From a virus (taxonomy: Duplodnaviria; Caudoviricetes): a stretch of 64,000 bases of DNA. The notes below the pieces were generated by a model. The model did no database searches. It was not told the origin of the DNA and saw only the letters and a program-made list of their open reading frames with translations. The DNA lies in the IMG/VR virus record IMGVR_UViG_3300042881_004206. One strand, given 5' to 3'. Positions 1-64,000 of the stretch are shown piece after piece. Within the stretch, counting starts at the first letter, position 1, and every line of letters begins with the position of its first letter. A program made the position numbers and the translations under genes.

Positions 1-1
1 C

Positions 2-238
2 ATGGGTCCTATGGATGGTCTGGACGCTAATGACGTTAAACGTTATATCCGGTATATTGCTGATCGTCGCCTTATCAGCCTTGGCCTTAAAGGAATTATG
101 AAAGTCAAAAAGAATCCATTGCCTTGGGTTGAAGAAATGATTAATGCACCAACACATACAAATTTTTTCGAAAACCGCGCTACAGATTATGCCAAGGGAG
201 CATTGACTGGCGATTGGGGTGATGTTTGGGCTAACTAA
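2..238 (+). CDS. nrdB: Ribonucleotide reductase class Ia beta subunit, C-terminal part (truncated by window start)
   Basis: KRYIRYIADRRL...NPLPW...HTNFFENRATDY is the typical NrdB C-terminus. Confidence 0.92.
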   Translation: MGPMDGLDANDVKRYIRYIADRRLISLGLKGIMKVKKNPLPWVEEMINAPTHTNFFENRATDYAKGALTGDWGDVWAN

Positions 239-247
239 GGAGAAAAA

Positions 248-433
248 ATGAATAAGTCAGTAACCGGAGAATGTCTCAATTGCGAATCATCATTCGATGT
301 AGCATACAGAGAAGAATTTGTTTCTGAAGAATACCCCCAGTTTTGCCCTTTTTGTGGCGAAGCCATCGATGAATTGTCCGAAGAATATATAGAGGATGAC
401 GATTCTGATGATGATGGAGACAAATGGAACTAA
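248..433 (+). CDS. Small Zn-ribbon protein with acidic tail
   Basis: CxxC...CPFCG motifs; AGGAG SD upstream. Confidence 0.75.
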   Translation: MNKSVTGECLNCESSFDVAYREEFVSEEYPQFCPFCGEAIDELSEEYIEDDDSDDDGDKWN

Positions 434-834
434 ACTGGACTCATAAAGATAAAAATTTTACAGAAGAAGAAATAAAAGAAAATTATGGTTTTGTTTATTG
501 TATAACAAATCTATTAACAAACAAAAAATATATCGGAAAAAAATTCTTTTATTCTTCAAAAACAAAACAAGTAAAAGGTAAAAAAAAGAAAATAAAAGTA
601 TTCAGTGATTGGCTGATATACTATGGTTCAAACGCAGAACTATTAAATGATGTGAATCAACTAGGAAAAGAAAACTTCAAAAGAGAAATAATTCATTTAT
701 GTAAAACTAAAGGTGAATGTGGTTATTTGGAAGCAAAAGAACAATTCACAAATTGTGTTTTAGAAAATGATAATTATTATAATACATGGATTATGGTTAG
801 AGTGAGAAAATCACACATCAGAGGATTAAGATGA
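424..834 (+). CDS. GIY-YIG family endonuclease (Seg-like)
   Basis: GFVYCITNLLTNKKYIGKK = GIY-(X10)-YIG motif; conserved E and N in the C-terminal half. Confidence 0.85.
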   Translation: MELNWTHKDKNFTEEEIKENYGFVYCITNLLTNKKYIGKKFFYSSKTKQVKGKKKKIKVFSDWLIYYGSNAELLNDVNQLGKENFKREIIHLCKTKGECGYLEAKEQFTNCVLENDNYYNTWIMVRVRKSHIRGLR

Positions 835-1169
835 TAGAACCTTTTAAACAAATTTCTTCAGATTTCGATGTTTTATTTTTTTTACCACATGAAGAAAGTG
901 ATAAAGTGCATATTGAAGCTGCAAGATATGGAAAAAAAGGAAAACTTGTAGATGATAGCAATATTGGACCGACCTGGCACATCATTCTTTTCAAAACCGA
1001 CGAAAATGGTATAAAAGATAAAGATGTGTTTGAAGCAATATTTTCAGATCCGAGGGAATATGTTTCAAATTTAATACCACAAGATTGGTATGGGTTTGTT
1101 GCGAAAAAAACAACAACTTCAAAAAAATTTGTCAAAGAAGCTATTGACAGAATAGATAAAATCTACTAA
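831..1169 (+). CDS. Hypothetical protein
   Basis: ATGA-coupled ORF within a co-oriented operon. Confidence 0.7.
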   Translation: MIEPFKQISSDFDVLFFLPHEESDKVHIEAARYGKKGKLVDDSNIGPTWHIILFKTDENGIKDKDVFEAIFSDPREYVSNLIPQDWYGFVAKKTTTSKKFVKEAIDRIDKIY

Positions 1170-1198
1170 AATATGTGAGTCTATATTTTAAAGAGAGA

Positions 1199-2062
1199 AT
1201 GATCATGATTTTGGTTGATTTGAATCAAGTGTTGTTGTCCGGTCTTATGGCACAAATTTCTTCACAAAAAGGTGTCAAGTTGGACGAAAATCTCATTCGA
1301 CATATGATACTGAATATTCTCCGTACACATCTAAAAAATTTTAGAAATGAATATGGTGAAGTTGTTTTATGTTGCGATAACAAGAAATACTGGAGAAAAG
1401 AATTTTTTCCATTTTACAAAGCTGGTCGAAAGAAAAATCGAGAAAAGTCCGATTTGGATTGGCATTCAATTTTTAACATGTTGGCGAAGTTCAAAGATGA
1501 ACTGCGTGAAAACATGCCATATAAAGTGATTGATGTTGAAGGTGCGGAAGCTGATGATATTATAGGTACACTTGCACCAAGAAGTGTCGCACATGAAAAT
1601 GTTTTGATTATTTCCAGTGATGGTGACTTTTTGCAATTGCAAAGATATAACAATGATAAATTTAAAATCAAACAATATAATCCAGCAATGAAAAAATTCA
1701 TTCTTTCGGATAATCCGTTGATTGAATTGAAAGAGAAAATTATTCGTGGCGATAAAGGAGATGGTATTCCTAATATAGTTTCATCTGCTGATTGTTTTGT
1801 TCGTGATATCCGGCAAACACCAATAAATAAAACAAAATTGGAAAAGTTTTTGAATGAAGATGCTTCACAATATATTTCTGAAGCACAAGTCGGATTTTCC
1901 AGAAATCAAACTCTAATTGACCTATCCTTTACGCCCGTTGCAATCAAAGATAAAATCATAAATAATTACATAGAAGCAAAGCCGGTTGCGAGATCGAAGA
2001 TTTTAAATTACTTTATTGCAAATAAACTTAAAAACTTAATAGAGGTGATTGAGGAATTTTAA
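1199..2062 (+). CDS. rnh: T4-like RNase H / 5'-3' flap exonuclease
   Basis: ILVDLNQ, YWRKEFFPFYKAGR, EADDIIG, SSDGDFLQL and GDKGDGIPN motifs. Confidence 0.95.
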   Translation: MIMILVDLNQVLLSGLMAQISSQKGVKLDENLIRHMILNILRTHLKNFRNEYGEVVLCCDNKKYWRKEFFPFYKAGRKKNREKSDLDWHSIFNMLAKFKDELRENMPYKVIDVEGAEADDIIGTLAPRSVAHENVLIISSDGDFLQLQRYNNDKFKIKQYNPAMKKFILSDNPLIELKEKIIRGDKGDGIPNIVSSADCFVRDIRQTPINKTKLEKFLNEDASQYISEAQVGFSRNQTLIDLSFTPVAIKDKIINNYIEAKPVARSKILNYFIANKLKNLIEVIEEF

Positions 2063-2487
2063 TGAAAAATATATATGAAATATTTGATGAATTTGAGAAA
2101 GCTAAAAATAAAAAAGAAAGAATGGATGTAATAGGAAATAATCTTTCCTCAACTCTTGTAAAAGTTTTAGAACTATGTTTCCATCCACAGTATCAATGGA
2201 TGATTAGTGAACTGCCAGAAAATTATAAAATACCTACCGATATTTTACCAGGAATTACTTTCGATAATTTAAATTCTCAATTGCGGAGACTCTATTTGTT
2301 TAGAGTTGGAGATGCAACAGCAGAATCTCTGTCCAACGATAAAAGAAATCAAATCCTTACTCAAATGTTAGAATCAATTGAACCGCGTGAAGTTGAAATT
2401 ATTTTAGGAATCTTTAGAAAAGATTTTGGCATAAAGGGCTTGGACTATAAATTTGTAAAAGAAGCCTTTCCAAATCTTTTACCATGA
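2062..2487 (+). CDS. Conserved T4-like hypothetical protein (usually next to rnh)
   Basis: Coupled to rnh; FxxxLESI...E..IL...KD...KG pattern recalled from T4-like phages. Confidence 0.75.
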   Translation: MKNIYEIFDEFEKAKNKKERMDVIGNNLSSTLVKVLELCFHPQYQWMISELPENYKIPTDILPGITFDNLNSQLRRLYLFRVGDATAESLSNDKRNQILTQMLESIEPREVEIILGIFRKDFGIKGLDYKFVKEAFPNLLP

Positions 2488-2870
2488 CAACGAAAAAAGA
2501 AAAAATTGTTGTAGTATCCGGAGAATTTGATTCAATATCATTGGAGGAATTAAATTTTCTAAAAAAGTGTAGGAAAAAAGGCGATTGGTTAATTGTTGGT
2601 TTACACTCTGATAATTTTTTAGAACTTTGTCGCGGTGGATTTACATTAAACTTTCACCGGCGCAAACAAATATTAGAAAGTATCAGATATATTAGTGAAA
2701 TATTTGAATTTGACGATTCAGATGGTACCGTTTGCAATCTACTAAAATTAGTAAAAATTTGTTATCCTAATTCCGAATTACTTTACATTTCAAATGAGGA
2801 TATGCACAATATGCCAGAAACAAAAATACGTGGCATTACTTTTGAAGTCATAAAACTAGGAGATTTTTAA
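2484..2870 (+). CDS. Cytidylyltransferase-like (HIGH-family) protein with degenerate active site
   Basis: VVVSGEFD...FLKKCRKKGDWLIVGLHSD...RRKQILESIRYI fits the CTP_transf_like fold; HxGH replaced by SLEE. Confidence 0.75.
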   Translation: MTTKKEKIVVVSGEFDSISLEELNFLKKCRKKGDWLIVGLHSDNFLELCRGGFTLNFHRRKQILESIRYISEIFEFDDSDGTVCNLLKLVKICYPNSELLYISNEDMHNMPETKIRGITFEVIKLGDF

Positions 2871-3083
2871 GTGTCTAAATTTTTAGGTAAGTTTCGAAAA
2901 CATAAAGATTATAATGATGATTATGGTTTTTCAAATAAAAAAAGAAATCGAGATGAACACTCTGAAATTAAAAAGATAAAAAATCACAATTATGATGAGT
3001 TATTGAAAATTTATGAAGAAGAAGATAACTATTATGGAGATTATACAAAATCCAGTCGAAAAAACGGAAGAAGAACTGCTTAG
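2871..3083 (+). CDS. Hypothetical basic/acidic protein
   Basis: GTG start with GGAG SD. Confidence 0.65.
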   Translation: MSKFLGKFRKHKDYNDDYGFSNKKRNRDEHSEIKKIKNHNYDELLKIYEEEDNYYGDYTKSSRKNGRRTA

Positions 3084-3084
3084 T

Positions 3085-3136
3085 GTTGTAAAAAAACAAC
3101 TGTCATATTGACACAAACTCAAAAAATGAGTACAAT
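3085..3136 (+). promoter_or_regulatory. GTTG-N8-CAAC box plus sigma70 promoter (TTGACA-17-TACAAT)
   Basis: gttgtaaaaaaacaac 3085-3100; TTGACA 3108; TACAAT 3131. Confidence 0.8.
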
Positions 3137-3159
3137 ACAAACTCCACTTCAATTAGGAG

Positions 3160-3534
3160 TTGTTTATGATGATCTATACAAGGATTCCTAAATCCAAAAA
3201 AAGAAATAAACCCAAAGCTGAGCGCGAACAATACGAAAATTGGCTGAAGTCACATCAGACTGCACAAAAATTCATCAATATTACTGTCAAAAAGACAGAA
3301 ATTAAGAGTGTTACACTAAAACCTGAAAAGAAAATCGATTCTCTTAACGATTGGGTTACAGGACCACTAACAAAAACAGGAATCATGAGGGATTATCATC
3401 GCCTTTCACCCTCGGATCGTGAAAAAATCGATTCAATCAGTAAGTCCGTAGCGCCTCTACATAAAAGTAACTATGTTTACGTGTCTGAGGGTATGAATCC
3501 TGCCTCTTTGGGTAGAAAAAATGAAGTTCTTTGA
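3160..3534 (+). CDS. Hypothetical protein
   Basis: Follows promoter and AGGAG SD; exact start uncertain (3160/3166). Confidence 0.7.
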   Translation: MFMMIYTRIPKSKKRNKPKAEREQYENWLKSHQTAQKFINITVKKTEIKSVTLKPEKKIDSLNDWVTGPLTKTGIMRDYHRLSPSDREKIDSISKSVAPLHKSNYVYVSEGMNPASLGRKNEVL

Positions 3535-3767
3535 TAGAAAGAAAGTATTTTATGCGTGAAGATGAATATTTTGTTAATTCCGACACAATAAATTCGGAAA
3601 ATAATCCCTGGAAAAGTCTGGAAAGTGTTGTTCGTTCTTGGGCATCATTGTCTGGACACGAAAAAGATCAAAATCAGTATGAAACTACAAAAAATAACTA
3701 CAACAAGAGTTATACTTCATACGTCGAAGAAGCCGATGATGTTGTAAAAAAACAACAATCCGAATAA
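3531..3767 (+). CDS. Hypothetical protein
   Basis: Coupled ORF; start may be ATG 3552. Confidence 0.6.
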   Translation: MIERKYFMREDEYFVNSDTINSENNPWKSLESVVRSWASLSGHEKDQNQYETTKNNYNKSYTSYVEEADDVVKKQQSE

Positions 3768-3801
3768 TTTATTTGATTTACTGTAAAAGTTGTGTTAGAA
3801 T
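3741..3801 (+). promoter_or_regulatory. GTTG-N8-CAAC box plus sigma70 promoter (TTGATT-17-TAGAAT) for the CobT-like gene
   Basis: gttgtaaaaaaacaac 3741-3756; -35 at 3773; -10 at 3796. Confidence 0.65.
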
Positions 3802-3825
3802 TCTTTCTCAATACAGGAGAAATCA

Positions 3826-5952
3826 ATGAGTTTAGTCGATTCTAAGTCTATTTTGGCCAAATTGATGGCCACTGAGAATTTAATAATTGAACAAAAGAAT
3901 GTTACTACCGCATCTTTTGATGTAAGAAACCGAATTCTAACTGTTCCAATTCTGGACAACAACATTTCATCCAACTTATATGATCTGTTTATGGGTCATG
4001 AAGTTGGTCACGCACTCTATACACCTCTTGAGGGTATGTTGCAAGCCCGTAAAGATAATCTTCAATCGAGTATCGTGAATGTAGTTGAAGATGCTCGTAT
4101 CGAAAGAAAGATTAAGTCGCGTTATCCTGGTTTGAAAAATTCATTTTTAAAAGGTTATAAAGAATTAAATGACCGCGATTTTTTCGAGACAAAGAATAAA
4201 AATCTCAACTTCATGAATTTTATTGATAGGATTAATCTTCATTTTAAATGTGGTGTTAATTCTGGTATTAAATTTAATGAAGAAGAACGAAATTTACTCA
4301 GAGAAGTTGAAATCACAGAAACTTTTGATGATGTAATTTCGGTTTCAAAGAAAATTATCGATTACATGAAGACTCAACAAGAAGAAAACAAAAAAATTCG
4401 AAAGTCTTCTGATGATTTTATGGATGACTTCGATGATTCCATTAATGGCGACATGCCATTTGATGATTATGAACAAGAAGAATATGATGGATCAAATGAA
4501 TCGGAAGATTCTATAGCAGAACCATCTGAGGATTCAAATGATATTGGTGATTCGAATCTTGAAGATGAAGATGATAGAGATGACTCAACATCTGGTGGAT
4601 ATTCTTCCGATGATGCGATTAAATCTTTTACTGACGAAGCCTATCGCAAAAACGAAAGTCAGCTTTTTGCTGATAAAGATATTTCGTACAAATATATTAA
4701 TATTCCAAAAGTAGAAACAGAAAAAACCATTCTTGATTATAAAATTCTTTACAAGAATTATAAAGAAGAAGGTTTTGGTTCCGCAAAGAGAAAATTTATT
4801 GAATATCGGCGCGAGTCGAATCGTGTTGTATCATATTTGGTAAAAGAATTTGAAATGCGTAAAAACGCAGAACAACTGAAACGTTCTAGTACCGCAAAAA
4901 CCGGTGATTTGGATCTAAACAAGATTTTTTCATATCAATTCAATGAAGATATTTTTAAGAAAATTACAGTTGTTCCTGGTGGCAAATCACATGGGCTGGT
5001 GATGTTTTTGGATTGGTCTGGTTCAATGTCCGTACATATTGGCAATACAGTAAAACAGTTATTAAATTTGGTTTTCTTTTGCAAAAAAGTAAATATTCCA
5101 TTTGAGGTCTACAGTTTCGTTGGTGATAGAGGTAATCACTGCAACTTTATTCAAAACCCAAAAACAGGAGATTTTCATATTGATGATTTCTATTTGGCGA
5201 ACATTCTCTCCAGCAGAATGAGTGCGTCCGAATTCATTGAAGCCGGAGGCGTTTTGATGAATATTTCCGGAATAGGAAACTACACCTATAGTGGTTGTGG
5301 TCCTTCGTGGTTGAAAATGTGTGGAACTCCTCTGAATGAATCCATCATTTGTGCAATGGAAATTGTTCCAGAATTTCAGAAAAAATATAAATTGCAAATT
5401 GTAAATACTATTATTCTAACTGATGGTGACAGTAATTATATTTCGGAATATTTTAATTCCGATTTGAAACCAGAACAAATTGATAGTAGATATTTCCGTG
5501 AAAACATTACGGATATTGTTATAGTTGATCCCGTAACAAAGAATCAGGAAAAATATAAAAATGTTTATCACAGACGTGCCTGGTTGCAAACAAATGCTTT
5601 GATTTCTCTTTTCAAAAAAAGAACCAATTCGAATGTAATTGGTTTCTATGTTACAACACAAAGAGAACTTATGCAGAATATTAATAAATTTTTTGGCTCA
5701 ATTCAAAATAATAATGAGCTCGAAAACATTAAAAGTAAATTCCGTAAAGAAAAATTTATTGTAGTTGACACAACTGAATTTAGTGATTATTATGTACTTC
5801 GTTCCAACTCTCTAAATACGGAAGAAGATGCAGATTTTGTAGTAAAAGAAAATGTCACACGCCGTGGTTTAGTTTCGGCATTTTCCAAATATGCAAGCGC
5901 TCGAGTTAATAACCGAGTAATTTTAAATCGTTTTATTGGTCTTATCACATGA
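3826..5952 (+). CDS. CobT-like protein: HExxH peptidase-like N-domain, acidic linker, vWA domain
   Basis: GHEVGHALYT, NVVEDARIE, acidic stretch, LDWSGSM (MIDAS DxSxS), GTPL, ILTDG. Confidence 0.88.
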   Translation: MSLVDSKSILAKLMATENLIIEQKNVTTASFDVRNRILTVPILDNNISSNLYDLFMGHEVGHALYTPLEGMLQARKDNLQSSIVNVVEDARIERKIKSRYPGLKNSFLKGYKELNDRDFFETKNKNLNFMNFIDRINLHFKCGVNSGIKFNEEERNLLREVEITETFDDVISVSKKIIDYMKTQQEENKKIRKSSDDFMDDFDDSINGDMPFDDYEQEEYDGSNESEDSIAEPSEDSNDIGDSNLEDEDDRDDSTSGGYSSDDAIKSFTDEAYRKNESQLFADKDISYKYINIPKVETEKTILDYKILYKNYKEEGFGSAKRKFIEYRRESNRVVSYLVKEFEMRKNAEQLKRSSTAKTGDLDLNKIFSYQFNEDIFKKITVVPGGKSHGLVMFLDWSGSMSVHIGNTVKQLLNLVFFCKKVNIPFEVYSFVGDRGNHCNFIQNPKTGDFHIDDFYLANILSSRMSASEFIEAGGVLMNISGIGNYTYSGCGPSWLKMCGTPLNESIICAMEIVPEFQKKYKLQIVNTIILTDGDSNYISEYFNSDLKPEQIDSRYFRENITDIVIVDPVTKNQEKYKNVYHRRAWLQTNALISLFKKRTNSNVIGFYVTTQRELMQNINKFFGSIQNNNELENIKSKFRKEKFIVVDTTEFSDYYVLRSNSLNTEEDADFVVKENVTRRGLVSAFSKYASARVNNRVILNRFIGLIT

Positions 5953-5961
5953 GGATGCTAT

Positions 5962-6177
5962 ATGACTTCACAATGTTATGAATCTGGTGACAGAAAAGCA
6001 ACAGTCAATTTGATTGAATCGAACTGGGACTCCCGACACAGTAAATGGGAGGTTACTTTCTTCATTAGAGGTCGAATTATTGAAAAACGCACGGTTACAT
6101 CATTTGATCAAGCTGAAATTGTAGCTGAAACTTTCGTTGAAGGATTTGATGCAAGTAAGGTGTTGTTAAATGAATAA
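5962..6177 (+). CDS. Hypothetical protein
   Basis: GAGG SD, co-oriented. Confidence 0.7.
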   Translation: MTSQCYESGDRKATVNLIESNWDSRHSKWEVTFFIRGRIIEKRTVTSFDQAEIVAETFVEGFDASKVLLNE

Positions 6178-6445
6178 TCAAGTGAAAGAAATCTTCTGTA
6201 TCACACAAGAAGAATGTGCCGAAGTCTCTCAAGCAATTTCCAAAGTTTTTAGATTTGGTATCGATTCTACTCATCCCATTACAAACAAAACGAATCAACA
6301 ATCATTAGAAGAAGAAGTTGGTGATTTACTGGCTATGATTGATATTATGGTTGAAAAGTGTGTTGTATCCGATACGAATATTAATGTTGCTCGAAAAGCG
6401 AAAAGAGAGAAGTTGAAAAAATGGTCCTCAATACAAGGACTTTAA
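6170..6445 (+). CDS. MazG-like nucleotide pyrophosphohydrolase
   Basis: EECAEVSQAISK...LEEEVGDLL all-alpha NTP-PPase motif. Confidence 0.85.
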   Translation: MNNQVKEIFCITQEECAEVSQAISKVFRFGIDSTHPITNKTNQQSLEEEVGDLLAMIDIMVEKCVVSDTNINVARKAKREKLKKWSSIQGL

Positions 6446-6473
6446 TACATTTAACATAAATTAAGGAGATAAA

Positions 6474-7460
6474 ATGAAAAAACTATTTGTGACACTACTG
6501 GCAGCATTTGCTGTTTCAGCACAAGCACAAGTGAATGGAGCAGGCGCAACATTTCCTGCACCATTGTACGCCAAGTGGGCTGATGCTTACAATAAAGAAA
6601 CTGGAATTAGAATTAATTATCAAAGTGTTGGCTCTGGCGCAGGTATTAAACAAATTGAAGGTCGCACTGTAGTATTTGGTGCGAGTGATATGCCATTGAC
6701 TGATGATAGACTCAAGACTATGGAAGTTATGCAATTTCCAACTGTAATTGGTGGAGTTGTTCCCGTAGTTAATTTGAAAACTGTACAGCCAGGACAAATG
6801 CGTTTGACTGGCACAGTTCTTGCCGACATTTATCTCGGTAAGATTACAAGATGGAATGATGCAGCAATTAAAGCTTTGAATCCTAATTTGAATCTTCCGG
6901 ACGAAACAATCATGCCAGTCCGTAGAGCTGACGGCTCAGGCACAACATTTATTTGGACAAATTATCTAAGTAAAGTTTCCAAAGATTGGAAAGAGCAAGT
7001 TGGTGAGGGCACGGCTGTAAACTGGAGAGTTGGTGCTGGTGGTAAAGGTAATGAAGGTGTAAGTGCATTGGTCCGCCAATTGCCAGGAAGTATTGGTTAT
7101 GTTGAGTATGCATATGTGAAACAAGCCAAGATGAATTGGGTTCAAGTTCAGAACCGTGAAGGTACATGGGTAACACCTGATGACCTAACATTCAAGGCTG
7201 CAGCTGCTGGTGCAGACTGGAATAAATCCTTCTATCAAATCCTGACCGACCAACCAGGAAAGAATAGCTGGCCAATTACCGGTGCAACTTTCATCATTAT
7301 GCCACTCAAGAGTTCTGATCCGGCAAAAGCACAAGAAGCCATCAAATTCTTCTTGTGGTCCTTTGAAAAGGGTGATAAAATGGCCGAAGAACTGGACTAT
7401 GTGCCCATGGCAGACAGTGTGATTCCAAAGATTAAGGCTGAGTTGGCAAAAATCAAATAA
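6474..7460 (+). CDS. pstS: Phosphate ABC transporter substrate-binding protein
   Basis: Signal peptide; GAGATFPAPLY, YQSVGSGAG, FGASD, RRADGSGTT, GKGNEGV, WPITGATF. Confidence 0.97.
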   Translation: MKKLFVTLLAAFAVSAQAQVNGAGATFPAPLYAKWADAYNKETGIRINYQSVGSGAGIKQIEGRTVVFGASDMPLTDDRLKTMEVMQFPTVIGGVVPVVNLKTVQPGQMRLTGTVLADIYLGKITRWNDAAIKALNPNLNLPDETIMPVRRADGSGTTFIWTNYLSKVSKDWKEQVGEGTAVNWRVGAGGKGNEGVSALVRQLPGSIGYVEYAYVKQAKMNWVQVQNREGTWVTPDDLTFKAAAAGADWNKSFYQILTDQPGKNSWPITGATFIIMPLKSSDPAKAQEAIKFFLWSFEKGDKMAEELDYVPMADSVIPKIKAELAKIK

Positions 7461-7469
7461 GGTAATATT

Positions 7470-7925
7470 ATGGACTATGATTATGAACGGTATTGTGAGA
7501 TTCTTCAGGCTTTCATGGAAACTTCATGGAGAGATCCAGATGATCTTATGATTGGTGTTGATATCTCTGATGATCCTGAAGTGAAAATCATTTTTGATGG
7601 TCATGGTGATTTGGAAGAAATGGATGAAAATGGTGAGTACAGATATGAAGAAGGTGGCGACAAGAATATGGAATCATACGCCATCTTCATTCACAAAGAC
7701 GCACTTACTGAGGGGTTTGTTTTCCCTGAACACGACCAAACTCCTTGGTGTCTCATCCATCGTCCTAAAGAAGAAGTTTGTTTATACACCTGGTATGACG
7801 TAAAGAATAATTCTTGGGAATTTCTACCACTAGAGGATAGATTGGATGAATCCAATACTATGACTATCGATATGGTTATGGAAATTCTAGAAGGTCTCTA
7901 CAAGAAGCATTATAATTATAACTGA
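7470..7925 (+). CDS. Hypothetical acidic protein
   Basis: AAGGT SD, directly after pstS. Confidence 0.7.
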   Translation: MDYDYERYCEILQAFMETSWRDPDDLMIGVDISDDPEVKIIFDGHGDLEEMDENGEYRYEEGGDKNMESYAIFIHKDALTEGFVFPEHDQTPWCLIHRPKEEVCLYTWYDVKNNSWEFLPLEDRLDESNTMTIDMVMEILEGLYKKHYNYN

Positions 7926-7954
7926 GTGTTTTCAAGCGCTTCCGGAGCTCTCCA

Positions 7955-8146
7955 ATGGAATCCAATACATTGCACAATTTCTTGATGATTTCTCTACCCG
8001 CACTGAATCTTTTTAGTTTCGTCTTGGGAATGCTCTATACACTTTCATCAATTTCCACAATTGGCAATCCAAAGAGTTTGTGGTTGCAAGTTGTGGGTTA
8101 TTTTATTGTCGTTGCGCTTTATTTTTATTTGCAGGTGAACTTATGA
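7955..8146 (+). CDS. Small membrane protein (2 predicted TM)
   Basis: Two hydrophobic segments. Confidence 0.55.
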   Translation: MESNTLHNFLMISLPALNLFSFVLGMLYTLSSISTIGNPKSLWLQVVGYFIVVALYFYLQVNL

Positions 8147-8364
8147 ATGAGAAAATTCAACAAATCCTTGATAGAAACACCATCGAATGCATGGGTGTTA
8201 AACAAGTTAATCATGATGCATTTGCTCGTGAGATTATACAAGAGTGTTTGAAAGCCGTTGAAATGACTCCCAAACACTTTGCATACACTTCATATGATTA
8301 CGGATTGATGAGTGCAACCATCAAAGCCAGTGTGATTTCAGTCAAAGAACATTTCAAACTTTAG
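8143..8364 (+). CDS. Hypothetical protein
   Basis: AGGTG SD before ATG 8143; FAREIIQEC pattern shared with ORF 20179. Confidence 0.65.
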   Translation: MNEKIQQILDRNTIECMGVKQVNHDAFAREIIQECLKAVEMTPKHFAYTSYDYGLMSATIKASVISVKEHFKL

Positions 8365-8380
8365 ACTGAAAGATAATTAT

Positions 8381-8605
8381 ATGAAAGACACCTGCAACTA
8401 CTGTGAAAGTGAAAATCTATCGGAAGTCTACTATGATATGAACTGTTCTATCTGTAGAAAGAGAATGTTTAAAACAGTGACTGAGACTTCTGACCATAAC
8501 GGCGAACCCAGTACTCAACTTCTGCAGGACTTGAAAGATTTTTTGTTTCCAAAAACCTCTCAAGGTCCGATTTATCGTCAGCGAAAAAGTAAATTCCGAC
8601 GATAA
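8381..8605 (+). CDS. Small Zn-finger-like protein
   Basis: CxxC...CxxC. Confidence 0.55.
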   Translation: MKDTCNYCESENLSEVYYDMNCSICRKRMFKTVTETSDHNGEPSTQLLQDLKDFLFPKTSQGPIYRQRKSKFRR

Positions 8606-8854
8606 GAAAAATGTAAGATAGTAAGAAAAAGATAATGAAACCCATTTGATAACTCCATATTAGTGTTTATACTAATATATAGTCAGGAATCATGGGAGCT
8701 CCGAGAAAAAAATTTTAGGATTACGAAAAGTAAAAAATCGAAATCCTCTTGGAGGGGCTGGAAAAATAAAAAATTGGAAAAAAGAGTTTGACCTGGTGGA
8801 GCTTTTTTAGCTAACGCCGCTCCCCATGGCCCCGCATCCTCCATCCAATAGTCG

Positions 8855-8879
8855 AAAAAAAGCAGAGCCGAAGCTCTGC
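8855..8879 (-). terminator. Intrinsic terminator, cUUCGg hairpin
   Basis: Minus strand GCAGAGC-TTCG-GCTCTGC followed by T7. Confidence 0.9.
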
Positions 8880-8884
8880 CGCTA

Positions 8885-9109
8885 TCAGCCTTGCCAGCGA
8901 GCAGCTCGCAGCGTCTGCTCAAGGCGTTCCATGGCAGCCGGACTCTGAGCCGCTACGGACTGCAGCACGCTTCGAATGTATCCAGTGGCGTATGCATAAG
9001 CATCACCGCGGTCGCTGGAATACTTTTCGCCTTTGGCCTTGACCAATTCCACCAGCTCATCGGTCAGCTTGTCTGCCAACTCATAGCGCTTATCGTATGC
9101 CTTGCTCAT
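8885..9109 (-). CDS. Early hypothetical protein
   Basis: Own promoter (9146-9173) and AAAGGA SD; terminator downstream. Confidence 0.8.
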   Translation of the reverse strand: MSKAYDKRYELADKLTDELVELVKAKGEKYSSDRGDAYAYATGYIRSVLQSVAAQSPAAMERLEQTLRAARWQG

Positions 9110-9145
9110 TTGCTTTCCTTTGTTTTACTGTTTACGATGGAATGC

Positions 9146-9173
9146 AGTGTACCAGAACCAAGGAGGATGGCAA
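9146..9173 (-). promoter_or_regulatory. sigma70 promoter TTGCCA-16-TACACT with extended -10
   Basis: Reverse complement ttgcca tcctccttggttctgg tacact. Confidence 0.8.
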
Positions 9174-9219
9174 CCATCCATGGAATACTTGACCTTTCCG
9201 GTGGTTCTTCGGTGGCTGG

Positions 9220-9248
9220 TTGCCTTGGAGTCGGGTTTGTGTTAGGCT
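9220..9248 (+). promoter_or_regulatory. Possible divergent/antisense promoter TTGCCT-17-TAGGCT
   Basis: Same 46-bp gap from the 9168-9173 -35 as the other two divergent pairs. Confidence 0.45.
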
Positions 9249-9454
9249 GCATCGGTTAGGTCAGCAGTGGTTAGATTGAGCTCACGCATGAGCTTCCGGA
9301 CAGCCTTGGCGCCTTCAGCTTTCCGCTTTTCGGCAGCCTTGGCGGCTTGCACAGCAGCCTTGGCAGCGAGCAGTGCATCCAGAGCCGTGTCCAATTCCGA
9401 CTTAATGGCAGAATTAATGGAGTCTAATTGGGTTTGAAGAGCTTCGGTGGACAT
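9242..9454 (-). CDS. 70-aa coiled-coil peptide resembling the H-NS oligomerisation region
   Basis: AAGGT SD before ATG 9454; KRKAEGAKAVRKLMRELNLTTADL. Confidence 0.75.
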   Translation of the reverse strand: MSTEALQTQLDSINSAIKSELDTALDALLAAKAAVQAAKAAEKRKAEGAKAVRKLMRELNLTTADLTDAA

Positions 9455-9465
9455 AATATTACCTT

Positions 9466-9561
9466 TCAAAGGGGGAAGAAAAACGGAACAAAGGGAAGCG
9501 CTACTGCCAAAGCAAGGCCAATAGCACCGAGATAATCGGAAAAAGTGGTGGTTTGATTCAT
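9466..9561 (-). CDS. 31-aa hydrophobic peptide
   Basis: Translated by hand: MNQTTTFSDYLGAIGLALAVALPFVPFFFPL; ATGA-coupled. Confidence 0.65.
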   Translation of the reverse strand: MNQTTTFSDYLGAIGLALAVALPFVPFFFPL

Positions 9562-9665
9562 TTCATCAGCTCAATAATTGCGATAATTGCAAAGCCGAGA
9601 CTGATACCAGTGGCGACAGAAGCCAGGAGGAACAGCGTTTCATTGGTTTGGTACTTTTCGTTCAT
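9558..9665 (-). CDS. 35-aa single-TM peptide
   Basis: Translated by hand: MNEKYQTNETLFLLASVATGISLGFAIIAIIELMK; AAGGA SD; first gene after promoter. Confidence 0.7.
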   Translation of the reverse strand: MNEKYQTNETLFLLASVATGISLGFAIIAIIELMK

Positions 9666-9693
9666 TTGGTTTCCTTATCAATCTATGAAAGCA

Positions 9694-9721
9694 AGTATAC
9701 CAGAAGTGGACGGATTGTCAA
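9694..9721 (-). promoter_or_regulatory. sigma70 promoter TTGACA-16-TATACT with extended -10
   Basis: Reverse complement ttgaca atccgtccacttctgg tatact; GACC-N5-GGTC box at 9739-9751. Confidence 0.85.
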
Positions 9722-9749
9722 GCGTTATTGGAAAAGTCGACCGGATTGG

Positions 9750-9935
9750 TCAGCCTTTCGCATGGACCAGACCAGCATCCCGGAGACCAATGGCTTTCCG
9801 ACCAAGGTTTGCCACCGACCATTTTGCACCGGTAATCCAGGTTTTCTCGGACTGGCGCGGCCTGCGTGGCTTGAATACTGTAACCAATACTCCATCGGCA
9901 TTGGTATATTGTGAAAGTATATTAGATTTAGCCAT
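9750..9935 (-). CDS. Early basic hypothetical protein (61 aa)
   Basis: GAGGT SD before ATG 9935. Confidence 0.7.
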   Translation of the reverse strand: MAKSNILSQYTNADGVLVTVFKPRRPRQSEKTWITGAKWSVANLGRKAIGLRDAGLVHAKG

Positions 9936-10077
9936 TAGTAACCTCTGAAAGAAAAGCACGGAGATTTTCTTCGGGAATATTGCTGAGCAATTCGACAATA
10001 GCGGTCAAATCACCACGGTCAATATCTTCCACAATTTGGTCAATAACCATATCCATCAAATCAGTAAATTCAGCCAT
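9928..10077 (-). CDS. 49-aa acidic peptide
   Basis: Translated by hand: MAEFTDLMDMVIDQIVEDIDRGDLTAIVELLSNIPEENLRAFLSEVTNG; TAATG-coupled. Confidence 0.7.
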   Translation of the reverse strand: MAEFTDLMDMVIDQIVEDIDRGDLTAIVELLSNIPEENLRAFLSEVTNG

Positions 10078-10289
10078 TATTCTTCCTCGGTTTCTTCTTC
10101 AAAATGCTCGAGCAATTCGTCCCAATTAATAGCGGTGATATTAATTTGGTCCTTCAGAAAACCATTCGGCATGGCATCATATTGCTCCTCGATCATATCA
10201 CGGATGAAATGCACATCCTCACGGGATTCTGGATTATACCAGACATTTACCGACCAGGTTTCATAATTGGACCAACCGTTGTAGCTCAT
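10077..10289 (-). CDS. Conserved phage hypothetical protein (YNGWxNYETW family)
   Basis: MSYNGWSNYETWSVNVW; true start 10289 with AAAGGA SD. Confidence 0.8.
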   Translation of the reverse strand: MSYNGWSNYETWSVNVWYNPESREDVHFIRDMIEEQYDAMPNGFLKDQINITAINWDELLEHFEEETEEE

Positions 10290-10317
10290 TTGCTTTCCTT
10301 TGTTTACGATGGAATAC

Positions 10318-10345
10318 AGTATACCAGAAGTGGTAGGAATGTCAA
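10318..10345 (-). promoter_or_regulatory. sigma70 promoter TTGACA-16-TATACT
   Basis: Reverse complement ttgaca ttcctaccacttctgg tatact. Confidence 0.85.
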
Positions 10346-10369
10346 GCGGTAGTTGACCGTTCCGGTATG

Positions 10370-10507
10370 TTATTTGCCCTGGGGCTTGGCGGCTTGCTGA
10401 ATGGCAACCTCCGATGTTAAAATCAAGCGGTCCAGGGCCTGAGCCATGGGGGTCAAGCCAATATTGGCAGCCACAATCCCGAAAATGAAGCCTAGAATGA
10501 ATCGCAT
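10370..10507 (-). CDS. 45-aa peptide with hydrophobic N-terminus
   Basis: Translated by hand: MRFILGFIFGIVAANIGLTPMAQALDRLILTSEVAIQQAAKPQGK. Confidence 0.65.
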   Translation of the reverse strand: MRFILGFIFGIVAANIGLTPMAQALDRLILTSEVAIQQAAKPQGK

Positions 10508-10533
10508 TGCTTTGTCCGTTTGTCAATGTTTGG

Positions 10534-10635
10534 ACTGTACCAGAACCACAGAGGATGGCAAGTTGCACAAAAGCAACACTACAGGCCGGTCAACTATTGC
10601 ATGTGGCTTGCCTTGGGCTCTCGGAGTGGTATAAT
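10534..10635. promoter_or_regulatory. Divergent promoter pair with GTTG-N8-CAAC box
   Basis: Minus TTGCCA-16-TACAGT (10534-10561); plus TTGCCT-16-TATAAT (10608-10635); box at 10562-10577. Confidence 0.8.
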
Positions 10636-10673
10636 GGCTTCATAGCAATCGGAGAAGCCGGAGCTCTAATCCA
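10633..10673 (+). repeat. 41-bp direct repeat, copy 1
   Basis: aatggcttcatagcaatcggagaagccggagctctaatcca; 1 mismatch to 11236-11276. Confidence 0.95.
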
Positions 10674-10740
10674 GACCTGCGCGTTGGATCCACGGCTATC
10701 AGTCCTGCGCCGGCGATTAGAATTTCCAATGGTCAGACGC

Positions 10741-10768
10741 TTGCCATTTCCACTGGTTCTGTCACAAT
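10741..10768 (+). promoter_or_regulatory. sigma70 promoter TTGCCA-16-CACAAT (likely leaderless transcript)
   Basis: ATG 10776 lies 7 nt after the -10 box. Confidence 0.6.
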
Positions 10769-10775
10769 GCAAAGC

Positions 10776-11132
10776 ATGGAAACACAATACACCTTCAGCG
10801 ATGACCTGGTCTCTGACCTCCACAAGGACGCCTATGGCTTCCGCCCCAGCGAGTCCTTCTGGAGAACCTGGGAAACCTCCACCGATGCCGAAAAGCAGTC
10901 GGAGTGGGACCGCTTGGCTGCTCATATGCAGCTGGCCATGGAACAGGAGGCGGCCAACCACCGGACCTGTATCGCACGGCTGGAGGACAGGATTGCCCAG
11001 CTGATCCAATGCGGCGCCAAGGACCGTGCCATGGCCATCCGTTGGTTGGATGAGGCGTACCAGACCCATGGCGACACCGAATTCCTGGAGTGGAACCTCG
11101 GCGTACCTTTCGGTTACCTGCGGAAGCCCTAA
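10776..11132 (+). CDS. Conserved phage hypothetical protein (SDLHKDAYGFRP family)
   Basis: FSDDLVSDLHKDAYGFRP...EKQSEWD motif recalled from T4-like phages. Confidence 0.8.
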   Translation: METQYTFSDDLVSDLHKDAYGFRPSESFWRTWETSTDAEKQSEWDRLAAHMQLAMEQEAANHRTCIARLEDRIAQLIQCGAKDRAMAIRWLDEAYQTHGDTEFLEWNLGVPFGYLRKP

Positions 11133-11176
11133 GCACTACCTATAGTGCTTGCTATGCGAAAACCTCGAGGATTTTG

Positions 11177-11238
11177 GTTGTTTTTTAGCAACGGACACTA
11201 GGGGTAGTGCTTGCCATTTTCCGTGGATCGCTTAGAAT
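11177..11238 (+). promoter_or_regulatory. GTTG-N8-CAAC box plus promoter TTGCCA-16-TAGAAT
   Basis: Box 11177-11192; -35 at 11211; -10 at 11233. Confidence 0.8.
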
Positions 11239-11276
11239 GGCTTCATAGCAATCGGAAAAGCCGGAGCTCTAATCCA
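11236..11276 (+). repeat. 41-bp direct repeat, copy 2
   Basis: aatggcttcatagcaatcggaaaagccggagctctaatcca. Confidence 0.95.
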
Positions 11277-11317
11277 CCCCTGCCTGCTATATGTTTCCGG
11301 CCGCGCACGTTTGGACC

Positions 11318-11421
11318 ATTATATCATACGGGAACGGACAATGGCAACCAGCCACCCAATACCCAGTAAACCGGTCAACATTTCACACAGCGCTTGACAA
11401 ACCCACCAGAACCTGTACAGT
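11318..11421. promoter_or_regulatory. Divergent promoter pair
   Basis: Minus TTGCCA-18-TATAAT (11318-11347); plus TTGACA-16-TACAGT (11394-11421). Confidence 0.7.
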
Positions 11422-11454
11422 CCGACCATTGAAATTCAACAGCGGAGATATTCC

Positions 11455-11637
11455 ATGGATATTCAAACGGCGCAACATATTATGGGAAAATTCAGTATTA
11501 ACCATAATACTGAGACATTTATGGAAACCATTGAATTAATGGACCATTTTCTGCAGCGTGATACTCTGACGGATATTGAAAAGCAAGCATATTTTCTGAT
11601 TATTGACGAATATGCTGCATATAATACTGCGGAATAA
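11455..11637 (+). CDS. Early hypothetical protein
   Basis: GGAG SD; first ORF after promoter. Confidence 0.7.
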   Translation: MDIQTAQHIMGKFSINHNTETFMETIELMDHFLQRDTLTDIEKQAYFLIIDEYAAYNTAE

Positions 11638-11776
11638 TTGAAAAACCGCAGAAAATAAATCAAATACCTTCGCGGACAGAAACTAAGTCGGATACTCTCC
11701 AAAATATCCACGATATTCTGCGAAAACCCACGCGACACAATATTGCACTTTTTGACACAATTTGACACAATAAATC

Positions 11777-11935
11777 ATGTATTCAATTGAATTCTCAGAA
11801 TATCGGATTGGTCGGTTGTTTCATTATAACGGAAACGATTATATTAAAGCATCCACCCGTACTGGTAAAATGTTATCCAATGGTCGGACATTTTATTTTC
11901 GTAAGCAGGAAGTAATTCATCCCATTTCATGGTAA
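11777..11935 (+). CDS. 52-aa hypothetical protein
   Basis: Translated by hand: MYSIEFSEYRIGRLFHYNGNDYIKASTRTGKMLSNGRTFYFRKQEVIHPISW. Confidence 0.6.
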   Translation: MYSIEFSEYRIGRLFHYNGNDYIKASTRTGKMLSNGRTFYFRKQEVIHPISW

Positions 11936-11944
11936 GGATTAATC

Positions 11945-12133
11945 ATGGATATTTTTTCGGAAACTCGAAATCATTACATTGAAGAATTGGTATCGGATGA
12001 TATTGATACCATACAGAATTCTCCCATATACTATATTGAATCATTCTTGAAGTATGGTCATCGTGGTTATATGGATTATTCTGATGAGGAATTGATTCAG
12101 GTGTATAATCAACGGTTTGCGGATAGGAGATAA
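11945..12133 (+). CDS. Hypothetical protein
   Basis: AAGGA SD. Confidence 0.7.
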   Translation: MDIFSETRNHYIEELVSDDIDTIQNSPIYYIESFLKYGHRGYMDYSDEELIQVYNQRFADRR

Positions 12134-12134
12134 T

Positions 12135-12347
12135 ATGATGGAATACAATTTCGAATCTACAGTATTAAATCTAGTGGAACCGCATCGGACTAATGGTTCT
12201 AAGGTATACTTTGAGAATGGTTCTCTATTTTTGGAGAATATCCCAGATGATTCTGCGGATAATATTATGAAAGCATTAAATGGCAGGTTTGATATAATCG
12301 TTACTGAATATGAAGCGATTAATGGTTTTGTAGTTGATTTTGGTTGA
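12135..12347 (+). CDS. Hypothetical protein
   Basis: AGGAG SD before ATG 12135. Confidence 0.7.
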   Translation: MMEYNFESTVLNLVEPHRTNGSKVYFENGSLFLENIPDDSADNIMKALNGRFDIIVTEYEAINGFVVDFG

Positions 12348-12373
12348 TAGAATAAGCGAGAGGTCGATTTATT

Positions 12374-12619
12374 ATGATGTTGGGCGGAGCAATTTGGAAT
12401 CTTGAAGGTATGCATATATCTGGCCTGTATATGGGTAATATTCCCGTTTCAGGTAAGGTATGGTTGTCCCGTGTCAAATATGGTGGTGAGGTATCGCATC
12501 ATATTAACCTGGATAAGGTTATCTCGGTATATGGTGCCGAGCGGGATTCGGTGATTCTGAACCATTCTGAGGTGTTGCAGGTACGCAACAGTGGTGCAAC
12601 GGTTGTGGAAACTGCTTGA
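12374..12619 (+). CDS. Hypothetical protein
   Basis: GAGGT SD. Confidence 0.7.
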   Translation: MMLGGAIWNLEGMHISGLYMGNIPVSGKVWLSRVKYGGEVSHHINLDKVISVYGAERDSVILNHSEVLQVRNSGATVVETA

Positions 12620-12644
12620 CAAAGCGGTAGAAGTGAGGTAAGAT
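12574..12644 (+). promoter_or_regulatory. GTTG-N8-CAAC box plus promoter TTGACA-17-TAAGAT
   Basis: Box 12574-12589; -35 at 12616. Confidence 0.75.
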
Positions 12645-12668
12645 ATTGATTCTTTTGGAGATTTAAAT

Positions 12669-12866
12669 ATGAATTATGATATGTTTACCCATGCTGGTGA
12701 TGCCGCGGTACATGGTATCGTGGTCGCTGCGGATGAATTAGATTTGACCTGGGAACAGGTGGAGAATAGTTTAATTCGATTATCACGGCATGAGGGTTTT
12801 GCGGAGGCAACCGATACTGCGGTCCGTGAAGCAGTATATTGTGCATTGAATTTTGATAAGAGGTAA
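12669..12866 (+). CDS. Hypothetical protein
   Basis: GGAG SD after promoter. Confidence 0.7.
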   Translation: MNYDMFTHAGDAAVHGIVVAADELDLTWEQVENSLIRLSRHEGFAEATDTAVREAVYCALNFDKR

Positions 12867-12867
12867 T

Positions 12868-13131
12868 ATGTTTATCGTATACCATACTGATTTTCCGCAC
12901 CAGGATAAGCGGTATTTCAATACCCATGCCGGTGCAAGGCGGTCGGCCACCTGTTCCAATCGGAATTTGACGGAAGAAAAGTATAAAGTGGTACCGGAAA
13001 CTGATTTTGATACTCTATTTCCTGTTACCATGAAAACGGTACGGAATCTCATGACAGGAGAATTGATTCAAATTCCCTCCAATACTCCCCATTCCTGTGA
13101 TCCTAGTACCGAAGCATACTGGAGTCAGTAA
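12868..13131 (+). CDS. Hypothetical protein
   Basis: GAGGT SD; C-terminal NLMTG..IQIP..TP..CDPS.E.YWS motif. Confidence 0.7.
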   Translation: MFIVYHTDFPHQDKRYFNTHAGARRSATCSNRNLTEEKYKVVPETDFDTLFPVTMKTVRNLMTGELIQIPSNTPHSCDPSTEAYWSQ

Positions 13132-13368
13132 GTGCAAACTAATTTCAAACAATATGTATCGGATATGAATCGCCGATCCATTTTCCATGGTATTCCCATG
13201 CAATACCTGGAAGAATTGACCAGTGTTTTCCGTAGAAACAATTTCCGTATACGGATCAAATACCGTGGTCCTAGGAATACTCCTGCTGATTCTGGTCGGA
13301 GTATACTTGCTCGGCAGGGTACCTGCCTGAAACAAAACGCTAAATCATTTGCAATTTATTATAGGTAA
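13132..13368 (+). CDS. Hypothetical protein
   Basis: GTG start directly after the previous stop; R.RYRGPR motif. Confidence 0.6.
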   Translation: MQTNFKQYVSDMNRRSIFHGIPMQYLEELTSVFRRNNFRIRIKYRGPRNTPADSGRSILARQGTCLKQNAKSFAIYYR

Positions 13369-13372
13369 AATC

Positions 13373-13585
13373 ATGAAACTCCCTTTTGAATGTATCGTTG
13401 GTTCTGAAAACGAAGTAATTACTAACCCTTTTTCTGGTGAATCGGTCGAATTGATTCCAGAAGCCGTTGCAGTATATGACACCATTATGGGTGCTCAAAT
13501 GTTTAATGATTATAAAACTGTCCGAAAAGGTTTGGACTGGTTTCGCCGTCATTTTCCCCAAGAATATATGATTCTGCTGGACTAA
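13373..13585 (+). CDS. Conserved phage hypothetical protein
   Basis: NPFSGESVEL..EAVAVYD.I.GA...GLDWFR..FP.EYM.LLD family. Confidence 0.75.
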   Translation: MKLPFECIVGSENEVITNPFSGESVELIPEAVAVYDTIMGAQMFNDYKTVRKGLDWFRRHFPQEYMILLD

Positions 13586-13586
13586 T

Positions 13587-13847
13587 ATGAATTCAAAAGA
13601 AATTCAAGCCCATATTTGTGAATGGGCTCGTGGTCATAATTTCACCGCACCATATGGTGTATTAGACGGTGAATTTACCAACCAAAAGGGACGGAAATAC
13701 CTTTCGGTTACCTTTGGTCGTGCCCGTACACTGGACGCCACGGTTGAAATCTATAATCGGAATTTCATGGTACTACGGACTTCCCGTTATGATACCGAAG
13801 TATTCAAGGATTTTCCGTCATTAATGGCAAAACTGGAGACCCTGTGA
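13587..13847 (+). CDS. Hypothetical protein
   Basis: Abutting, co-oriented ORF. Confidence 0.7.
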   Translation: MNSKEIQAHICEWARGHNFTAPYGVLDGEFTNQKGRKYLSVTFGRARTLDATVEIYNRNFMVLRTSRYDTEVFKDFPSLMAKLETL

Positions 13848-14062
13848 TTTATAAACGCAATTTGGCCTATTTGGCCGAAGATTATGACCTAGATTATGAT
13901 GATTTTGTGAAATATTGTTTTGCAAATTATCCACAATCGGTATGGCAAGTATATGACGGAATCAAGTATTGCCATGAGGCTTGTGCCGAATATCTGGTAA
14001 AAGAATACAAGGAATTCAAACGATTGGTATACCAGTATAATATACCACTTGAAACGGCTTGA
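13844..14062 (+). CDS. Hypothetical protein
   Basis: GTGA-coupled; GGAG SD. Confidence 0.6.
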   Translation: MIYKRNLAYLAEDYDLDYDDFVKYCFANYPQSVWQVYDGIKYCHEACAEYLVKEYKEFKRLVYQYNIPLETA

Positions 14063-14086
14063 CAAAACAGGAAAATGGTCTATACT
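14059..14086 (+). promoter_or_regulatory. sigma70 promoter TTGACA-16-TATACT
   Basis: Direct motif match. Confidence 0.8.
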
Positions 14087-14113
14087 CTCGGTGTAGCCAT
14101 TTGAGAATATATT

Positions 14114-14308
14114 ATGGAATTTAAATTTACCGATATTGAATTGGTTCAGTTTGCTGAGGTATTGAAACATTTTGATCCAAAAAGTACCTTTGCAATTTAT
14201 ATGGGGCGGTCTCCACAAGATACCGCATCCTATAAACAGGAACAGGTGGAACAATTTATGGACATTTTTAAAACTGAATATAACTCCAGAATTCAAAATA
14301 AATTCTAA
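14114..14308 (+). CDS. Hypothetical protein
   Basis: First ORF after promoter. Confidence 0.65.
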   Translation: MEFKFTDIELVQFAEVLKHFDPKSTFAIYMGRSPQDTASYKQEQVEQFMDIFKTEYNSRIQNKF

Positions 14309-14309
14309 T

Positions 14310-14468
14310 ATGAAAAACATTGCTCGTATGTTGGAATCATTTGAGAATGATACCAATAAAATCAAAAATACTCCAAAACAACATAAACAAAATACTCGAA
14401 AGCCTATTAAACCTAGACAGGCATTTAAACTAGCTTCGCGTCAAAAATCTAGAAACTCCGAGTATTAA
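14310..14468 (+). CDS. 52-aa basic hypothetical protein
   Basis: ATG 14310 abuts the previous stop. Confidence 0.55.
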   Translation: MKNIARMLESFENDTNKIKNTPKQHKQNTRKPIKPRQAFKLASRQKSRNSEY

Positions 14469-14469
14469 T

Positions 14470-14568
14470 ATGAAAACTGAAGAAATATTTTCTTCTATTG
14501 TTTGTGTGGTCATAGCATTACTTGCTATAGCCTTATTGTTGAATGTTATTTTTATCAGTATTACTTAA
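14470..14568 (+). CDS. 32-aa single-TM peptide
   Basis: Translated by hand: MKTEEIFFSIVCVVIALLAIALLLNVIFISIT. Confidence 0.55.
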   Translation: MKTEEIFSSIVCVVIALLAIALLLNVIFISIT

Positions 14569-14916
14569 ATGATCCGTGCACCATTTTACGCACAATTATA
14601 TCCAATTCTATATGAAAAGACCTTAGGGTATGGTTATACCTTGGCCCTCCATGGTACTCTCCAAAGGGATTTGGATGTTATTGCTGTACCATGGGAAGAA
14701 AATGTAAGTGAACCAATACATTTAATCCGTGCATTGGAAAAAGTATCTGGTGGGCATTGTGTGCCTAGAATCGATAGGAATGGTCTGGTGATTGGTCCAT
14801 ACGATCCTCTACCAAAACCACACGGTCGGTTGGCATGGATTATTGCACTCTCCAACGCTGGTCCTAACGGTCCATACATCGATATTTCTGTTGCACCAAA
14901 ACAACAAAATAGTTGA
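14569..14916 (+). CDS. Hypothetical protein, possible nucleotidyltransferase-like fold
   Basis: ALHGTLQRDLDVIAVPW (hG[ST]...DxD). Confidence 0.6.
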   Translation: MIRAPFYAQLYPILYEKTLGYGYTLALHGTLQRDLDVIAVPWEENVSEPIHLIRALEKVSGGHCVPRIDRNGLVIGPYDPLPKPHGRLAWIIALSNAGPNGPYIDISVAPKQQNS

Positions 14917-14960
14917 CCGGTTTGGTCGACATTTGCCATTTCCGCGGATGCCTGTATACT
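14890..14960 (+). promoter_or_regulatory. GTTG-N8-CAAC box, GACC-N5-GGTC box and promoter TTGCCA-16-TATACT
   Basis: Boxes at 14890-14905 and 14915-14927; -35 at 14933. Confidence 0.8.
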
Positions 14961-14987
14961 GCGAAGCATAGTAACTAAGGAATGCAA

Positions 14988-15632
14988 ATGGTCAAGCTCT
15001 CTACCACATCCAAGCTCGGTACCAAGTCCTGGTCCCTCCAGGCGTTTGATACCTGCCCTGGTTCACGCAATAAGGACGGATCCGTGGTCCCGGCATGCCA
15101 GGGTTGCTATGCGCGTGGTGGTTTCTACCGATTCGGTGCCGCCAAGCAAGTCCGTGCAGCCAATTTTGACGATTGGAAGCGATTCTCTTGGACCGAAGAT
15201 ATGATTAATGCATTATCCAAGCAAACCCATTTCCGTTGGTTTGATTCTGGCGATATGTATTCTCTGGAATTGGCTGAAAAGATTTATGTGGTAATGGCCT
15301 GCACGCCTCATGTTAAGCACTGGCTGCCTACCCGTATGGCCAAATTTGCCAAGTTTCAATCTATCATTAATCGCATGAAAACCCTACCTAATGTAATGGT
15401 GCGTTTTTCATCCGATTCTGTAAACGGTGAATTTACTCCTGGCGTCCATGGTTCTACCATTGTGCCCTCTGCTGATACTGCACCAGAAAATACCTTTGTT
15501 TGTGGTGCATATACCCGTGGCGGTAAGTGTGGTGATTGCCGTGCTTGCTATGACAAAAATATCGATGTTATTGCTTACCCTGCTCATGGCGCAACCATGA
15601 AAAAGGTTATCCGTCTGGCTGTTTCTCATTAA
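14988..15632 (+). CDS. GP88-like radical-SAM/Fe-S protein
   Basis: SWSL...TCPG...ACQGCYA, FRWFDSGD, HWLPTR and a C-terminal C..KCGDCRAC cluster. Confidence 0.75.
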   Translation: MVKLSTTSKLGTKSWSLQAFDTCPGSRNKDGSVVPACQGCYARGGFYRFGAAKQVRAANFDDWKRFSWTEDMINALSKQTHFRWFDSGDMYSLELAEKIYVVMACTPHVKHWLPTRMAKFAKFQSIINRMKTLPNVMVRFSSDSVNGEFTPGVHGSTIVPSADTAPENTFVCGAYTRGGKCGDCRACYDKNIDVIAYPAHGATMKKVIRLAVSH

Positions 15633-15646
15633 TAGGAGAGTTTCAA

Positions 15647-15898
15647 ATGTCCCGTATGTCCGATATTAACCTGTCCATCCGTGAATATCTTATGGATGGT
15701 GAGTATAGTAACCGTGAAATTGCTGAAAGGCTGAATATCCCAATCGAATGGGTTAATGCGGTGGAGGAAGATATGGGTTTCACCGATGATTATTATGATG
15801 ATTCTATGGATGGCGACCATGCATCAGCCTTGGCCTCGGTGGGTTGGGGTACGGATGAGGATTATGTAGCCGATAATGATTTTTTTGACGATTTCTAA
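15647..15898 (+). CDS. Hypothetical protein with HTH-like N-terminus and acidic tail
   Basis: SNREIAERLNIPIEWV; DDSMDGDHASALASVGWGTDEDY. Confidence 0.75.
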   Translation: MSRMSDINLSIREYLMDGEYSNREIAERLNIPIEWVNAVEEDMGFTDDYYDDSMDGDHASALASVGWGTDEDYVADNDFFDDF

Positions 15899-15900
15899 CC

Positions 15901-16035
15901 ATGAAGATTATAGTACCAGTCCAGAAACCAGTATGCCGAACACCGATTAAACCGGTGGTCCGTCATAAACTGGAAAACAAGTATCAGCGGAAACCTAAAC
16001 ACCGCAAAGCGTTGTTTCCATACAACAATACTTGA
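15901..16035 (+). CDS. 44-aa basic peptide with YxRKxKH motif
   Basis: Translated by hand: MKIIVPVQKPVCRTPIKPVVRHKLENKYQRKPKHRKALFPYNNT. Confidence 0.55.
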   Translation: MKIIVPVQKPVCRTPIKPVVRHKLENKYQRKPKHRKALFPYNNT

Positions 16036-16082
16036 CCGGATTGGTACATTACCATTGACATTTGCCCGGAAACCTGTATAAT
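16011..16082 (+). promoter_or_regulatory. GTTG-N8-CAAC box, GACC-N5-GGTA box and promoter TTGACA-16-TATAAT
   Basis: Boxes at 16011-16026 and 16034-16046; -35 at 16055. Confidence 0.82.
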
Positions 16083-16115
16083 AGTCTCTATTGACAATCG
16101 AAAAGGAATTTTGTA

Positions 16116-16658
16116 ATGCTTGACAGTTTCACTTTCAATACCCACAAACCTACCGTGTCCGCGCTGTATCTGGTCGACCGTGGTGCCCAAGGTCGATGGT
16201 ATCGATGGTATAATGCACAAACCGACCAATGGGGTCGCTGTGGTATTGATATGGATGAGGCAGTCCAAAACAAGGACAAAACCGCATTGGATTTTTTCCC
16301 GTGGGTCGGTCCTCTTACTGGTCCCAATTTTGCAACCAATAAGCCTGTGGCTGAAGTAACCGATACTCCTACGCCTGCAACCAAGGCACCCAAGGTCAAG
16401 CAACCTGCTAAGAAAATGGCAAAGCGTGGCGCGTCCCTGGTGGTCTCCAAGGTCGGGAATGTCACGGTTGGTTCTATCGTGAAGCCTAGTGGTAAGGTGG
16501 TGCATCCTGACGGTACGGTGTGGTTCCGTGCTGACCGTCAAAAATGGGTCGCTATGTGGAATGGTAAGCAAGAAGCTGCACGGCCTACTGCTGATGCTTG
16601 TTTGAAGTTTCTTGCCAAGAAATATGGTGTTACTGGTACTGTTATCCCTAAGGAATAA
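16116..16658 (+). CDS. Two-domain early protein with Pro/Lys/Ala linker
   Basis: AAGGA SD; Trp-rich N- and C-domains. Confidence 0.8.
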   Translation: MLDSFTFNTHKPTVSALYLVDRGAQGRWYRWYNAQTDQWGRCGIDMDEAVQNKDKTALDFFPWVGPLTGPNFATNKPVAEVTDTPTPATKAPKVKQPAKKMAKRGASLVVSKVGNVTVGSIVKPSGKVVHPDGTVWFRADRQKWVAMWNGKQEAARPTADACLKFLAKKYGVTGTVIPKE

Positions 16659-16660
16659 TC

Positions 16661-16912
16661 ATGCGTACAAAGCGAATCGTATTTGGTCTCGATAATAGCC
16701 AAAAAATCCGCCTCATGGTGAATGATTTTGGTATGTTCTGCAAAGTCCAAGATGTTGAGAATATCTGTACCAGGGAACACCGTGTACCCGTATGGATAGC
16801 CCTGGAAAGGCTAGGTAACGAAAACTTTGTCAATAAGAAACTGCACCAACCTCTAATCACAGGTTATGCCAGCACTATTGATGGTGTTAATGTTCAGGTA
16901 GATTTGGTTTAA
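16661..16912 (+). CDS. Hypothetical protein
   Basis: AAGGA SD. Confidence 0.7.
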   Translation: MRTKRIVFGLDNSQKIRLMVNDFGMFCKVQDVENICTREHRVPVWIALERLGNENFVNKKLHQPLITGYASTIDGVNVQVDLV

Positions 16913-16931
16913 TATAAGAGAGGTTGAAATT

Positions 16932-17390
16932 ATGGGACTCGATATGTATTTCAGAGGCAGTCGATATATCAGCAATTTCGATTTTACGCCTGTTGATAAG
17001 CCTATTAATGCTGAAATCAAAAAGGCTCTTGGCCTGACCAATTATGATGGTGAGGATAATTCCGTTGAGGTGACGGTGAATCTTGGTTACTGGCGCAAGG
17101 CAAACCAGATTCATAAATGGTTTGTCGATAATGTGCAAGGTGGTACTGATGATTGCCGTGATGCATATATTGATCGTCTACAAATGGGAAAACTCCGTGA
17201 CCTGTGCGAGAAAGCATTGGAAACTCGGGATGTTACCCTTTTCCCTCCACAATCTGGTTTCTTTTTCGGTCCCACCGATATTGATGAGTATTATTGGGAA
17301 GATATTGCTTATACCAAGAATCTAATGGACAAACTATTGAGTGATGAACAGCTCAACAAATTCGAATTTTTCTATCATTCTTCATGGTGA
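16932..17390 (+). CDS. Conserved phage hypothetical protein (MGLDMY family)
   Basis: MGLDMY...YWRKANQIHKWFVDNVQ.G.DDC...GFFFG. Confidence 0.8.
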   Translation: MGLDMYFRGSRYISNFDFTPVDKPINAEIKKALGLTNYDGEDNSVEVTVNLGYWRKANQIHKWFVDNVQGGTDDCRDAYIDRLQMGKLRDLCEKALETRDVTLFPPQSGFFFGPTDIDEYYWEDIAYTKNLMDKLLSDEQLNKFEFFYHSSW

Positions 17391-17393
17391 TAT

Positions 17394-17744
17394 ATGGCAC
17401 AGCAAATTGTAATTAATCGTTGTTATGGTGGTTTTGGCTTGTCGCATGAAGCAGTAATGCGTTATGCCGAATTGAAAGGTATTAACCTTGTATTTCAAAA
17501 GAAAGATGTTTTCGATTTAGTTCATTATTATAAAGATGAAATCAAACAAGAAAACTATTTCTCCGACCGTGATATTGAACGGACTGATTCTGCATTGGTT
17601 CAGGTCGTGCAGGAAATGGGTGACAAAGCCAGTGGTCCACATTCTCGGTTGGGTGTGGTAGAAATTCCTGATGGTATTGATTATACTATTGAGGAATATG
17701 ATGGTTCAGAATGGGTGGCAGAAGTACACCAAACTTGGAGGTAA
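17394..17744 (+). CDS. Conserved phage hypothetical protein
   Basis: IN.CYGGFGLS...R.D..LVQVV.E.G...VEIPD....IEEYDG.EW. Confidence 0.8.
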   Translation: MAQQIVINRCYGGFGLSHEAVMRYAELKGINLVFQKKDVFDLVHYYKDEIKQENYFSDRDIERTDSALVQVVQEMGDKASGPHSRLGVVEIPDGIDYTIEEYDGSEWVAEVHQTWR

Positions 17745-17745
17745 T

Positions 17746-18195
17746 ATGGATTTTAAAGATTTTACTGTTAATTTTCATAATGTGGCCACAAATAAGGAGT
17801 TTTCTTCTGTCACTCGGTTATTGGCAACCGATTTGATGCGTAATCCATATTTGAGTGTTGGGGATTTTTTCAAGAACCTTTCCGATTCTGATTTACAGAT
17901 TCTATCCGATATAGCTGATACAGTTTTCACACACTTTAGTGATGAAGAATCACAAGCAGACAATAAAGCAAATAACAATATCAATGAATGTGTTATGTTG
18001 ACAATGCTATTGTCTGGTGCTGAAGGATTGGATTCGATTCCTGATATTGATATTATTCGAAAAAGAGTATCACAATTGATTATGTTTGTCAGTTGTGAAT
18101 CGTTGCACCGAAAAGGATTGGTTAAACTGCACCACCACAATCTTTCTTTTGGTGAAGATTCTGACGATAAGATTGTAGTCGAAAGAATCGTTTAA
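17746..18195 (+). CDS. Hypothetical protein
   Basis: GGAGGT SD before ATG 17746. Confidence 0.75.
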   Translation: MDFKDFTVNFHNVATNKEFSSVTRLLATDLMRNPYLSVGDFFKNLSDSDLQILSDIADTVFTHFSDEESQADNKANNNINECVMLTMLLSGAEGLDSIPDIDIIRKRVSQLIMFVSCESLHRKGLVKLHHHNLSFGEDSDDKIVVERIV

Positions 18196-18196
18196 T

Positions 18197-18352
18197 ATGT
18201 TAATAATGTTTTTATTTTTGATGCTAACTGGTTTGGCTTTGTTAGTATCAATTGAAGATTTCAAATACGGTAATAATAAATCTGGATGGTTTTGTTTATT
18301 TTTGTCCGCATTTAATTTTACAAATTTTGTAAACATTGTATACAATTATTGA
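18197..18352 (+). CDS. 51-aa membrane peptide (2 TM)
   Basis: Translated by hand: MLIMFLFLMLTGLALLVSIEDFKYGNNKSGWFCLFLSAFNFTNFVNIVYNY. Confidence 0.55.
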   Translation: MLIMFLFLMLTGLALLVSIEDFKYGNNKSGWFCLFLSAFNFTNFVNIVYNY

Positions 18353-18356
18353 AAGT

Positions 18357-18438
18357 GTTGTTTTTATACAACGAATAGTCGACCGCAATGGTCGACTTTT
18401 TTCATTCCGCTTGCCATTTTCCGTCCATCCGCTACAAT
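18357..18438 (+). promoter_or_regulatory. GTTG-N8-CAAC box, GTCGACC-N5-GGTCGAC palindrome and promoter TTGCCA-16-TACAAT
   Basis: Boxes at 18357-18372 and 18378-18396; -35 at 18411. Confidence 0.85.
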
Positions 18439-18468
18439 CCATTTATTCACTCAACAAAGCACAGCACT

Positions 18469-19356
18469 ATGACCCAAGTTACTTTCGTTAACGGCAAATA
18501 CCAGGCTCTTATCAACGGCAAGATTGTCAAGCGTGCCAGTCGCGCTCATATGGATTATGTTTTGCGCAAGGCCGGTTTGTCCGCCAAAACCGCGGATGTT
18601 AAGGAGCCTTCCCGTGAGTCCCGCTTTTCTATCAATGAACGCTTTGGTTTCGTTACCGATATGGTGACCATGCTCGCCAATGGTGCACAATCGTCCGTGG
18701 TTATCACTGGTCCTGGTGGTCTTGGCAAGTCCTATACGGTGTCCAAGACTCTGGAGAATGGTGGTTTCAAGGATGTTACCACCGTGGACGCCCTTGAGGT
18801 TGGTTTCCGTATCAATCACCACAAGTCCTTCCGTGTTATCAAAGGTTACTCCACGCCGAAAGGTTTGTATCGTTTGCTGTGGGAAAACCGTGACGGTGTT
18901 TTGGTGTTTGATGATTGCGATTCCGTACTCAAGGATCCAGTTTCCCTTAATCTGTTGAAAGGTGCTCTTGATTCTTATTCTCGCCGTATTATTTCATGGC
19001 GTGCGGATATTCGTGATGATGACCTGCCTACTTCCTTCGAATTTAAGGGCCGTGTTGTTTTCATCTCCAATTTGTCCTCTTCCCAGATTGACCAGGCCAT
19101 TATCACGCGCTCGATGGCTGTTGACCTGTCCATGACTACTGCTCAAAAGATTGAGCGTATGCGGTTCATTATGGATTCTGATGAGTTTATGCCTGAATTC
19201 AGCAAGCAACATAAGGTAGATGCTCTTAATCTTATCGACCAACTCAAGGATACGGTCAAGGAATTGTCGCTGCGTACTCTGATTCAGGTTACAAATATCC
19301 GCGCTAATGCAGGTGCCAACTGGCGTAATCTTGCTGAGTATACTATTTGTGGTTGA
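18469..19356 (+). CDS. AAA+ family P-loop ATPase
   Basis: Walker A GPGGLGKS, Walker B LVFDDCD, sensor VVFISN, arginine finger ITRS. Confidence 0.88.
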   Translation: MTQVTFVNGKYQALINGKIVKRASRAHMDYVLRKAGLSAKTADVKEPSRESRFSINERFGFVTDMVTMLANGAQSSVVITGPGGLGKSYTVSKTLENGGFKDVTTVDALEVGFRINHHKSFRVIKGYSTPKGLYRLLWENRDGVLVFDDCDSVLKDPVSLNLLKGALDSYSRRIISWRADIRDDDLPTSFEFKGRVVFISNLSSSQIDQAIITRSMAVDLSMTTAQKIERMRFIMDSDEFMPEFSKQHKVDALNLIDQLKDTVKELSLRTLIQVTNIRANAGANWRNLAEYTICG

Positions 19357-19367
19357 TGAGGTAAATT

Positions 19368-19610
19368 ATGAAAACAATTATTGTTAAATCCAGTTATGGT
19401 GATGTTATGTCATTTGTACCCGTGAGTGGGAATATCTATAAGTTTGGTAGTGAAATTCTATATTGCCGATTTGGTGGTAATGATATGAAGGATTTAGAGT
19501 TTTTCGATCCCCCTGGCGGTCCATTTATTTCGGCGGGTTATTCGATTGATGGCCGTAAGGTAGTTCGTATTATGGCTGAAGAAGACGGAATCTATTTTGA
19601 GGTAGAATGA
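19368..19610 (+). CDS. Hypothetical protein
   Basis: GAGGT SD. Confidence 0.7.
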   Translation: MKTIIVKSSYGDVMSFVPVSGNIYKFGSEILYCRFGGNDMKDLEFFDPPGGPFISAGYSIDGRKVVRIMAEEDGIYFEVE

Positions 19611-20182
19611 TTTCTCTGAGAATTGCCGAAACACCCGAAGATAAGAGTATTGCTGATCAAATGGTCATACAGCACCATTCCTATGTGGCTTCGGCGAGAA
19701 CTGTAGGCCGCTGTATGAAATATATTATTTCTACTGCATATGAGGGAAAAGATATTGGCACCTTTTGGGTTGGTTCTGGTTTTAAACCTACGCCTAAATC
19801 TATTCTGAATCATTTTGGCATGAGTCAATCAGAATATGATGGAATATTCAATGAAGTTGCCGACAATAAACGATTCTGCATGGTCGAAAAGATTCCAAAC
19901 CTTGGCTCTCAGATATTAAAGGCCATACGCCGAAGGGTTAAAAAAGATTGGTATCAAAGATATGGTGACAATCTAAGGGCGATTATCACGACCATTGGTG
20001 GGAATAAGAGTGGCTCAGTATATCTTGCCGACAATTGGAAACAAATTGGTTATACTGCCGGGTTACCTGCCAATCGTAAGTCTGTGAGTATGAAATGGGA
20101 TGATAAGGATTCTATTGCTCAGAAGTATGTAAAACCCACAGGTGAAAACAAGAAAATTATATTAATTACGGAGAGAATATGA
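19607..20182 (+). CDS. DUF4338/Mom-like GNAT-fold protein (candidate DNA modification enzyme)
   Basis: HHSY..., DNKRF...PNLGSQIL...DWYQRYG...GSVYLADNWKQIGYTAG. Confidence 0.75.
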   Translation: MISLRIAETPEDKSIADQMVIQHHSYVASARTVGRCMKYIISTAYEGKDIGTFWVGSGFKPTPKSILNHFGMSQSEYDGIFNEVADNKRFCMVEKIPNLGSQILKAIRRRVKKDWYQRYGDNLRAIITTIGGNKSGSVYLADNWKQIGYTAGLPANRKSVSMKWDDKDSIAQKYVKPTGENKKIILITERI

Positions 20183-20406
20183 ATAAACTTTTCGATTTAT
20201 TGCAACAATCAGAAGTATCTATTACTCATGTAAAACATTTTAATGGACATATTGATATTGAAAAATTTGCTAAATTGATTGTTGAAGAATGCATTGATAT
20301 AATCAATAAAACACCGAATGGTTATCGCGACTATCGAAATCAAATTGAAGATGCTATGCGTAACGCCTGTGTAGATGATATTAAAGAACATTTTGGAGTT
20401 GAATAA
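20179..20406 (+). CDS. Hypothetical protein
   Basis: EKFAKLIVEEC...IKEHFGVE family. Confidence 0.7.
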   Translation: MNKLFDLLQQSEVSITHVKHFNGHIDIEKFAKLIVEECIDIINKTPNGYRDYRNQIEDAMRNACVDDIKEHFGVE

Positions 20407-20576
20407 TGTTGATGAACCTAATTGTATATGGTATTCTTGGATACCTACTATCATCCATGGAAATTACCATAACAAAAGAACCTGCACTTTTCTTTTCTTT
20501 TCTTGCACTATTCATGCTCATAGATACTAAACCATGGGAACACTGGAACAAAGATGAAACAAACAATAAATCTTAA
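20406..20576 (+). CDS. 56-aa membrane peptide
   Basis: TAATG-coupled; two hydrophobic stretches (translated by hand). Confidence 0.5.
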   Translation: MLMNLIVYGILGYLLSSMEITITKEPALFFSFLALFMLIDTKPWEHWNKDETNNKS

Positions 20577-20757
20577 CTATAATGATGTTCAACGAATTCT
20601 TTCAGTTATGGAAAAATTCAATGTTTATGATAAATCTGTGCAACTGGTACATGATAGTTGTGCTGTTGGTTATACAATTGATCTTCAATTTGAATATCTT
20701 CTGTGTGGTGAATTGGTCACTGTAACTGTACCTGTTGCAACATCGGAACATTGGTAA
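20554..20757 (+). CDS. Hypothetical protein
   Basis: Co-oriented ORF. Confidence 0.6.
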   Translation: MKQTINLNYNDVQRILSVMEKFNVYDKSVQLVHDSCAVGYTIDLQFEYLLCGELVTVTVPVATSEHW

Positions 20758-20765
20758 TAATATAA

Positions 20766-20975
20766 ATGCGTTACTATGCATACATGGAATACGATGCTAA
20801 AGGTGATCACAAATTAACAGTATCTGAAGAAGACATTAAACAAATGTATTGGCCATATTGGTATGAAAATAAATGTGAAAAGTACGGCAAAGAATTGACA
20901 GATAAAATGTATACATTTGAACATTGTTTGAAAGATTGGATTCAATTATATTGGGCATGGCCAGTTAACAAATAA
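20766..20975 (+). CDS. Hypothetical protein
   Basis: SEEDI..MYWPYW...CL.DW...WAW pattern. Confidence 0.7.
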   Translation: MRYYAYMEYDAKGDHKLTVSEEDIKQMYWPYWYENKCEKYGKELTDKMYTFEHCLKDWIQLYWAWPVNK

Positions 20976-20988
20976 GAGGAGACAAATT

Positions 20989-21360
20989 GTGCGAGAAGAT
21001 TTAGATAAACTGCTGTGCGAAAAATATCCAAAGATTTTTGCTGATCATTATAATTTTGAATGTGGTGATGGTTGGTTTGATTTGATTGATAATCTATGTT
21101 CATCAATTCAAAATCACATTGATTATAACCATGCACCACAGGTAGTTGTTGAACAAGTAAAAGAAAAGTTTGGCACTCTGCGATTTTATTATCGTGGTGG
21201 TGACGATATGATTTCAGGTATGGTTTGGCATGTTGAAAATCTAAGCGGTAAAACCTGTGAAGTATGTGGCGCACCAGGTAAAACCCGAGGCAAAGGTTGG
21301 TACTATACTGCTTGTGACAAACACGCTAGACCTGGTGATTTTAATGATGAGGTAAATTAA
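20989..21360 (+). CDS. Conserved hypothetical protein with C-terminal Zn finger
   Basis: ECGDGWFDLI...QVKEKFGTLRFY...CEVCG. Confidence 0.8.
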   Translation: MREDLDKLLCEKYPKIFADHYNFECGDGWFDLIDNLCSSIQNHIDYNHAPQVVVEQVKEKFGTLRFYYRGGDDMISGMVWHVENLSGKTCEVCGAPGKTRGKGWYYTACDKHARPGDFNDEVN

Positions 21361-21956
21361 TGTTAGAAACAATTTCAGAACTATTTCAAGAAGCTTACAA
21401 ACGTAATTGGATTACTGCTCGTGATGGTAATGCATCTATTCGATGGCATGACCGTGACCATTTTTATGTAACACCAAGTGGTGTGAGGAAACAAACTCTG
21501 CAACCAGAAATGTTTAAGAAGATTTCATTGGATGGTGTTGATTTGCACTATACGGATATAAGCAAGAATCTGATGGCCAGTGGTGAATTGCCTATGCATA
21601 AAACATTGCAACAAAATATAAACACCGAGGTTCGTGTTGTGTTGCATTTTCATCCAACATATACTGTTGCAGCGATGTATAAGGGAATACAATTGCCAGA
21701 TTTGCTCAATGAATTTCCTGAATTGAGTAGATATACCAGTGTTGCACCTAATGTACCATTGCTTCCTCCTATTACGGAAGAATTGGCTGTTGCCTGTGTG
21801 GCAAATTTAGGTTACAATACCGAAACTGGTGCAGTAAAATATAACATTGTTGGTATGGATCGTCATGGTGTGGTTGCTGTAGATACTAGTCCATGGCGTG
21901 CATTTGAACACATTGAACGCCTTGAACATATTTGTAAAATTGTTCTTGCAAGTTAG
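21360..21956 (+). CDS. Class II aldolase/adducin family protein
   Basis: GNAS.R, VTPSG, SGELPMH, VLHFHPTY, HGVV, AFEHIERLE. Confidence 0.9.
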   Translation: MLETISELFQEAYKRNWITARDGNASIRWHDRDHFYVTPSGVRKQTLQPEMFKKISLDGVDLHYTDISKNLMASGELPMHKTLQQNINTEVRVVLHFHPTYTVAAMYKGIQLPDLLNEFPELSRYTSVAPNVPLLPPITEELAVACVANLGYNTETGAVKYNIVGMDRHGVVAVDTSPWRAFEHIERLEHICKIVLAS

Positions 21957-21964
21957 GTAACATT

Positions 21965-22342
21965 ATGGATGAGAAGCAAAAAAATGCTCTAGATAATTTA
22001 GAAGAAACTTCACGAATCTTTCAAGAAGTTTTTGATGAAATTGAAAAAGAACAGGAAGAATATTGGAATTCTTTGACTGAAGAACAACGATTAAAAGCTT
22101 TCTGTGCAGTATCTCGCCGAATACACGAAGGTGAAATCGAAAAGAAAGGTTCTTATCGTTATGTGCTTTATGATGTTTTTGGTTTTGGGCCTGAAGCATA
22201 TGCACAAGCACAAATGGCAGGATATCTTGCCATCCACAATTCCATCATGTATGATGACTATGATTCGAAGCTGTTGAAAGCATTTTGCAAGAAATACAAT
22301 ATTGATAATGCTGATGAAAAGGTTACGGAATTTTTGATATGA
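21965..22342 (+). CDS. Hypothetical protein
   Basis: GSYRYVLYDVFGF.P..Y family. Confidence 0.75.
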   Translation: MDEKQKNALDNLEETSRIFQEVFDEIEKEQEEYWNSLTEEQRLKAFCAVSRRIHEGEIEKKGSYRYVLYDVFGFGPEAYAQAQMAGYLAIHNSIMYDDYDSKLLKAFCKKYNIDNADEKVTEFLI

Positions 22343-22545
22343 TTAAAGAACCTGTTACTAAAAGTGATTTGAATCGAATAATGTTTCCTATTCTCGGCCG
22401 TTTCAAATATGTTGAAATATGGTGGCAATCTGAAAACAAAGCATTCAATAATAAAACACCCAATGAATTGTATTGGGCTGGTGGTGAATCACGCCAAAAG
22501 GTGATTGATTATGTTCTTGGCCAAATGAACGGTGATTATTCTTAA
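22339..22545 (+). CDS. Orphan ParS/MbcA/Xre-antitoxin C-terminal-like domain (DUF2384-like)
   Basis: IWWQSENKAFNNKTPNEL...G..RQKVIDYV. Confidence 0.6.
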   Translation: MIKEPVTKSDLNRIMFPILGRFKYVEIWWQSENKAFNNKTPNELYWAGGESRQKVIDYVLGQMNGDYS

Positions 22546-22560
22546 AAAGGAAATTATATT

Positions 22561-22977
22561 ATGATGCCTGCTGGTCTGTATTATGTTGGTGATTTGTGTT
22601 ATGTAATGACTGACGAAGAATGGGACGATTTCTGTTCTATTACCATTAAAGGTAATGAATGTTTGTCTGGTGAATTTACAATGCCTGATGGTCGTAAGTT
22701 TGCAACATATAACACCATGTATGGTGATGGTGAATATTCAGATCAATCTGCCCATTATTCTTTTGTTGTAGATTCGGGTTCGATTGGTTGCATTAAACTA
22801 ACAGAAATTAACGTTGGTATTGATGATGTTGGTCGTTTAGGTTCTGTTATTCAATTCAATAGTGATTTTGAAACATCAGGCGGCCGTGATGAAAAATGGG
22901 ATGGTGTGATTCGATTTGGCCACATACATATTGATACCGATCCAAATATCGAATTTGATGATAGTGGTTGGATTTAA
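22561..22977 (+). CDS. Conserved hypothetical protein
   Basis: YYVGDLCYV...T.YGDGEY...VDSGSIGCI. Confidence 0.8.
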   Translation: MMPAGLYYVGDLCYVMTDEEWDDFCSITIKGNECLSGEFTMPDGRKFATYNTMYGDGEYSDQSAHYSFVVDSGSIGCIKLTEINVGIDDVGRLGSVIQFNSDFETSGGRDEKWDGVIRFGHIHIDTDPNIEFDDSGWI

Positions 22978-22986
22978 GGAGAACCT

Positions 22987-23247
22987 ATGAGTGACCAAGA
23001 AGCAAAAGAAAAACGTTCTCGCCGAATTCAAAAAGAAGAAAATGCAATTCGCAAACAACTAAAACTGGCCAAAACATTTCATATGGATGTAAAAGACCAT
23101 GAAGGACACCGTTTTGCAAAACACCATGCATTGGATTGTGGAATTCCCAGTTGCCCAATGTGTTCCAGTCCTAGGAAAATCCGTGGTGAACTAACTATCC
23201 AGGAAAAACGTATGTACCAGGATATTGATCCGAATACCGAAGATTGA
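22987..23247 (+). CDS. Conserved small Zn-binding protein
   Basis: HRFAKHHALDCG...CPMCSSPRK. Confidence 0.75.
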   Translation: MSDQEAKEKRSRRIQKEENAIRKQLKLAKTFHMDVKDHEGHRFAKHHALDCGIPSCPMCSSPRKIRGELTIQEKRMYQDIDPNTED

Positions 23248-23248
23248 T

Positions 23249-23297
23249 GTTGTATATTTGCAACATGGTTGCCAACCAACCATATTTTTGTTATAAT
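23249..23297 (+). promoter_or_regulatory. GTTG-N8-CAAC box plus promoter TTGCCA-17-TATAAT
   Basis: Box 23249-23264; -35 at 23269; -10 at 23292. Confidence 0.8.
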
Positions 23298-23325
23298 GTA
23301 GTTTTTGAAATGTTGGAGTGAATCT

Positions 23326-24465
23326 ATGAGTCTAAATCGAAACGGTCGTGCATTTGTTCTCGCTGCTGAAGAAAAGTTTGGTATTGGTGCAATTATCACT
23401 CGCGATAATATCAATTCTGTAGTTGAAGAAAAAGGTGTGCCCTATCCCCATTGGCTTGTAACTAAGTCTGAACATCGATACGACCGAGGTTTGTATCGAC
23501 TACCCAATATTGGTACGCAACAAATTAAACAAAAAGAACCTGAACTTGAAATGAATCTATCTGCTCAGGTGGTTTCTTTTCGTCAACCTAAATTGATTGA
23601 CGATTCCGACACTTCAATCCCCACTCTTTATCCTGACTATGTTCAATTTGGATTTTTTAAAGACCTGTCTAATATTGTTAAATCTCGGATGTTTTATCCT
23701 GTGTTCATTACAGGTCTATCGGGAAATGGTAAAACACTCATGGTTGAACAAGTTTGCGCAGTCTTGCAGCGTGAATGTATTCGTGTTAACATTTCGATTG
23801 AAACTGATGAGTCTGATCTTCTCGGTGGTCCAACTCTTGTTAATGGTAATGTTGTTAATCGGGATGGTCCTGTTATTCAAGCAATGAAGAAAGGTGCAGT
23901 CCTTCTGATTGATGAGGTTGACCGCGGTTCAAATAAACTTATGTGCTTACAGGGTATTCTAGAAGGTAAGCCATACTATAATAAAAAGAATGGTGAACTG
24001 GTCACTCCCGTATCAGGATTCAATGTAATTGCTACCGCAAACACCAAAGGTCGCGGTTCAGATGAAGGTCGCTATCTTTCACAGATTCTAGATGATGCTT
24101 TCTTGGAGCGTTTTCCAATTACTATTGAACAGGAATATCCTGATATTAAAACAGAAAAGAAGATTCTGAGTCCTCTTATTCCAGATCAAGAGTTTGTTGA
24201 TTATTTGGTTCAATGGGCTGATGTTGTGCGTCAATCATTTGATCAAGGTGCTGTTGATGAAATTATCTCTACCCGGCGACTAGTGCATATTGCAAAAGCT
24301 TACTCAATCTTTAAAAATCGTGTAAAGGCCATTGAATTGTGCGTTTCGAGGTTTGATTCGGAAACCAAGAGTGCTTTCCTTGACCTTTACAGTAAGGTTG
24401 ATCCTAGTGTAAGTGGCGACACGGAATCCACACAAACAACCGTACCAAAAGAAATTTTAACTTAA
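23326..24465 (+). CDS. cobS: CobS/MoxR-like AAA+ ATPase
   Basis: GLSGNGKT, ETDESDLLG, LLIDEVDR, ATANTKGRG, AFLERF, STRRLV; GGAG SD before ATG 23326. Confidence 0.9.
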   Translation: MSLNRNGRAFVLAAEEKFGIGAIITRDNINSVVEEKGVPYPHWLVTKSEHRYDRGLYRLPNIGTQQIKQKEPELEMNLSAQVVSFRQPKLIDDSDTSIPTLYPDYVQFGFFKDLSNIVKSRMFYPVFITGLSGNGKTLMVEQVCAVLQRECIRVNISIETDESDLLGGPTLVNGNVVNRDGPVIQAMKKGAVLLIDEVDRGSNKLMCLQGILEGKPYYNKKNGELVTPVSGFNVIATANTKGRGSDEGRYLSQILDDAFLERFPITIEQEYPDIKTEKKILSPLIPDQEFVDYLVQWADVVRQSFDQGAVDEIISTRRLVHIAKAYSIFKNRVKAIELCVSRFDSETKSAFLDLYSKVDPSVSGDTESTQTTVPKEILT

Positions 24466-24488
24466 TTAAAACATAACCGAAAAAGTGG

Positions 24489-24517
24489 TTGCCAACATTA
24501 CTTTTTTCGGTTATAAT
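24489..24517 (+). promoter_or_regulatory. sigma70 promoter TTGCCA-17-TATAAT
   Basis: Direct motif match. Confidence 0.8.
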
Positions 24518-24561
24518 CCATAATGTTGGTTTTATTATTTGTTTTTTGAAAGGATATTATT

Positions 24562-24897
24562 ATGTCTAATGTTGTTCGTAAAGGTAAGCAAAATCGTCAC
24601 GAAAAGATTACACAGGTTCTTCTTTCTGGTAAGCCTGTATCTCCTGATGAGATTCGTGCTGTATTCAAGGATACCGACCAAGAAAAGGTAATGTATCGAC
24701 TGAGTACAAACATTTATAACATTCGCCTTGATGGTGGTATTATCAAAGTTCACAAGACTGGTCGTACTGTAACCGCTTATCAACTCGTGAATTTTGAAGA
24801 ATTCAATTCTGAAGGTCGTTATGTGGGTAAGCAAAACAAGGTTAACCCTAATCCTGTAACTGTTGAGGTTGAAAATAACGAAACTGTTGAGGTCTAA
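24562..24897 (+). CDS. Putative winged-helix DNA-binding protein
   Basis: KITQVLLSGKPVSPDEI...RLSTNIYNIRLDGGII...AYQL helix-helix-helix-wing pattern. Confidence 0.6.
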   Translation: MSNVVRKGKQNRHEKITQVLLSGKPVSPDEIRAVFKDTDQEKVMYRLSTNIYNIRLDGGIIKVHKTGRTVTAYQLVNFEEFNSEGRYVGKQNKVNPNPVTVEVENNETVEV

Positions 24898-24939
24898 TAT
24901 GATCACGGTATATAACCGAATAGAAGGAGTGGACGAATA

Positions 24940-25332
24940 ATGGCACTTTGGAAAATTACACCTACATGGAAAAAATCCATTGTAGAAGTTCAAGAATGGG
25001 TAAAGCCCGGTTCTGATGATGTTATCACGCACGAAATTGGTTGGCGTTGGGGTGAATTCTTTATTGAAACTGAGGATGATAATCCACCTAAAATCGAAGA
25101 AGGTGTGGACATGTTTAATCTCCCTGATGACCTAACTTGTGACGATTGGTCTACAGAAGATGGTTGTTGGGAAGAAACAGATATTGAAATTGATGATGAA
25201 AATGAACACGAAGAAGTTGAAGAATTCTTGTCTGAAAATTCTATCTATGATCTAGAAGAAAAAGATTGGGTATTGTCCGATTCATACATGTACATTAATT
25301 GTGAATTGAATATCGAACGGGTTGAAGACTAA
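24940..25332 (+). CDS. Acidic hypothetical protein
   Basis: AAGGAG SD. Confidence 0.75.
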   Translation: MALWKITPTWKKSIVEVQEWVKPGSDDVITHEIGWRWGEFFIETEDDNPPKIEEGVDMFNLPDDLTCDDWSTEDGCWEETDIEIDDENEHEEVEEFLSENSIYDLEEKDWVLSDSYMYINCELNIERVED

Positions 25333-25514
25333 CTTCAATAATTTCCATGATTATTCTTAAAGATTTTTTAGATTTTTTAAGGTACTGTACATTCAAGGAA
25401 ATTAAAACTCTTTTTATATTATTTTTTGTTAGCTTGCTTCAATTATTTGTTCCTCTTTTTCTGTTTTATTCAATCTATATAATATATACAACATAAACTT
25501 TTGGAAAATTTATT

Positions 25515-25853
25515 ATGTCTAGAAAAAAATTGTTTCTTGTTGAAACCATTTCTATGTTTCGTCATAGGTATGTGGTGAAAGCAAAGGAAGAATCTCATGC
25601 TCTTGATGAGGTTGTGATGAATGTTGGTTCAGATTATAAAGATTGTTTCGAAGAATTTTCACAATATCATATCGATGAGGTGATTTCTTCATCTAGACCT
25701 ATTTCTAAAGAAGAATATTTTGAATTGTTTGATAAAGATAATAACTATCTGAAGAATTGGAACGAAAAACAAAAGCTTCGTTTCATTAATGTAATTGACT
25801 ATGAGGAAGATAATCATGGCGACAACCAAGAAAACGACAAAAGCCTCGACTGA
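25515..25853 (+). CDS. Hypothetical protein
   Basis: LVETISMFR.RYVV...EFSQ.HI.E family. Confidence 0.75.
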   Translation: MSRKKLFLVETISMFRHRYVVKAKEESHALDEVVMNVGSDYKDCFEEFSQYHIDEVISSSRPISKEEYFELFDKDNNYLKNWNEKQKLRFINVIDYEEDNHGDNQENDKSLD

Positions 25854-26031
25854 AAAGAAAACACGGGTATCAATTAAAAAGGCAATTGATAACATTCAAT
25901 CCACACAAGTGTTTTTTCCTAAAGTGACTGTAGGTTCTCACTTAACGGTTACAGAATTTGCTAATGGTGCAACATATCTCGCATGGAATGATGATGCACT
26001 ACTGAAAGAAATTCAGGCAGCAACAAAATGA
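25816..26031 (+). CDS. Hypothetical protein
   Basis: GAGG SD before ATG 25816. Confidence 0.65.
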   Translation: MATTKKTTKASTEKKTRVSIKKAIDNIQSTQVFFPKVTVGSHLTVTEFANGATYLAWNDDALLKEIQAATK

Positions 26032-26732
26032 AGGTATATATCTCCCGATATCGTAATCATTGGCTGAGTCCTTATACTATCCTAGAAAAGGTTTGTTTTT
26101 GGGAAAAAGATAGGGATGTATTCTATAATCTGGAAGACAAACCAGACCACAAGTATGAAAAATGGGTTAATTTTTTGACTCCAATTTGTCAATCTCTGCA
26201 AAAGTTCCTTGATTTTGTTCATCCTCGTGTTGAGTATGTCAAGATTGATTACTACGATACTTGGAACATGGACCGAACTATAGGTTTGATTGCTCTCCCT
26301 ATGTTGAAGCAATTGAAAGAAAAGAAACACGGTTCACCATTTGTTGACCTTGAGGATGTGCCAGAGTATCTCCGTGCAACCACAACGGAAGAATATGATG
26401 GTCAGTCTACTTTTGATTTCTACAAAGAACATAAAGTAAAAGAAGGTGAATGTGATATTCATGCACGCTGGGAATGGGTGATGAACGAAATGATTTTCGC
26501 TTTCGAACATCACCTAGATGATTCTTGGGAAGAAAAATATCGTAGTGGTGTTATTGATTGGAAAAATCAACCGTGTGCATGGGATGAAAATGGTAAGGCC
26601 ACATTGTTTAAAACATCGAATGGACCAAATCATACATATGAATGTGATTATGATGGTATGGATGTAGTATACAAAAGAATTCAAAATGGTTTCAGGCTTT
26701 TCGGTAAATACTATCAAGGTCTGTGGGACTGA
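26028..26732 (+). CDS. Conserved T4-like hypothetical protein
   Basis: VKIDYYDTWNMD...PMLKQLK..KHG.P.VD.EDVP...GFRLFGKYY..LWD. Confidence 0.8.
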   Translation: MKVYISRYRNHWLSPYTILEKVCFWEKDRDVFYNLEDKPDHKYEKWVNFLTPICQSLQKFLDFVHPRVEYVKIDYYDTWNMDRTIGLIALPMLKQLKEKKHGSPFVDLEDVPEYLRATTTEEYDGQSTFDFYKEHKVKEGECDIHARWEWVMNEMIFAFEHHLDDSWEEKYRSGVIDWKNQPCAWDENGKATLFKTSNGPNHTYECDYDGMDVVYKRIQNGFRLFGKYYQGLWD

Positions 26733-27028
26733 TGGCAAGAAAAAAGAAAGAACAGGAAATATTACTTGACGATTTTCCTTATCCAATTAGAACTCAAAAC
26801 GCAGTGTACTTCTACTTAAACAGATATAAACCAAAATACTTTTTAGGTGATCCTGTCAAAGGCGTATATCAAGGAAAACCTTGGAAAGGTACTGTTGCAA
26901 ACGACACACTAGTAAGTGAGGAAGAAGGTCCTTATGTCCTGGTGTTTTTGGATAAACCTATTATGGTTGACAATGAAGAACGAACTATGTTAAAATTAAA
27001 ACATGATGAGGTGAAAGAATCGAAATGA
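26732..27028 (+). CDS. Hypothetical protein
   Basis: TGATG-coupled. Confidence 0.7.
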   Translation: MARKKKEQEILLDDFPYPIRTQNAVYFYLNRYKPKYFLGDPVKGVYQGKPWKGTVANDTLVSEEEGPYVLVFLDKPIMVDNEERTMLKLKHDEVKESK

Positions 27029-27498
27029 GCAATTTGAAATCACACGCTTGGAATGAATTTAAAGCTGCAGGTTGGCTTGATGAACACGGTAAGTTCAAAG
27101 ATGAAATGCAAGAAGCTATTTGCACTCATGTATTGAAATTGCTTGATGTTTTTGCTGATGAAGGACATTCTGGTTCTTCTGCGCCATATGCACTTAACAT
27201 ATTCAAGGAACTGGCCATGTTTGAACCAATTGCACCATTAACTGGTGAAGATTGGGAATGGAGTGATGTGAGTGATTATGGCACCGGTAATTCACTATGG
27301 CAAAACAAACGATGCAGTCATGTTTTCAAAGACTCAAATGGTGCATATGATAGTAATGGTGTCGTATGGTGGGAATGGTACACCGATAAAGAAACTGGTG
27401 AAAAATTTAAGTCACATTTTACTAATTTTAAAAGTCGAGTGCCCGTAACTTTTCCGTATACACCAAAAACTGAATATAAAGAATGGATTGAATCGTGA
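27025..27498 (+). CDS. Hypothetical protein
   Basis: F.DEGHSGSSA...P..PLTGED.EW...QNKRCS.VFK family. Confidence 0.8.
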   Translation: MSNLKSHAWNEFKAAGWLDEHGKFKDEMQEAICTHVLKLLDVFADEGHSGSSAPYALNIFKELAMFEPIAPLTGEDWEWSDVSDYGTGNSLWQNKRCSHVFKDSNGAYDSNGVVWWEWYTDKETGEKFKSHFTNFKSRVPVTFPYTPKTEYKEWIES

Positions 27499-27752
27499 TA
27501 ATGACTTTGATACATTACATTTCTGCCAGCCGAAGGTTGAATGAATGTGAAAAAACTGTTATGATGTTGGGTGGATCACAATACCATGATGATGGTATTC
27601 CTTCACAGATGGCTGCACAAAGAGAAATGATTAAGCGAGAGGTTGAATATTATGGTGAGAGGTTACAATTTTGGATGTATTTGTCACCAGTAATTTTGTT
27701 AATTTTAATTATGGTTGTTATGTTCTCAATTCATTTTGGAGTGTTTAAATGA
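27495..27752 (+). CDS. Membrane-anchored hypothetical protein
   Basis: C-terminal TM. Confidence 0.65.
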   Translation: MIMTLIHYISASRRLNECEKTVMMLGGSQYHDDGIPSQMAAQREMIKREVEYYGERLQFWMYLSPVILLILIMVVMFSIHFGVFK

Positions 27753-28003
27753 AAAAAATTGTTGATTGGTTTGTAAATAATTTGCCCCTTATTTTGTTGT
27801 TTAGTTCATTTACAATTCTAATTGTATATGTTTACTCTCTGCCCGATAGAGAATACACAAGACAATCCGAACCACTCAAAGAATTCAAAGATGGTATTCA
27901 AAATCATCTTGTATGGTCACTGAAAGGTGAGTGTTACTTTGTTCGACCAAATGACGATGTTACTGTCTATTTGATTCGTGTTAATGATTGTGATAAAAAG
28001 TAA
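27749..28003 (+). CDS. Membrane-anchored hypothetical protein
   Basis: N-terminal TM. Confidence 0.65.
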   Translation: MKKIVDWFVNNLPLILLFSSFTILIVYVYSLPDREYTRQSEPLKEFKDGIQNHLVWSLKGECYFVRPNDDVTVYLIRVNDCDKK

Positions 28004-28013
28004 GGAGAAAACT

Positions 28014-28289
28014 ATGTCCATGTTTGTTGAAGTCGATTCTATTGAAAAAGGTTGTCCAGTTATTGTTAATCTGGACCAAGTTGTTGAAATTGCACCACTT
28101 CATGCCGGTGGCTGTGCGATTTTCTTTACTGATGGTGCAGGCATGAATTCAAAATCAGCAATGAAGGTCACAAACGAATATAGTGAATTCAAACAATTTG
28201 TTTTGCAAACTGTTTCAGCAAAAGATATTGAACGCCGTTTTCCTTCCAAAAAGAAGGAAACTGCTGAAGTAGAGATTCCTAAGCTATGA
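28014..28289 (+). CDS. Hypothetical protein
   Basis: AAGGAG SD before ATG 28014. Confidence 0.7.
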   Translation: MSMFVEVDSIEKGCPVIVNLDQVVEIAPLHAGGCAIFFTDGAGMNSKSAMKVTNEYSEFKQFVLQTVSAKDIERRFPSKKKETAEVEIPKL

Positions 28290-28489
28290 ACAAGTTTACA
28301 TTAAAAATGGAACAACCTGAATTTAATCGGGTTGTTGAGGTTTCTTTTGAAGAAGAATATCTAGATAATGTTGTGATGCAACTAGATATGTTTCTCAAAG
28401 GATGTGGATATGTGTTTAGTCAACTTGAAGTGTTTGAAGAAAAGACCACTCATATTGATTTTGACACACCTTCGGATGTGAGGGTATAA
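28286..28489 (+). CDS. Hypothetical protein
   Basis: L..VV.....FLKGCGY family. Confidence 0.7.
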   Translation: MNKFTLKMEQPEFNRVVEVSFEEEYLDNVVMQLDMFLKGCGYVFSQLEVFEEKTTHIDFDTPSDVRV

Positions 28490-28950
28490 TGAATCGCAAT
28501 CAAGCAATTGATATTCTCGGCCGTACAGGTGAGAAAATTATCGCAAATATGTTGATTGAACTTGGTTTAAATGTCCAAGAATCGATTGACCATTTCGATT
28601 CTGAAAAAGATTTTCTTGTTGATGGTAAAAAAGTCGAGGTAAAAACCGAACAACCGTATGTGCGCGAAAATTCTTTTTCTTTCAGAGAAAATCAATTGCG
28701 TAAATGCAGGAATGTAGATGTTTTGTATTTTGTTTCGATTCCACCACTATATCGACCAGATTATAAATGGGGCGGCTGGATTTTCCGTGCAGAACCACAA
28801 AACTTCAGGCACTTTAATTTTACAACAAAATTTGGTACTAAAATGATCGGTGTGCCTATTGAACAAGATGCATTAATTCCCGTTAAAAAAATGACTGATG
28901 AGGAAATTAATGAGTTATTGAAATACGCAGAATCAGCTTATGCAAAATGA
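28489..28950 (+). CDS. PD-(D/E)xK nuclease-like protein
   Basis: GEKII...EKDFLVDGKKVEVKT. Confidence 0.7.
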   Translation: MNRNQAIDILGRTGEKIIANMLIELGLNVQESIDHFDSEKDFLVDGKKVEVKTEQPYVRENSFSFRENQLRKCRNVDVLYFVSIPPLYRPDYKWGGWIFRAEPQNFRHFNFTTKFGTKMIGVPIEQDALIPVKKMTDEEINELLKYAESAYAK

Positions 28951-29234
28951 ATGACATATTAGCAGATATATTTGATTGGATAAAAGATGATTTCAGGTCT
29001 AATCCTTTTAGGTTTACTGTCGAGCTTGTGGCTTGGGCAATATCTATTGGCTGTTCAATTACGATGGCAGCCACAGTCCCCAATCCTCCTTTATTTGTTT
29101 TATATCCTCTTTGGATTTGTGGGTGTGCTATGTACGCTTGGGCTGCTTGGACTCGCAAATCTTTTGGCATGCTCGCTAACTATGTACTGTTAACAACAAT
29201 TGATACTATTGGATTGATAAGGATGTTAACATAA
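28947..29234 (+). CDS. Small multi-TM membrane protein
   Basis: Three hydrophobic segments. Confidence 0.75.
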   Translation: MNDILADIFDWIKDDFRSNPFRFTVELVAWAISIGCSITMAATVPNPPLFVLYPLWICGCAMYAWAAWTRKSFGMLANYVLLTTIDTIGLIRMLT

Positions 29235-29235
29235 C

Positions 29236-29264
29236 TTGCCATTTACTGGATAATGTGATACACT
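29236..29264 (+). promoter_or_regulatory. sigma70 promoter TTGCCA-17-TACACT (likely leaderless transcript)
   Basis: ATG 29272 lies 7 nt after the -10 box. Confidence 0.75.
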
Positions 29265-29271
29265 ATACATT

Positions 29272-29850
29272 ATGAATATTTTTTATCTAGATAATGATCC
29301 CAAAACATGCGCAGAAATGCATGTTGATAAACATGTGGTAAAAATGATCATTGAATATTGCCAACTCATGTCCACGGCTCATCGTGTAATTGATGGTGAA
29401 GAATATACTGATCTTACAGCCAATGGTCGCCGGATCAAACGGTGGCGCCTTGATGATGATCGAGAACATACTTTGATGAAGGCATCACACATTAATCATC
29501 CTAGTGCAATCTGGTGCCGAGAAAACCACGAAAACTATCTTTGGCTTTATAATCTTTTGCGGCATCTATGTGAAGAATACACATATCGTTACGAAAAACA
29601 ACATTCATGTTCCAGGTTGTTGCCCATTTTGCGATTTTTACCAAACAATATTCCTCTAGGTGATTTTTTCCCACCAACTCCAGCCATGCCTACCGAACTC
29701 AAAGTAGTTGCTGAAAATCCATTGCCTGGTAGAAAATATGATTCTTTGAAATCTTATCATAAATACTATATAACGGAGAAAATCCGTTTTGCAAAATGGA
29801 AAAATCGTAATGTCCCGGAGTGGTTTAATGCCAACATATCAATTTCTTAA
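29272..29850 (+). CDS. DenV-related pyrimidine-dimer glycosylase family protein
   Basis: MNIFYLD..P...A..HVDKHVVKMI.EY.Q..STAHR...H.NHPSAIW.R. Confidence 0.8.
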   Translation: MNIFYLDNDPKTCAEMHVDKHVVKMIIEYCQLMSTAHRVIDGEEYTDLTANGRRIKRWRLDDDREHTLMKASHINHPSAIWCRENHENYLWLYNLLRHLCEEYTYRYEKQHSCSRLLPILRFLPNNIPLGDFFPPTPAMPTELKVVAENPLPGRKYDSLKSYHKYYITEKIRFAKWKNRNVPEWFNANISIS

Positions 29851-30109
29851 TTCAAATACAAACGAAGTCGAAGATCATACGATGAAAATGTCGGATCTCG
29901 ATAAATTTAAAGAAGATAATCCACACCTTCAGAGATATTTCTCCGCAGAATCATTGCCAGGTTTCGGTGATTCTATGCGTATGAGTGTGCCGGGCTATGG
30001 CCAAGGTGTAGCAGCTTTTGAACAGGGTGTCATACAAAGAATTAAAGACACAGTGCCAGGTAATAACTTGCACAGAACACATAAAACAAAAGCACCAAAG
30101 GAATGGTAA
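29828..30109 (+). CDS. FmdB-like small regulatory protein (Cys-less)
   Basis: MPTYQF...TNEVEDH.MK..DLD.FK..NP pattern. Confidence 0.65.
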   Translation: MPTYQFLNSNTNEVEDHTMKMSDLDKFKEDNPHLQRYFSAESLPGFGDSMRMSVPGYGQGVAAFEQGVIQRIKDTVPGNNLHRTHKTKAPKEW

Positions 30110-30241
30110 TGGCTCAAATTCCAGTTCTATTTTTACCGAAAGGATCACATGGTAAAAAAACCTCCGTAGTTGCATCTCCTATTGTAATTGAACAAAAAAA
30201 GAAAACAATTAAAATTGCTGCCTTATTAAAGGGGAAAATGC

Positions 30242-30994
30242 ATGGTCACCAGAAAAACCTCAATGAAACTAGTCAACAATATCGAGGAAGAAAAAACAAA
30301 TACAACAAATCATACACTCAAAATAAAACTAGATCATCTTAAAACTTTTGACCCCTTAACTGATAATCAAAAAAAGTTTTTTGATGCATATAAAAGAGGT
30401 GATTATTTCGTAGCATTGCATGGTGTTGCAGGCACCGGTAAAACATTTTGTGCAATGTATAAAGCACTGGAAGAAGTATTGGATAAAACGAATCCTTTTC
30501 GAAAAATTATTGTAGTTAGGTCTGCGGTTCAATCTCGGGAAATTGGTCATCTGCCAGGTGATGTAACTGACAAGATGGAAATTTATCAACAACCATATAG
30601 ACAAATTTGTGAAACTTTATTTGGCCGTAAAGATGCGTATCAGAGACTAGAAGAACAAGGTTATATTGAGTTTATATCAACCAGTTTTATTCGTGGTATG
30701 AGTTTTGATGATGCAATTATTGTTGTTGATGAAATGCAGAATATGACATTTGAAGAAATTGATACAGTTATGACGCGAGTTGGATATAGGTCAAAAATTA
30801 TTTGGTGCGGCGACTATAGACAAACTGATCTGAACAAAAAGAAGAATGATGTGAGTGGTATTTTGAAGTTTTTTGATATTGCACATCATATGAACGCATT
30901 TACAAGAATTGAATTTACAGCAGACGATATTGTCCGCAGTAGTTTAGTCAAAGATTATATACTAGCTAAAATAAAATATGAAGATTTAACATAA
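30242..30994 (+). CDS. phoH: PhoH family ATPase
   Basis: PLTDNQ, GVAGTGKT, IGHLPG, FIRGMSF, VDEMQN, GDYRQTD, DIVRS. Confidence 0.95.
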   Translation: MVTRKTSMKLVNNIEEEKTNTTNHTLKIKLDHLKTFDPLTDNQKKFFDAYKRGDYFVALHGVAGTGKTFCAMYKALEEVLDKTNPFRKIIVVRSAVQSREIGHLPGDVTDKMEIYQQPYRQICETLFGRKDAYQRLEEQGYIEFISTSFIRGMSFDDAIIVVDEMQNMTFEEIDTVMTRVGYRSKIIWCGDYRQTDLNKKKNDVSGILKFFDIAHHMNAFTRIEFTADDIVRSSLVKDYILAKIKYEDLT

Positions 30995-31650
30995 TGTTTC
31001 AATATTGCACACCTAAAAACTTAAAAAATTTAAAATCTGAAACTTTTCCTGACGGCAAAAGATACTACACATTAGAAGATGGTACTCGTTTGCCATCTGT
31101 CACTACAGTTATTGGCGCTCAGAAAAAGAAAGCCATCATGGAATGGCGCAAACGTGTAGGTGAGCAAGAAGCAAATAGAATTTCTAGACAAGCATCTGGC
31201 CGAGGAACCAATGTGCATACATTGTGTGAAAGGTATTTGAACAATGAATCTCTTGGTGATATCATGCCAGATGCAAAAGAAATGTTCTTTTCAATTAAGC
31301 CATATCTGAATAAAATTAACAATATTCATTATCAAGAGGCTGCTCTTTGGTCTAAAAAATTAGGAATGGCAGGCCGTGTTGATTGTATTGCAGAATATGA
31401 TGGTGTTTTATCAGTTATTGATTTTAAAACATCCAAAAGAATTAAGAATGCAGAAGACATTCAAGATTACTTCTGGCAAACGACAGCATATGCTATCATG
31501 TATGAAGAATTGGTAGGAACACCAATTAATGATTTGATTATTATTATGGCTGTTGATAACGAAAAACCACTAATCTTTAAAGAGAAGACAAAAGATCATA
31601 TCGAAGGACTATCTAAAGCTATAGATTTTTATCATAAATCTTTGAAATGA
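30994..31650 (+). CDS. PD-(D/E)xK exonuclease
   Basis: PSVTTV, RGTNVH, AGRVDCIA, IDFKTS, YFWQ..AYA. Confidence 0.9.
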   Translation: MFQYCTPKNLKNLKSETFPDGKRYYTLEDGTRLPSVTTVIGAQKKKAIMEWRKRVGEQEANRISRQASGRGTNVHTLCERYLNNESLGDIMPDAKEMFFSIKPYLNKINNIHYQEAALWSKKLGMAGRVDCIAEYDGVLSVIDFKTSKRIKNAEDIQDYFWQTTAYAIMYEELVGTPINDLIIIMAVDNEKPLIFKEKTKDHIEGLSKAIDFYHKSLK

Positions 31651-32468
31651 AACCCGTTGCAACATGGTCTTTTGACCCATGGTTTCAAAAAACATATTGG
31701 AAAGATACACAGTTGATGGTGGCTTCAATGCGAGCCAGTATACTGAGTATTAATGAATTTTTTAGTAAACCAAAAATATACACGGATACACTCACAAAAG
31801 ATGTAATTGATCATCTTGAATTGAATTGTGATGTTGTTGTTGCATATGACAACATTTATCAAAAAGATAATGTTGATTTAAAATTCTGGATGTATACGAA
31901 GTTGTTGACATATCAACAGCAAAAGGAAAGTTATTTTCATTTTGATTTTGACTTCATAGTACACAAAAAAATTGATGAATCATATTTTGATGCGGATTTA
32001 AGCTTTCAACATCTGGAAGAATATCCAAATGGTCAAGTTTATTTGCAACACACAGACTATGAAATATTTTTACCGGAAATTTTTTATCGTTATGACTTGA
32101 CCAAAGTTTTATATCCAAATTTGGGATTTCTATATTTTCGAGATATGAATCTGAATCAAGAGTATTGTAATCTTGCAATAGAAATGGTCAAAAGAAACAG
32201 TACATATAAATTTGAACTTCCTAAAAATTTATTTGTTAATTGTATAGTCGAACAACAACTTCTAGGTTTGATGATTAAAGAGAGGTCGAAAAAATATAAA
32301 ACCTTTATAAATCATCGTGATAAGTCAGTCAATGAAAATTTTCATCATTATTTCAATAACTTAAAAAACAGTCCAATTGCAAGACAGAATTTGAGTCCTT
32401 ACATAAATAGGAAAGTAATAGATGTTGCTAAGTATCTACAACATCTGAAAAGTCAACAAAAAAACTAA
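31647..32468 (+). CDS. Hypothetical protein, glycosyltransferase-like
   Basis: FW..TKLLTY..Q..SYFHFDFD (DxD), PNLG, VEQ..L. Confidence 0.6.
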   Translation: MKPVATWSFDPWFQKTYWKDTQLMVASMRASILSINEFFSKPKIYTDTLTKDVIDHLELNCDVVVAYDNIYQKDNVDLKFWMYTKLLTYQQQKESYFHFDFDFIVHKKIDESYFDADLSFQHLEEYPNGQVYLQHTDYEIFLPEIFYRYDLTKVLYPNLGFLYFRDMNLNQEYCNLAIEMVKRNSTYKFELPKNLFVNCIVEQQLLGLMIKERSKKYKTFINHRDKSVNENFHHYFNNLKNSPIARQNLSPYINRKVIDVAKYLQHLKSQQKN

Positions 32469-32471
32469 ATA
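32464..32471 (+). promoter_or_regulatory. T4-type late promoter (TAAATA)
   Basis: actaaata 27 nt upstream of ORF 32499. Confidence 0.55.
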
Positions 32472-32498
32472 TTTTGCAATCGATAACTTTTTAAACAT

Positions 32499-33095
32499 AT
32501 GACAATTAAATCATCAGGCGCACTATCCATATCAGAAATAAACGCCGAATTTGGTCTTGGTACCAATTTGGGTGCATACCGTGGTGTCACTTGGTATACG
32601 GATGCTGGCGGTAGTGGAACCTTTGCGTCAACTGATTTGGCTATGAGTGCTTTTTATGGTAAAAGCAAAAATCCTGCTGGCGGTACAACAGGAGAGCCTT
32701 ACTCTGGTTCAGCTTATGGTGATTTGTGGACAGGTGGATTCCCAGCTAATCCACCAAGAATTCAGTTGGTATTTTATTCAAATGGAACATGGAACGGCGT
32801 AGCTCTTTTGTCCGGCCAAACTTATTCGGGAAATTGGTTTACGCCGACCACTTCTGGCATAGGTTCAAGTTATTCTATACGATTTACAAGAACTACTACT
32901 TACGGTTTTAATGGAACATCCACAGCATCGACTGGTTTCTTAGCACTAAACTCAAATCCAGCAATTACTGTAGAAAGAACTACTACTGGAAACGGACTTT
33001 ATGCTGCTCTATATACGATTGAAATTAGAAATTCTTCTGGAACTATAGTAAGTACCTCAACAAATGTTGAGTTATCAGCAGAAGTTTCAGTTTAA
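32499..33095 (+). CDS. Probable virion/fibre-associated protein
   Basis: M.I.SSGALSISEINAEFG N-terminus typical of fibre/adhesin proteins; Gly/Ser/Thr-rich; late promoter. Confidence 0.65.
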   Translation: MTIKSSGALSISEINAEFGLGTNLGAYRGVTWYTDAGGSGTFASTDLAMSAFYGKSKNPAGGTTGEPYSGSAYGDLWTGGFPANPPRIQLVFYSNGTWNGVALLSGQTYSGNWFTPTTSGIGSSYSIRFTRTTTYGFNGTSTASTGFLALNSNPAITVERTTTGNGLYAALYTIEIRNSSGTIVSTSTNVELSAEVSV

Positions 33096-33110
33096 TTACC
33101 AAAATTAGTA

Positions 33111-33139
33111 TTGACAAAAATTAATTTGTAATGTATAAT
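33111..33139 (+). promoter_or_regulatory. sigma70 promoter TTGACA-17-TATAAT (drives small ORF and tmRNA)
   Basis: Perfect consensus. Confidence 0.9.
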
Positions 33140-33145
33140 GTGTGT

Positions 33146-33337
33146 ATGAACAGTTTAGAAAAAATTTGGGCAAGAGCAACTGGTCATCTGATGGGCAGTA
33201 CTGATGACGATAGACCAGATATTCCTATTCTCTCTCTGAGAGAAGCAAGAATATCGTTGTTCTTAAAAACATTTTGGGTAATAATTCATGTGATTACATG
33301 TTTCTTTATTATCGCAAATGTGATTCATCATTGGTAA
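33146..33337 (+). CDS. Small membrane protein (leaderless)
   Basis: ATG 6 nt after the -10 box; C-terminal TM. Confidence 0.7.
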   Translation: MNSLEKIWARATGHLMGSTDDDRPDIPILSLREARISLFLKTFWVIIHVITCFFIIANVIHHW

Positions 33338-33645
33338 GAATATTGCTGTATGAAACAAAGAGAAAAGTGTTCTGGACGTGGGTTCGACTCCCACCTGGTC
33401 CACCATAAGTTGATTTGCAGACCGTGCCACTTCTTGTAAAAAGAATCGTATTGCAGGACGGAATCAACTTATGATGGGCCAGTCATGGTATCGACAGGGC
33501 AAAGAGTAACAGAGTGGACAGCACGGTAGGCGATGACCGTAAATCAAGCAAATCAAGTAAATGCAAACGACGAAAAGTTCGCATTGGCTGCCTAATTAAA
33601 GGCGCCTAGGGTTCGGTGGGTTCCTCGTAACAGAATACCCACCCA
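33338..33645 (+). ncRNA. ssrA: Circularly permuted (two-piece) tmRNA; tag (A)ANDEKFALAA
   Basis: T-arm and ACCA end (33378-33405) precede the 5' GGGCCAG (33476); acceptor stem has G3.U70; tag frame 33563-33595; outer ends approximate. Confidence 0.93.
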
Positions 33646-33669
33646 TTTTCAACCTAACGGAGAAAAAAT

Positions 33670-33873
33670 ATGACTTCACCTGCTTACAGGGTTGGTATTA
33701 CACACACAGATGCAGAATGCACAAAACTTGGATGGGGCGTATACAAACTGAGAGAAGCACCGGAAGGTTCAAACGGTTATTATATGCTAATCAAAGCTTT
33801 TGAAGAAGAAACCGAAGCGAGAGAAAATTTAGCTCATCTACTTCAATTGGCACAAGAAGAAAAACCCTTCTAA
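33670..33873 (+). CDS. Hypothetical protein
   Basis: GGAG SD. Confidence 0.7.
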   Translation: MTSPAYRVGITHTDAECTKLGWGVYKLREAPEGSNGYYMLIKAFEEETEARENLAHLLQLAQEEKPF

Positions 33874-33910
33874 TCTTGTTCAACTACGGGTAATTATACC
33901 CACAAAAAAT

Positions 33911-34402
33911 ATGATTAAAAAATTAATACACGCAATGATCGTGTTTACCATGATTTTCTCTCATGGTTTCACACACGCAAGTCTATCTGATATTTCATCA
34001 AAAGTGTCTAAAGAATTTCAAAATCAATTGATGTGTCTGGCTCGAAATATCTATTTTGAAGCTGCTATGGAATCTTTTGAAGGAAAACTGGCTGTCGCAC
34101 AAGTTACAATGAATCGCACTAGACACCCTAATTTTCCAAACACCGTTTGTGATGTTGTCTATCAAAAAATTAATGGTATTCACCAGTTTAGTTGGGTAGG
34201 TGAGGGCGTTAAGAAAATTGTAAACAGTCGAGCATGGGAAGACAGCCTATTAATTGCCAGGAAAGCCTTGACAGAACATAAAGTACATGATACACTCTAC
34301 AGAACAAAAGCAATGTATTTTCACAACACAACGGTAAATCCGGAATGGAATTTGAAATATGTTGTACAAATAGGTAATCATTTATTTTATGCGAGACACT
34401 AA
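33911..34402 (+). CDS. SleB/cell-wall hydrolase 2 family protein
   Basis: CLARNIYFEA...GKLAVAQVTMNR...CDVVYQ...QFSW...YFH...IGNHLFY. Confidence 0.92.
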   Translation: MIKKLIHAMIVFTMIFSHGFTHASLSDISSKVSKEFQNQLMCLARNIYFEAAMESFEGKLAVAQVTMNRTRHPNFPNTVCDVVYQKINGIHQFSWVGEGVKKIVNSRAWEDSLLIARKALTEHKVHDTLYRTKAMYFHNTTVNPEWNLKYVVQIGNHLFYARH

Positions 34403-34623
34403 TGCCCACCAAAAATGAAATCAGCGAATTCAGTCAATTGATTGAAACACTTGCACAAACAAAAAATATGCCTCACATGGATGCTATTTTGCATCACTGT
34501 GAACAAACTGGTATGGAGCTGGAACTTTGTGCCACACTCATTTCTTCTGCATTGAAAGCTAGGATTCGCGAGGAAGCGGAAGAACTCAATTTACTGAAGA
34601 GCAAATCTAAACTTCCTTTCTGA
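34402..34623 (+). CDS. 33: Late-transcription co-activator gp33
   Basis: F...IE.......MDAILHHCE....E.E....LIS..LKARI..EA..LNLL...LPF; precedes gp59. Confidence 0.85.
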   Translation: MPTKNEISEFSQLIETLAQTKNMPHMDAILHHCEQTGMELELCATLISSALKARIREEAEELNLLKSKSKLPF

Positions 34624-35234
34624 TGCAAGATACTACAGGATTTGCAGCCTATACTTTGTATCAGGCCTTAAAACTGCATTTTACTTCTGATTATGATTAC
34701 TTTAAGTACAATGGAAAAACCAATGTATCTAAAGATTCATTCATGCACAACAAAGCTAAATATTCATTTTACAAACTATCTAGAAAATATTCGCATGATG
34801 ATTTGAAAGATTTTTTTGTTGCAAATTTTATCGATAGAAATGTTTCTTGGGTTGGTGAAATAACTGGACCTGAAGGTGAAGAAACATACAAAAAATGGCA
34901 AAAAAGAATTCAGGGGTTGACATATCAATTTGAACAGAACATAATTCAATTAATGGACTCAGTATCTGATCCTAATGAACTACTGATTGTTAAAAATGGC
35001 CAGTATCCTAAACTACTTGTTCGAACACTTGAAAATGACATAACTATCGAAACTTTAGTTATACTGAACGACATAATGAATTTTTTTCCTATGTGGGAAA
35101 AGAAAATACAAGATACAATTGTTTGGCCAGATTATAGAAAGCGTATCGTAAAGTATTCACCATTTTTAATCTACGACAAAAAGAAATTCAAAAATATTCT
35201 ACTGGAAAGTATTAAAGAACATGAACAAACCTAA
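34623..35234 (+). CDS. 59: Helicase loader gp59
   Basis: YQALKLHF..DYDYFKYNGK...F.KLSRKY...FFVANF. Confidence 0.9.
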   Translation: MQDTTGFAAYTLYQALKLHFTSDYDYFKYNGKTNVSKDSFMHNKAKYSFYKLSRKYSHDDLKDFFVANFIDRNVSWVGEITGPEGEETYKKWQKRIQGLTYQFEQNIIQLMDSVSDPNELLIVKNGQYPKLLVRTLENDITIETLVILNDIMNFFPMWEKKIQDTIVWPDYRKRIVKYSPFLIYDKKKFKNILLESIKEHEQT

Positions 35235-35712
35235 AATTTCAGTCATTTATTTGGACATGGACGGTGTTATCGCAAATTTTATTAAGCGGTATGAAGAATT
35301 GTTTGGTATGAAACCGGAAAGAGCAGATAAATCTGGCAAGTTCAATCGACAATTTGATATGTTCATACATGAGAAAAACTTTCAGACACTGGATTTGATG
35401 CCTGATGCATCTAAACTTTTAGAGTTTCTCCGAAAGGCACCTGTACCTACTCAAATTTTATCTTCTACGGCTCGTGAGGATAGACATGATGAAATTTCAA
35501 AACAAAAAATGGTTTGGCTGCAAACTCATGGTATTACATTTAAACCTAATTTTGTTCCAGGTAAGAAACTGAAAAAGAATTTTGCGAAACCTGACGCATT
35601 AATTATTGATGATACTGAAAGTATTATAGATGATTGGCGAAATGCTGGTGGAATTGCAATTTGGCACAAAGATGCAGAAACCACTATAACACAACTCAAA
35701 ATGTACATTTGA
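35221..35712 (+). CDS. HAD-family 5'(3')-deoxyribonucleotidase
   Basis: YLDMDGVIA, ILSS, K..W, LIIDD...W..AGGIAI. Confidence 0.9.
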   Translation: MNKPKISVIYLDMDGVIANFIKRYEELFGMKPERADKSGKFNRQFDMFIHEKNFQTLDLMPDASKLLEFLRKAPVPTQILSSTAREDRHDEISKQKMVWLQTHGITFKPNFVPGKKLKKNFAKPDALIIDDTESIIDDWRNAGGIAIWHKDAETTITQLKMYI

Positions 35713-35717
35713 ATGTG

Positions 35718-35725
35718 CATAAATA
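35718..35725 (+). promoter_or_regulatory. T4-type late promoter CATAAATA
   Basis: 30 nt upstream of ORF 35756. Confidence 0.55.
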
Positions 35726-35755
35726 AGGTATTAGAACTTTTATTTTAGACTAAAA

Positions 35756-35953
35756 ATGCTTAATCCTATTGACGCAGCAATCGAAGCAGTAGTCGCATCA
35801 AAAATTGGTAAAGACCACCCTTCAGCCGGAGAACTGGTTTCTCGGTATAAAGGTGTTGCTGCATCCTTACAATGCAATGGTTCCAGAATGGATCTGGAAC
35901 AATTTCAAAAAATGATGCAGGATTTGATGCAAGAACTACATTCAATTAGATAA
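35756..35953 (+). CDS. Hypothetical protein
   Basis: ORF after late promoter. Confidence 0.55.
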   Translation: MLNPIDAAIEAVVASKIGKDHPSAGELVSRYKGVAASLQCNGSRMDLEQFQKMMQDLMQELHSIR

Positions 35954-35971
35954 AATATACCGTTTTAATTG

Positions 35972-36000
35972 TTGACATAGGATAAAACCTATGTTATACT
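35972..36000 (+). promoter_or_regulatory. sigma70 promoter TTGACA-17-TATACT for gp32
   Basis: Direct motif match. Confidence 0.85.
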
Positions 36001-36064
36001 AAGATTTCGTTATGAATAATGTGGATAATCCGTTTATACTCCGTTTATACAAGAAAGGTAATTT

Positions 36065-36937
36065 ATGAGCTCATTTGCAAACCTCAAACGCCAATCTGGC
36101 AACCTCGATAAGCTGACCAAAGCAATCGAAGCCCTTAACTCCTCAGAGGGCACAGAGAGTCGAGATAATTTCTGGCGCCCCGAAGTCGATAAAGCCGGTA
36201 ACGGTATGGCGACCATTCGTTTTCTTCCTGCATCACCTGGCGATGGTGATGATTCTCTACCTTGGGTCAAGGTATTCTCTCATGGTTTCCAGGGTCCTGG
36301 TGGCTGGTTGATTGATAACTGCCTGACAACCAAGAGCCAACAATGTCCTGTGTGTGAACACAATAACAAGTTGTGGAACTCAGGTATTGAAGCCAACAAG
36401 GAAATCGTCCGTAAACAAAAGCGTAAGCTAAACTACATTGCTAATGTGTATATTGTTTCGGATCCTAAGCATCCCGAGAACGAAGGGCAAGTTAAACTGT
36501 TCAAGTTCGGTAAGAAAATCTTTGATAAGATTACTGAAGCAATGAATCCTGCTTTCGAAGATGAAACTGCAATTAATCCTTTTGATTTCTGGAAAGGTGC
36601 AAACTTCAAGCTGAAGATTCGTAAGGTAGAAGGTTATCAGAATTACGATAAGTCTGAATTCGAATCGCCTTCCGCATTGTCTAATGATGATGACGAACTT
36701 GAAAAAATCTGGAAGCAAGAACATACTCTCAAGGATCTTGTTGCTGACAAGGAATTCAAGTCTTATGATGAACTAAAGACTCGTCTTGATAAAGTTCTTG
36801 GTCTGAATGGTGAAACTGCACCAGTTAAGACTACTGTTGAACAACTGAAGTCTGCTCCAAAGAAAGATGTTGAACCTCCTTGGGAAGATTCATCTGATGA
36901 AGATATGGCTTACTTTAGTAAGTTGGCAGAAGAATAA
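36065..36937 (+). CDS. 32: Single-stranded DNA-binding protein gp32
   Basis: FWRPEVDKAGNG.A.IRFLP, HGFQGPGGW, CPVCE, GANFKLKIRKV.GY.NYD; acidic tail. Confidence 0.97.
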   Translation: MSSFANLKRQSGNLDKLTKAIEALNSSEGTESRDNFWRPEVDKAGNGMATIRFLPASPGDGDDSLPWVKVFSHGFQGPGGWLIDNCLTTKSQQCPVCEHNNKLWNSGIEANKEIVRKQKRKLNYIANVYIVSDPKHPENEGQVKLFKFGKKIFDKITEAMNPAFEDETAINPFDFWKGANFKLKIRKVEGYQNYDKSEFESPSALSNDDDELEKIWKQEHTLKDLVADKEFKSYDELKTRLDKVLGLNGETAPVKTTVEQLKSAPKKDVEPPWEDSSDEDMAYFSKLAEE

Positions 36938-36961
36938 GGCCGTGTGAAGGCCGTGCCTAGA

Positions 36962-36983
36962 CCCCGCTTCGGCGGGGTTTTTT
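36962..36983 (+). terminator. Intrinsic terminator, cUUCGg hairpin at strand convergence
   Basis: CCCCGC-TTCG-GCGGGG followed by T6. Confidence 0.92.
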
Positions 36984-36988
36984 ATTGG

Positions 36989-38290
36989 TTAAACTACTCT
37001 TGTTGAATAGTAAATCATTCTTTGAAATGTTTCTTCTGGATTTCGAACAGATATTTTATCCAGTTTCGAAATGATCATTGATTGGTTCTTTTGTGTCTGT
37101 GAAACATTTGTCAAATTATTAACAGGAGCGGCCGCTGGTGCCTTTGGAAGATTTAATGTTTGATTTTCTTTGACAACACTTTCAAGTTGTTGCGGTCCCA
37201 TTCTTGGCATGATTGGTGGTTCTGCTGGTGTAGTGGGTAATGCCGGCACATTAATAGGTCTGAGCATACCTTTTGGATTTGCAGTTAACCATTCTTGCAA
37301 TTCTTTACGAGTTTTTCCGGTTTCTTGTACAAGTTCTTGGTCGTTGAGGTTGCTACCTATTAATTCTCTTACATAACTTGCCGACATATCTCTTACCGCA
37401 CGTCTGCGAAGTTGTTCACCACCTTGTTTTTCACTCTTTGCTTGTCCTCTCAGTTGTAGTGCATATGCATCATTATCAAACTTTGGATTGAAAGGATCAG
37501 CTTCTATTTGTTTTCTTTTTTCACCCGTAAAAGATACGAATCCCAATAATGCTGCGGCAAAAGCTGCAGGACCAGCTGCAGTACCAACTAACGCCTTTAA
37601 AGGTAGTGCAGACAATATATTTTTTGCGAATCCACCCAATAGACTCACAAATGGTTTTAAACCCATCAACCAATCTAAAGACTTTTCTATCATCACTTGA
37701 ACTAAACCTTTGAACGATTCGAACATTTTTCTGATCGTTTCTAAAATTGAACCGAAAAGTGAACCATCATTTTCTTTTGGTTGTTTATTGATAGTGCCTG
37801 TACCGACTCCTGTAATCGCTTTGATTAATTCTTTATGTCTTTTTTCTTTTTCTAAGTCTTCTTCCTCACGGCGATTGTTTAATAGTTCATATCTATTTTT
37901 TTCATTTTCATGATTAGACTTCAAGAAATTAAAAATATCAGTCAATATTCCCAGAGTAGAACCACCATCACCTCTAGGCAAAGCGCCAATTCTGTCGGCA
38001 GTTGTATTTCTACCAATAGGTCTTGCAGTGCCAGCAAAATACTGAATGTCTCTTTGACTTCTACCTAACATTCTACCCAATAACGCCGGCGCAAGATTTG
38101 ATCCACCAGTTAAAAATTTTGCAATATTTAAAGGATCAAATTTTTCTTTTATTCTAGTCAATCTCGCAACAGACTTTTGACTAATTCCTTTTGTAAATGC
38201 ACCAGAATAAGATTCGCCAGCAACAAGATTAGCTGCTATAACATCAGCAAGCGATCTGTTTCTTATATTTCTTGCTATTTGATAGTCCAT
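36989..38290 (-). CDS. Tape-measure/baseplate-hub-like protein (gp29-like position)
   Basis: Helical, with a hydrophobic central segment; downstream of gp26/gp51; family not firmly recognised. Confidence 0.55.
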   Translation of the reverse strand: MDYQIARNIRNRSLADVIAANLVAGESYSGAFTKGISQKSVARLTRIKEKFDPLNIAKFLTGGSNLAPALLGRMLGRSQRDIQYFAGTARPIGRNTTADRIGALPRGDGGSTLGILTDIFNFLKSNHENEKNRYELLNNRREEEDLEKEKRHKELIKAITGVGTGTINKQPKENDGSLFGSILETIRKMFESFKGLVQVMIEKSLDWLMGLKPFVSLLGGFAKNILSALPLKALVGTAAGPAAFAAALLGFVSFTGEKRKQIEADPFNPKFDNDAYALQLRGQAKSEKQGGEQLRRRAVRDMSASYVRELIGSNLNDQELVQETGKTRKELQEWLTANPKGMLRPINVPALPTTPAEPPIMPRMGPQQLESVVKENQTLNLPKAPAAAPVNNLTNVSQTQKNQSMIISKLDKISVRNPEETFQRMIYYSTRVV

Positions 38291-39651
38291 TATTGTCTCG
38301 ATTTTCTAATTAGTGGTGGTGTGATTTCTTCTACCTTTTTGGTATCTATCTGTGGCGATTGTGATGTTTGTGCAACATTGTTTATGTTATTGATTATGTT
38401 GCCGGCCGTTTCATTCATTTCGCGCTTCAAGTTTTTATTTTCTTTTGACAAAGAATCTACAGGTAGATTTGGTGCATTTATTCTCGGTTCTTGTATTGGT
38501 ATATTCTTTAAACCATTTTTAATAGATTCGGCATTTTCTTTGGCCCTACCTTTTACCTGTGTGGCATAAACGGAAGAAAGTATATTTTTTGATGCTTCAT
38601 CCAACTGAAGATTTTCTAACTGCTTCATTAAAATTGGCCAATTTTTATACCAATTGACGCCCATGTTATATGTCATATCAACAAGAGCTGTTTGTGCTTG
38701 AAGATTCAATTTATCAAAATTTGGAATTTTTCTTGCATTTTCCTCATATTTCGGATAATCCTGTTTTAAGAGTTCATATGCATCTTCTTTAGAAATAACT
38801 GTGTCTTTTCCTCTTTCACCTAACACAGGAATTTTTTTATTGCCTGCCATGATGTAACCATTTTTTATTTCATTTTCCGTAATTTGATGACCATAACCAA
38901 CAGAATATAATTTTCTAGGATCACCTTTCTTCGGATCTAGATAAGATTTACCCGCAAAGCCCTCTTTGGATGATATTCTTGCAAGTGCTTCTTTTTGTAA
39001 TGAAGCTGCAGTCACGGCTGTTCCGACCGCAATAGATGGAACTATTGGTGGTTTAGATACTGCAACTGGTGGTTTTGTTGGTGTTGCCGGTGGTGCAGGC
39101 GGTTTAGTCGGTGCAACCGGTGGTTTTGGTGCCGCCACAGGTGGTGCCGGTGCGGCCGGCGGTCTAGTTGCAACAGGAGGCTTGGTTGTTGTCACCGGTG
39201 GGGTTGTGGTGGTAACAGGAGGCTTGGTTGTTGTCACCGGTGGGGTTGTGGTGGTAACAGGAGGCTTGGTTGCAACAGGCGGTAATGTGGTAACTTCCGT
39301 AGGTTTTTTTAATTCTTTTGGAGGTTTTTCGCCCTTAGATTCTTTTGGTATTTCTTTGATTACTTTTTCAGGCTTAACTTTTTTCAGTTTTTGGCCAGTC
39401 AGAGCTTTAATTAGTTCGCGATTTCTTTTGTTTTCTCTTAAACCATCCAATTTTAAACTAAGATTTTCTATTTCACTCCTGACTTTTCTTTCTTCTTCCA
39501 GTCTGACCATAATTTTAAAAATTTCACCTAGAGCTGTTCTGGATGTTTTAAACTGAACACCAGTGGATTCAGCATCAACTGAACCTAAACTGAAAAGTGA
39601 AGACACCTTGTTCTTTAACTTTTCCGAAATACTTAGTTTTTCTTTTTCCAT
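38290..39651 (-). CDS. Tail-associated lysozyme: coiled coil, Pro/Thr linker, GH24 (T4-lysozyme-like) domain
   Basis: KEGF...YLD...SVGYGHQI (E-x8-D pattern) and ALVDMTYNMG. Confidence 0.82.
   Translation of the reverse strand: MEKEKLSISEKLKNKVSSLFSLGSVDAESTGVQFKTSRTALGEIFKIMVRLEEERKVRSEIENLSLKLDGLRENKRNRELIKALTGQKLKKVKPEKVIKEIPKESKGEKPPKELKKPTEVTTLPPVATKPPVTTTTPPVTTTKPPVTTTTPPVTTTKPPVATRPPAAPAPPVAAPKPPVAPTKPPAPPATPTKPPVAVSKPPIVPSIAVGTAVTAASLQKEALARISSKEGFAGKSYLDPKKGDPRKLYSVGYGHQITENEIKNGYIMAGNKKIPVLGERGKDTVISKEDAYELLKQDYPKYEENARKIPNFDKLNLQAQTALVDMTYNMGVNWYKNWPILMKQLENLQLDEASKNILSSVYATQVKGRAKENAESIKNGLKNIPIQEPRINAPNLPVDSLSKENKNLKREMNETAGNIINNINNVAQTSQSPQIDTKKVEEITPPLIRKSRQ
39172..39272. repeat. 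42-bp tandem repeat, about 2.4 copies, encoding the PVTTTTPPVTTTKP linker
   Basis: Units start at 39172, 39214 and 39256. Confidence 0.9.
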
Positions 39652-39840
39652 TTATGATCGTCTTAGTTCTTTTAATTTTTGATTTTCTTCCTCAATATAT
39701 TGTATCAACATGGAAATATAAATGTCTCTTTCCCACGGCATCATATTCTCAAGTTCCGTAAGGCTGTATTTGTGGTGTTGCACCAAAGAGAAATTAGTTT
39801 TGTAGTAATTTCTCAAATCATCATGACGAAATGTTAACCG
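39652..39840 (-). CDS. 51: gp51-like baseplate hub assembly protein; no in-frame ATG before the conserved N-part, probably the -1 frameshift extension of gp26
   Basis: Translated by hand: RLTFRHDDLRNYYKTNFSLVQHHKYSLTELENMMPWERDIYISMLIQYIEEENQKLKELRRS. Confidence 0.85.
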   Translation of the reverse strand, partial: RLTFRHDDLRNYYKTNFSLVQHHKYSLTELENMMPWERDIYISMLIQYIEEENQKLKELRRS

Positions 39841-40559
39841 AAAAAACTTTCTAGGCCTTCCACATCAATTTTATGTTCGAAACCACATTTGCCACATTTC
39901 ATTTCAATTTTATCTCTTAACTTTGGTAGATTGCCAAAAAATTCTTCTACTTTCTCAAACTGTTGTTGATTCATCGACTCTATAAATTCAATCAATTCTT
40001 TTTCTGTAGATTCTTTTGCATAGTAAAATTGTTCACCATCATAAATGTACTCAATACTGTGTGCAATCATACTGAATGTCATTTCACCGGCATTTTCATA
40101 TTTTAATGAGTCTTTAATTTTACCAAATTCTGGATATTTAAACTTGACAGTCAACTTTTCATTCAATTGAATTTCTGGTTTAATCTCAGAATTAATTTCA
40201 ACTTTTAAATTTAAAAGATTTAATTGATTGTCCATGATGTTATTACATTCTTTTCCTTCAACAAAGTTGTTGCATCTATATTTTGATTCAACAACTTCAC
40301 CAACAGACTTTGCCCTCAGGTGAATGAAAAGATATTCTACATCGATTACGGGCAGTTCATCAACCTTTATATTTTTTGTCAGAATACAGTTTACTAAAAC
40401 ATCTTTGATTGCTCTATGAACTTCTTCCGTTTCATTAGATTCCATTGCCATCAAAAGATTTCTTTGTTCTTTAACAAGAAATGGTCTATATTTAATCTTT
40501 TTCTTGGAAACTGGTAATGTCAATTCATAGGTTGGTGTATCAATTTTGGGCAAAGCCAT
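39834..40559 (-). CDS. 26: Baseplate hub assembly protein gp26
   Basis: MALPKIDTPTYEL.LP...IKYRPFLVKE...D.EYLF..LRAKSVGE...EGLESFF. Confidence 0.92.
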   Translation of the reverse strand: MALPKIDTPTYELTLPVSKKKIKYRPFLVKEQRNLLMAMESNETEEVHRAIKDVLVNCILTKNIKVDELPVIDVEYLFIHLRAKSVGEVVESKYRCNNFVEGKECNNIMDNQLNLLNLKVEINSEIKPEIQLNEKLTVKFKYPEFGKIKDSLKYENAGEMTFSMIAHSIEYIYDGEQFYYAKESTEKELIEFIESMNQQQFEKVEEFFGNLPKLRDKIEMKCGKCGFEHKIDVEGLESFFG

Positions 40560-40569
40560 AATAACTCCT

Positions 40570-41220
40570 TCATGTAAAATTCAATAAAATATTATTTGTT
40601 AGTCCTCTATAATTTTTCCAATATGTGTAGGCAAAAGTCACAGTTATCTTATGATAACCATCGTTACCCCAATCCAGATCCATTTGATTGATCGAAATTG
40701 GAAAAGCTTCATACAATTCTACAGTATATGAAGGAAAATCATTTACATCATACTGATTGATTGTTAATGTTGTTTGATATTGATCTCTGTATCTAAAATT
40801 ATTTGTGTCTGAAGGATTGATATATTCGATCCAATCGTCAAATAAGAATTTTTCTTCCATCTTATCTGAGACAATGAAAGTTAAGTCAATATCATTATAT
40901 GTTGTAAGATATGGGTGCTTTTCAATGGGACCATATATTCTCTGATCAGCTGTCGCTAAATTTCGGCCAGGTAAGTTTGCATTTTCGCATCGAAAGATTA
41001 AACTTCTAATTGTCGAATATCTGGTAAGTCTTTCTGCGGTGACCGTAAAAGATTGTTCAGTACCAGATACTAATGATTCGGCCGCACCAGATGGTGTTTC
41101 ACTCGTATTAAACAAGTTGCCATTCAAAAATCCGCTAGGAATAGGCACCATGACATTAAATCTACTTGTTCTTGCCAAGTCGGTTCTAAAACTGGATTTG
41201 AAGTCATTTAAACTAGGCAT
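40570..41220 (-). CDS. Tail-tube-fold baseplate protein (gp54/gp19-like)
   Basis: LARTSRF.V, CENANLPG, I.LTFI, I.QYD, YTVELYEAFP..I, V.F.Y. Confidence 0.8.
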   Translation of the reverse strand: MPSLNDFKSSFRTDLARTSRFNVMVPIPSGFLNGNLFNTSETPSGAAESLVSGTEQSFTVTAERLTRYSTIRSLIFRCENANLPGRNLATADQRIYGPIEKHPYLTTYNDIDLTFIVSDKMEEKFLFDDWIEYINPSDTNNFRYRDQYQTTLTINQYDVNDFPSYTVELYEAFPISINQMDLDWGNDGYHKITVTFAYTYWKNYRGLTNNILLNFT

Positions 41221-41826
41221 TTAAGATTTCCTTATCTCCTGTAGAGAATCTCGCCAAACTTCATTTGGCTTTGCTTTTCTGAATTGTTGCACTGGCAAAT
41301 ATGTCGCAATATCCCACTCATTAGGTTGTACCGCCAAAATCCTTGACCTTATTTGTGGATATAGGTATCTTTTTAGACAAGGTTTATATTCTCTAAATCT
41401 CCTGGTGGAATTCAGTATCTCATAGGTGATTCTTATTCTCTTTAACTCGTCCTGGTCGGTGTAGATTGCACCAAAACCAATTAATTTTTTCAGGAGTGCA
41501 ACTCTATACTTGACGGGCAAATAGTGTAGGTTTAGTCCCAGGAATCCGTCAGTGTATCTTTCCAATATCAAAACCAATGGGAAAGTATCATAATATGGTA
41601 AATCATCCTTGTTTTTTGGGTTATAATAGAAAAAATATAAACCACCCATTAGAAATCTGCGTGTATATCTATTTTTTTCCGATCTAATTTGAGCCGGAAC
41701 TGCACGTATATTCTTTATCTCAGCTATTCTTTGAACTAACCATTGTACAGCTTGACGGCTGAGCGTTTGCATTTCAGCTGCCGTTTTTTCGCGTTCTAGT
41801 AGTGTGAGATGAGATTCTTTTGCCAT
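41221..41826 (-). CDS. 2: DNA end protector gp2
   Basis: YFFYYNPK.K..LPYYD.FPLV...GFLGLNLHYLP...CLKRYL. Confidence 0.92.
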   Translation of the reverse strand: MAKESHLTLLEREKTAAEMQTLSRQAVQWLVQRIAEIKNIRAVPAQIRSEKNRYTRRFLMGGLYFFYYNPKNKDDLPYYDTFPLVLILERYTDGFLGLNLHYLPVKYRVALLKKLIGFGAIYTDQDELKRIRITYEILNSTRRFREYKPCLKRYLYPQIRSRILAVQPNEWDIATYLPVQQFRKAKPNEVWRDSLQEIRKS

Positions 41827-41830
41827 ATTC

Positions 41831-41838
41831 TATTTATT
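41831..41838 (-). promoter_or_regulatory. Late promoter AATAAATA for gp2
   Basis: Reverse complement of tatttatt. Confidence 0.6.
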
Positions 41839-42271
41839 TCAATCCTAAATGTTCTTCAGTTATTACTTTGAATTCCCAACCCCGGTCTAAACAATACTCA
41901 TTGGCAGCTTTCCATTTTGCCTGATTCACGCCCCATGTTGCAACTTCTTGAATGTACTGTTTTGTGACCCTTTTCTTCTTTTCTGGTGGCTGAGCTTGTT
42001 TTTTTGGTTTTACTTCCAACATCATTGTTTTCAAAATACCATCTCTAGTTCGAAATTTAACTAAAAAGTCAGGGAAATAACGATGCCACTTACCATCAAC
42101 TGGTGATTTATAAGGAATGGTCATTTCTTCAGATGCCCAAGATATAATTTGTGGATTTTTGTCGAGCCAATTCATCACTCGACATTCCCAACTCGAGCGA
42201 TATACAATATTTTTATGATCCCCAATGTATTTTTGAGGATTTGTTGGTCGAAATAAACCTGAATAAGCCAT
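41834..42271 (-). CDS. 4: Head completion nuclease gp4
   Basis: MAYSG.F.P.NP.KY.GD...IVYRSSWE...WASEE..IPY...HRYFPDF...EVKPKKQ. Confidence 0.95.
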   Translation of the reverse strand: MAYSGLFRPTNPQKYIGDHKNIVYRSSWECRVMNWLDKNPQIISWASEEMTIPYKSPVDGKWHRYFPDFLVKFRTRDGILKTMMLEVKPKKQAQPPEKKKRVTKQYIQEVATWGVNQAKWKAANEYCLDRGWEFKVITEEHLGLK

Positions 42272-42278
42272 ATAAATA
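42271..42278 (+). promoter_or_regulatory. T4 late promoter TATAAATA
   Basis: Perfect consensus at the gp4/gp48 divergence. Confidence 0.85.
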
Positions 42279-42305
42279 GTATGTATATCTGTTTCCGGAA
42301 AAACC

Positions 42306-43340
42306 ATGGCCATAACAATAACACTACCAAGTTCTCTCGGAGGAATTATTGGACCAACTGAAACAATCGGTGGTCCTCTATCTTCCTTATACGAATCTCA
42401 ATATGATGTTGCAAATTTGCATTATCCGAGAAACTTAGGTGCAACAAATAGAGGTCACTCCGTTCTTTTTACCATTCAGAAGGTAAAAGAAGTAACCTTG
42501 GAAGAAGGTGCTCAAGGAATTACGGACTTATTTAATAATCAGTATATAACTGGATATGATCCAATAAGTGGTCTTCCGACGACTTATGATAAAATATTTG
42601 ACACAAACTTTTCTCTTTCTGACACACTAAGTGGTTTTACGAATTTTTTTGGTGGTAATACAACCACATCCTTAAATTCTTCACAAATCACTAGTTTCAT
42701 TAGAAATACTGGAACATCGATTGGCACCAAACTACAGAGTGCTCTGAAACAGAGAACTGAACTGGCTGGCCAGATTGAATTATACATGCCCGAAAACTTG
42801 AATTTTAGTTATGATGCACAATACAATTCACTTTCTTTAATTGAGGCTGCAGCTTCAATACCTCTGGTTGGTAAACTGGCTTCAGGTATAAATTCAATAA
42901 TGCAGAATAGTGCTGCAAAATTGGTACTAAACAGAGCTGGATATGTCTTTAACCCACAGCAACAGTTGTTATTTGAGGGTATTGATTTCAGAACATACCA
43001 AATGTCGTTTACTTTTTCTCCTGTTTCGCGAGAAGAAGCAAACATGGTGAAAAAAATTATTAGAGAATTTAGAAGATATGCTGCACCATCAATTGTAAGA
43101 GAAGCTGCAGGTATGTTTTTTGTTCCTCCTGCAATATTTGAGTTACAGTTTAAATATAATGGTCAAGAAAATAAAAATTTAAACAAAATTGAAAAGAGTG
43201 TAATTACAAATATTGAAGTAAATTATGCACCAAACGGCTGGGCCGCACACAATGATGGCGCACCAGTTCAAACTACAATGACACTATCATTCAAAGAAAT
43301 CGCACTCATTGACAGAGCTAAGATCGAAGAAGGTTTCTAA
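42306..43340 (+). CDS. 48: Baseplate tail-tube cap gp48
   Basis: I.LYMP, FNP..QLLFEG.DFRT....F.F.P....EA..V..II..F, Q..MTLSF.E. Confidence 0.88.
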   Translation: MAITITLPSSLGGIIGPTETIGGPLSSLYESQYDVANLHYPRNLGATNRGHSVLFTIQKVKEVTLEEGAQGITDLFNNQYITGYDPISGLPTTYDKIFDTNFSLSDTLSGFTNFFGGNTTTSLNSSQITSFIRNTGTSIGTKLQSALKQRTELAGQIELYMPENLNFSYDAQYNSLSLIEAAASIPLVGKLASGINSIMQNSAAKLVLNRAGYVFNPQQQLLFEGIDFRTYQMSFTFSPVSREEANMVKKIIREFRRYAAPSIVREAAGMFFVPPAIFELQFKYNGQENKNLNKIEKSVITNIEVNYAPNGWAAHNDGAPVQTTMTLSFKEIALIDRAKIEEGF

Positions 43341-43341
43341 A

Positions 43342-43935
43342 ATGCAGTATTTCGATTCACTACCTAAATTATATACAATAACCCCTAGAGGTACCAGCGT
43401 TCTGACTAATATAATGGCCAGAGCCAGTATTATACAATCAGTACTTAATAATCCTTTATTATATTACACTTATGATATACAAGATAGTGATACACCAGAA
43501 ATTGTTGCACATAAGTATTATGGATCATCTTATTATTATTGGGTGTTAATGTACACAAATCAATTAACTGATCCTTTGTGGGACTGGCCACTAAGTAGAA
43601 GAAATTTTGATGCATATATTGAACAAAAATATACACAATTTGATCCATATACAACAACACATCATTATGAAAAAATTATAACTCAAGTTGATGCTGGTAC
43701 TAATACAACTACAGAAAATATTGTCAATATTTCTCTAATTGATTATATTGTTTTACAAGAAACAACTACAACATATTCTTTACCCACAGGACAAGTTACT
43801 GTGTCGGTAACAAAAAAAGCTGTTTCGTATTATGAATATGAATTAAATTTAAATGAATCGAAAAGAACAATAAAAATATTGAACAAATCTTATCTCGGTC
43901 AATTTGAAGATGAATTAAAAAGATTGATGCTTTAA
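43342..43935 (+). CDS. 53: Baseplate wedge protein gp53 (LysM-like)
   Basis: YF...P, Y.IQD.DTPEIVAHKYYG...YYWV.M..N...DP..DWP. Confidence 0.9.
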   Translation: MQYFDSLPKLYTITPRGTSVLTNIMARASIIQSVLNNPLLYYTYDIQDSDTPEIVAHKYYGSSYYYWVLMYTNQLTDPLWDWPLSRRNFDAYIEQKYTQFDPYTTTHHYEKIITQVDAGTNTTTENIVNISLIDYIVLQETTTTYSLPTGQVTVSVTKKAVSYYEYELNLNESKRTIKILNKSYLGQFEDELKRLML

Positions 43936-43938
43936 AAT

Positions 43939-45378
43939 ATGGAAATAGAAAATAATTTTAGTCAACCCGAAACACCAAATGGTGCATATTATCAACAAGA
44001 CTTTGATTTAGAGTCTGTAGATATTCTCACCAATTCGGGTGAAAATATAAAATTAAAAAATTTGGTAACAGAATTGTCTTTTTTTGAAGACATTTATTCT
44101 TTTTCTGTTTCTGGATATGTTATTTTTAGAGATGCCATAGGTTTAATTGAAAAATTGTCACTTGACGGTAATGAATTTATACAAATAACATACGGCAAAA
44201 CAAAAACTCAAAGAGAAGAAAATAAAAATAAAAGAAAATATCGTGTTTATAAAGTTGGTGATAGAAGACCAATTGGTAATCACACAAGTGAATTTTTTAC
44301 ATTATTTTTCTGTTCTGAAGCTCTGATGTTATCGGAACAAATAAAAATTAGAAAATCATATCCTAAAAGACAAATTTCAACAATAAAGGGCACAAGAGAG
44401 GGTATCATTAATGATATTCTCTATAATCAATTGAGAGTGCCAGAAAATCGAATTGTTAGACTAGAAGAATCGTATGGTGTATATGATTTTGTTGTTCCCA
44501 CATTGAAACCATTTGAAGCTATCAGTTGGTTATCGACATATGCAAGACCAAAGGACACTCAAATTGGTGCCGATATGTTATTTTTCGAAACAAATGATGG
44601 TTATTATTTTAGGTCTCTACAATCAATGTATAGAGATATACCATACAAAACATATAAGTTTCAACCAAAGAATGTGGATCCCAACACTGAGCCCGGTGAA
44701 TTTGAAAACGGGTTTGTTACGGTTTTAGATATACAATTTCTGAAAACTTTTGATGTATTAAATGAGACAAGCTCGGGAACTTATGCTAACAAATTAATAA
44801 CAATTGATCCTTTAACAAAGAGTTTCAGAGTCACAAATTATAGTTACGAAAAAGATTATTTGTTGAATAATGGAAAAAATAAACCATCCACATTAAATGA
44901 AAATCCTCCTTTGGGACCAGGCAAGAATAGATTGGGAACACCACAGACAGCAGCGTATGATTCAACTGTAAAAGTCGCTTTTAGTAATGCCAATCAGTCT
45001 TTTGCACCATTTATTAAGGATGCAGAAGGTAGTGTTGCACAAGATATTTTTGTGGAAACATATGTGCCATACAGAACTGCACAAATTTCACTTGCAAATT
45101 ATACGGTTTTAAAAATTTTGATTCCTGGTGATAGTGCAATTACAGCAGGCAGAACAATCAATTTAAATCTGTATTCTCTTGCAACAGATGAAAATAATAT
45201 GAGAAAATTGGATAATTATTTTTCGGGTAAATACTTGGTGACAGCTGTAAGACATATCATGCAGTCAACAGGCGCGTATCAAACAATATTAGAAATTGCA
45301 AAAGAAAGTTCCAAAAAACGAATTTCTTCTCCAAATTTATCATCTTCAACATATCAAAAAGAACTGCAAGAATCATGA
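43939..45378 (+). CDS. Putative baseplate hub protein (gp27-like position)
   Basis: Lies between gp53 and gp5; FFET..GY.FRSL and SGKYLVTAVRH are typical of gp27/VgrG-hub folds. Confidence 0.7.
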   Translation: MEIENNFSQPETPNGAYYQQDFDLESVDILTNSGENIKLKNLVTELSFFEDIYSFSVSGYVIFRDAIGLIEKLSLDGNEFIQITYGKTKTQREENKNKRKYRVYKVGDRRPIGNHTSEFFTLFFCSEALMLSEQIKIRKSYPKRQISTIKGTREGIINDILYNQLRVPENRIVRLEESYGVYDFVVPTLKPFEAISWLSTYARPKDTQIGADMLFFETNDGYYFRSLQSMYRDIPYKTYKFQPKNVDPNTEPGEFENGFVTVLDIQFLKTFDVLNETSSGTYANKLITIDPLTKSFRVTNYSYEKDYLLNNGKNKPSTLNENPPLGPGKNRLGTPQTAAYDSTVKVAFSNANQSFAPFIKDAEGSVAQDIFVETYVPYRTAQISLANYTVLKILIPGDSAITAGRTINLNLYSLATDENNMRKLDNYFSGKYLVTAVRHIMQSTGAYQTILEIAKESSKKRISSPNLSSSTYQKELQES

Positions 45379-46541
45379 ACAACTTTATAGGTAAAGACGG
45401 TTTTTATTGGTGGGTTGGTGTTGTCGAAGATAACAAGAGCGATCCACTTGGTTTAGGTCGTTGTAAAGTCAGAATTTTTGGTTGGCATACTGAGAATTTA
45501 TTGGAAATGCCGACCGAAGATTTGCCATGGGCTCAGGTTTTACTATCACCTTCAGCAGCATTGTCGGCAACTACAGTGCGTGAAGGTGATTATGTTGTTG
45601 GTTTTTTCCAAGACGGAATGTCGGCTCAAGCACCAGTAATTTTTGGTATATACAACGGTGTCGAAACACAAGAACCTGATACATCTAAAGGTTTTTCACC
45701 ACAAGTTGACAAACAAGAAGTTCCTGTGCCACCAGAGGGTGTGGTGGATAGAAAGGTCGGTGAACCAAACACACCAAGACCATATAGAGGTGTAATTGTC
45801 GACACCATGATATCAAAATCAAATGCAAATTTGGCTCACGCTTGCGGATTTAAATTTAATCTGAATATCAATGTTGACCTTGGATTAGGAACAATCACAG
45901 CAGTCAAAAGATTAGCGACAGCGCTCCAGAGAGGTATACGTGACGGCAAAAAAGGTTTTGCAAATGTTGTCAGAGCTCAGATGGGAAAAATTGTTTCGAC
46001 CTTGAGAAAGGGTTTAGATGCAATCGTGAAAGCTGTTGGTATTGCCGATGTTACTGGTGTTGTGTCTATTTCATTTTCAGCAGTAAAGGATATTGTCAGT
46101 CAGCTGAATTCATTACTGTCTCAGGCAGCAGATATGCTTTACAATGTTGGTTTGGCTTTAGGTGTTGTGCAGGGCATACAAGAATTTATTAAGTGGATTG
46201 GAACACTACCACAAAATATAAAGAATATTTTTATGAACTGTTTGAGTAATTTCACAAGATCGGTACAAAATCTCACAAATGACTTAAATGCGTTACCGAA
46301 ACAACTGGAAACGAGCATTGGTTCACAATTTAATTCGTTTACCGATAGCTTAAATTCTTCAATAAATACAATTCGTGGCGAATCAACAGCAGCTTCAAGT
46401 TCACAATCGCAAACGATGACGAAATTGATAAATGGTGATTCCAGCACCAAAACTTTAAACGAATTGAGTACAATGTTGAAACCTAAGAGTAATCAAGAAA
46501 TATTATCTGAAGTCACGCAGTCTTCGCTACAAAGGCCATAA
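45375..46541 (+). CDS. 5: gp5 N-terminal (OB-fold) part with helical C-extension; no lysozyme
   Basis: WWVGVVED...DPL.LGRCKVRIFG.H...LP.EDLPWA...VVGFF.DG..AQ.P. Confidence 0.88.
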   Translation: MNNFIGKDGFYWWVGVVEDNKSDPLGLGRCKVRIFGWHTENLLEMPTEDLPWAQVLLSPSAALSATTVREGDYVVGFFQDGMSAQAPVIFGIYNGVETQEPDTSKGFSPQVDKQEVPVPPEGVVDRKVGEPNTPRPYRGVIVDTMISKSNANLAHACGFKFNLNINVDLGLGTITAVKRLATALQRGIRDGKKGFANVVRAQMGKIVSTLRKGLDAIVKAVGIADVTGVVSISFSAVKDIVSQLNSLLSQAADMLYNVGLALGVVQGIQEFIKWIGTLPQNIKNIFMNCLSNFTRSVQNLTNDLNALPKQLETSIGSQFNSFTDSLNSSINTIRGESTAASSSQSQTMTKLINGDSSTKTLNELSTMLKPKSNQEILSEVTQSSLQRP

Positions 46542-46543
46542 TT

Positions 46544-47386
46544 ATGTCTAATGCACCAATGGGTTTTGATGGTTTTGTGGAACCAGTTTCTGCTGCTAAC
46601 ACAGATTATCAACCACAATATCCTTATAATAATATTACACAAACCAGAAGTGGACATAGTTTTGAACTGGATGATACGCCAACCAGAGAAAGAATTCGTT
46701 TGCAACACCGTTCTGGTACATTTACTGAAATGCACCCAAACGGCGACCAAGTTTGTAAAATATTTGGTAATGGTTATACAATCACATTAGGCGATCATAA
46801 TGTTTTGATTGGTGTTGACGGACAATCAAACAATAAATTAAACATCACAGTAAATGGTGATGTGAATTTAAATGTCAAGGGTGATTTTAATCAAGAGGTT
46901 GACGGCAATTATAACTTACATGTAAAAGGTAATTACACACAAACTGTCGACCAAATAACTGATATTGCATCTGTTGGCGACATGAGAGTGTCTGCTGGTG
47001 GATTTGCAGGTGGTGCTCTACGAATCAATCCAGGCGATGAGGTTCGTATTGAAGGCGACCTTAGAGTTAGTGGTGAAGTTAGAGCTACACTTATTAATTC
47101 ATCCACAAGAGTTAACGCACAAACTGGAATGACTGCTGGCGTACAAGGTATTGTTAGTTTGGGAGGTGTTTCAGTCGGTAGTCCAACTCCTCCTATTCCA
47201 GGTACAGTTTTGGCTACTGCTTCGGTAATTGCACCGCTTTTATATGGAACTTCGATGACATACGGCAGTGTTATTATGGATCCTACTGGTGGATTACCAA
47301 TGGTACGAACATTGTTCAATAGTCATAGACATATTGCACCAAATGGTCCAACATCAGGACCACTACCTTTAATGCCCTTACCATGA
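46544..47386 (+). CDS. gp5 C-terminal beta-helix spike with HxH tip
   Basis: YPYN..T.SGH.FE.DDTP..ERIR..H.SGT..EM.P.G; V.G.. repeats; C-terminal SHRH. Confidence 0.85.
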   Translation: MSNAPMGFDGFVEPVSAANTDYQPQYPYNNITQTRSGHSFELDDTPTRERIRLQHRSGTFTEMHPNGDQVCKIFGNGYTITLGDHNVLIGVDGQSNNKLNITVNGDVNLNVKGDFNQEVDGNYNLHVKGNYTQTVDQITDIASVGDMRVSAGGFAGGALRINPGDEVRIEGDLRVSGEVRATLINSSTRVNAQTGMTAGVQGIVSLGGVSVGSPTPPIPGTVLATASVIAPLLYGTSMTYGSVIMDPTGGLPMVRTLFNSHRHIAPNGPTSGPLPLMPLP

Positions 47387-47396
47387 TGGAGTTGAG

Positions 47397-48203
47397 ATGA
47401 CTACGATATATGAAAGACTGAATATTACCTTTACAAACTTCGGAGAAGCGTCAAACCTTTCTCCTGGTGCAGCAAATTCACTGACTTTTATTGCCGAGAA
47501 TACTCCACCACTATCTGATTGGCAAAAATCAGACTTGGCCAATGGAAATATACAAAAAACAAATTATTTCCAGAATCCTATGGCCAATAATGTTGCAACA
47601 ATTACTGCAAACACAACAATCATCATAAATTCAGGCAACTTAGTCGGTGACACCGAAATGGTAAGCATCGGTCAAGCATTGAATGCTGAACTACAACTTT
47701 ACAAAAAACACACAGATAATATTTCCGGTGTTACAATTGTAAACAGTGCGAACGTGCCAGCTTATGATACTGCATCTTCAGTGGGTCAACAAATTATGAT
47801 GATTTTGGCTAAAACGGATGGTATGGTTTCGGTACAAAACACCGCACCAATCTTGGGTGCATTCACAAGTCTGTTTATTCGTGATGAGATGAAAGCCAAT
47901 AATGATAAAATTGCGTATTATGCAAATATCTACTTTTCCAATACGCAACCTTATGGTGAAGGTTATACCAACCTACTTCCACCAGAAGAAATCGCAAACA
48001 TTAAGAGTTACCTACAAAACACAACATCCCAATTGTATACAAGAAGAACAGAAGATGTCGCTTTCTATCTGAATGCGGCTCAAGTCATGCAGGATTATGG
48101 CTATTTGCAACAATTTTCGAACGCAGGTGGTACAAATACTTATTTAATGAAAAATGTGGTGGGTACGCCAAGACTTGCAAACAATTTAAGTTCAAATACA
48201 TGA
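47397..48203 (+). CDS. Hypothetical structural protein
   Basis: In the late operon between gp5 and gp25. Confidence 0.7.
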   Translation: MTTIYERLNITFTNFGEASNLSPGAANSLTFIAENTPPLSDWQKSDLANGNIQKTNYFQNPMANNVATITANTTIIINSGNLVGDTEMVSIGQALNAELQLYKKHTDNISGVTIVNSANVPAYDTASSVGQQIMMILAKTDGMVSVQNTAPILGAFTSLFIRDEMKANNDKIAYYANIYFSNTQPYGEGYTNLLPPEEIANIKSYLQNTTSQLYTRRTEDVAFYLNAAQVMQDYGYLQQFSNAGGTNTYLMKNVVGTPRLANNLSSNT

Positions 48204-48289
48204 TTTTCCAAAAATTCGAATTTTTATGTTCCGGCCCGAGAATTTTTTCCACGCAAGCTCAAAATCCAAAATAGCGTTTTACTCCTAGA

Positions 48290-48297
48290 GATAAATA
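48290..48297 (+). promoter_or_regulatory. Late promoter GATAAATA for gp25
   Basis: TAAATA core directly upstream of ATG. Confidence 0.7.
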
Positions 48298-48301
48298 AAA
48301 G

Positions 48302-48694
48302 ATGGCAACTTTAAATAAAATATACTCAGACATAGATTTTACCTTCACCAAGAAACCGGTGTTAGGTGATATTGCTTTGAGTTATGATAATCAAGCGGTC
48401 ATTCGATCTATACGAAACTTATTGTCGACCAAATTTTATGAGAGGCCTTTTAATCCGAGTTTAGGTTCCAATATAGATTCTTTACTATTTGAACCTATTT
48501 CTCCGATGACGACAAGTGCAATTGAACAAAACATAAAACAGACAATCGAAAATTATGAGCCTAGAGCCATATTGAAAAGTGTGGTTGCAGAGCCTGATGA
48601 AGAAAACAATGCATATAATGTAACAATTACTTTCTTCCTACAAAATGCGACACAACCAACAACAGTAACACTTTTTTTAGAGAGAAATAGATAA
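48302..48694 (+). CDS. 25: Baseplate wedge subunit gp25
   Basis: YSDID..F...P...D......A...SI.NLL.T...ERPF.P..GS.I..LLFE...I.NYEPR. Confidence 0.93.
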   Translation: MATLNKIYSDIDFTFTKKPVLGDIALSYDNQAVIRSIRNLLSTKFYERPFNPSLGSNIDSLLFEPISPMTTSAIEQNIKQTIENYEPRAILKSVVAEPDEENNAYNVTITFFLQNATQPTTVTLFLERNR

Positions 48695-48695
48695 A

Positions 48696-50774
48696 ATGGC
48701 AGGTGCAAATTCTAATATCCAAATGACAGATTTGGATTTCAATAACATTAAGAATAACCTAAAAACATTTTTACAGTCACAGGATATTCTGAAAGACTAC
48801 AATTACGAAGGTTCTGCACTTTCGACTTTATTGGATATTCTTGCTTATAACACGCAATATAATGCATACTATCTCAATATGGTTGCAAATGAAATGTTTT
48901 TGGACACGGCATTACAAAGAGATTCTGTAGTTTCACTTGCAAAATTATTGAATTATGTTCCAAAATCTGCAACAGCACCACAGGCAACAGTAAATTTTAG
49001 AGTTAATCAAGTTTCTGATTCTACTTTGTCTTTACCCAAGTTCACACCATTTTTATCGGAAGCTATTGATGGAGTAAATTATAACTTTGTTGCGGCCGAC
49101 ACATATACAACATCGGTTTCTGCAAATACGGCTGTATTTAATAATGTGATACTGAAACAAGGAATTCGATCTTCAGTATCATATGTCGTCAATTCAGTAC
49201 AAAATCCAAAATATATTTTTCAAATACCAAATGAGAATGTTGACATAAGCACACTATCGGTTATTGTTGCTCAAGCATCACCTGACCCTTCATCGAATGT
49301 CTACACTCGTGCCACAAATTATCTGTCATTAGATTCAACTTCTACTGTTTACTTTTTACAAGAAGGTAAAGGTGGAAAATATGAAATATATTTTGGTGAT
49401 GATGTATTGGGTAAAAAATTAGTAGATGGCCAATCTGTTTTCATGGAATATCTTGTAACACAAGGTGTCTCTGCGACTGGTGCAAATAATTTTACATTGA
49501 TGGGTAATATATCCGGATATGCAAATACATCCGTACAACCTTTAGTTGCTGCCACTCAAGGCTCTGAAAAAGAATCGTTGGATTCCATTAAATTTCAAGC
49601 ACCAAAGTCATATTCCGCACAGGGGCGTGCTGTCACTAAAGAAGATTATATAACGGCAATTAAACAAAATAATTTAGGTTATGCTGTGGACGCAGTGAGT
49701 GTGTGGGGCGGAGAAGAAAATGATCCTCCAGTTTTCGGGCAAGCATTTATTGCAATTAAACCTTCTGGTGGTTATTTACTGACAGACACACAAAAAGAAA
49801 GATTGATACAAGATGTTATCAAACCTATTTCTGTGGTAACTGTTGAACCCACAATTGTAGATCCTGACTATACATATATCAATGTCACATCAAATGTTTT
49901 GTATGATCCTAAGAAGACAAGTAGATCATCTCAACAGTTACAATCTTTGGTGAAAAACGCAATCTATAATTTTGGTAACACAACATTAAATAGTTTTAAT
50001 TCAACTTTTGTACAGTCCGATCTGATCAATTTGATAAAAAATATAGACTATTCAATTATTGCATGTGAGATTTCAGTAGATGTACAAAAGAAGTTTTTAC
50101 CAAATTTAACCACACCAACAACTTATAAGTTATATTATGGTTCTCCTTTGTCGAAAGGTATTTTCTCCAGTAGTGTTAGGAGCAATCCATCGATGCAATA
50201 CAGAAATCCTGAAAATGCATCACTTGTAATTGATGGTGTGTATTTGGAAGAAGAACCTTCACCAACAGCCGGTTTATCGTCTGTTCAGATTACAAATCCT
50301 GGTTTTGGTTATCAGAGTACACCAACAGTTACAATTTATGGTGATGGTACAGGCGCAACAGCTATGGCAGTACTGAGTACAAGTGGAAGTATCAGAGAAA
50401 TTAAAGTTACAAACGCAGGTTCAGGATATACCAGTGCGGTTGTTGTCGTAACGCCGGCAGCTGGTGACACCACAGGACAACTATGTTCTGCTGTGGCTGT
50501 TTTAGAAGGTCAGTTTGGAAATCTAAGACTATATTATAACAATGTGAATACCGGAAAATCTTTCATCACCAAAAATGCTGGCACAATTGATTATGTGAAT
50601 GGTGTAATTACATTGGATTCTTTTAATCCATTATCAATAAATGATCCTTTGGGTCAATTGACTGTAACCGCAAAACCAACCACATCAATTATTTCGTCTA
50701 CATATAATCGCATAATTACAATAGATCAATTCGATCCAACATCTGTAGTCGTTAATATTTCTGCCAAGTCATGA
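48696..50774 (+). CDS. 6: Baseplate wedge subunit gp6
   Basis: LDF..IK.NLK.FL..Q..LKDYNYEGS.LS.LLD.LAYNT.YNA...E.FLD.A...RAVT..DY. Confidence 0.93.
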   Translation: MAGANSNIQMTDLDFNNIKNNLKTFLQSQDILKDYNYEGSALSTLLDILAYNTQYNAYYLNMVANEMFLDTALQRDSVVSLAKLLNYVPKSATAPQATVNFRVNQVSDSTLSLPKFTPFLSEAIDGVNYNFVAADTYTTSVSANTAVFNNVILKQGIRSSVSYVVNSVQNPKYIFQIPNENVDISTLSVIVAQASPDPSSNVYTRATNYLSLDSTSTVYFLQEGKGGKYEIYFGDDVLGKKLVDGQSVFMEYLVTQGVSATGANNFTLMGNISGYANTSVQPLVAATQGSEKESLDSIKFQAPKSYSAQGRAVTKEDYITAIKQNNLGYAVDAVSVWGGEENDPPVFGQAFIAIKPSGGYLLTDTQKERLIQDVIKPISVVTVEPTIVDPDYTYINVTSNVLYDPKKTSRSSQQLQSLVKNAIYNFGNTTLNSFNSTFVQSDLINLIKNIDYSIIACEISVDVQKKFLPNLTTPTTYKLYYGSPLSKGIFSSSVRSNPSMQYRNPENASLVIDGVYLEEEPSPTAGLSSVQITNPGFGYQSTPTVTIYGDGTGATAMAVLSTSGSIREIKVTNAGSGYTSAVVVVTPAAGDTTGQLCSAVAVLEGQFGNLRLYYNNVNTGKSFITKNAGTIDYVNGVITLDSFNPLSINDPLGQLTVTAKPTTSIISSTYNRIITIDQFDPTSVVVNISAKS

Positions 50775-53620
50775 TTGATAATTTTCAAAAAAATTCCATA
50801 TTAATACCTGAACAACTTCCCGAATTTATTCGGGATAATCCAGAGTATTCCAATTTCGTATTGTTTATAAAAGCATATTATGAATGGATGGAACAAAATG
50901 GTCAGGTAACTGAACGCACCAGAAATCTTTTAAATTATCGTGACATAGACAAGACTACATCAGAATTTATTGATTACTATATCAATGACTTTTTGCCATA
51001 TTTTCCAAAAGATATATTGGTAGATGAAGACAAAGCTGTCAAGTTAGCCCGACAACTGTATCAGTCAAAAGGAACACCCGCATCTTACGCTTTTTTGTTT
51101 AAAGTTTTATATAATTCTGATTTTGATATTTTTTACAATAAAGAAGCAGTTCTGAAACCATCCGATGGTGTTTGGTATATTGCAAAAAGTCTTAGACTAG
51201 GTACAACAGACGATAATTTCACCAAAGTAGATAATCTCAGACTTTTTGGTGAATCGTCCAAGTCAATTGCAACCATAGAAAACTCTATACAAGCAAAAGA
51301 CAAAACAGAAGTTTTCATTTCTAACATTCAAAGATTGTTTGAGTCTGGTGAATTTGTCAGAGTAGTTGACAATCAAAACAGAGATGTTTTATTCAATGGT
51401 CAACCACTTAGAGCCAAAATTTTAGGTCAATTAAGTCAGATACTGGTTGATCCTAAGAAAAGAGGTCTGTTATATCAAGTTGGCGATCCAGTTGTTGTAT
51501 TTGGTGGATTGAATTCAAATACTGGTATCGGTGCTATTGCTGAAGTTTCAGAAACAACAACAGGTTCCGTTAAAAGTGTTTCTGTTTTAGAAGGCGGGCA
51601 AGGTTATGTTTCACTAACCAGCACACCAACAGTTCCACCAAATACACAAATAGTTTTCGAAAATCTAAACAGTGGTGCAGCTTCACCGGTTGCAGTTGTT
51701 GCTTCTGTTGATCCAGATCAGGCATCAAATGTAGCTTTAGTTGCAACAGATTCGATTGAATTAAAAGCAGGAATACCAATAGGCAATGCATACTACAATT
51801 TTGCGGCAAATTTAAATGCAAATGTAAGTTGTACACTAGCTAATGCACTTTCTTTCATAACATATTCTACGGGCCCAATAACATCTGTTATTGTAACCAA
51901 TTCTGGTGGTGGTATTTCAACCATACCTGATGTTGTTGCAAGATCAATGTACCCCAATGACATTTTAGGTGGATCGAATCTGAAGAACTTGGGCATCTTA
52001 GGGCCAATTAAAATTTTAAATGGTGGCCGAGGATATCAAAACAATGATACAATTGTGTTTACTGGTGGCACAGGATATGGTGCATACGCAAAAGTAAATG
52101 GCGTAAATGCAACTGGATACATACAGTCCGTTGGTTATTATACTGTAGCAAACAGTTATTCACTTGGCGGTATGGGTTATCGTACCGAATATTTACCAGC
52201 ATTATCTGTTTCTTCAGCCAATGCAAATGCAACTGGCGCATTACTGGTTGTATCAGGAATATTAGGTGATGGCGCTGAATTTGGTGTTGTTGTCGACCGA
52301 GCAGGTTCTGTAACAAGAATTAAGATGACTGAATTTGGTGAAGATTACATTGCAACACCAAATGTTTCTCTGAGAGTACAAGACATTGTTGTTTCAAATG
52401 TTTCATTGTCAAACTTACCTGACAGAAATTCTATAGTCTACCAAGGTTCAAATGTTGCAACTTCTGCTTACATTTCTCGTTACGATTCGGTATCTCTACT
52501 TGCACCAGATGCGGATTCATCCAAATCATTATATCGTCTAAGAGTTTATAACTATAATTCTTCTCCCAACACACAACTCAATTTATCAGTTCAAGACAAA
52601 AATATTAATTTTGTTATGGCAAACACGGCCTGGCTCGCACCTGGCCAGGTTTCATCAAACTATAACAGATTTGGTGTGAGAGTTTATGGTGATGGTACTG
52701 CAAGAGCGAATGCAACTTTCTTGAACGGTTTGACTTTAGGTGATGGCCAATGGTTAAATTCTCGCGGCCGTCTTTCTTCTTTCTCTAAGTTACAAAACGA
52801 AGATTACAACAATTACACATATCAAGTAACAGTAGAAAAAGAAATTACCAAATACAGAGAAGTATTGTTGGAGTTATTACATCCTATCGGTATGAAATTG
52901 ATAGGTCGTTACAGTAATAGAGACCAAAAAGATTATGATTTTCATCCACAAACAGCTTTAAAATTTGGAAGAAATTTATTCTCTTACACAGGAACAGCCG
53001 CTTCTGCGGTGCAAGTTTACGCTGATTGGACCAATAAGAGCAATAACATATTGAATTTTGTTAATATGAGTGGTGCTAATGTTGCAAATGTTGTATTTGC
53101 CAACAGTACAATATCTCTGAATAGTTTAACTGGTCCAGATTTTATCGCCGAAGTTGAATCAATTGATGGTGCAAATAACATAGTTGTTATGAAAAGCAAT
53201 GTTTGGTTAACTTTCCCAAATGTTGCTTATGTGAGTGCAAATGCCAACTCTAATGTAATAAATATCAGATCAGTGACAAATTCTTATAATATTGTTAATA
53301 ACGGAAATTATAGCAACACAATGTATCCGATGATGGATATTGTATTCACGGGTGATAATATAAGGATAGGTAATGTAGTTAAACAAGTTCAACAACTTGA
53401 TTTGGCCCGCAATAGAATTTTTGTTGCAAATAATTTCTCAACGAATGTATCGAATTCATTAATGTCCGTAAATAGAGTGTTAACAGCCGGCGGTCAGTTG
53501 TCGAGACAAGACGAAGTTATAATTTATGGTCCAGTTGGCACACAATACATACCAGAACTAATAACAGAATCGGGTGATACACTCACAACCGAAGACGGAA
53601 AAATTCTAATCTTGGGGTAA
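50771..53620 (+). CDS. Baseplate wedge protein (gp7-like)
   Basis: LY..KGT..SY.FLF..LY...I.Y; Q..DY.NYTYQV...L..LLHP.GM; follows gp6. Confidence 0.75.
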   Translation: MIDNFQKNSILIPEQLPEFIRDNPEYSNFVLFIKAYYEWMEQNGQVTERTRNLLNYRDIDKTTSEFIDYYINDFLPYFPKDILVDEDKAVKLARQLYQSKGTPASYAFLFKVLYNSDFDIFYNKEAVLKPSDGVWYIAKSLRLGTTDDNFTKVDNLRLFGESSKSIATIENSIQAKDKTEVFISNIQRLFESGEFVRVVDNQNRDVLFNGQPLRAKILGQLSQILVDPKKRGLLYQVGDPVVVFGGLNSNTGIGAIAEVSETTTGSVKSVSVLEGGQGYVSLTSTPTVPPNTQIVFENLNSGAASPVAVVASVDPDQASNVALVATDSIELKAGIPIGNAYYNFAANLNANVSCTLANALSFITYSTGPITSVIVTNSGGGISTIPDVVARSMYPNDILGGSNLKNLGILGPIKILNGGRGYQNNDTIVFTGGTGYGAYAKVNGVNATGYIQSVGYYTVANSYSLGGMGYRTEYLPALSVSSANANATGALLVVSGILGDGAEFGVVVDRAGSVTRIKMTEFGEDYIATPNVSLRVQDIVVSNVSLSNLPDRNSIVYQGSNVATSAYISRYDSVSLLAPDADSSKSLYRLRVYNYNSSPNTQLNLSVQDKNINFVMANTAWLAPGQVSSNYNRFGVRVYGDGTARANATFLNGLTLGDGQWLNSRGRLSSFSKLQNEDYNNYTYQVTVEKEITKYREVLLELLHPIGMKLIGRYSNRDQKDYDFHPQTALKFGRNLFSYTGTAASAVQVYADWTNKSNNILNFVNMSGANVANVVFANSTISLNSLTGPDFIAEVESIDGANNIVVMKSNVWLTFPNVAYVSANANSNVINIRSVTNSYNIVNNGNYSNTMYPMMDIVFTGDNIRIGNVVKQVQQLDLARNRIFVANNFSTNVSNSLMSVNRVLTAGGQLSRQDEVIIYGPVGTQYIPELITESGDTLTTEDGKILILG

Positions 53621-53623
53621 AAA

Positions 53624-55342
53624 ATGTCCACAGTAAAAATTTCAGAACTACCTGCAATAGCACAACTAAATTCAAATACATCAAACACCTTGATTGTTGG
53701 CGTGGATATTCCTACAGGAGTAACCGGTAAAATTACTGCAACAGTTCTTGCACAAAGTTTATATTCAAACAATGTATTGAATGTTGGAAATAATAATATA
53801 ACTTTTCCTGGTATTATAGGTCAATTTGTTAGTAACAATGAATCTTATCTACAAGTCAATTTACAGAATTTAAAACCCAACGGCTCTTCTGACTATGTTG
53901 CAACAGCTGACATTGGTACAGACTCTGTAAATTACATTGACATGGGTATTGCGGGATCAACAGATAATGATGTTAATTATCCCGTCATTAAACCAATGGA
54001 TGGTTATGTGTATGTGCAAGGAAATACCGCAACAACAACTGGTGGTAATCTATTATTTGGCACAATAACCACACACAGAGACATTTCGTTCTTTCAAGGT
54101 GGTGCAGAAGCAAATAATGTTGTAGCCAAATTCGTATATAATTCTGGTCTACATCTGCTGCAGAAGCCAATAACATTTGCCGATGGTACAACACAAAATA
54201 CTTCTTTTGATGCGGCAGCTACGGCGGCCAATACACCAAGCCATGTAGCTAATTCGGCTGCTTTGTATGCTAATGGAGCATTCCTACAAGCCAATACACC
54301 AAGCCATGTAGCGAATTCAGCTAGTTCTTATGCAAATGGCGCATTCGTTCAAGCCAATTCCGCATTCAATAAAGCTAACAATGCTTTAGCAAATACTTCA
54401 GGAACATTTGGTGGTGATCTAACTGTTTCCGGAAATGTTACTGTTCTTGGTACCACAAGTTCAACTGGTCCTATCACAACAGGCAATCTAATTGTTAATG
54501 GCACCAGTAGTTTCACTGGTAATGTGACGATGAATGCAACAACATATTTAACTGGAGCTGTGACTGTTAACAGCACCATGTTGTTGGCCAATAGCAACTT
54601 CAGTGCGACAGCCGCTGCACTGACAATTTCGGCTTCACCTACTGTTTCAACACCATCAAACGATGGTTACATGATTCACATTTCGGGCAAAAACGGTGTG
54701 CCATCCAGAATCGTTGCAGATTCATATGGTGCAAATTCTTACATTGTATTTGCTGGTCGTGCTGCAAGAGGTAATGTAAGTCATCCAACTGCATTACAAG
54801 CAAACGATGTAATTGCTCGTTTTTCGGGTAATGGTTATGGTACAACAGGATATGCACCATTAGGAACAGGTCGCATCGATTTTGTTGCAGCAGAAAACTA
54901 TACCGATGCAGCCAGAGGTTCTAGAATTGAATTCTGGAATATGCCAATTGGTTCGAACACATTAAACAAAATTGCATCTTTTAATGGTGATAGTGTTGAT
55001 TTTACTGGTGCTATTAAACCGGAAAAAGGACTCATATATTCTTCAAATGTACAGTCAACACTGACAACATTTGCATTAGATTTTAATCGTGACAGTCTTA
55101 TTAAATTTAATGTGACAGCCGATGCATCGATTACGCTTTCAAATTATGTATATGGTAAAGTTGTGGAAGTTTGGATTACCAATTCTGCTGCACAAAACAA
55201 AACAATTACACATGGATGTTTGGCAAATAACTCAACATCGAAACAGACAACATTCACCATTTTAGCTAGCTCATGTGCTTATCTCAGATATTTTAGTATT
55301 AATGGTGACCAGGCAAATACATTCGTTTCGATTACAGCGTAA
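53624..55342 (+). CDS. Fibre/baseplate-associated structural protein
   Basis: VKISELP N-terminus; internal ANT.SH.ANSA repeats; beta-rich. Confidence 0.7.
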   Translation: MSTVKISELPAIAQLNSNTSNTLIVGVDIPTGVTGKITATVLAQSLYSNNVLNVGNNNITFPGIIGQFVSNNESYLQVNLQNLKPNGSSDYVATADIGTDSVNYIDMGIAGSTDNDVNYPVIKPMDGYVYVQGNTATTTGGNLLFGTITTHRDISFFQGGAEANNVVAKFVYNSGLHLLQKPITFADGTTQNTSFDAAATAANTPSHVANSAALYANGAFLQANTPSHVANSASSYANGAFVQANSAFNKANNALANTSGTFGGDLTVSGNVTVLGTTSSTGPITTGNLIVNGTSSFTGNVTMNATTYLTGAVTVNSTMLLANSNFSATAAALTISASPTVSTPSNDGYMIHISGKNGVPSRIVADSYGANSYIVFAGRAARGNVSHPTALQANDVIARFSGNGYGTTGYAPLGTGRIDFVAAENYTDAARGSRIEFWNMPIGSNTLNKIASFNGDSVDFTGAIKPEKGLIYSSNVQSTLTTFALDFNRDSLIKFNVTADASITLSNYVYGKVVEVWITNSAAQNKTITHGCLANNSTSKQTTFTILASSCAYLRYFSINGDQANTFVSITA

Positions 55343-55348
55343 TAAATA
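55341..55348 (+). promoter_or_regulatory. Late promoter AATAAATA for gp8
   Basis: TAAATA core upstream of ATG 55356. Confidence 0.65.
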
Positions 55349-55355
55349 AAATACT

Positions 55356-56762
55356 ATGGCAAAAAAATCATTACTCACACATTACGCAAAGACTTCTTCA
55401 GCGCAAGAATCTTATTATTATCCTTCAGCTGTATTACCCTATGCAGCCGATAGTCCTTTAGCTACATTTTATTGTTTCTTAGCCAGAACTGTTCCATGGG
55501 AAGATGACGATAATCCTCCCAATCCTTTGCAAACACAAAAATATATCAAAGAAACTTTCAAAAATATATTTGTCGCGAAAAGAATTTACTCAGGTGATAT
55601 TTCTCCCGTGATAGAGAGAGTGGATTGGAAAACAAATGTCATTTATAATTACTATCGAGATGATGTGGATATGCTTGAAGTGGATTCCAATGGTTATTTG
55701 GTCAGACAATTTTATGTGAAGAACAAATACGACCAAGTTTTTAAATGCTTATGGAATAATAATGATAGCCCTTCAACCGAAGAACCTTATTTTGAACCCG
55801 GCACATATAGCACAAACAACATTTATCAGGGAAACGATAACTATAAGTGGAAATATATTTACAGCATCGACACCGGCGCAAAAGTAAAATTTATGGATAG
55901 TGCATGGATGCCGGTTCCAGTTAGCTTGAGAGCGCCAAATCCACTACTATCATCAGCAGGCAGAGGAAGCATTGATGTAATCAACATCACAAATGGTGGA
56001 CAAGGATATGATTTAACGAATTCCGTCATTCAAATTGCCATCTCCGGAGATGGAAATGGTGCAACAGCAACCGTCACAACAAATGAAGTGGCCAATGGTG
56101 TAATTTCCGATATTGTTGTTGAAAATCCTGGATCAAATTACACATATGCCAATGTCACCATCACCGGTGTGGCAGCAAACGGTTCAACAGTAGGTTCTGG
56201 AGCCACTGCAATATGTCCTACTTCACCTGTCGGTGGCCATGGTTTCGATCCTATTTCAGAATTAGGTTGTAACCATGTCATGTATACAGTAGAGTTCAAC
56301 AAAAGTGAGAGTAATATAATACCAACCGACAATAACTATTATCAAATTGGCATGTTGGTGAATCCTGTGACAAAACAAAATCCATTGGTTCCGGCTAATG
56401 GCGCAATTTACAAAACTTCAACCGATTTATTGGTCGCGCCAGGTTTTGGTAGTTATTCCGAAGATGAATATGTGTATCAGGTTCCAAATCCAGGAGATCC
56501 ACTTTCGGACGCAACATTTATTGGCACTGTTTTGAGTTTTAATACATCAACCAATGTGGTAAGACTAATAAATATAACAGGAACCGCAAACACAAACGCA
56601 CCACTATTTGGTAATTCATCGGGAACAGCAAGAACCGTATTATCAATTGACTATCCTTTATTTGAACTTTGCTCTGGTTATATGCTGTATCTGGAAAACA
56701 GAAGTGGTGTTGAAAGAAGCGCAGACGGTATAGAACAATATAAGATTGTACTAGGTTACTAA
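55356..56762 (+). CDS. 8: Baseplate wedge subunit gp8
   Basis: VI.R.DW....Y..Y, FYV.N...VFKCL.NN...ST.EP, YKWKY.Y.I, P.GGHG, G.MLY.ENR..V.R. Confidence 0.9.
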   Translation: MAKKSLLTHYAKTSSAQESYYYPSAVLPYAADSPLATFYCFLARTVPWEDDDNPPNPLQTQKYIKETFKNIFVAKRIYSGDISPVIERVDWKTNVIYNYYRDDVDMLEVDSNGYLVRQFYVKNKYDQVFKCLWNNNDSPSTEEPYFEPGTYSTNNIYQGNDNYKWKYIYSIDTGAKVKFMDSAWMPVPVSLRAPNPLLSSAGRGSIDVINITNGGQGYDLTNSVIQIAISGDGNGATATVTTNEVANGVISDIVVENPGSNYTYANVTITGVAANGSTVGSGATAICPTSPVGGHGFDPISELGCNHVMYTVEFNKSESNIIPTDNNYYQIGMLVNPVTKQNPLVPANGAIYKTSTDLLVAPGFGSYSEDEYVYQVPNPGDPLSDATFIGTVLSFNTSTNVVRLINITGTANTNAPLFGNSSGTARTVLSIDYPLFELCSGYMLYLENRSGVERSADGIEQYKIVLGY

Positions 56763-56771
56763 AGGAATAAA

Positions 56772-59700
56772 ATGCTGAACTTTAATGTATCTCCATACTA
56801 CGATGATTTTGATGAAACAAAAAACTTTCATCGTGTTTTATTTAAACCAGGTAATGCTGTACAGGCTCGAGAACTTACTCAATCTCAGACCATCTTACAG
56901 AATCAGGTCACCAAGTTTGCAAATCATGTATTCTCGGAAAATACTCCAGTTTCTGGTGGAAAAATGTCCATCAACTTTAAATGTTATTATGTTAAATTGC
57001 AAGAAACATATAATGGAGTTGCAATAGATGTTAATGAATTCGAAAACCTTTTAGTTAAAAGCCAAAACGGAACCGTATTGGCTAAAGTTGTTGCAGTTGC
57101 ACAAGCAACTGGTGGCGATCCACCAACATTAATACTATCTTATCTGAGTGCGCCTAGATTTACAGACAATGATGTAATTTATGTCATAGGTTCAAATCTG
57201 GCATGCCAAGCAATAACATCAAATTCTACAGGTCAATCTTGTACCGCACATATTACTCAAGGTGTATTTTATGTATTGGGAAATTTTGTTTCGAATCCAG
57301 AAGATACAGTAATACTTTCCAAATATAGTATCACACCATCCGTTCGTGTTGGTTTGGAAATCAATGAAACAATTGTCGATTATGTTGATGAACCTTCATT
57401 ATTAGATCCTGCCGTAGGTGCCACAAACTATCAAGCACCTGGTGCTGATCGTTATAAGATAGGATTGTCCTTACAAACCAGACCTTTGTCTTTCGGCGAT
57501 GATCAAAACTTCATTGAATTGATGCGTGTCGAAAATGGCATCATTGCAAAACAAATCGAAAACACATCCTATTCAAGATTGGATGACTACTTTGCACAGA
57601 GAACTTATGAAACGAATGGCGACTTTGTTCTCAGAAATTTCAACTTAACACCACAAGCAAATACATCCAACACCGATATTTACAATATGGTTGTCGGCCG
57701 TGGTGTGGCTTATGTTCATGGTTATAGACTTGAGAATCAATCGTCATTAGTCATCAAATCCAATCGTGCAAGAACAACAAAATCGGAACAAAATAATCCA
57801 GTTTATATGGATTATGGAAATTACCTGTACATAAATTCTTTAAGAGGTGCAAATAATTCCGTATTGGATGTTGCTGCATATCAGCCGATTGATTTGCATT
57901 GTGTACCTGTTGCAAGCATTAATACATCAAATACATCAACTTATAATGCAACGGTTGTTTCGAGTGGTTATATTAGAAATCTGGAGTATGATGATTTTGG
58001 CTCGGCTTCTGATGCCAACACATATGTTTATAAAGCATTTGTTTATGATTTACAAAATGGAACACCAACAGCAAACGCGGTTGCCGGAAGTTCAAATACA
58101 ATCACATTACCTGGAACATATTCAACTGTATCGAATGCATATTACGGCGTAACTATTTCCATCACCAATGGAACAAGTGCTGGTGATTTCAGAAGAATCG
58201 TTTCTTATAACGGTACAACAAGAGTTGCCACAGTTGATACACCTTGGACATATACACCTACAACAAACTCTGTGTTTGCTTTGAATTTTGCTATCAAAGA
58301 TGCTGAAACAATGGTGTCTTCAAATTCAACATTACACATACTTTCTACTGCGGTGTTGGATGCACAAGGTCGTGTAAACAATACAGCAACTGGTGATCCA
58401 GAACTACAGAATCCAAATGTACAAGAGATGTTGTTCCGTATCGGTATGCCATATGTTGCGACCTTGACAGATACATCTTTCACAACTAGACAAATATTCC
58501 GAGCTGTAACATTCACTTCTTCTGGCGGCAATTTAGTTGCACAATTACCTTTTGGTGGTGATTATAGTAATGTTATGAAACACATAGGAACTCCAAGTTC
58601 CACTTTATCAACTAGTACAGTTCGCGAAAACTTCATCGTCATTGTTACGAATAAAGGTTCAAGTAATTATAATGTTGGTGACTTATTGCCATGGACAATT
58701 AACAGTAGAACAGTTTCTTTAAATAGTGATGCTTCTATAGCAACACTTACTGGTACCTCAGCTGATTTAGGTGGCACATTCACAGCAACAGTAATTGCCA
58801 AAGCTGCTGTAACAAATGGTAATAACACCGGTCACATACTAAAGAGAAAAAATTTAATCAAGGCAAATACATCTGCGGTAATAACATCAAATACTGCCGT
58901 AGGAAGCAGCACATATACATTTGTTGATGATGCAGCTCTAACATCTAAAGGCCAAGTTTATATTCAAAATGCTGGTATAGTGTCCGCCGGACAAAAACAG
59001 AGTTTATATCTAAGTGACGTTAAGAGAATTGTTAAAATTGTCGACACACTAAATTCTGCAAATGTTCCTACTGTCGATATGCTGACGAATCCAGCATATG
59101 ATGTTACTTCTAATTTTATTTTCAATAACGGTCAAAAAGATAGTTATTATGACCATGCATCAATTACATTAAGAGTTGGTGCACCAAAAGTTAGAGGCAA
59201 TATGTTGGTATTGTGTGATTATTATCAACATACTGGTGGCGATGGTTATTTCAGTGTAGATTCATACTTGAATTCTTCTTTGCCAGAAGATTATAGAGAA
59301 ATTGGAAGTTACACCAGTTCTTCAGGCAATTCTTATTCTCTAAGAGATGTTTTGGACTTCAGACCCACAAGACAAAATGCGACCTATAATTTTGAATTCA
59401 GATATTCAAATTCAGGTGATACACAGAGATATGGAACGTTATTGCCATTAGATTTATCTCAATTTACAGGAGATTATTCTTATTATCTTGGTAGAAAAGA
59501 TAAACTCGTATTGACAAAAGACAAATTATTCCAGATTTTGGAAGGTGCACCTTCGGTAAGTCCTATTTTCCCAACAGAACCAAATGGTTCATTATTGTTG
59601 GCTAATATCGTACACAATCCTTATACTGGTTATTTACCAACTGAAGTGGTTTCGGGTAGTTCTTCAGACTTAAAAATAACAAAGGTGAAACACAAACGAT

Positions 59701-61790
59701 ATACAATGAAGGATATAGGAGTCCTTGAAAAGAGAATTGAAAATTTACAATACTATACTTCATTGAATCTAGCTGAACAGAAAGCACAGAGTCTACAAGT
59801 TTCAGACTCTTTGGGACTAAATCGTTTTAAAAACGGCATCTTAGTGGATAATTTCAGCACATTTTTGGCCTCAGATACATTGAGTTCAGATTTCAAATGT
59901 AATATCAATACGAACAAGCAGCAATTGTCTGCTATGCAATATGTAAAACGTTTTCCACTTCTAGCTCTAGATGAAGTTCTAACATATAATACTTTTGGTG
60001 GCGTAACAGAATATACAGCAGATCAATATGGTTTATATAATATTTTTTCATTACCATATACAACAGAAAGAGCTGCTGGACAAGTTATTGCTAGTAGACC
60101 ATTTAATCTGAATTCTTTCAGTATAGTTAATCGAACAATTACAATAGCAGCATCACCCGCAAATATAAATCCTGTTGGTGGAGGTGTTCGTGTTGATGTA
60201 CCAACACCTCGTGTTCCAGTTGTCGCAACTCAACCAAAAGCAAATGCAACTTCTAATGTGGTAGTGGCTGCATCCGCAAATGAAAATGTATTTTTCACTC
60301 CAAACCCAATTGAAGTAAATAAAGCATTAACAATCATTGTAAGAAATGCACAACCAGGTTCGAATGTTAGATATAAGATTTCGTCTTCTTCATCATACGG
60401 CAGCTGGATTCCTTTAAATCAACTTGATGGGCCAGGAACACATAGACAAGTATTACCAACCGACACGTTCAGAGATCCTGGAATTTATACATTTGATTTT
60501 GAATTCGCTTCCGGTAATACCAGACAAGCCAGTGTCACTGTTAATGCCGCAGGAATAGTGTGGACGGGAGGCGGAGTTGACTTGACCTCAACAGCTGTTG
60601 TTGCAGGAACGGTCAACTTAATTGATTGGAGAGGATTGACGGTAGGGACCGGCACCACTACAACCACTACAACCACTACAACCACTACAACCACTACAAC
60701 TACGGAAACGACCGAAACTGTCACAGATGGTACTGACACAGATGGTACTACCGTCGATGATCCATTTAATCCAGGTTCTGATGGTCTAGTAGGATTTGAC
60801 GAGACTACATGTTATTTTGATACTGGTACGGTTATTATATGTGGAGATGGTGGTCTAACAGGCTGTGATTTAACAACCAATTTAGATAGATTAGATACAG
60901 CATTATTAGAATTCACGACAATTGGAGTTTTAGATCCAAATTTCGTAGATGCAACAGGCCAAGCATTAGATACAATTTTAGGTCTCTCACTCGTTGCTGA
61001 TTTGGGTGACGGAAACGGATATACATTACTCGGAACTTGTTTGAATTTTGATGGTTCTGAAGTGACCTGTGATGCGGTTACTGAAACGAGACTTTTGGAA
61101 GATATTGATAATCTAGTTAACGGAGAAATTTACGCTGCATCGATAAATCAAAATGGTGACATTAATATTCTAGGTACAAATTCAATAGATGTGGACAATA
61201 TTAATCAAGTCAGTGGACAATTAACTAGTGTTTCTTTGGAAAATAATCTGACTGAACTAACAGTAACAACTGGTGGATTGGTCGATGTGGTAAATTCTGT
61301 TGGTCAAACAATGACCATTTTTGATCAAAGTACTGGTGAAGTATCAGCAGTTATAACAATTACAGGTTTTGATGAGGCTACAGGAAGCGTCACCGGAACA
61401 GTTGTTTCGGGCAATCAAGCCGATGTTTCAAACGGAAGCCTATTCAATATTCATCAAAGTGATGCACAAGCAACAAACACCACGACCGATGGTACAGGTG
61501 GACTTGCTGGTCTTGCAATCATTCCGGAAAATACGGTTTCTGGTTCGACAGTAACATGTTTTGCAACTGATGCTGAAGGACTTAGTGGTGGAGGAAGTAA
61601 TATATACAATGGTTCTTATTCAGAACATTCATTAACACAATCAGATCCTTCAGTTGGTAATGATGGCACATCAAATCAAGTGGCAGGTTTCCAAGATTTC
61701 GGAGTGTATGATAGCATTGATGGCTCCTTGAGTTACAATGTTTCATTCGGCGGCGCTGGTGGAAGTTTCTCATTTGATTATAGCAGTTAA
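56772..61790 (+). CDS. VrlC/DUF4815-like large virion protein, N-terminal part plus divergent acidic Thr-rich C-terminus
   Basis: FNVSPYYDDFD..KNFHRVLFKPG.AVQARELTQ.Q, APGADRYKI, RT.ETNGDF, NRFKNG.LVDNF. Confidence 0.85.
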   Translation: MLNFNVSPYYDDFDETKNFHRVLFKPGNAVQARELTQSQTILQNQVTKFANHVFSENTPVSGGKMSINFKCYYVKLQETYNGVAIDVNEFENLLVKSQNGTVLAKVVAVAQATGGDPPTLILSYLSAPRFTDNDVIYVIGSNLACQAITSNSTGQSCTAHITQGVFYVLGNFVSNPEDTVILSKYSITPSVRVGLEINETIVDYVDEPSLLDPAVGATNYQAPGADRYKIGLSLQTRPLSFGDDQNFIELMRVENGIIAKQIENTSYSRLDDYFAQRTYETNGDFVLRNFNLTPQANTSNTDIYNMVVGRGVAYVHGYRLENQSSLVIKSNRARTTKSEQNNPVYMDYGNYLYINSLRGANNSVLDVAAYQPIDLHCVPVASINTSNTSTYNATVVSSGYIRNLEYDDFGSASDANTYVYKAFVYDLQNGTPTANAVAGSSNTITLPGTYSTVSNAYYGVTISITNGTSAGDFRRIVSYNGTTRVATVDTPWTYTPTTNSVFALNFAIKDAETMVSSNSTLHILSTAVLDAQGRVNNTATGDPELQNPNVQEMLFRIGMPYVATLTDTSFTTRQIFRAVTFTSSGGNLVAQLPFGGDYSNVMKHIGTPSSTLSTSTVRENFIVIVTNKGSSNYNVGDLLPWTINSRTVSLNSDASIATLTGTSADLGGTFTATVIAKAAVTNGNNTGHILKRKNLIKANTSAVITSNTAVGSSTYTFVDDAALTSKGQVYIQNAGIVSAGQKQSLYLSDVKRIVKIVDTLNSANVPTVDMLTNPAYDVTSNFIFNNGQKDSYYDHASITLRVGAPKVRGNMLVLCDYYQHTGGDGYFSVDSYLNSSLPEDYREIGSYTSSSGNSYSLRDVLDFRPTRQNATYNFEFRYSNSGDTQRYGTLLPLDLSQFTGDYSYYLGRKDKLVLTKDKLFQILEGAPSVSPIFPTEPNGSLLLANIVHNPYTGYLPTEVVSGSSSDLKITKVKHKRYTMKDIGVLEKRIENLQYYTSLNLAEQKAQSLQVSDSLGLNRFKNGILVDNFSTFLASDTLSSDFKCNINTNKQQLSAMQYVKRFPLLALDEVLTYNTFGGVTEYTADQYGLYNIFSLPYTTERAAGQVIASRPFNLNSFSIVNRTITIAASPANINPVGGGVRVDVPTPRVPVVATQPKANATSNVVVAASANENVFFTPNPIEVNKALTIIVRNAQPGSNVRYKISSSSSYGSWIPLNQLDGPGTHRQVLPTDTFRDPGIYTFDFEFASGNTRQASVTVNAAGIVWTGGGVDLTSTAVVAGTVNLIDWRGLTVGTGTTTTTTTTTTTTTTTTTETTETVTDGTDTDGTTVDDPFNPGSDGLVGFDETTCYFDTGTVIICGDGGLTGCDLTTNLDRLDTALLEFTTIGVLDPNFVDATGQALDTILGLSLVADLGDGNGYTLLGTCLNFDGSEVTCDAVTETRLLEDIDNLVNGEIYAASINQNGDINILGTNSIDVDNINQVSGQLTSVSLENNLTELTVTTGGLVDVVNSVGQTMTIFDQSTGEVSAVITITGFDEATGSVTGTVVSGNQADVSNGSLFNIHQSDAQATNTTTDGTGGLAGLAIIPENTVSGSTVTCFATDAEGLSGGGSNIYNGSYSEHSLTQSDPSVGNDGTSNQVAGFQDFGVYDSIDGSLSYNVSFGGAGGSFSFDYSS
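60654..60698. repeat. 9-bp tandem repeat (ACCACTACA)x5 encoding poly-Thr
   Basis: Direct reading. Confidence 0.95.
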
Positions 61791-61807
61791 AAAATTCGGA
61801 GCAAATA

Positions 61808-63499
61808 ATGGCTGATCCAATAGCACAAACATTTCTAATAGAAAAATCAAAAGCCCCTAATGGTTATTTTGTAAAATCTATTAAATTATTTTTTAAAACA
61901 AAGCCATCGAGCAGTGATGTGAATAGTCCTGTTATAATGACAATTGTTACCACAGAAAACGGAATACCAACAGGAAAAACTGTAGATTGGGGCACATCGA
62001 CCGTCTATACAAAACAGATTGTTGTTTCGGATAATCCTCATTATTTGGATTCCAACACATGGACTCAATTTACTTTCCCCGCACCAGTTCACCTGCAATC
62101 AGATGTTCTTTATGCTTTTACACTGAAAGCACCGACAAATGAATATGAAGTATGGGGTGCAGTGATGAGTGATAATGCTGTGCCTTCTTCTGTTAAAAAT
62201 TCACCAACAGATGCAACACCAGCAAACCCAACAAAAATATCAAAAACACCTTTTGTTGGTAATGTTTTCTTATCTCAAAATGCTTCAACTTGGGATCCAG
62301 AATTAAATGCATGTCTTATGTTTACAATAGATAGATGTAAATTTGATACAAGTGTTTCACGAAATATTCAATTTGTTGTTCCGAAAAAACTACCTGAAGG
62401 TTTATTGACAATCGATTCTTTAGGATATTACGCAAATGCAAACTCATTTGTGGCTGGTCTAACAGAAACTTCAGATAAAAAACTTTTTGTTGACGCTTTT
62501 AATATTACAACTTCTGATCTGATTCCTTCTGGAACAAGTTTAGATTACAATTATTCTTCAACATTGGTTGATGGAACAGTAACTTCAAATCTTCCATTTA
62601 CACCAGGAAAATATGGTGCAGCAATGCCCACGGATATTTTTCTTTCTGATGGAAGAGGTCAGAGAATACTAGATCCAAATACACACACATCATTGTCCGT
62701 TTATACTACATTAACTTCAGCAGATGATCATGTTAGTCCAATGGTGTCCGACTATCAGTTAGCAACATATGCTGTTAGAAATGTTATCAATGATTGTGGT
62801 TTATCCAATGGTCAAATTACAATTGTATCTGGTGGTTCAGGTTATAATGCAAATACAACATCAGTAACATTTTCGGCACCCACCGGCACAAATGGAACTC
62901 AAGCAACAGGAACTGTTACAATTGCAAATGGAAGCATCACCCAAATCAGCATAACAAGTGCTGGTTCAGGATACATTGAAACACCAACAGTAACAGTAAC
63001 TGATGCAAATACTACTCCGGGCACAGGAGTTTCTGTTGCAATTATCGGTGAGACTTCTTCTTCTGGCGGTAATGCTGTAGCAAAATACATCAGCAAAAAG
63101 GTTACATTAGCAACATCTTTTGAATCTGGTGATCTAAATGTGTTCTTAACTGCATATCGCCCTGTTGGTAGTGATATACATGTGTACTACAAGATACAAA
63201 ATCAAAATGATACGCAAAACTTTAATGATAGTGCATGGCAGTTAATGACACCAATCAATAGTTCTGAAACATTATTCTCATCAAACAGAAATGATTTGTA
63301 TGAATATGTTTTTGCACCAGGTACAAATGGTTCACCACAAGGATATGTTTCTTACACAAGCACAAACGGTGATTCTTATGTTACTTTTAATCAATTTGCT
63401 ATTAAAATTGTAATGAGAACAAACGACAGTACGAATCCTCCAATTATTAAAGACATGAGAACTCTTGCTCTTCCAGCTGATGTTGATTTGGTGGTCTAA
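61808..63499 (+). CDS. VrlC-like C-terminal part as a separate gene
   Basis: DPIAQTF...G.FV.SI.LFF..KP, F..PV.L, LFxSQNASTW, KYISK.V.L, F..FAIKIVM. Confidence 0.82.
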   Translation: MADPIAQTFLIEKSKAPNGYFVKSIKLFFKTKPSSSDVNSPVIMTIVTTENGIPTGKTVDWGTSTVYTKQIVVSDNPHYLDSNTWTQFTFPAPVHLQSDVLYAFTLKAPTNEYEVWGAVMSDNAVPSSVKNSPTDATPANPTKISKTPFVGNVFLSQNASTWDPELNACLMFTIDRCKFDTSVSRNIQFVVPKKLPEGLLTIDSLGYYANANSFVAGLTETSDKKLFVDAFNITTSDLIPSGTSLDYNYSSTLVDGTVTSNLPFTPGKYGAAMPTDIFLSDGRGQRILDPNTHTSLSVYTTLTSADDHVSPMVSDYQLATYAVRNVINDCGLSNGQITIVSGGSGYNANTTSVTFSAPTGTNGTQATGTVTIANGSITQISITSAGSGYIETPTVTVTDANTTPGTGVSVAIIGETSSSGGNAVAKYISKKVTLATSFESGDLNVFLTAYRPVGSDIHVYYKIQNQNDTQNFNDSAWQLMTPINSSETLFSSNRNDLYEYVFAPGTNGSPQGYVSYTSTNGDSYVTFNQFAIKIVMRTNDSTNPPIIKDMRTLALPADVDLVV

Positions 63500-63501
63500 A
63501 A

Positions 63502-63723
63502 ATGAATTATGTAAGAGTAAAGGGAACTAATTTGATTAGGGATACTAATTCCATGGGTTTAACAAATAATGATATGAATGGATTGGAAGACTACAAAACA
63601 AGACGCAGATTATTAAAGAATCAAAAAGAAGAAATAAATAAAGTAAAATCAGAAATAAAAGATGTCAAAGATGAATTATCGGAGATAAAATCTTTGATGT
63701 TAAGACTACTTGACAAGGGTTAA
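63502..63723 (+). CDS. Small coiled-coil virion-region protein
   Basis: V.G..L.RD..S....N.D...Y...R....EI..L...L.EIK.L family. Confidence 0.75.
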   Translation: MNYVRVKGTNLIRDTNSMGLTNNDMNGLEDYKTRRRLLKNQKEEINKVKSEIKDVKDELSEIKSLMLRLLDKG

Positions 63724-63724
63724 A

Positions 63725-64000
63725 ATGGCTAATACAGTACCAATTCTAAGTTATGCCAACACTTTTAGTGATTGGTTTGTTGCAACCAACGCATTGTCTG
63801 GTGAAAACAATCTTTTAGCCAAAGGCGATTACACCAAAGATACCGGAACATTGTATCTGAGTGAAACAACACAAAACTCATTGCAATCCAATGGAAACAT
63901 TATTGTACAAAAACAATTACTCGTACAAGGTCTAGGTTCTTCAGCAACAATTCAAAATAATTTAACTGTCGGCGGCCAAATTTATTTTACGAATACCACA
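63725..64000 (+). CDS. Tail-fibre-like protein, N-terminal part (runs off window)
   Basis: Translated by hand: MANTVPILSYANTFSDWFVATNAL... (NTF..W...TN motif). Confidence 0.7.
   Translation, partial: MANTVPILSYANTFSDWFVATNALSGENNLLAKGDYTKDTGTLYLSETTQNSLQSNGNIIVQKQLLVQGLGSSATIQNNLTVGGQIYFTNTT

What the first reader, a model, noticed from the sequence alone, without database searches (positions are those of the whole stretch)
33338..33645. Phage-encoded circularly permuted (two-piece) tmRNA
Seen: the 3' part of the tRNA-like domain comes first (T-arm GTGGGTTCGACTCCCAC 33378-33394, then CTGGTCC-A-CCA 33395-33405), and the 5' part follows at 33476 (GGGCCAG...TCGAC). GGGCCAG pairs with CTGGTCC, including G3.U70, the AlaRS identity element. 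The 70-nt intervening segment closes with a 12-bp stem (CATAAGTTGATT 33404-33415 / AATCAACTTATG 33462-33473). The two pieces also pair through helix 2 (CAGGGCA 33495-33501 / TGTTCTG 33368-33374; ACAGCA 33518-33523 / TGCTGT 33344-33349). A resume context TAAAT-GCA opens the tag ANDEKFALAA* (33563-33595). A perfect sigma70 promoter lies upstream. Known: two-piece tmRNAs occur in alphaproteobacteria, some cyanobacteria and a Rhodocyclales-type betaproteobacterial lineage, and the phage tmRNAs I know are mostly one-piece. Inference: the phage supplies its own ribosome-rescue RNA, matured by host RNase P/3' trimming and using host SmpB. Standard tRNA and one-piece tmRNA scans can miss this gene.
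Basis: partly seen in the sequence, partly recalled or inferred. Interest (0 to 1): 0.9.

Follow-up and report, generated by a model that had tools for sequence, protein, structure and literature searches.

The report
Two-piece tmRNA gene in lake phage
A T4-like lake phage carries a complete, rearranged ("two-piece") gene for tmRNA, the RNA that frees stalled ribosomes. The call is right, but such phage genes are already described and are common in aquatic phages, so it is a new member of a known kind.

Summary
ARAGORN calls a permuted tmRNA with tag ANDEKFALAA. Rfam tmRNA_permuted scores 138.5 bits (cut-off 47) and beta_tmRNA 136.2 bits (cut-off 84) over the full model length. Fifty viral homologues show strong covariation in every helix, and G3.U70 is kept in 51 of 51.

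The window is part of a 156.6-kb T4-like (Kyanoviridae-like) virus record. The same DNA occurs in lake and freshwater metagenomes from more than ten studies. The phage has no SmpB, RNase P RNA or integrase, so dependence on host factors is a fair inference.

The novelty was overrated. Two-piece tmRNAs are published for phage Melnitz, and a survey found 53 unique ones in phage genomes. I also found them in pelagimyophages HTVC008M and Mosig. This scan has noted phage two-piece tmRNAs many times on other DNA.

What is specific here:
- It is beta-type, whereas the cultured marine relatives are alpha-type.
- Its nearest cellular relatives are three small, low-GC genomes of the GTDB order that holds Accumulibacter.
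- Its 70-nt excised spacer is a stem-closed hairpin. The 46-nt core recurs in 11 other viral contigs, inside tmRNA genes with different stems and tags. Function of the core: unknown.

The parts
33111..33139 (+). Sigma-70-type (early-type) promoter, TTGACA-17 nt-TATAAT, 12 of 12 matches. It is the probable start of the transcript that carries the small ORF and the pre-tmRNA.
   Evidence: No other promoter-like site on the + strand was found between it and the tmRNA.
33146..33337 (+). 63-codon ORF with a hydrophobic C-terminal segment, between the promoter and the tmRNA. Its ATG lies 7 nt after the -10 hexamer, so it may be leaderless. Its stop codon lies 7 nt before the tmRNA outer helix.
   Evidence: Weak PHROG hit: phrog_1679, E 3.3e-5. 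An ORF with a similar C-terminus lies upstream of the tmRNA in L057.
33344..33405 (+). Acceptor piece. It holds the outer-helix strand 33344-33349, the helix 2a strand 33368-33374, the T arm 33378-33394, the acceptor 3' strand 33395-33401, discriminator A 33402 and an encoded CCA 33403-33405.
   Evidence: CM alignments, ARAGORN, covariation.
33406..33475 (+). Intervening segment (IVS) of 70 nt, predicted to be excised. A 13-bp basal stem (33404-33416 / 33461-33473) closes a 46-nt conserved structured core (about 33417-33460). It holds no ORF.
   Evidence: Fold at -21.8 kcal/mol, z -2.9. The basal stem covaries in 51 genes and in the 9-member core family. The core recurs in 11 other viral contigs inside tmRNA genes.
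33476..33645 (+). Coding piece. It holds the acceptor 5' strand 33476-33482 (G1 is the predicted RNase P site), the helix 2a strand 33495-33501, the outer-helix strand 33518-33523 and pseudoknot PK1 at 33524-33546. The resume codon GCA is at 33563, and the tag ORF runs 33563-33595. The 3' hairpin is 33615-33621 / 33637-33643.
   Evidence: PK1 covariation. The energy fold recovers the 3' hairpin.
33563..33595 (+). Tag reading frame: ANDEKFALAA plus the stop codon TAA.
   Evidence: ARAGORN. The identical tag occurs in 8 other viral genes, and near-identical ANDExFALAA tags occur in most of the family and in cellular beta-type tmRNAs.

Best explanation
The locus is a functional, beta-type, circularly permuted ssrA gene carried by a lytic T4-like freshwater myovirus.

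Inferred steps:
1. It is transcribed early from the sigma-70-type promoter at 33111-33139, together with a small ORF.
2. The precursor folds so that the acceptor stem continues into a long spacer hairpin.
3. Host RNase P cuts 5' of G33476.
4. Host nucleases trim the upstream piece back to the encoded CCA at 33405, which releases the 70-nt spacer.
5. The 62-66-nt acceptor piece and the roughly 170-nt coding piece stay paired through the acceptor stem and helix 2.
6. Host AlaRS charges the RNA through G3.U70, and host SmpB and EF-Tu deliver it to stalled ribosomes.
7. Translation resumes at GCA 33563 and adds ANDEKFALAA, a canonical degradation tag ending in ALAA.

Shown here: the gene's anatomy, its family membership, the conservation of its pairings and tag, and its phage context. 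Inferred only: transcription, processing, charging and tagging. The benefit is probably to keep ribosomes free during infection, when message breakdown creates many stop-less mRNAs.
For: - ARAGORN reports a permuted tmRNA with a tag.
- RF04321 scores 138.5 bits against a cut-off of 47. RF01850 scores 136.2 bits against 84, over model positions 1-331.
- On 51 sequences, 90.4% of cells are paired against 78.6% in shuffles. The covariation score is 0.338 against 0.138 (0 of 500 shuffles reach it). Slid controls give 41-51% paired.
- G3.U70 is kept in 51 of 51.
- Both PK1 stems covary.
- The tag is conserved across the family.
- The genome is a 156.6-kb T4-like phage, 92% complete by CheckV.
- It has no SmpB, integrase or RNase P RNA.
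- The stretch with its flanks is held at 70% or more of its sampled words in 14 lake, freshwater and aquaculture metagenome runs.
- Metatranscriptome contigs of close relatives cover only the two mature parts. None covers the spacer core or the flanks.
- Cultured relatives Melnitz, Mosig and HTVC008M also carry permuted tmRNAs (PMC9004378).
Against: - There is no direct evidence of expression, processing, alanylation or tagging for this phage.
- The RNA contigs come from mixed relatives and cannot show RNA ends.
- The middle part of helix 2 is an A/G-rich internal loop that does not form the pairs of the Rfam models (marked v).
- The terminal terminator hairpin of the beta model is missing.
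- The host is unknown, so compatibility with its SmpB is assumed.
Confidence: 0.85

Rival explanations
1. The RNA is a decoy, not a rescuer. It binds host SmpB, AlaRS or ribosomes to shut down or redirect host trans-translation, as proposed for the TLD-only molecule of mycobacteriophage DS6A.
For: The phage has no SmpB of its own, so it must compete for the host's. A TLD-only phage tmRNA that inhibits tmRNA is on record (PMC4131195, PMC11915505).
Against: The full tag frame, the resume context, PK1 and the stop codon are present. The tag is conserved at the amino-acid level across about 100 viral genes. That is not expected of a pure decoy.
Confidence: 0.07
2. The main selected product is the excised spacer RNA. 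On this reading the tmRNA gene serves chiefly as a processing scaffold that releases a small structured RNA, or in relatives a small mRNA.
For: The 46-nt spacer core is conserved, with compensatory changes, in 11 other viral contigs whose tmRNA genes have different acceptor stems, T arms and tags. Spacer identity and mature-part identity disagree: window against L113 gives 89% for the spacer and 76.5% for the mature parts, while window against L029 gives 56% and 90%. In all 10 relatives found with 220-248-nt spacers, one forward ORF of 61-75 codons with a Shine-Dalgarno-like start fills the spacer.
Against: The mature parts are themselves strongly conserved and covarying, so they are under selection. 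Spacer RNA was absent from the RNA contigs. No function or known family matches the core. The two readings are not exclusive.
Confidence: 0.06
3. The gene is captured host DNA, an assembly chimera, or a gene fragment left by integration into a host ssrA gene.
For: tmRNA genes are frequent integration sites, and fragments occur in prophages (PMC9004378, PMC4383910).
Against: The gene is complete. It sits between phage genes (PhoH and a nuclease upstream; a gp33-like regulator, gp59 and gp32 downstream) in a 156.6-kb T4-like genome. No integrase was found. The 801-nt stretch with its flanks recurs in many independent metagenomes.
Confidence: 0.02

Closest known systems
Two-piece tmRNA of Methylophilales phage Melnitz and of Pelagibacter myophages HTVC008M and Mosig (Buchholz et al. 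2022, PMC9004378)
   Same: A permuted ssrA in a T4-like aquatic myovirus of the Kyanoviridae type. The gp6 protein is about 39% identical. The gene lies downstream of an early-type promoter and upstream of the gp33-like late-transcription regulator. RF04321 scores 91-113 bits in those phages.
   Different: Those genes are alpha-type (RF01849 is the best model), and Melnitz has a glutamine riboswitch next to the gene. The window's gene is beta-type, has no riboswitch, comes from fresh water, and shares no blastn-detectable similarity with deposited phage genomes.
Cellular beta-type two-piece tmRNA (Rfam RF01850; Rhodocyclaceae such as Accumulibacter and Thauera; Sharkady and Williams 2004, as cited in PMC9004378)
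   Same: The same permutation and the same layout: outer helix, helix 2a, PK1, tag, and a 3' hairpin with a conserved loop. The tag is nearly the same (ANDERFALAA against ANDEKFALAA).
   Different: The cellular spacers are short: 4 nt in Accumulibacter and about 25-43 nt in others. The cellular genes are GC-rich and end in a terminator hairpin that the phage gene lacks. The phage spacer is 70 nt with a conserved core.
Beta-type tmRNAs of three unnamed small, low-GC genomes (G066, G176, G177; 1.7-2.3 Mb) in the GTDB order of Accumulibacter
   Same: These are the nearest cellular sequences: about 80% identity over 131 nt and 90% over 77 nt. PK1 and the 3' loop are the same. G066 and G176 also share the (A/T)AAG...CTT(A/T)TGAT flanks that close the spacer.
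   Different: Their spacers are plain hairpins of about 30 nt. They have their own -10 box and a strong terminator. They are chromosomal.
Caulobacter two-piece tmRNA (Keiler, Shapiro and Williams 2000, as cited in PMC9004378)
   Same: It is the experimentally shown model: one precursor is cut into an acceptor piece and a coding piece that act together in tagging.
   Different: It belongs to the alpha lineage, is cellular, and has a different pseudoknot set.
One-piece phage tmRNAs (mycobacteriophage Bxz1 group, Bacillus phage G; PMC4131195)
   Same: Phage-borne ssrA in large phages that also carry many tRNAs.
   Different: They have the standard gene order. The window's gene fails the standard model RF00023.

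Membership tests
Permuted (two-piece) tmRNA, Rfam RF04321 | Covariance-model score at or above the curated gathering score | tested here: met
   138.5 bits against 47, model positions 1-213 of 213
Permuted (two-piece) tmRNA, Rfam RF04321 | Permuted gene order: the 3' half of the tRNA-like domain (T arm, acceptor 3' strand, CCA) lies upstream of the 5' half | tested here: met
   CCA at 33403-33405 and G1 at 33476
Permuted (two-piece) tmRNA, Rfam RF04321 | Alanine identity element G3.U70 in a 7-bp acceptor stem | tested here: met
   G33478.U33399 in the window. The pair is U.G in 51 of 51 homologues, while positions 4-6 covary.
Permuted (two-piece) tmRNA, Rfam RF04321 | Tag reading frame with a resume codon, a hydrophobic C-terminus and a stop codon | tested here: met
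   GCA resume codon and tag ANDEKFALAA*. The tag is conserved across the viral family.
Permuted (two-piece) tmRNA, Rfam RF04321 | The helices that hold the two pieces together are kept by compensatory change | tested here: met
   The outer helix has 5 of 6 pairs and helix 2a has 4 of 7 pairs with changes on both sides. They are 97.7% and 99.1% paired.
Permuted (two-piece) tmRNA, Rfam RF04321 | The precursor is cut into two RNAs that are alanylated, bind SmpB and tag proteins | not testable with these tools
   Only assembled RNA contigs of relatives were available. They cover the mature parts and not the spacer core, which is suggestive but not decisive.
Beta-type two-piece tmRNA, Rfam RF01850 | Score above the gathering score and higher than the sister models | tested here: met
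   Beta scores 136.2 bits against 84. Alpha scores 73.2 bits against 50. Cyano scores 38.9 bits against 70 and so fails.
Beta-type two-piece tmRNA, Rfam RF01850 | Lineage-specific elements: the PK1 hairpin after helix 2 and a 3' hairpin with a conserved CCUyGUAAC..AA loop | tested here: met
   Both are aligned. PK1 covaries.
Beta-type two-piece tmRNA, Rfam RF01850 | Terminal stem-loop (terminator) of the model, and full pairing of the middle part of helix 2 | tested here: not met
   The terminal hairpin is deleted, and the middle helix shows non-standard pairs. These are peripheral to function, but they mark the phage genes as a divergent branch.
Standard one-piece tmRNA, Rfam RF00023 | Score at or above the gathering score with the standard gene order | tested here: not met
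   The best match scores 25.6 bits against 47 and is split in two.

The most novel reading that the evidence does not exclude
The stem-closed spacer of this freshwater-phage tmRNA lineage is an exchangeable cargo slot. In this window it holds a 46-nt conserved structured RNA with a role of its own once RNase P and 3' trimming release it. That role could be a small regulatory RNA, a decoy RNA or a processing guide. In relatives the same slot holds small protein genes.
Probability: 0.2. Interest if true: 0.6.

Novelty: new member of a known kind. Interest (0 to 1): 0.3.

Why it matters
It adds a well-documented beta-type example to the known set of phage two-piece tmRNAs. It also shows that this gene form is widespread in lake phages, not only in marine pelagiphage relatives. 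That supports the view that large aquatic phages routinely bring their own ribosome-rescue RNA while relying on host SmpB.

For annotation, the practical point is that the one-piece model misses these genes, while ARAGORN and RF04321 find them.

The part that could matter more is the spacer. It is hypervariable, appears to be exchanged between genes, is closed by a conserved stem, and holds either a conserved small structured RNA (as here) or small ORFs (in relatives). This suggests that a supposedly discarded piece of a stable-RNA precursor is being used. Other reports of this scan have already raised the point, and it is not proven here.

Tried and rejected
- **blastn against deposited phages:** searching the 360-nt gene gave no match, so relatives had to be found by pattern scan.
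- **Riboswitch:** a glutamine riboswitch like Melnitz's was looked for and is absent, with no Rfam hit at E up to 1 in 32900-34000.
- **Phage-encoded helpers:** SmpB, integrase and RNase P RNA are all absent.
- **3' hairpin:** MAFFT misaligned it, so its pair counts (31-34% paired) are an alignment artefact. By eye the stem covaries (GGTGGGT/ACCCACC against GATAGGT/ACCTATC and GGTTGGT/ACCAACC).
- **3' pseudoknot:** I could not settle a pseudoknot between the CTAGGG box and the 3' loop, and I make no claim for one.
- **Naming the cell genomes:** Polynucleobacter-like identity is only my guess from genome size, GC content and habitat.
- **RNA contigs:** two contigs end at the CCA followed by poly-A. 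That part of the RNA is shared with many tmRNAs, so I do not count it as proof of processing.
- **Neutral drift of the spacer:** pure drift was considered and judged insufficient, because spacer identity and mature-part identity are incongruent.

Full report
**1. Is it there?**

Yes.
- The T arm is GTGGG-TTCGACT-CCCAC at 33378-33394.
- The acceptor 3' strand CTGGTCC is at 33395-33401, then discriminator A and CCA, ending at 33405.
- GGGCCAG lies at 33476-33482. It pairs with the acceptor 3' strand, including a G.U pair at position 3:70.
- The helix 2 pairings are 33368-33374 with 33495-33501 and 33344-33349 with 33518-33523.
- The perfect 12-bp stem is 33404-33415 with 33462-33473.
- The frame GCA...TAA at 33563-33595 encodes ANDEKFALAA.

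The detectors agree.
- ARAGORN calls one permuted tmRNA in the window with exactly this tag.
- Rfam gives tmRNA_permuted (RF04321) 138.5 bits against a cut-off of 47.
- Rfam gives beta_tmRNA (RF01850) 136.2 bits against a cut-off of 84, over the whole model.
- A plain energy fold of 33340-33650 recovers the outer helix, helix 2a, the T arm, the acceptor stem, the spacer hairpin and the 3' hairpin.

The perfect promoter is real: TTGACA, 17 nt, TATAAT at 33111-33139. It lies 205 nt upstream of the first paired base. Between it and the tmRNA lies a 63-codon ORF (33146-33337). Its ATG sits 7 nt after the -10 box and its stop codon sits 7 nt before the tmRNA.

**2. What is the surrounding DNA?**

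The window is part of an IMG/VR virus record of 156,624 bases, 92% complete by CheckV.
- It encodes baseplate wedge and hub proteins, PhoH, gp59, gp32 and a gp33-like late-transcription regulator.
- Its gp6 protein is about 39% identical to those of Pelagibacter phages HTVC008M and Mosig and of the OM43 phage Melnitz. It is 30-39% identical to those of cyanomyophages.
- The genome also carries 22 tRNA genes in one cluster.
- It has no SmpB, no tyrosine integrase and no RNase P RNA.
- The 801-nt stretch with its flanks is held at 70% or more of its sampled words in 14 lake, freshwater or aquaculture metagenome runs, from more than ten studies.

So this is a lytic-type, T4-like freshwater myovirus. 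It is not a prophage or a host fragment.

**3. Do the pairings covary?**

- Of these, 105 sequences are unique, and ARAGORN of them permuted tmRNAs.
- Most tags have the form ANDExFALAA, and eight are identical to the window's.
- Many of the genes are 70-80% identical to the window's over about 300 nt.

I counted pairs on a MAFFT alignment of the window plus 50 of these genes, using the structure named from the window.
- 90.4% of cells are paired, against 78.6% in shuffles.
- The covariation score is 0.338, against 0.138 in shuffles. None of 500 shuffles reached it.
- Controls with the partner slid by 1-3 columns give only 41-51% paired.
- The outer helix, helix 2a, the acceptor stem and the basal stem of the spacer each have several pairs with changes on both sides.
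- The G.U pair at position 3:70 is invariant in 51 of 51, while acceptor positions 4-6 vary in a compensatory way.

A small H-type pseudoknot (PK1) is also supported. Its stems are 33524-33526 with 33537-33539, and 33534-33536 with 33544-33546. It is 83% paired against 62% in shuffles, and 0 of 500 shuffles reach its covariation score.

The 3' hairpin (33615-33621 with 33637-33643) was misaligned by MAFFT. It covaries by eye.

**4. Which lineage does it belong to?**

The beta model scores far above the others. Alpha scores 73.2 bits and cyano scores 38.9 bits, which is below its cut-off. The viral relatives L029, L043 and L113 are beta-type too, at 118-128 bits. Melnitz, HTVC008M and Mosig are alpha-type.

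Among cells, the pattern scan and a model search gave these results.
- Beta-type genes occur in Rhodocyclaceae such as Accumulibacter and Thauera, with tag ANDERFALAA.
- In an even sample of the order, 4 of 151 genomes have one.
- Three small, low-GC genomes (G066, G176, G177; 1.7-2.3 Mb) are the closest cellular relatives. The GC content around their tmRNA genes is 36-44%.
- Against the window they show about 80% identity over 131 nt and 90% over 77 nt.
- In G066 and G176 the spacer is closed by the same (A/T)AAG...CTT(A/T)TGAT flanks as in the phages.

So the permutation is the beta (Dechloromonas) type, not an independent event. The phage branch looks nearest to that of small freshwater-type betaproteobacteria. 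I could not name these genomes.

**5. How does it most likely work?**

The precursor probably starts at the early-type promoter, or is read through from upstream, and includes the small ORF. In the fold, the acceptor stem is extended by a 13-bp stem. A 2x2-nt internal loop separates the two stems. The 13-bp stem pairs the last two bases of the CCA with the UG of the UGAU leader.

This resembles a pre-tRNA whose leader and trailer pair with each other.
- RNase P would cut 5' of G33476.
- Endo- and exonucleases would trim the upstream piece back to the encoded CCA.
- The two pieces would stay joined by the acceptor stem, helix 2a and the outer helix.
- Charging by AlaRS, delivery by SmpB and EF-Tu, and tagging with ANDEKFALAA would follow from established tmRNA biology.

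These steps are inferred, not shown.

Freshwater metatranscriptome contigs of close relatives lie only on 33334-33423 and 33451-33705. None lies on the spacer core or on the flanking genes. Two contigs end at the CCA followed by poly-A. This fits processing. However, the contigs come from mixed organisms and cannot define RNA ends.

**6. What about the spacer?**

Among 106 genes, the spacer cores fall into 62 families, while the basal stem is conserved. Spacer similarity and mature-part similarity disagree.

| Compared with the window | Spacer core identity | Mature-part identity |
|---|---|---|
| L113 | 89% | 76.5% |
| L029 | about 56% (near random) | 90% |

A scan for the window's core found it in 13 viral contigs.
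- In 12 of them it lies in the spacer of a permuted tmRNA gene. One of the 12, L282, may be a record of the window's own genome or a near copy.
- These genes have different acceptor stems, T arms and tags, for example ANAANDEVFALAA and ANDAFYGEDRLAA.
- The core hairpin shows compensatory changes.

A scan for longer spacers (gap of 230-260 nt) found 10 genes. In every one, a single forward ORF of 61-75 codons fills the spacer. A Shine-Dalgarno-like AAGGA lies within the basal stem.

This reproduces what earlier reports of this scan said about the lineage. The window has the short form without a gene. Whether its conserved core does anything beyond guiding processing is unknown.

**7. How does it compare with what is known, and is it novel?**

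Phage-encoded two-piece tmRNAs are in the literature.
- Buchholz et al. 2022 (PMC9004378) describe one in Melnitz.
- They also report 53 unique two-piece tmRNAs among 18,146 phage genomes. Fifty of these come from marine or aquatic phages.
- In the same paper, 17 of 47 Melnitz-like contigs carried one.
- The 2025 tmRNA database lists 79 unique phage sequences (PMC11915505).

My own scan shows well over a hundred in IMG/VR. The notes of this scan mention the theme in hundreds of other genomes. I found no paper in the held library that describes a beta-type example in freshwater T4-like phages, or the spacer's behaviour. That library is incomplete.

**8. Verdict**

The observation and the identification are correct. 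The mechanism is the established one and remains to be shown for this phage. The finding is a new member of a known kind, so I score it modestly.

Noticed in passing
window 33406-33475; L113, L077, L024, L277-L279, L282-L286: The 46-nt spacer core (begins GCAGACCGTGC) recurs in 11 other viral contigs inside tmRNA genes, leaving out L282, which may be the window's own genome or a near copy. Their acceptor stems, T arms and tags differ. Spacer identity and mature-part identity are incongruent, which points to exchange of modules between phage tmRNA genes.
   Followed up: partly
L287-L296: In all 10 relatives found with 220-248-nt spacers, one forward ORF of 61-75 codons fills the spacer. It starts just after an AAGGA motif that is part of the basal stem. 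At least six unrelated proteins are represented.
   Followed up: partly
L043, L026, L037/L064/L068 spacers: Some spacers contain a T-arm-like GGGTTCGAxTCC hairpin flanked by a short stem. This is a tRNA-like minihelix inside the excised segment and may be an extra processing signal.
   Followed up: no
90 nt upstream of the tmRNA in about 100 viral loci: Upstream contexts fall into four recurring classes. One is a sigma-70-like TTGACA/TATAAT pair ending about 8-10 nt before the gene. Another is a TAAATA(A) box like T4-type late promoters. A third is a tRNA gene abutting the tmRNA (L050, L089, L108, L113). The fourth is a tiny hydrophobic ORF that ends just before it (L033, L041, L047, L053, L103, L106, and the window).
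   Followed up: no
window 33131-33337: The ATG at 33146 lies exactly 7 nt after the perfect -10 box and has no Shine-Dalgarno sequence. The 63-codon membrane-type ORF may therefore be translated from a leaderless mRNA that continues into the pre-tmRNA.
   Followed up: no
window 33350-33367 and 33502-33517: Both strands between the outer helix and helix 2a are A/G-rich and cannot form Watson-Crick pairs, yet they are highly conserved in the viral family. A second module type in relatives replaces the 5' strand with a self-contained hairpin (CCTTC...GAAGG).
   Followed up: no
L280:1277-1400: One viral tmRNA gene with the same spacer core has an odd T arm (CCCGG-GGCGGTA-CCGGG) that lacks the GTTCGA loop. 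ARAGORN does not call it.
   Followed up: no
G066 (L244), G176 (L297), G177 (L298): Three small, low-GC cellular genomes in the GTDB order of Accumulibacter carry beta-type two-piece tmRNAs with roughly 30-nt spacers. In G066 and G176 the spacer is closed by the same flank motif as in the phages. They are candidate donor or host lineages.
   Followed up: partly
window 34402-36937: The gene order is a gp33-like late regulator, then gp59, an NT5C-like nucleotidase and gp32, as in T4. The tmRNA lies about 750 nt upstream of the gp33-like gene, like ssrA in Melnitz.
   Followed up: no

Follow-up and report, generated by a model that had tools for sequence, protein, structure and literature searches.

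The window, a 64,000-nt stretch of the uncultured caudoviricete record IMGVR_UViG_3300042881_004206 in IMG/VR, carries on its minus strand a gp26-like gene that runs at its 3' end into an open reading frame in the -1 phase, a gp51-like tail that lacks a start of its own (Table 1). Read on the minus strand, gp26 ends ...GAA AGT TTT TTC GGT TAA, and these letters agree with the first-pass annotation of this DNA, which had placed a slippery heptamer at plus-strand positions 39840-39846, directly before the last codons of the gene. From the CGG at 39840 the -1 frame encodes 62 residues, among them HDDLRNYYKTNFSLVQHHKYSLTELENMMPWERDIY, before it meets a stop, and translation from 39840 to 39652 thus bears out the claim of a 62-codon run through the gp51 motif. 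The further claim that this frame opens exactly at the heptamer is incorrect: it is open from 39864, six codons (18 nt) 5' of the heptamer, where it follows the TGA that occupies 39867..39865, and none of those six codons is ATG, GTG or TTG. The slip site sits exactly at the boundary between the PF12322 domain and the C-terminal tail, and the ATG of the 453-aa gene that follows immediately adjoins the stop of the tail. Between gp26 and the tail ORF we found no promoter or terminator above chance and no T4 late promoter TATAAATA. The AAGGAG in front of gp26 shows that genes of this phage can carry a strong Shine-Dalgarno sequence; the tail ORF is without one.

Table 1. Features of the gp26/gp51 locus and its neighbours, in positions of the window
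Feature	Coordinates	Strand	Remarks
Short form (TAC-N, gp26-like)	39834..40559	(-)	241 aa, 0 frame; Pfam and PHROG matches
Shine-Dalgarno AAGGAG of gp26	40565..40570	(-)	5 nt 5' of the gp26 ATG; read directly
Slippery heptamer T_TTT_TTC	39840..39846	(-)	X_XXY_YYZ phase of the gp26 frame; plus strand GAAAAAA
0-frame stop TAA of gp26	39834..39836	(-)	one codon 3' of the heptamer
-1 frame extension (gp51 tail)	39652..39840	(-)	62 codons and stop, without a start of its own
Stop of the gp51 tail	39654..39652	(-)	-1 frame
Composite region, predicted long form (TAC-NC, gp51-like)	39652..40559	(-)	240 + 62 = 302 aa
Tail-tube-fold protein (gp54/gp19-like), 216 aa	40570..41220	(-)	upstream neighbour; phrog_45
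453-aa protein, Pro/Thr-rich linker and GH24 lysozyme domain	38290..39651	(-)	downstream neighbour 1; Pfam Phage_lysozyme
433-aa protein, Gly/Ala-rich hydrophobic stretch	36989..38290	(-)	downstream neighbour 2

The pair had been described as lying between a tail-tube-fold gene and two tape-measure-like genes, and the upstream part of that description stands. The 216-aa upstream protein matches phrog_45, 'tail tube' (E 8e-40), and scores just below the cut-offs of Pfam Phage_TTP_2 and Phage_T4_gp19; its equivalents in CC2 and RHph_I9 are annotated as gp54 or as tube initiator. Of the downstream genes, neither could be recognized as a tape measure. The lysozyme domain of the 453-aa protein is recognized by Pfam (Phage_lysozyme, E 1.4e-10), and cyanophage S-TIM4 and phage Ps15 have equivalents of this protein that bear endolysin-domain annotations. 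For the 433-aa protein, no match was obtained in Pfam, PHROG or NCBIfam, BLASTP revealed no similarity to T4 gp29, an hhalign comparison of a 26-sequence profile of the protein with gp29 returned a probability of 1.3%, the same profile had no match among PDB sequences, and a Pfam search of all 26 members of its family gave no tape-measure match. The only lead, a weak one, is the embedding score of 0.91 that Atlas assigns it to a PF25671 cluster; a search of the whole phage record for PF25671 itself found none.

The two open frames belong to one family of proteins. The gp26 product matches Pfam PF12322 (T4_baseplate) over residues 8-240 (E 5e-62; 209.8 bits, cut-off 24.5) and phrog_150, 'baseplate hub', over profile positions 5-232 (E 3e-65). 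The tail matches phrog_634, 'baseplate hub assembly catalyst' (E 4e-28), and also positions 235-276 of phrog_150, colinear with gp26; because that profile is spanned by gp26 and the tail together, the two pieces must form one protein in some members of the family. T4 supplies the template for such an arrangement: its gp26 (208 aa) consists of PF12322 alone, and its gp51 (249 aa) has PF12322 at residues 1-201 followed by a C-terminal tail. A profile of the -1 peptides matches the C-terminus of T4 gp51 (204-240) and that of Aes012 gp51 (203-249, E 1e-12). From this domain layout and the match of the tail profile, the unshifted product is of the gp26 type and the 302-aa shifted product of the gp51 type, so that the fusion of about 300 aa originally proposed has, at its predicted length, the architecture of T4 gp51. 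The number of genes in each genome is consistent with such a division. A single PF12322 gene is present in this phage record (156.6 kb, ~92% complete), as it is in KVP40, Melnitz, Astolliot, phiN3, S-TIM4 and two complete IMG/VR relatives, and two are present in T4, Aes012 and Konradin; the T4 arrangement, in which the short and long forms are separate genes, is absent from this phage record.

We examined the junction in close relatives of the window gp26 from IMG/VR (n = 80, 62-69% gp26 identity) and in 178 assessable loci recovered by further scans seeded with the gp26 of cyanophage S-H68, KVP40, Pseudomonas phage Astolliot and Sinorhizobium phage phiN3; pooled, these gave 211 unique junctions, with gp26 identity down to ~27%. 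An alignment of this kind had been set beforehand as the test of the frameshift reading, and the outcome was an invariant frame and an invariant heptamer, with no variable frames. All 258 assessable relatives have the tail in the -1 frame. In the close relatives (80/80) this is accompanied by an invariant ...RTTTTTTCG, while neighbouring third positions vary, and the heptamer with its following G forms the longest invariant run in the alignment from -150 to +200. The seeded loci (178/178) likewise have T_TTT_TTY within the last 60 nt of gp26, and the motif is found in every one of the 211 unique junctions, as TTTTTTC in 188 and TTTTTTT in 23. Rhizobium phage RHph_I9 has T_TTT_TTG at its slip site, and in Ackermannviridae K751 and Vibrio K444 the canonical heptamer is missing although the tail still lies in the -1 frame.

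The long open reading frames of the window contain 14 in-frame T_TTT_TTY sites, so the heptamer alone is not significant, and it is its conservation that exceeds chance. The codon 5' of the Phe-Phe pair is AGT, AAT, GAT, TCT, GCT, ACT or CAT across the 211 junctions and thus specifies six different amino acids, always with a final T, whereas T-ending codons account for 33-81% of the codons used for those same residues elsewhere in gp26. A wobble base that is always T across six amino acids points to selection at the level of the nucleotide rather than the protein. Codon choice within the slip site is similarly restricted: the first Phe codon is TTT in 211/211, compared with 69% elsewhere in the gene, and the pair is written T TTT TTC in all 63 unique close relatives, compared with 36 TTC-TTT, 20 TTT-TTT, 5 TTC-TTC and only 3 TTT-TTC among control Phe-Phe dipeptides of the same genes. 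Since Phe-Phe is itself a conserved protein motif, the conservation of TTT TTY is to be read as partly protein-level. Beyond the heptamer, the 0 frame soon ends, with a stop 0-1 codons downstream in 201/211 unique junctions and a tail of 0-8 unconserved residues past Phe-Phe. Conservation of the -1 peptide begins with the first post-slip codon, in the pattern FF-(R/L)-(I/V)-(G/A)-(L/M)-x-H-(D/M)-x-L-x-N-(Y/H)-(Y/F), and variation in the tail region falls at third positions of the -1 frame.

This arrangement could in principle be an artefact, either a homopolymer error of sequencing or assembly or a recent frameshift that split an ancestral long gene of the gp51 type, because homopolymer runs are error-prone and single-ORF long forms do exist in T4-type phages. 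However, in two lake metagenomes, independent of each other, DNA contigs span the junction without a difference or an indel, which excludes a homopolymer sequencing error, the identical arrangement recurs in more than 250 independent contigs and isolate genomes from differing studies and technologies, and both frames are under purifying selection. Artefact and decay are thus effectively refuted.

Alternatively, no recoding need be invoked if the tail were a separate 'gp51' gene of ~54 aa, translated from the TTG at 39816, a GTG or the internal ATG ATG, or through reinitiation once gp26 has terminated. Such an annotation is found in most GenBank records, the TTG is in frame in the window, and in some clades an ATG overlaps the gp26 stop (KVP40, phiN3, Ps15) or is found shortly past it, as in the S-H68 cyanophage clade, where codon 3 or 6 of the tail ORF is invariably ATG; in these lineages independent or coupled initiation is possible. 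In the window, however, direct reading confirmed what had been claimed of the start: no ATG occurs in the tail ORF 5' of MMPW, and no GGAG-type Shine-Dalgarno sequence precedes the in-frame TTG or GTG, whereas gp26 has its AAGGAG. Neither is the TTG conserved, as relatives have TTA or CTG in its place as well as TTG. Within the clade of the window, the first 12 post-slip codons contain no ATG, GTG or TTG in 50 of 59 unique sequences, yet these codons are conserved as protein. The starts annotated for the tail ORF in GenBank lie at differing, non-homologous positions among phages and cut off conserved residues. A separate gene would moreover leave unexplained the invariant heptamer, the always-T wobble, the invariant -1 frame and the missing protein of gp51 length in genomes with one PF12322 gene. 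We therefore regard it as highly unlikely that recoding is absent here, and conclude that the long form is very probably made by -1 recoding. The corollary drawn in the first-pass annotation, that a separate gp51 is an annotation artefact, holds for the clade of the window, which has no conserved start, but cannot yet be generalized, given the ATG of the S-H68 clade.

Recoding of this kind could take place at either of two steps, and we consider it likely that it is ribosomal, that is, a programmed slip at the heptamer that yields two chaperone forms. The heptamer is of the canonical type for tandem slippage, like that of P2 E/E+E'. The same fusion would also result from transcriptional slippage, in which the polymerase adds one U within the U6 run so that a fraction of the mRNAs carries both pieces in one frame. 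The site is indeed a homopolymer (T6 in the window, T6-T8 in relatives), the always-T wobble lengthens the run and would help slippage too, and the kind of RNA structure usually seen at ribosomal -1 sites is lacking. Productive transcriptional slippage in bacteria usually needs runs of ~8-9 or more, however, and a run of six is short. Selection for slippage should favour longer runs, but the last base is C in 188/211 junctions and T in 23. Furthermore, a polymerase has no need of the exact X_XXY_YYZ phase (though the coding of Phe-Phe also fixes this phase), the DNA contigs show no length variation, and the site of RHph_I9 is T_TTT_TTG, the slip site of P2 E/E+E'. Transcriptional slippage consequently appears improbable as the source of the fusion.

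The lack of a strong stimulatory hairpin, noted by eye at first reading, was borne out by folding of the region 3' of the site. RNAalifold of 57 sequences predicted no conserved downstream hairpin or pseudoknot in the clade of the window (consensus energy -0.77 kcal/mol), and ungapped alifold carried out clade by clade likewise found no structure in that clade. The single-sequence fold had a z-score of -0.88, and in the clade of the window the mean MFE was weaker than that of shuffles. With no conserved RNA structure 3' of the site, the stop one codon downstream would be the most likely pausing element. RNA contigs from metatranscriptomes (two runs, with small shares) cover positions 39682-39712 and 40070-40235, which lie outside the junction.

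From the features described above we infer that the slip occurs, how efficient it is and which partners the two forms have, as follows. Most ribosomes would read gp26 to its TAA and produce the 241-aa short form. A minority, with UUU and UUC of U_UUU_UUC (39846..39840) in the P and A sites, would slip back by one base, whereupon both tRNAs would re-pair with UUU UUU and translation would continue for 62 codons in the -1 frame. The predicted junction of the long form is ...GLESFF-RLTFRHDDL..., and its additional C-terminal tail would be the 'gp51' peptide. The T4 counterparts would thus be gp26 for the short form and gp51 for the long form, two proteins that T4 makes from separate, paralogous genes. 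Taking lambda G/GT as a guide, one could envision the shared domain holding tape-measure or hub proteins while the tail of the long form recruits a component of the tube or hub, and a fixed low rate of slippage would set the ratio of the two forms. A more specific version, which we offer as tentative, is that the slip operates without RNA structure and with the stop as its stimulator, that competition between termination and slippage sets the ratio, and that the lineages of K751 and K444 arrive at the long form by another, as yet undescribed route. Such a 'shifty stop' is a classical effect.

The fold of the short form bears on its identity as a chaperone. The AlphaFold model (pLDDT 88, pTM 0.81) was compared with known structures in an exhaustive structural scan, in which residues 1-95 matched 3fgx (Z 7.9, 86 aligned), 3klu/YqbN (Z 7.4, 86 aligned) and the HK97 tail assembly chaperone 2ob9 (Z 7.1, 85 aligned). 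The first two represent what we take to be tail assembly chaperone (TAC) families. All three matches cover most of the target chain, and the next match had Z 4.8; structural Z values below 8 are moderate, although the three best matches are in agreement. The top Foldseek match in the PDB was again 2ob9 (probability 0.91, E 0.4). A fold search of the short-form model against afdb_swissprot was uninformative, and a search of BFVD returned matches only to the protein's own family. In the genome record of Konradin, gp26, gp51 and gp28 are named 'tape measure protein assembly chaperone'. On the model, then, the N-terminal domain of the short form appears to have a TAC-like fold. That the locus is a chaperone pair of the G/GT type, as originally suggested, is therefore supported by the invariant frame and heptamer, the lack of a conserved start, the conserved -1 peptide, the gene count and the TAC-like fold.

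[quoted passage not shown] (2002), both of which are cited in PMC12859696. Like the locus described here, lambda G/GT and P2 E/E+E' are overlapping ORF pairs with an X_XXY_YYZ site near the end of the first ORF and a start-less -1 extension, and they likewise adjoin the tail tube genes; the T-run of the window resembles the P2 site in particular, and the short form shares its N-terminal fold with the HK97 TAC and YqbN. The differences are nevertheless substantial. Sequence similarity between the window protein and the Pfam Phage_TAC families was not detectable, and the protein is roughly double in length and has an extra beta-rich domain that contains Cys. In contrast to lambda and P2, moreover, the gene 3' of the pair is not recognizable as a tape measure, and the T4 family is tied to hub assembly, not to a demonstrated interaction with the tape measure.

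In T4, gp26 and gp51 are baseplate hub assembly proteins or chaperones, and T4 genetics ties the family to assembly of the hub. PF12322 is common to the T4 pair and to the window protein, although T4 gp26 is only ~25% identical in sequence to the window gp26, and the tail motif YSL..(I/L)..M(I/L/M)P.ER is common to T4 gp51 and the predicted long form. What separates the two phages is the way in which the long form is encoded: T4 has two divergent, separate genes and no recoding, whereas the phage of the window has a single PF12322 gene and must recode if it is to make a long form.

The first-pass annotation had implied that this arrangement was new, and in this respect it overstated the case. 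TAC genes of T4-like phages were reportedly identified by Vladimirov, Gautam and Davidson (Virology 2022;566:9-15; PMID 34826709; doi 10.1016/j.virol.2021.11.003), and passages in two later articles that cite this work refer to poly-T sequences as known -1 signals in the TAC-N genes of T4-like phages (PMC12846349) and to a short TAC gene accompanied by a longer, fused one in some T4-like phages (PMC10885494). So far as these passages describe it, the TAC identity, the poly-T signal and the two-gene alternative had all been published, the family and the logic (a short TAC-N and a long TAC-NC) are the same as those seen here, and the locus is clearly a fresh example of the published T4-like TAC frameshift rather than a new mechanism. 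It differs from the TACs of that report in its source, the phage of the window being uncultured, from fresh lake water and outside the isolate collections.

Two chaperone forms from one gene would then be the rule across the T4 superfamily, with T4 itself the derived, two-gene exception, and the two arrangements would form a natural contrast between slip efficiency and two promoters or genes as the means of setting the ratio. In cyanophages, KVP40-like phages and numerous uncultured T4-like phages, the small 'gp51' ORF is very probably the C-terminal portion of a long chaperone produced by frameshifting and should carry a ribosomal slippage annotation, which was present in none of the GenBank records we examined. 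In the records of Aeromonas CC2 and Klebsiella K751 the tail ORF is unannotated. KVP40.0327 and the cyanophage 'gp51 baseplate hub assembly catalyst' are the same tail ORF, directly 3' of gp26, treated in those records as an independent small gene; the KVP40 record itself notes that KVP40.0327 resembles 40 aa at the C-terminal end of T4 gp51.

In Aeromonas phage CC2, the gene for the gp26-like PF12322 protein ends in AGT TTT TTC GCA TAA, a slip site followed on its 3' side by a -1 ORF of 62 codons, which is matched by the profile built from the -1 peptides (E 9e-7). This stretch falls within an unannotated gap of the CC2 RefSeq record. A canonical X_XXY_YYZ heptamer is absent from the junction of the PF12322 gene and the tail ORF (the gp51-like -1 extension) in both Klebsiella phage K751 and Vibrio phage K444, where the sequences read GAG ATT TTC ATT TAA and CTT TTT GCG TAA TGATG, respectively; the tail ORF of K751 is likewise without annotation.

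Coordinates of the features discussed (L-numbers denote related phage sequences, with positions within each)
Feature	Position	Strand	Remark
CC2 slip site and -1 ORF	L279:2171-2360		
gp51-like tail ORF region, K751 (Ackermannviridae)	L282:2190-2400		-1 frame, 3' of PF12322 gene
gp51-like tail ORF region, K444	L281:2200-2405		-1 frame, 3' of PF12322 gene
Short form (gp26-like)	39834-40559	-	
Lysozyme-domain protein gene	38290-39651	-	GH24 domain
T4 late-promoter motif TATAAATA, exact	42271-42278	+	
gp48-like tail tube cap gene	42306-43340		
gp32-like single-stranded DNA binding protein gene and terminator	36065-36980	+	
Terminator	36959-36980		

In the S-H68-like cyanophage clade (L088-L167), the -1 extension of all members has ATG as its codon 3 or codon 6, within the first 7 codons after the slip, in the peptide context ...H-M-D-L-E-N-Y.... 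In many of them this ATG is spanned by a short palindrome, e.g., GTCCATATGGAC or GATCCATATGGATC, the outer pair of which apparently co-varies between G-C and A-T. The mean MFE of the clade is lower than that of shuffled sequences (-13.0 vs -9.4 kcal/mol); alifold on the same clade found no consensus structure.

Two pairs of cysteines occur in the short form, a C..C at about residues 95-105, mid-protein, and a CGKCG close to the C-terminus (about residues 222-225), which meet as a zinc-ribbon-like element adjoining the slip site and are kept in most, not all, sequences of the family alignment. Downstream, the stop of the tail ORF and the ATG of the lysozyme-domain gene are contiguous (TAA ATG); at about residues 120-200, between its coiled-coil-like N-terminus and the GH24 domain, that protein has a long Pro/Thr-rich tandem stretch of PPVTTTT/PPVATKP-like units.

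The single exact late-promoter motif lies 28 nt upstream of the gp48-like gene; because 6.3 would be expected by chance in the 64-kb window, the motif is under-represented in this phage, not enriched. A clean terminator composed of a GC-rich hairpin and a T-run comes after the gp32-like gene, which is convergent with the end of the block of tail genes on the minus strand.
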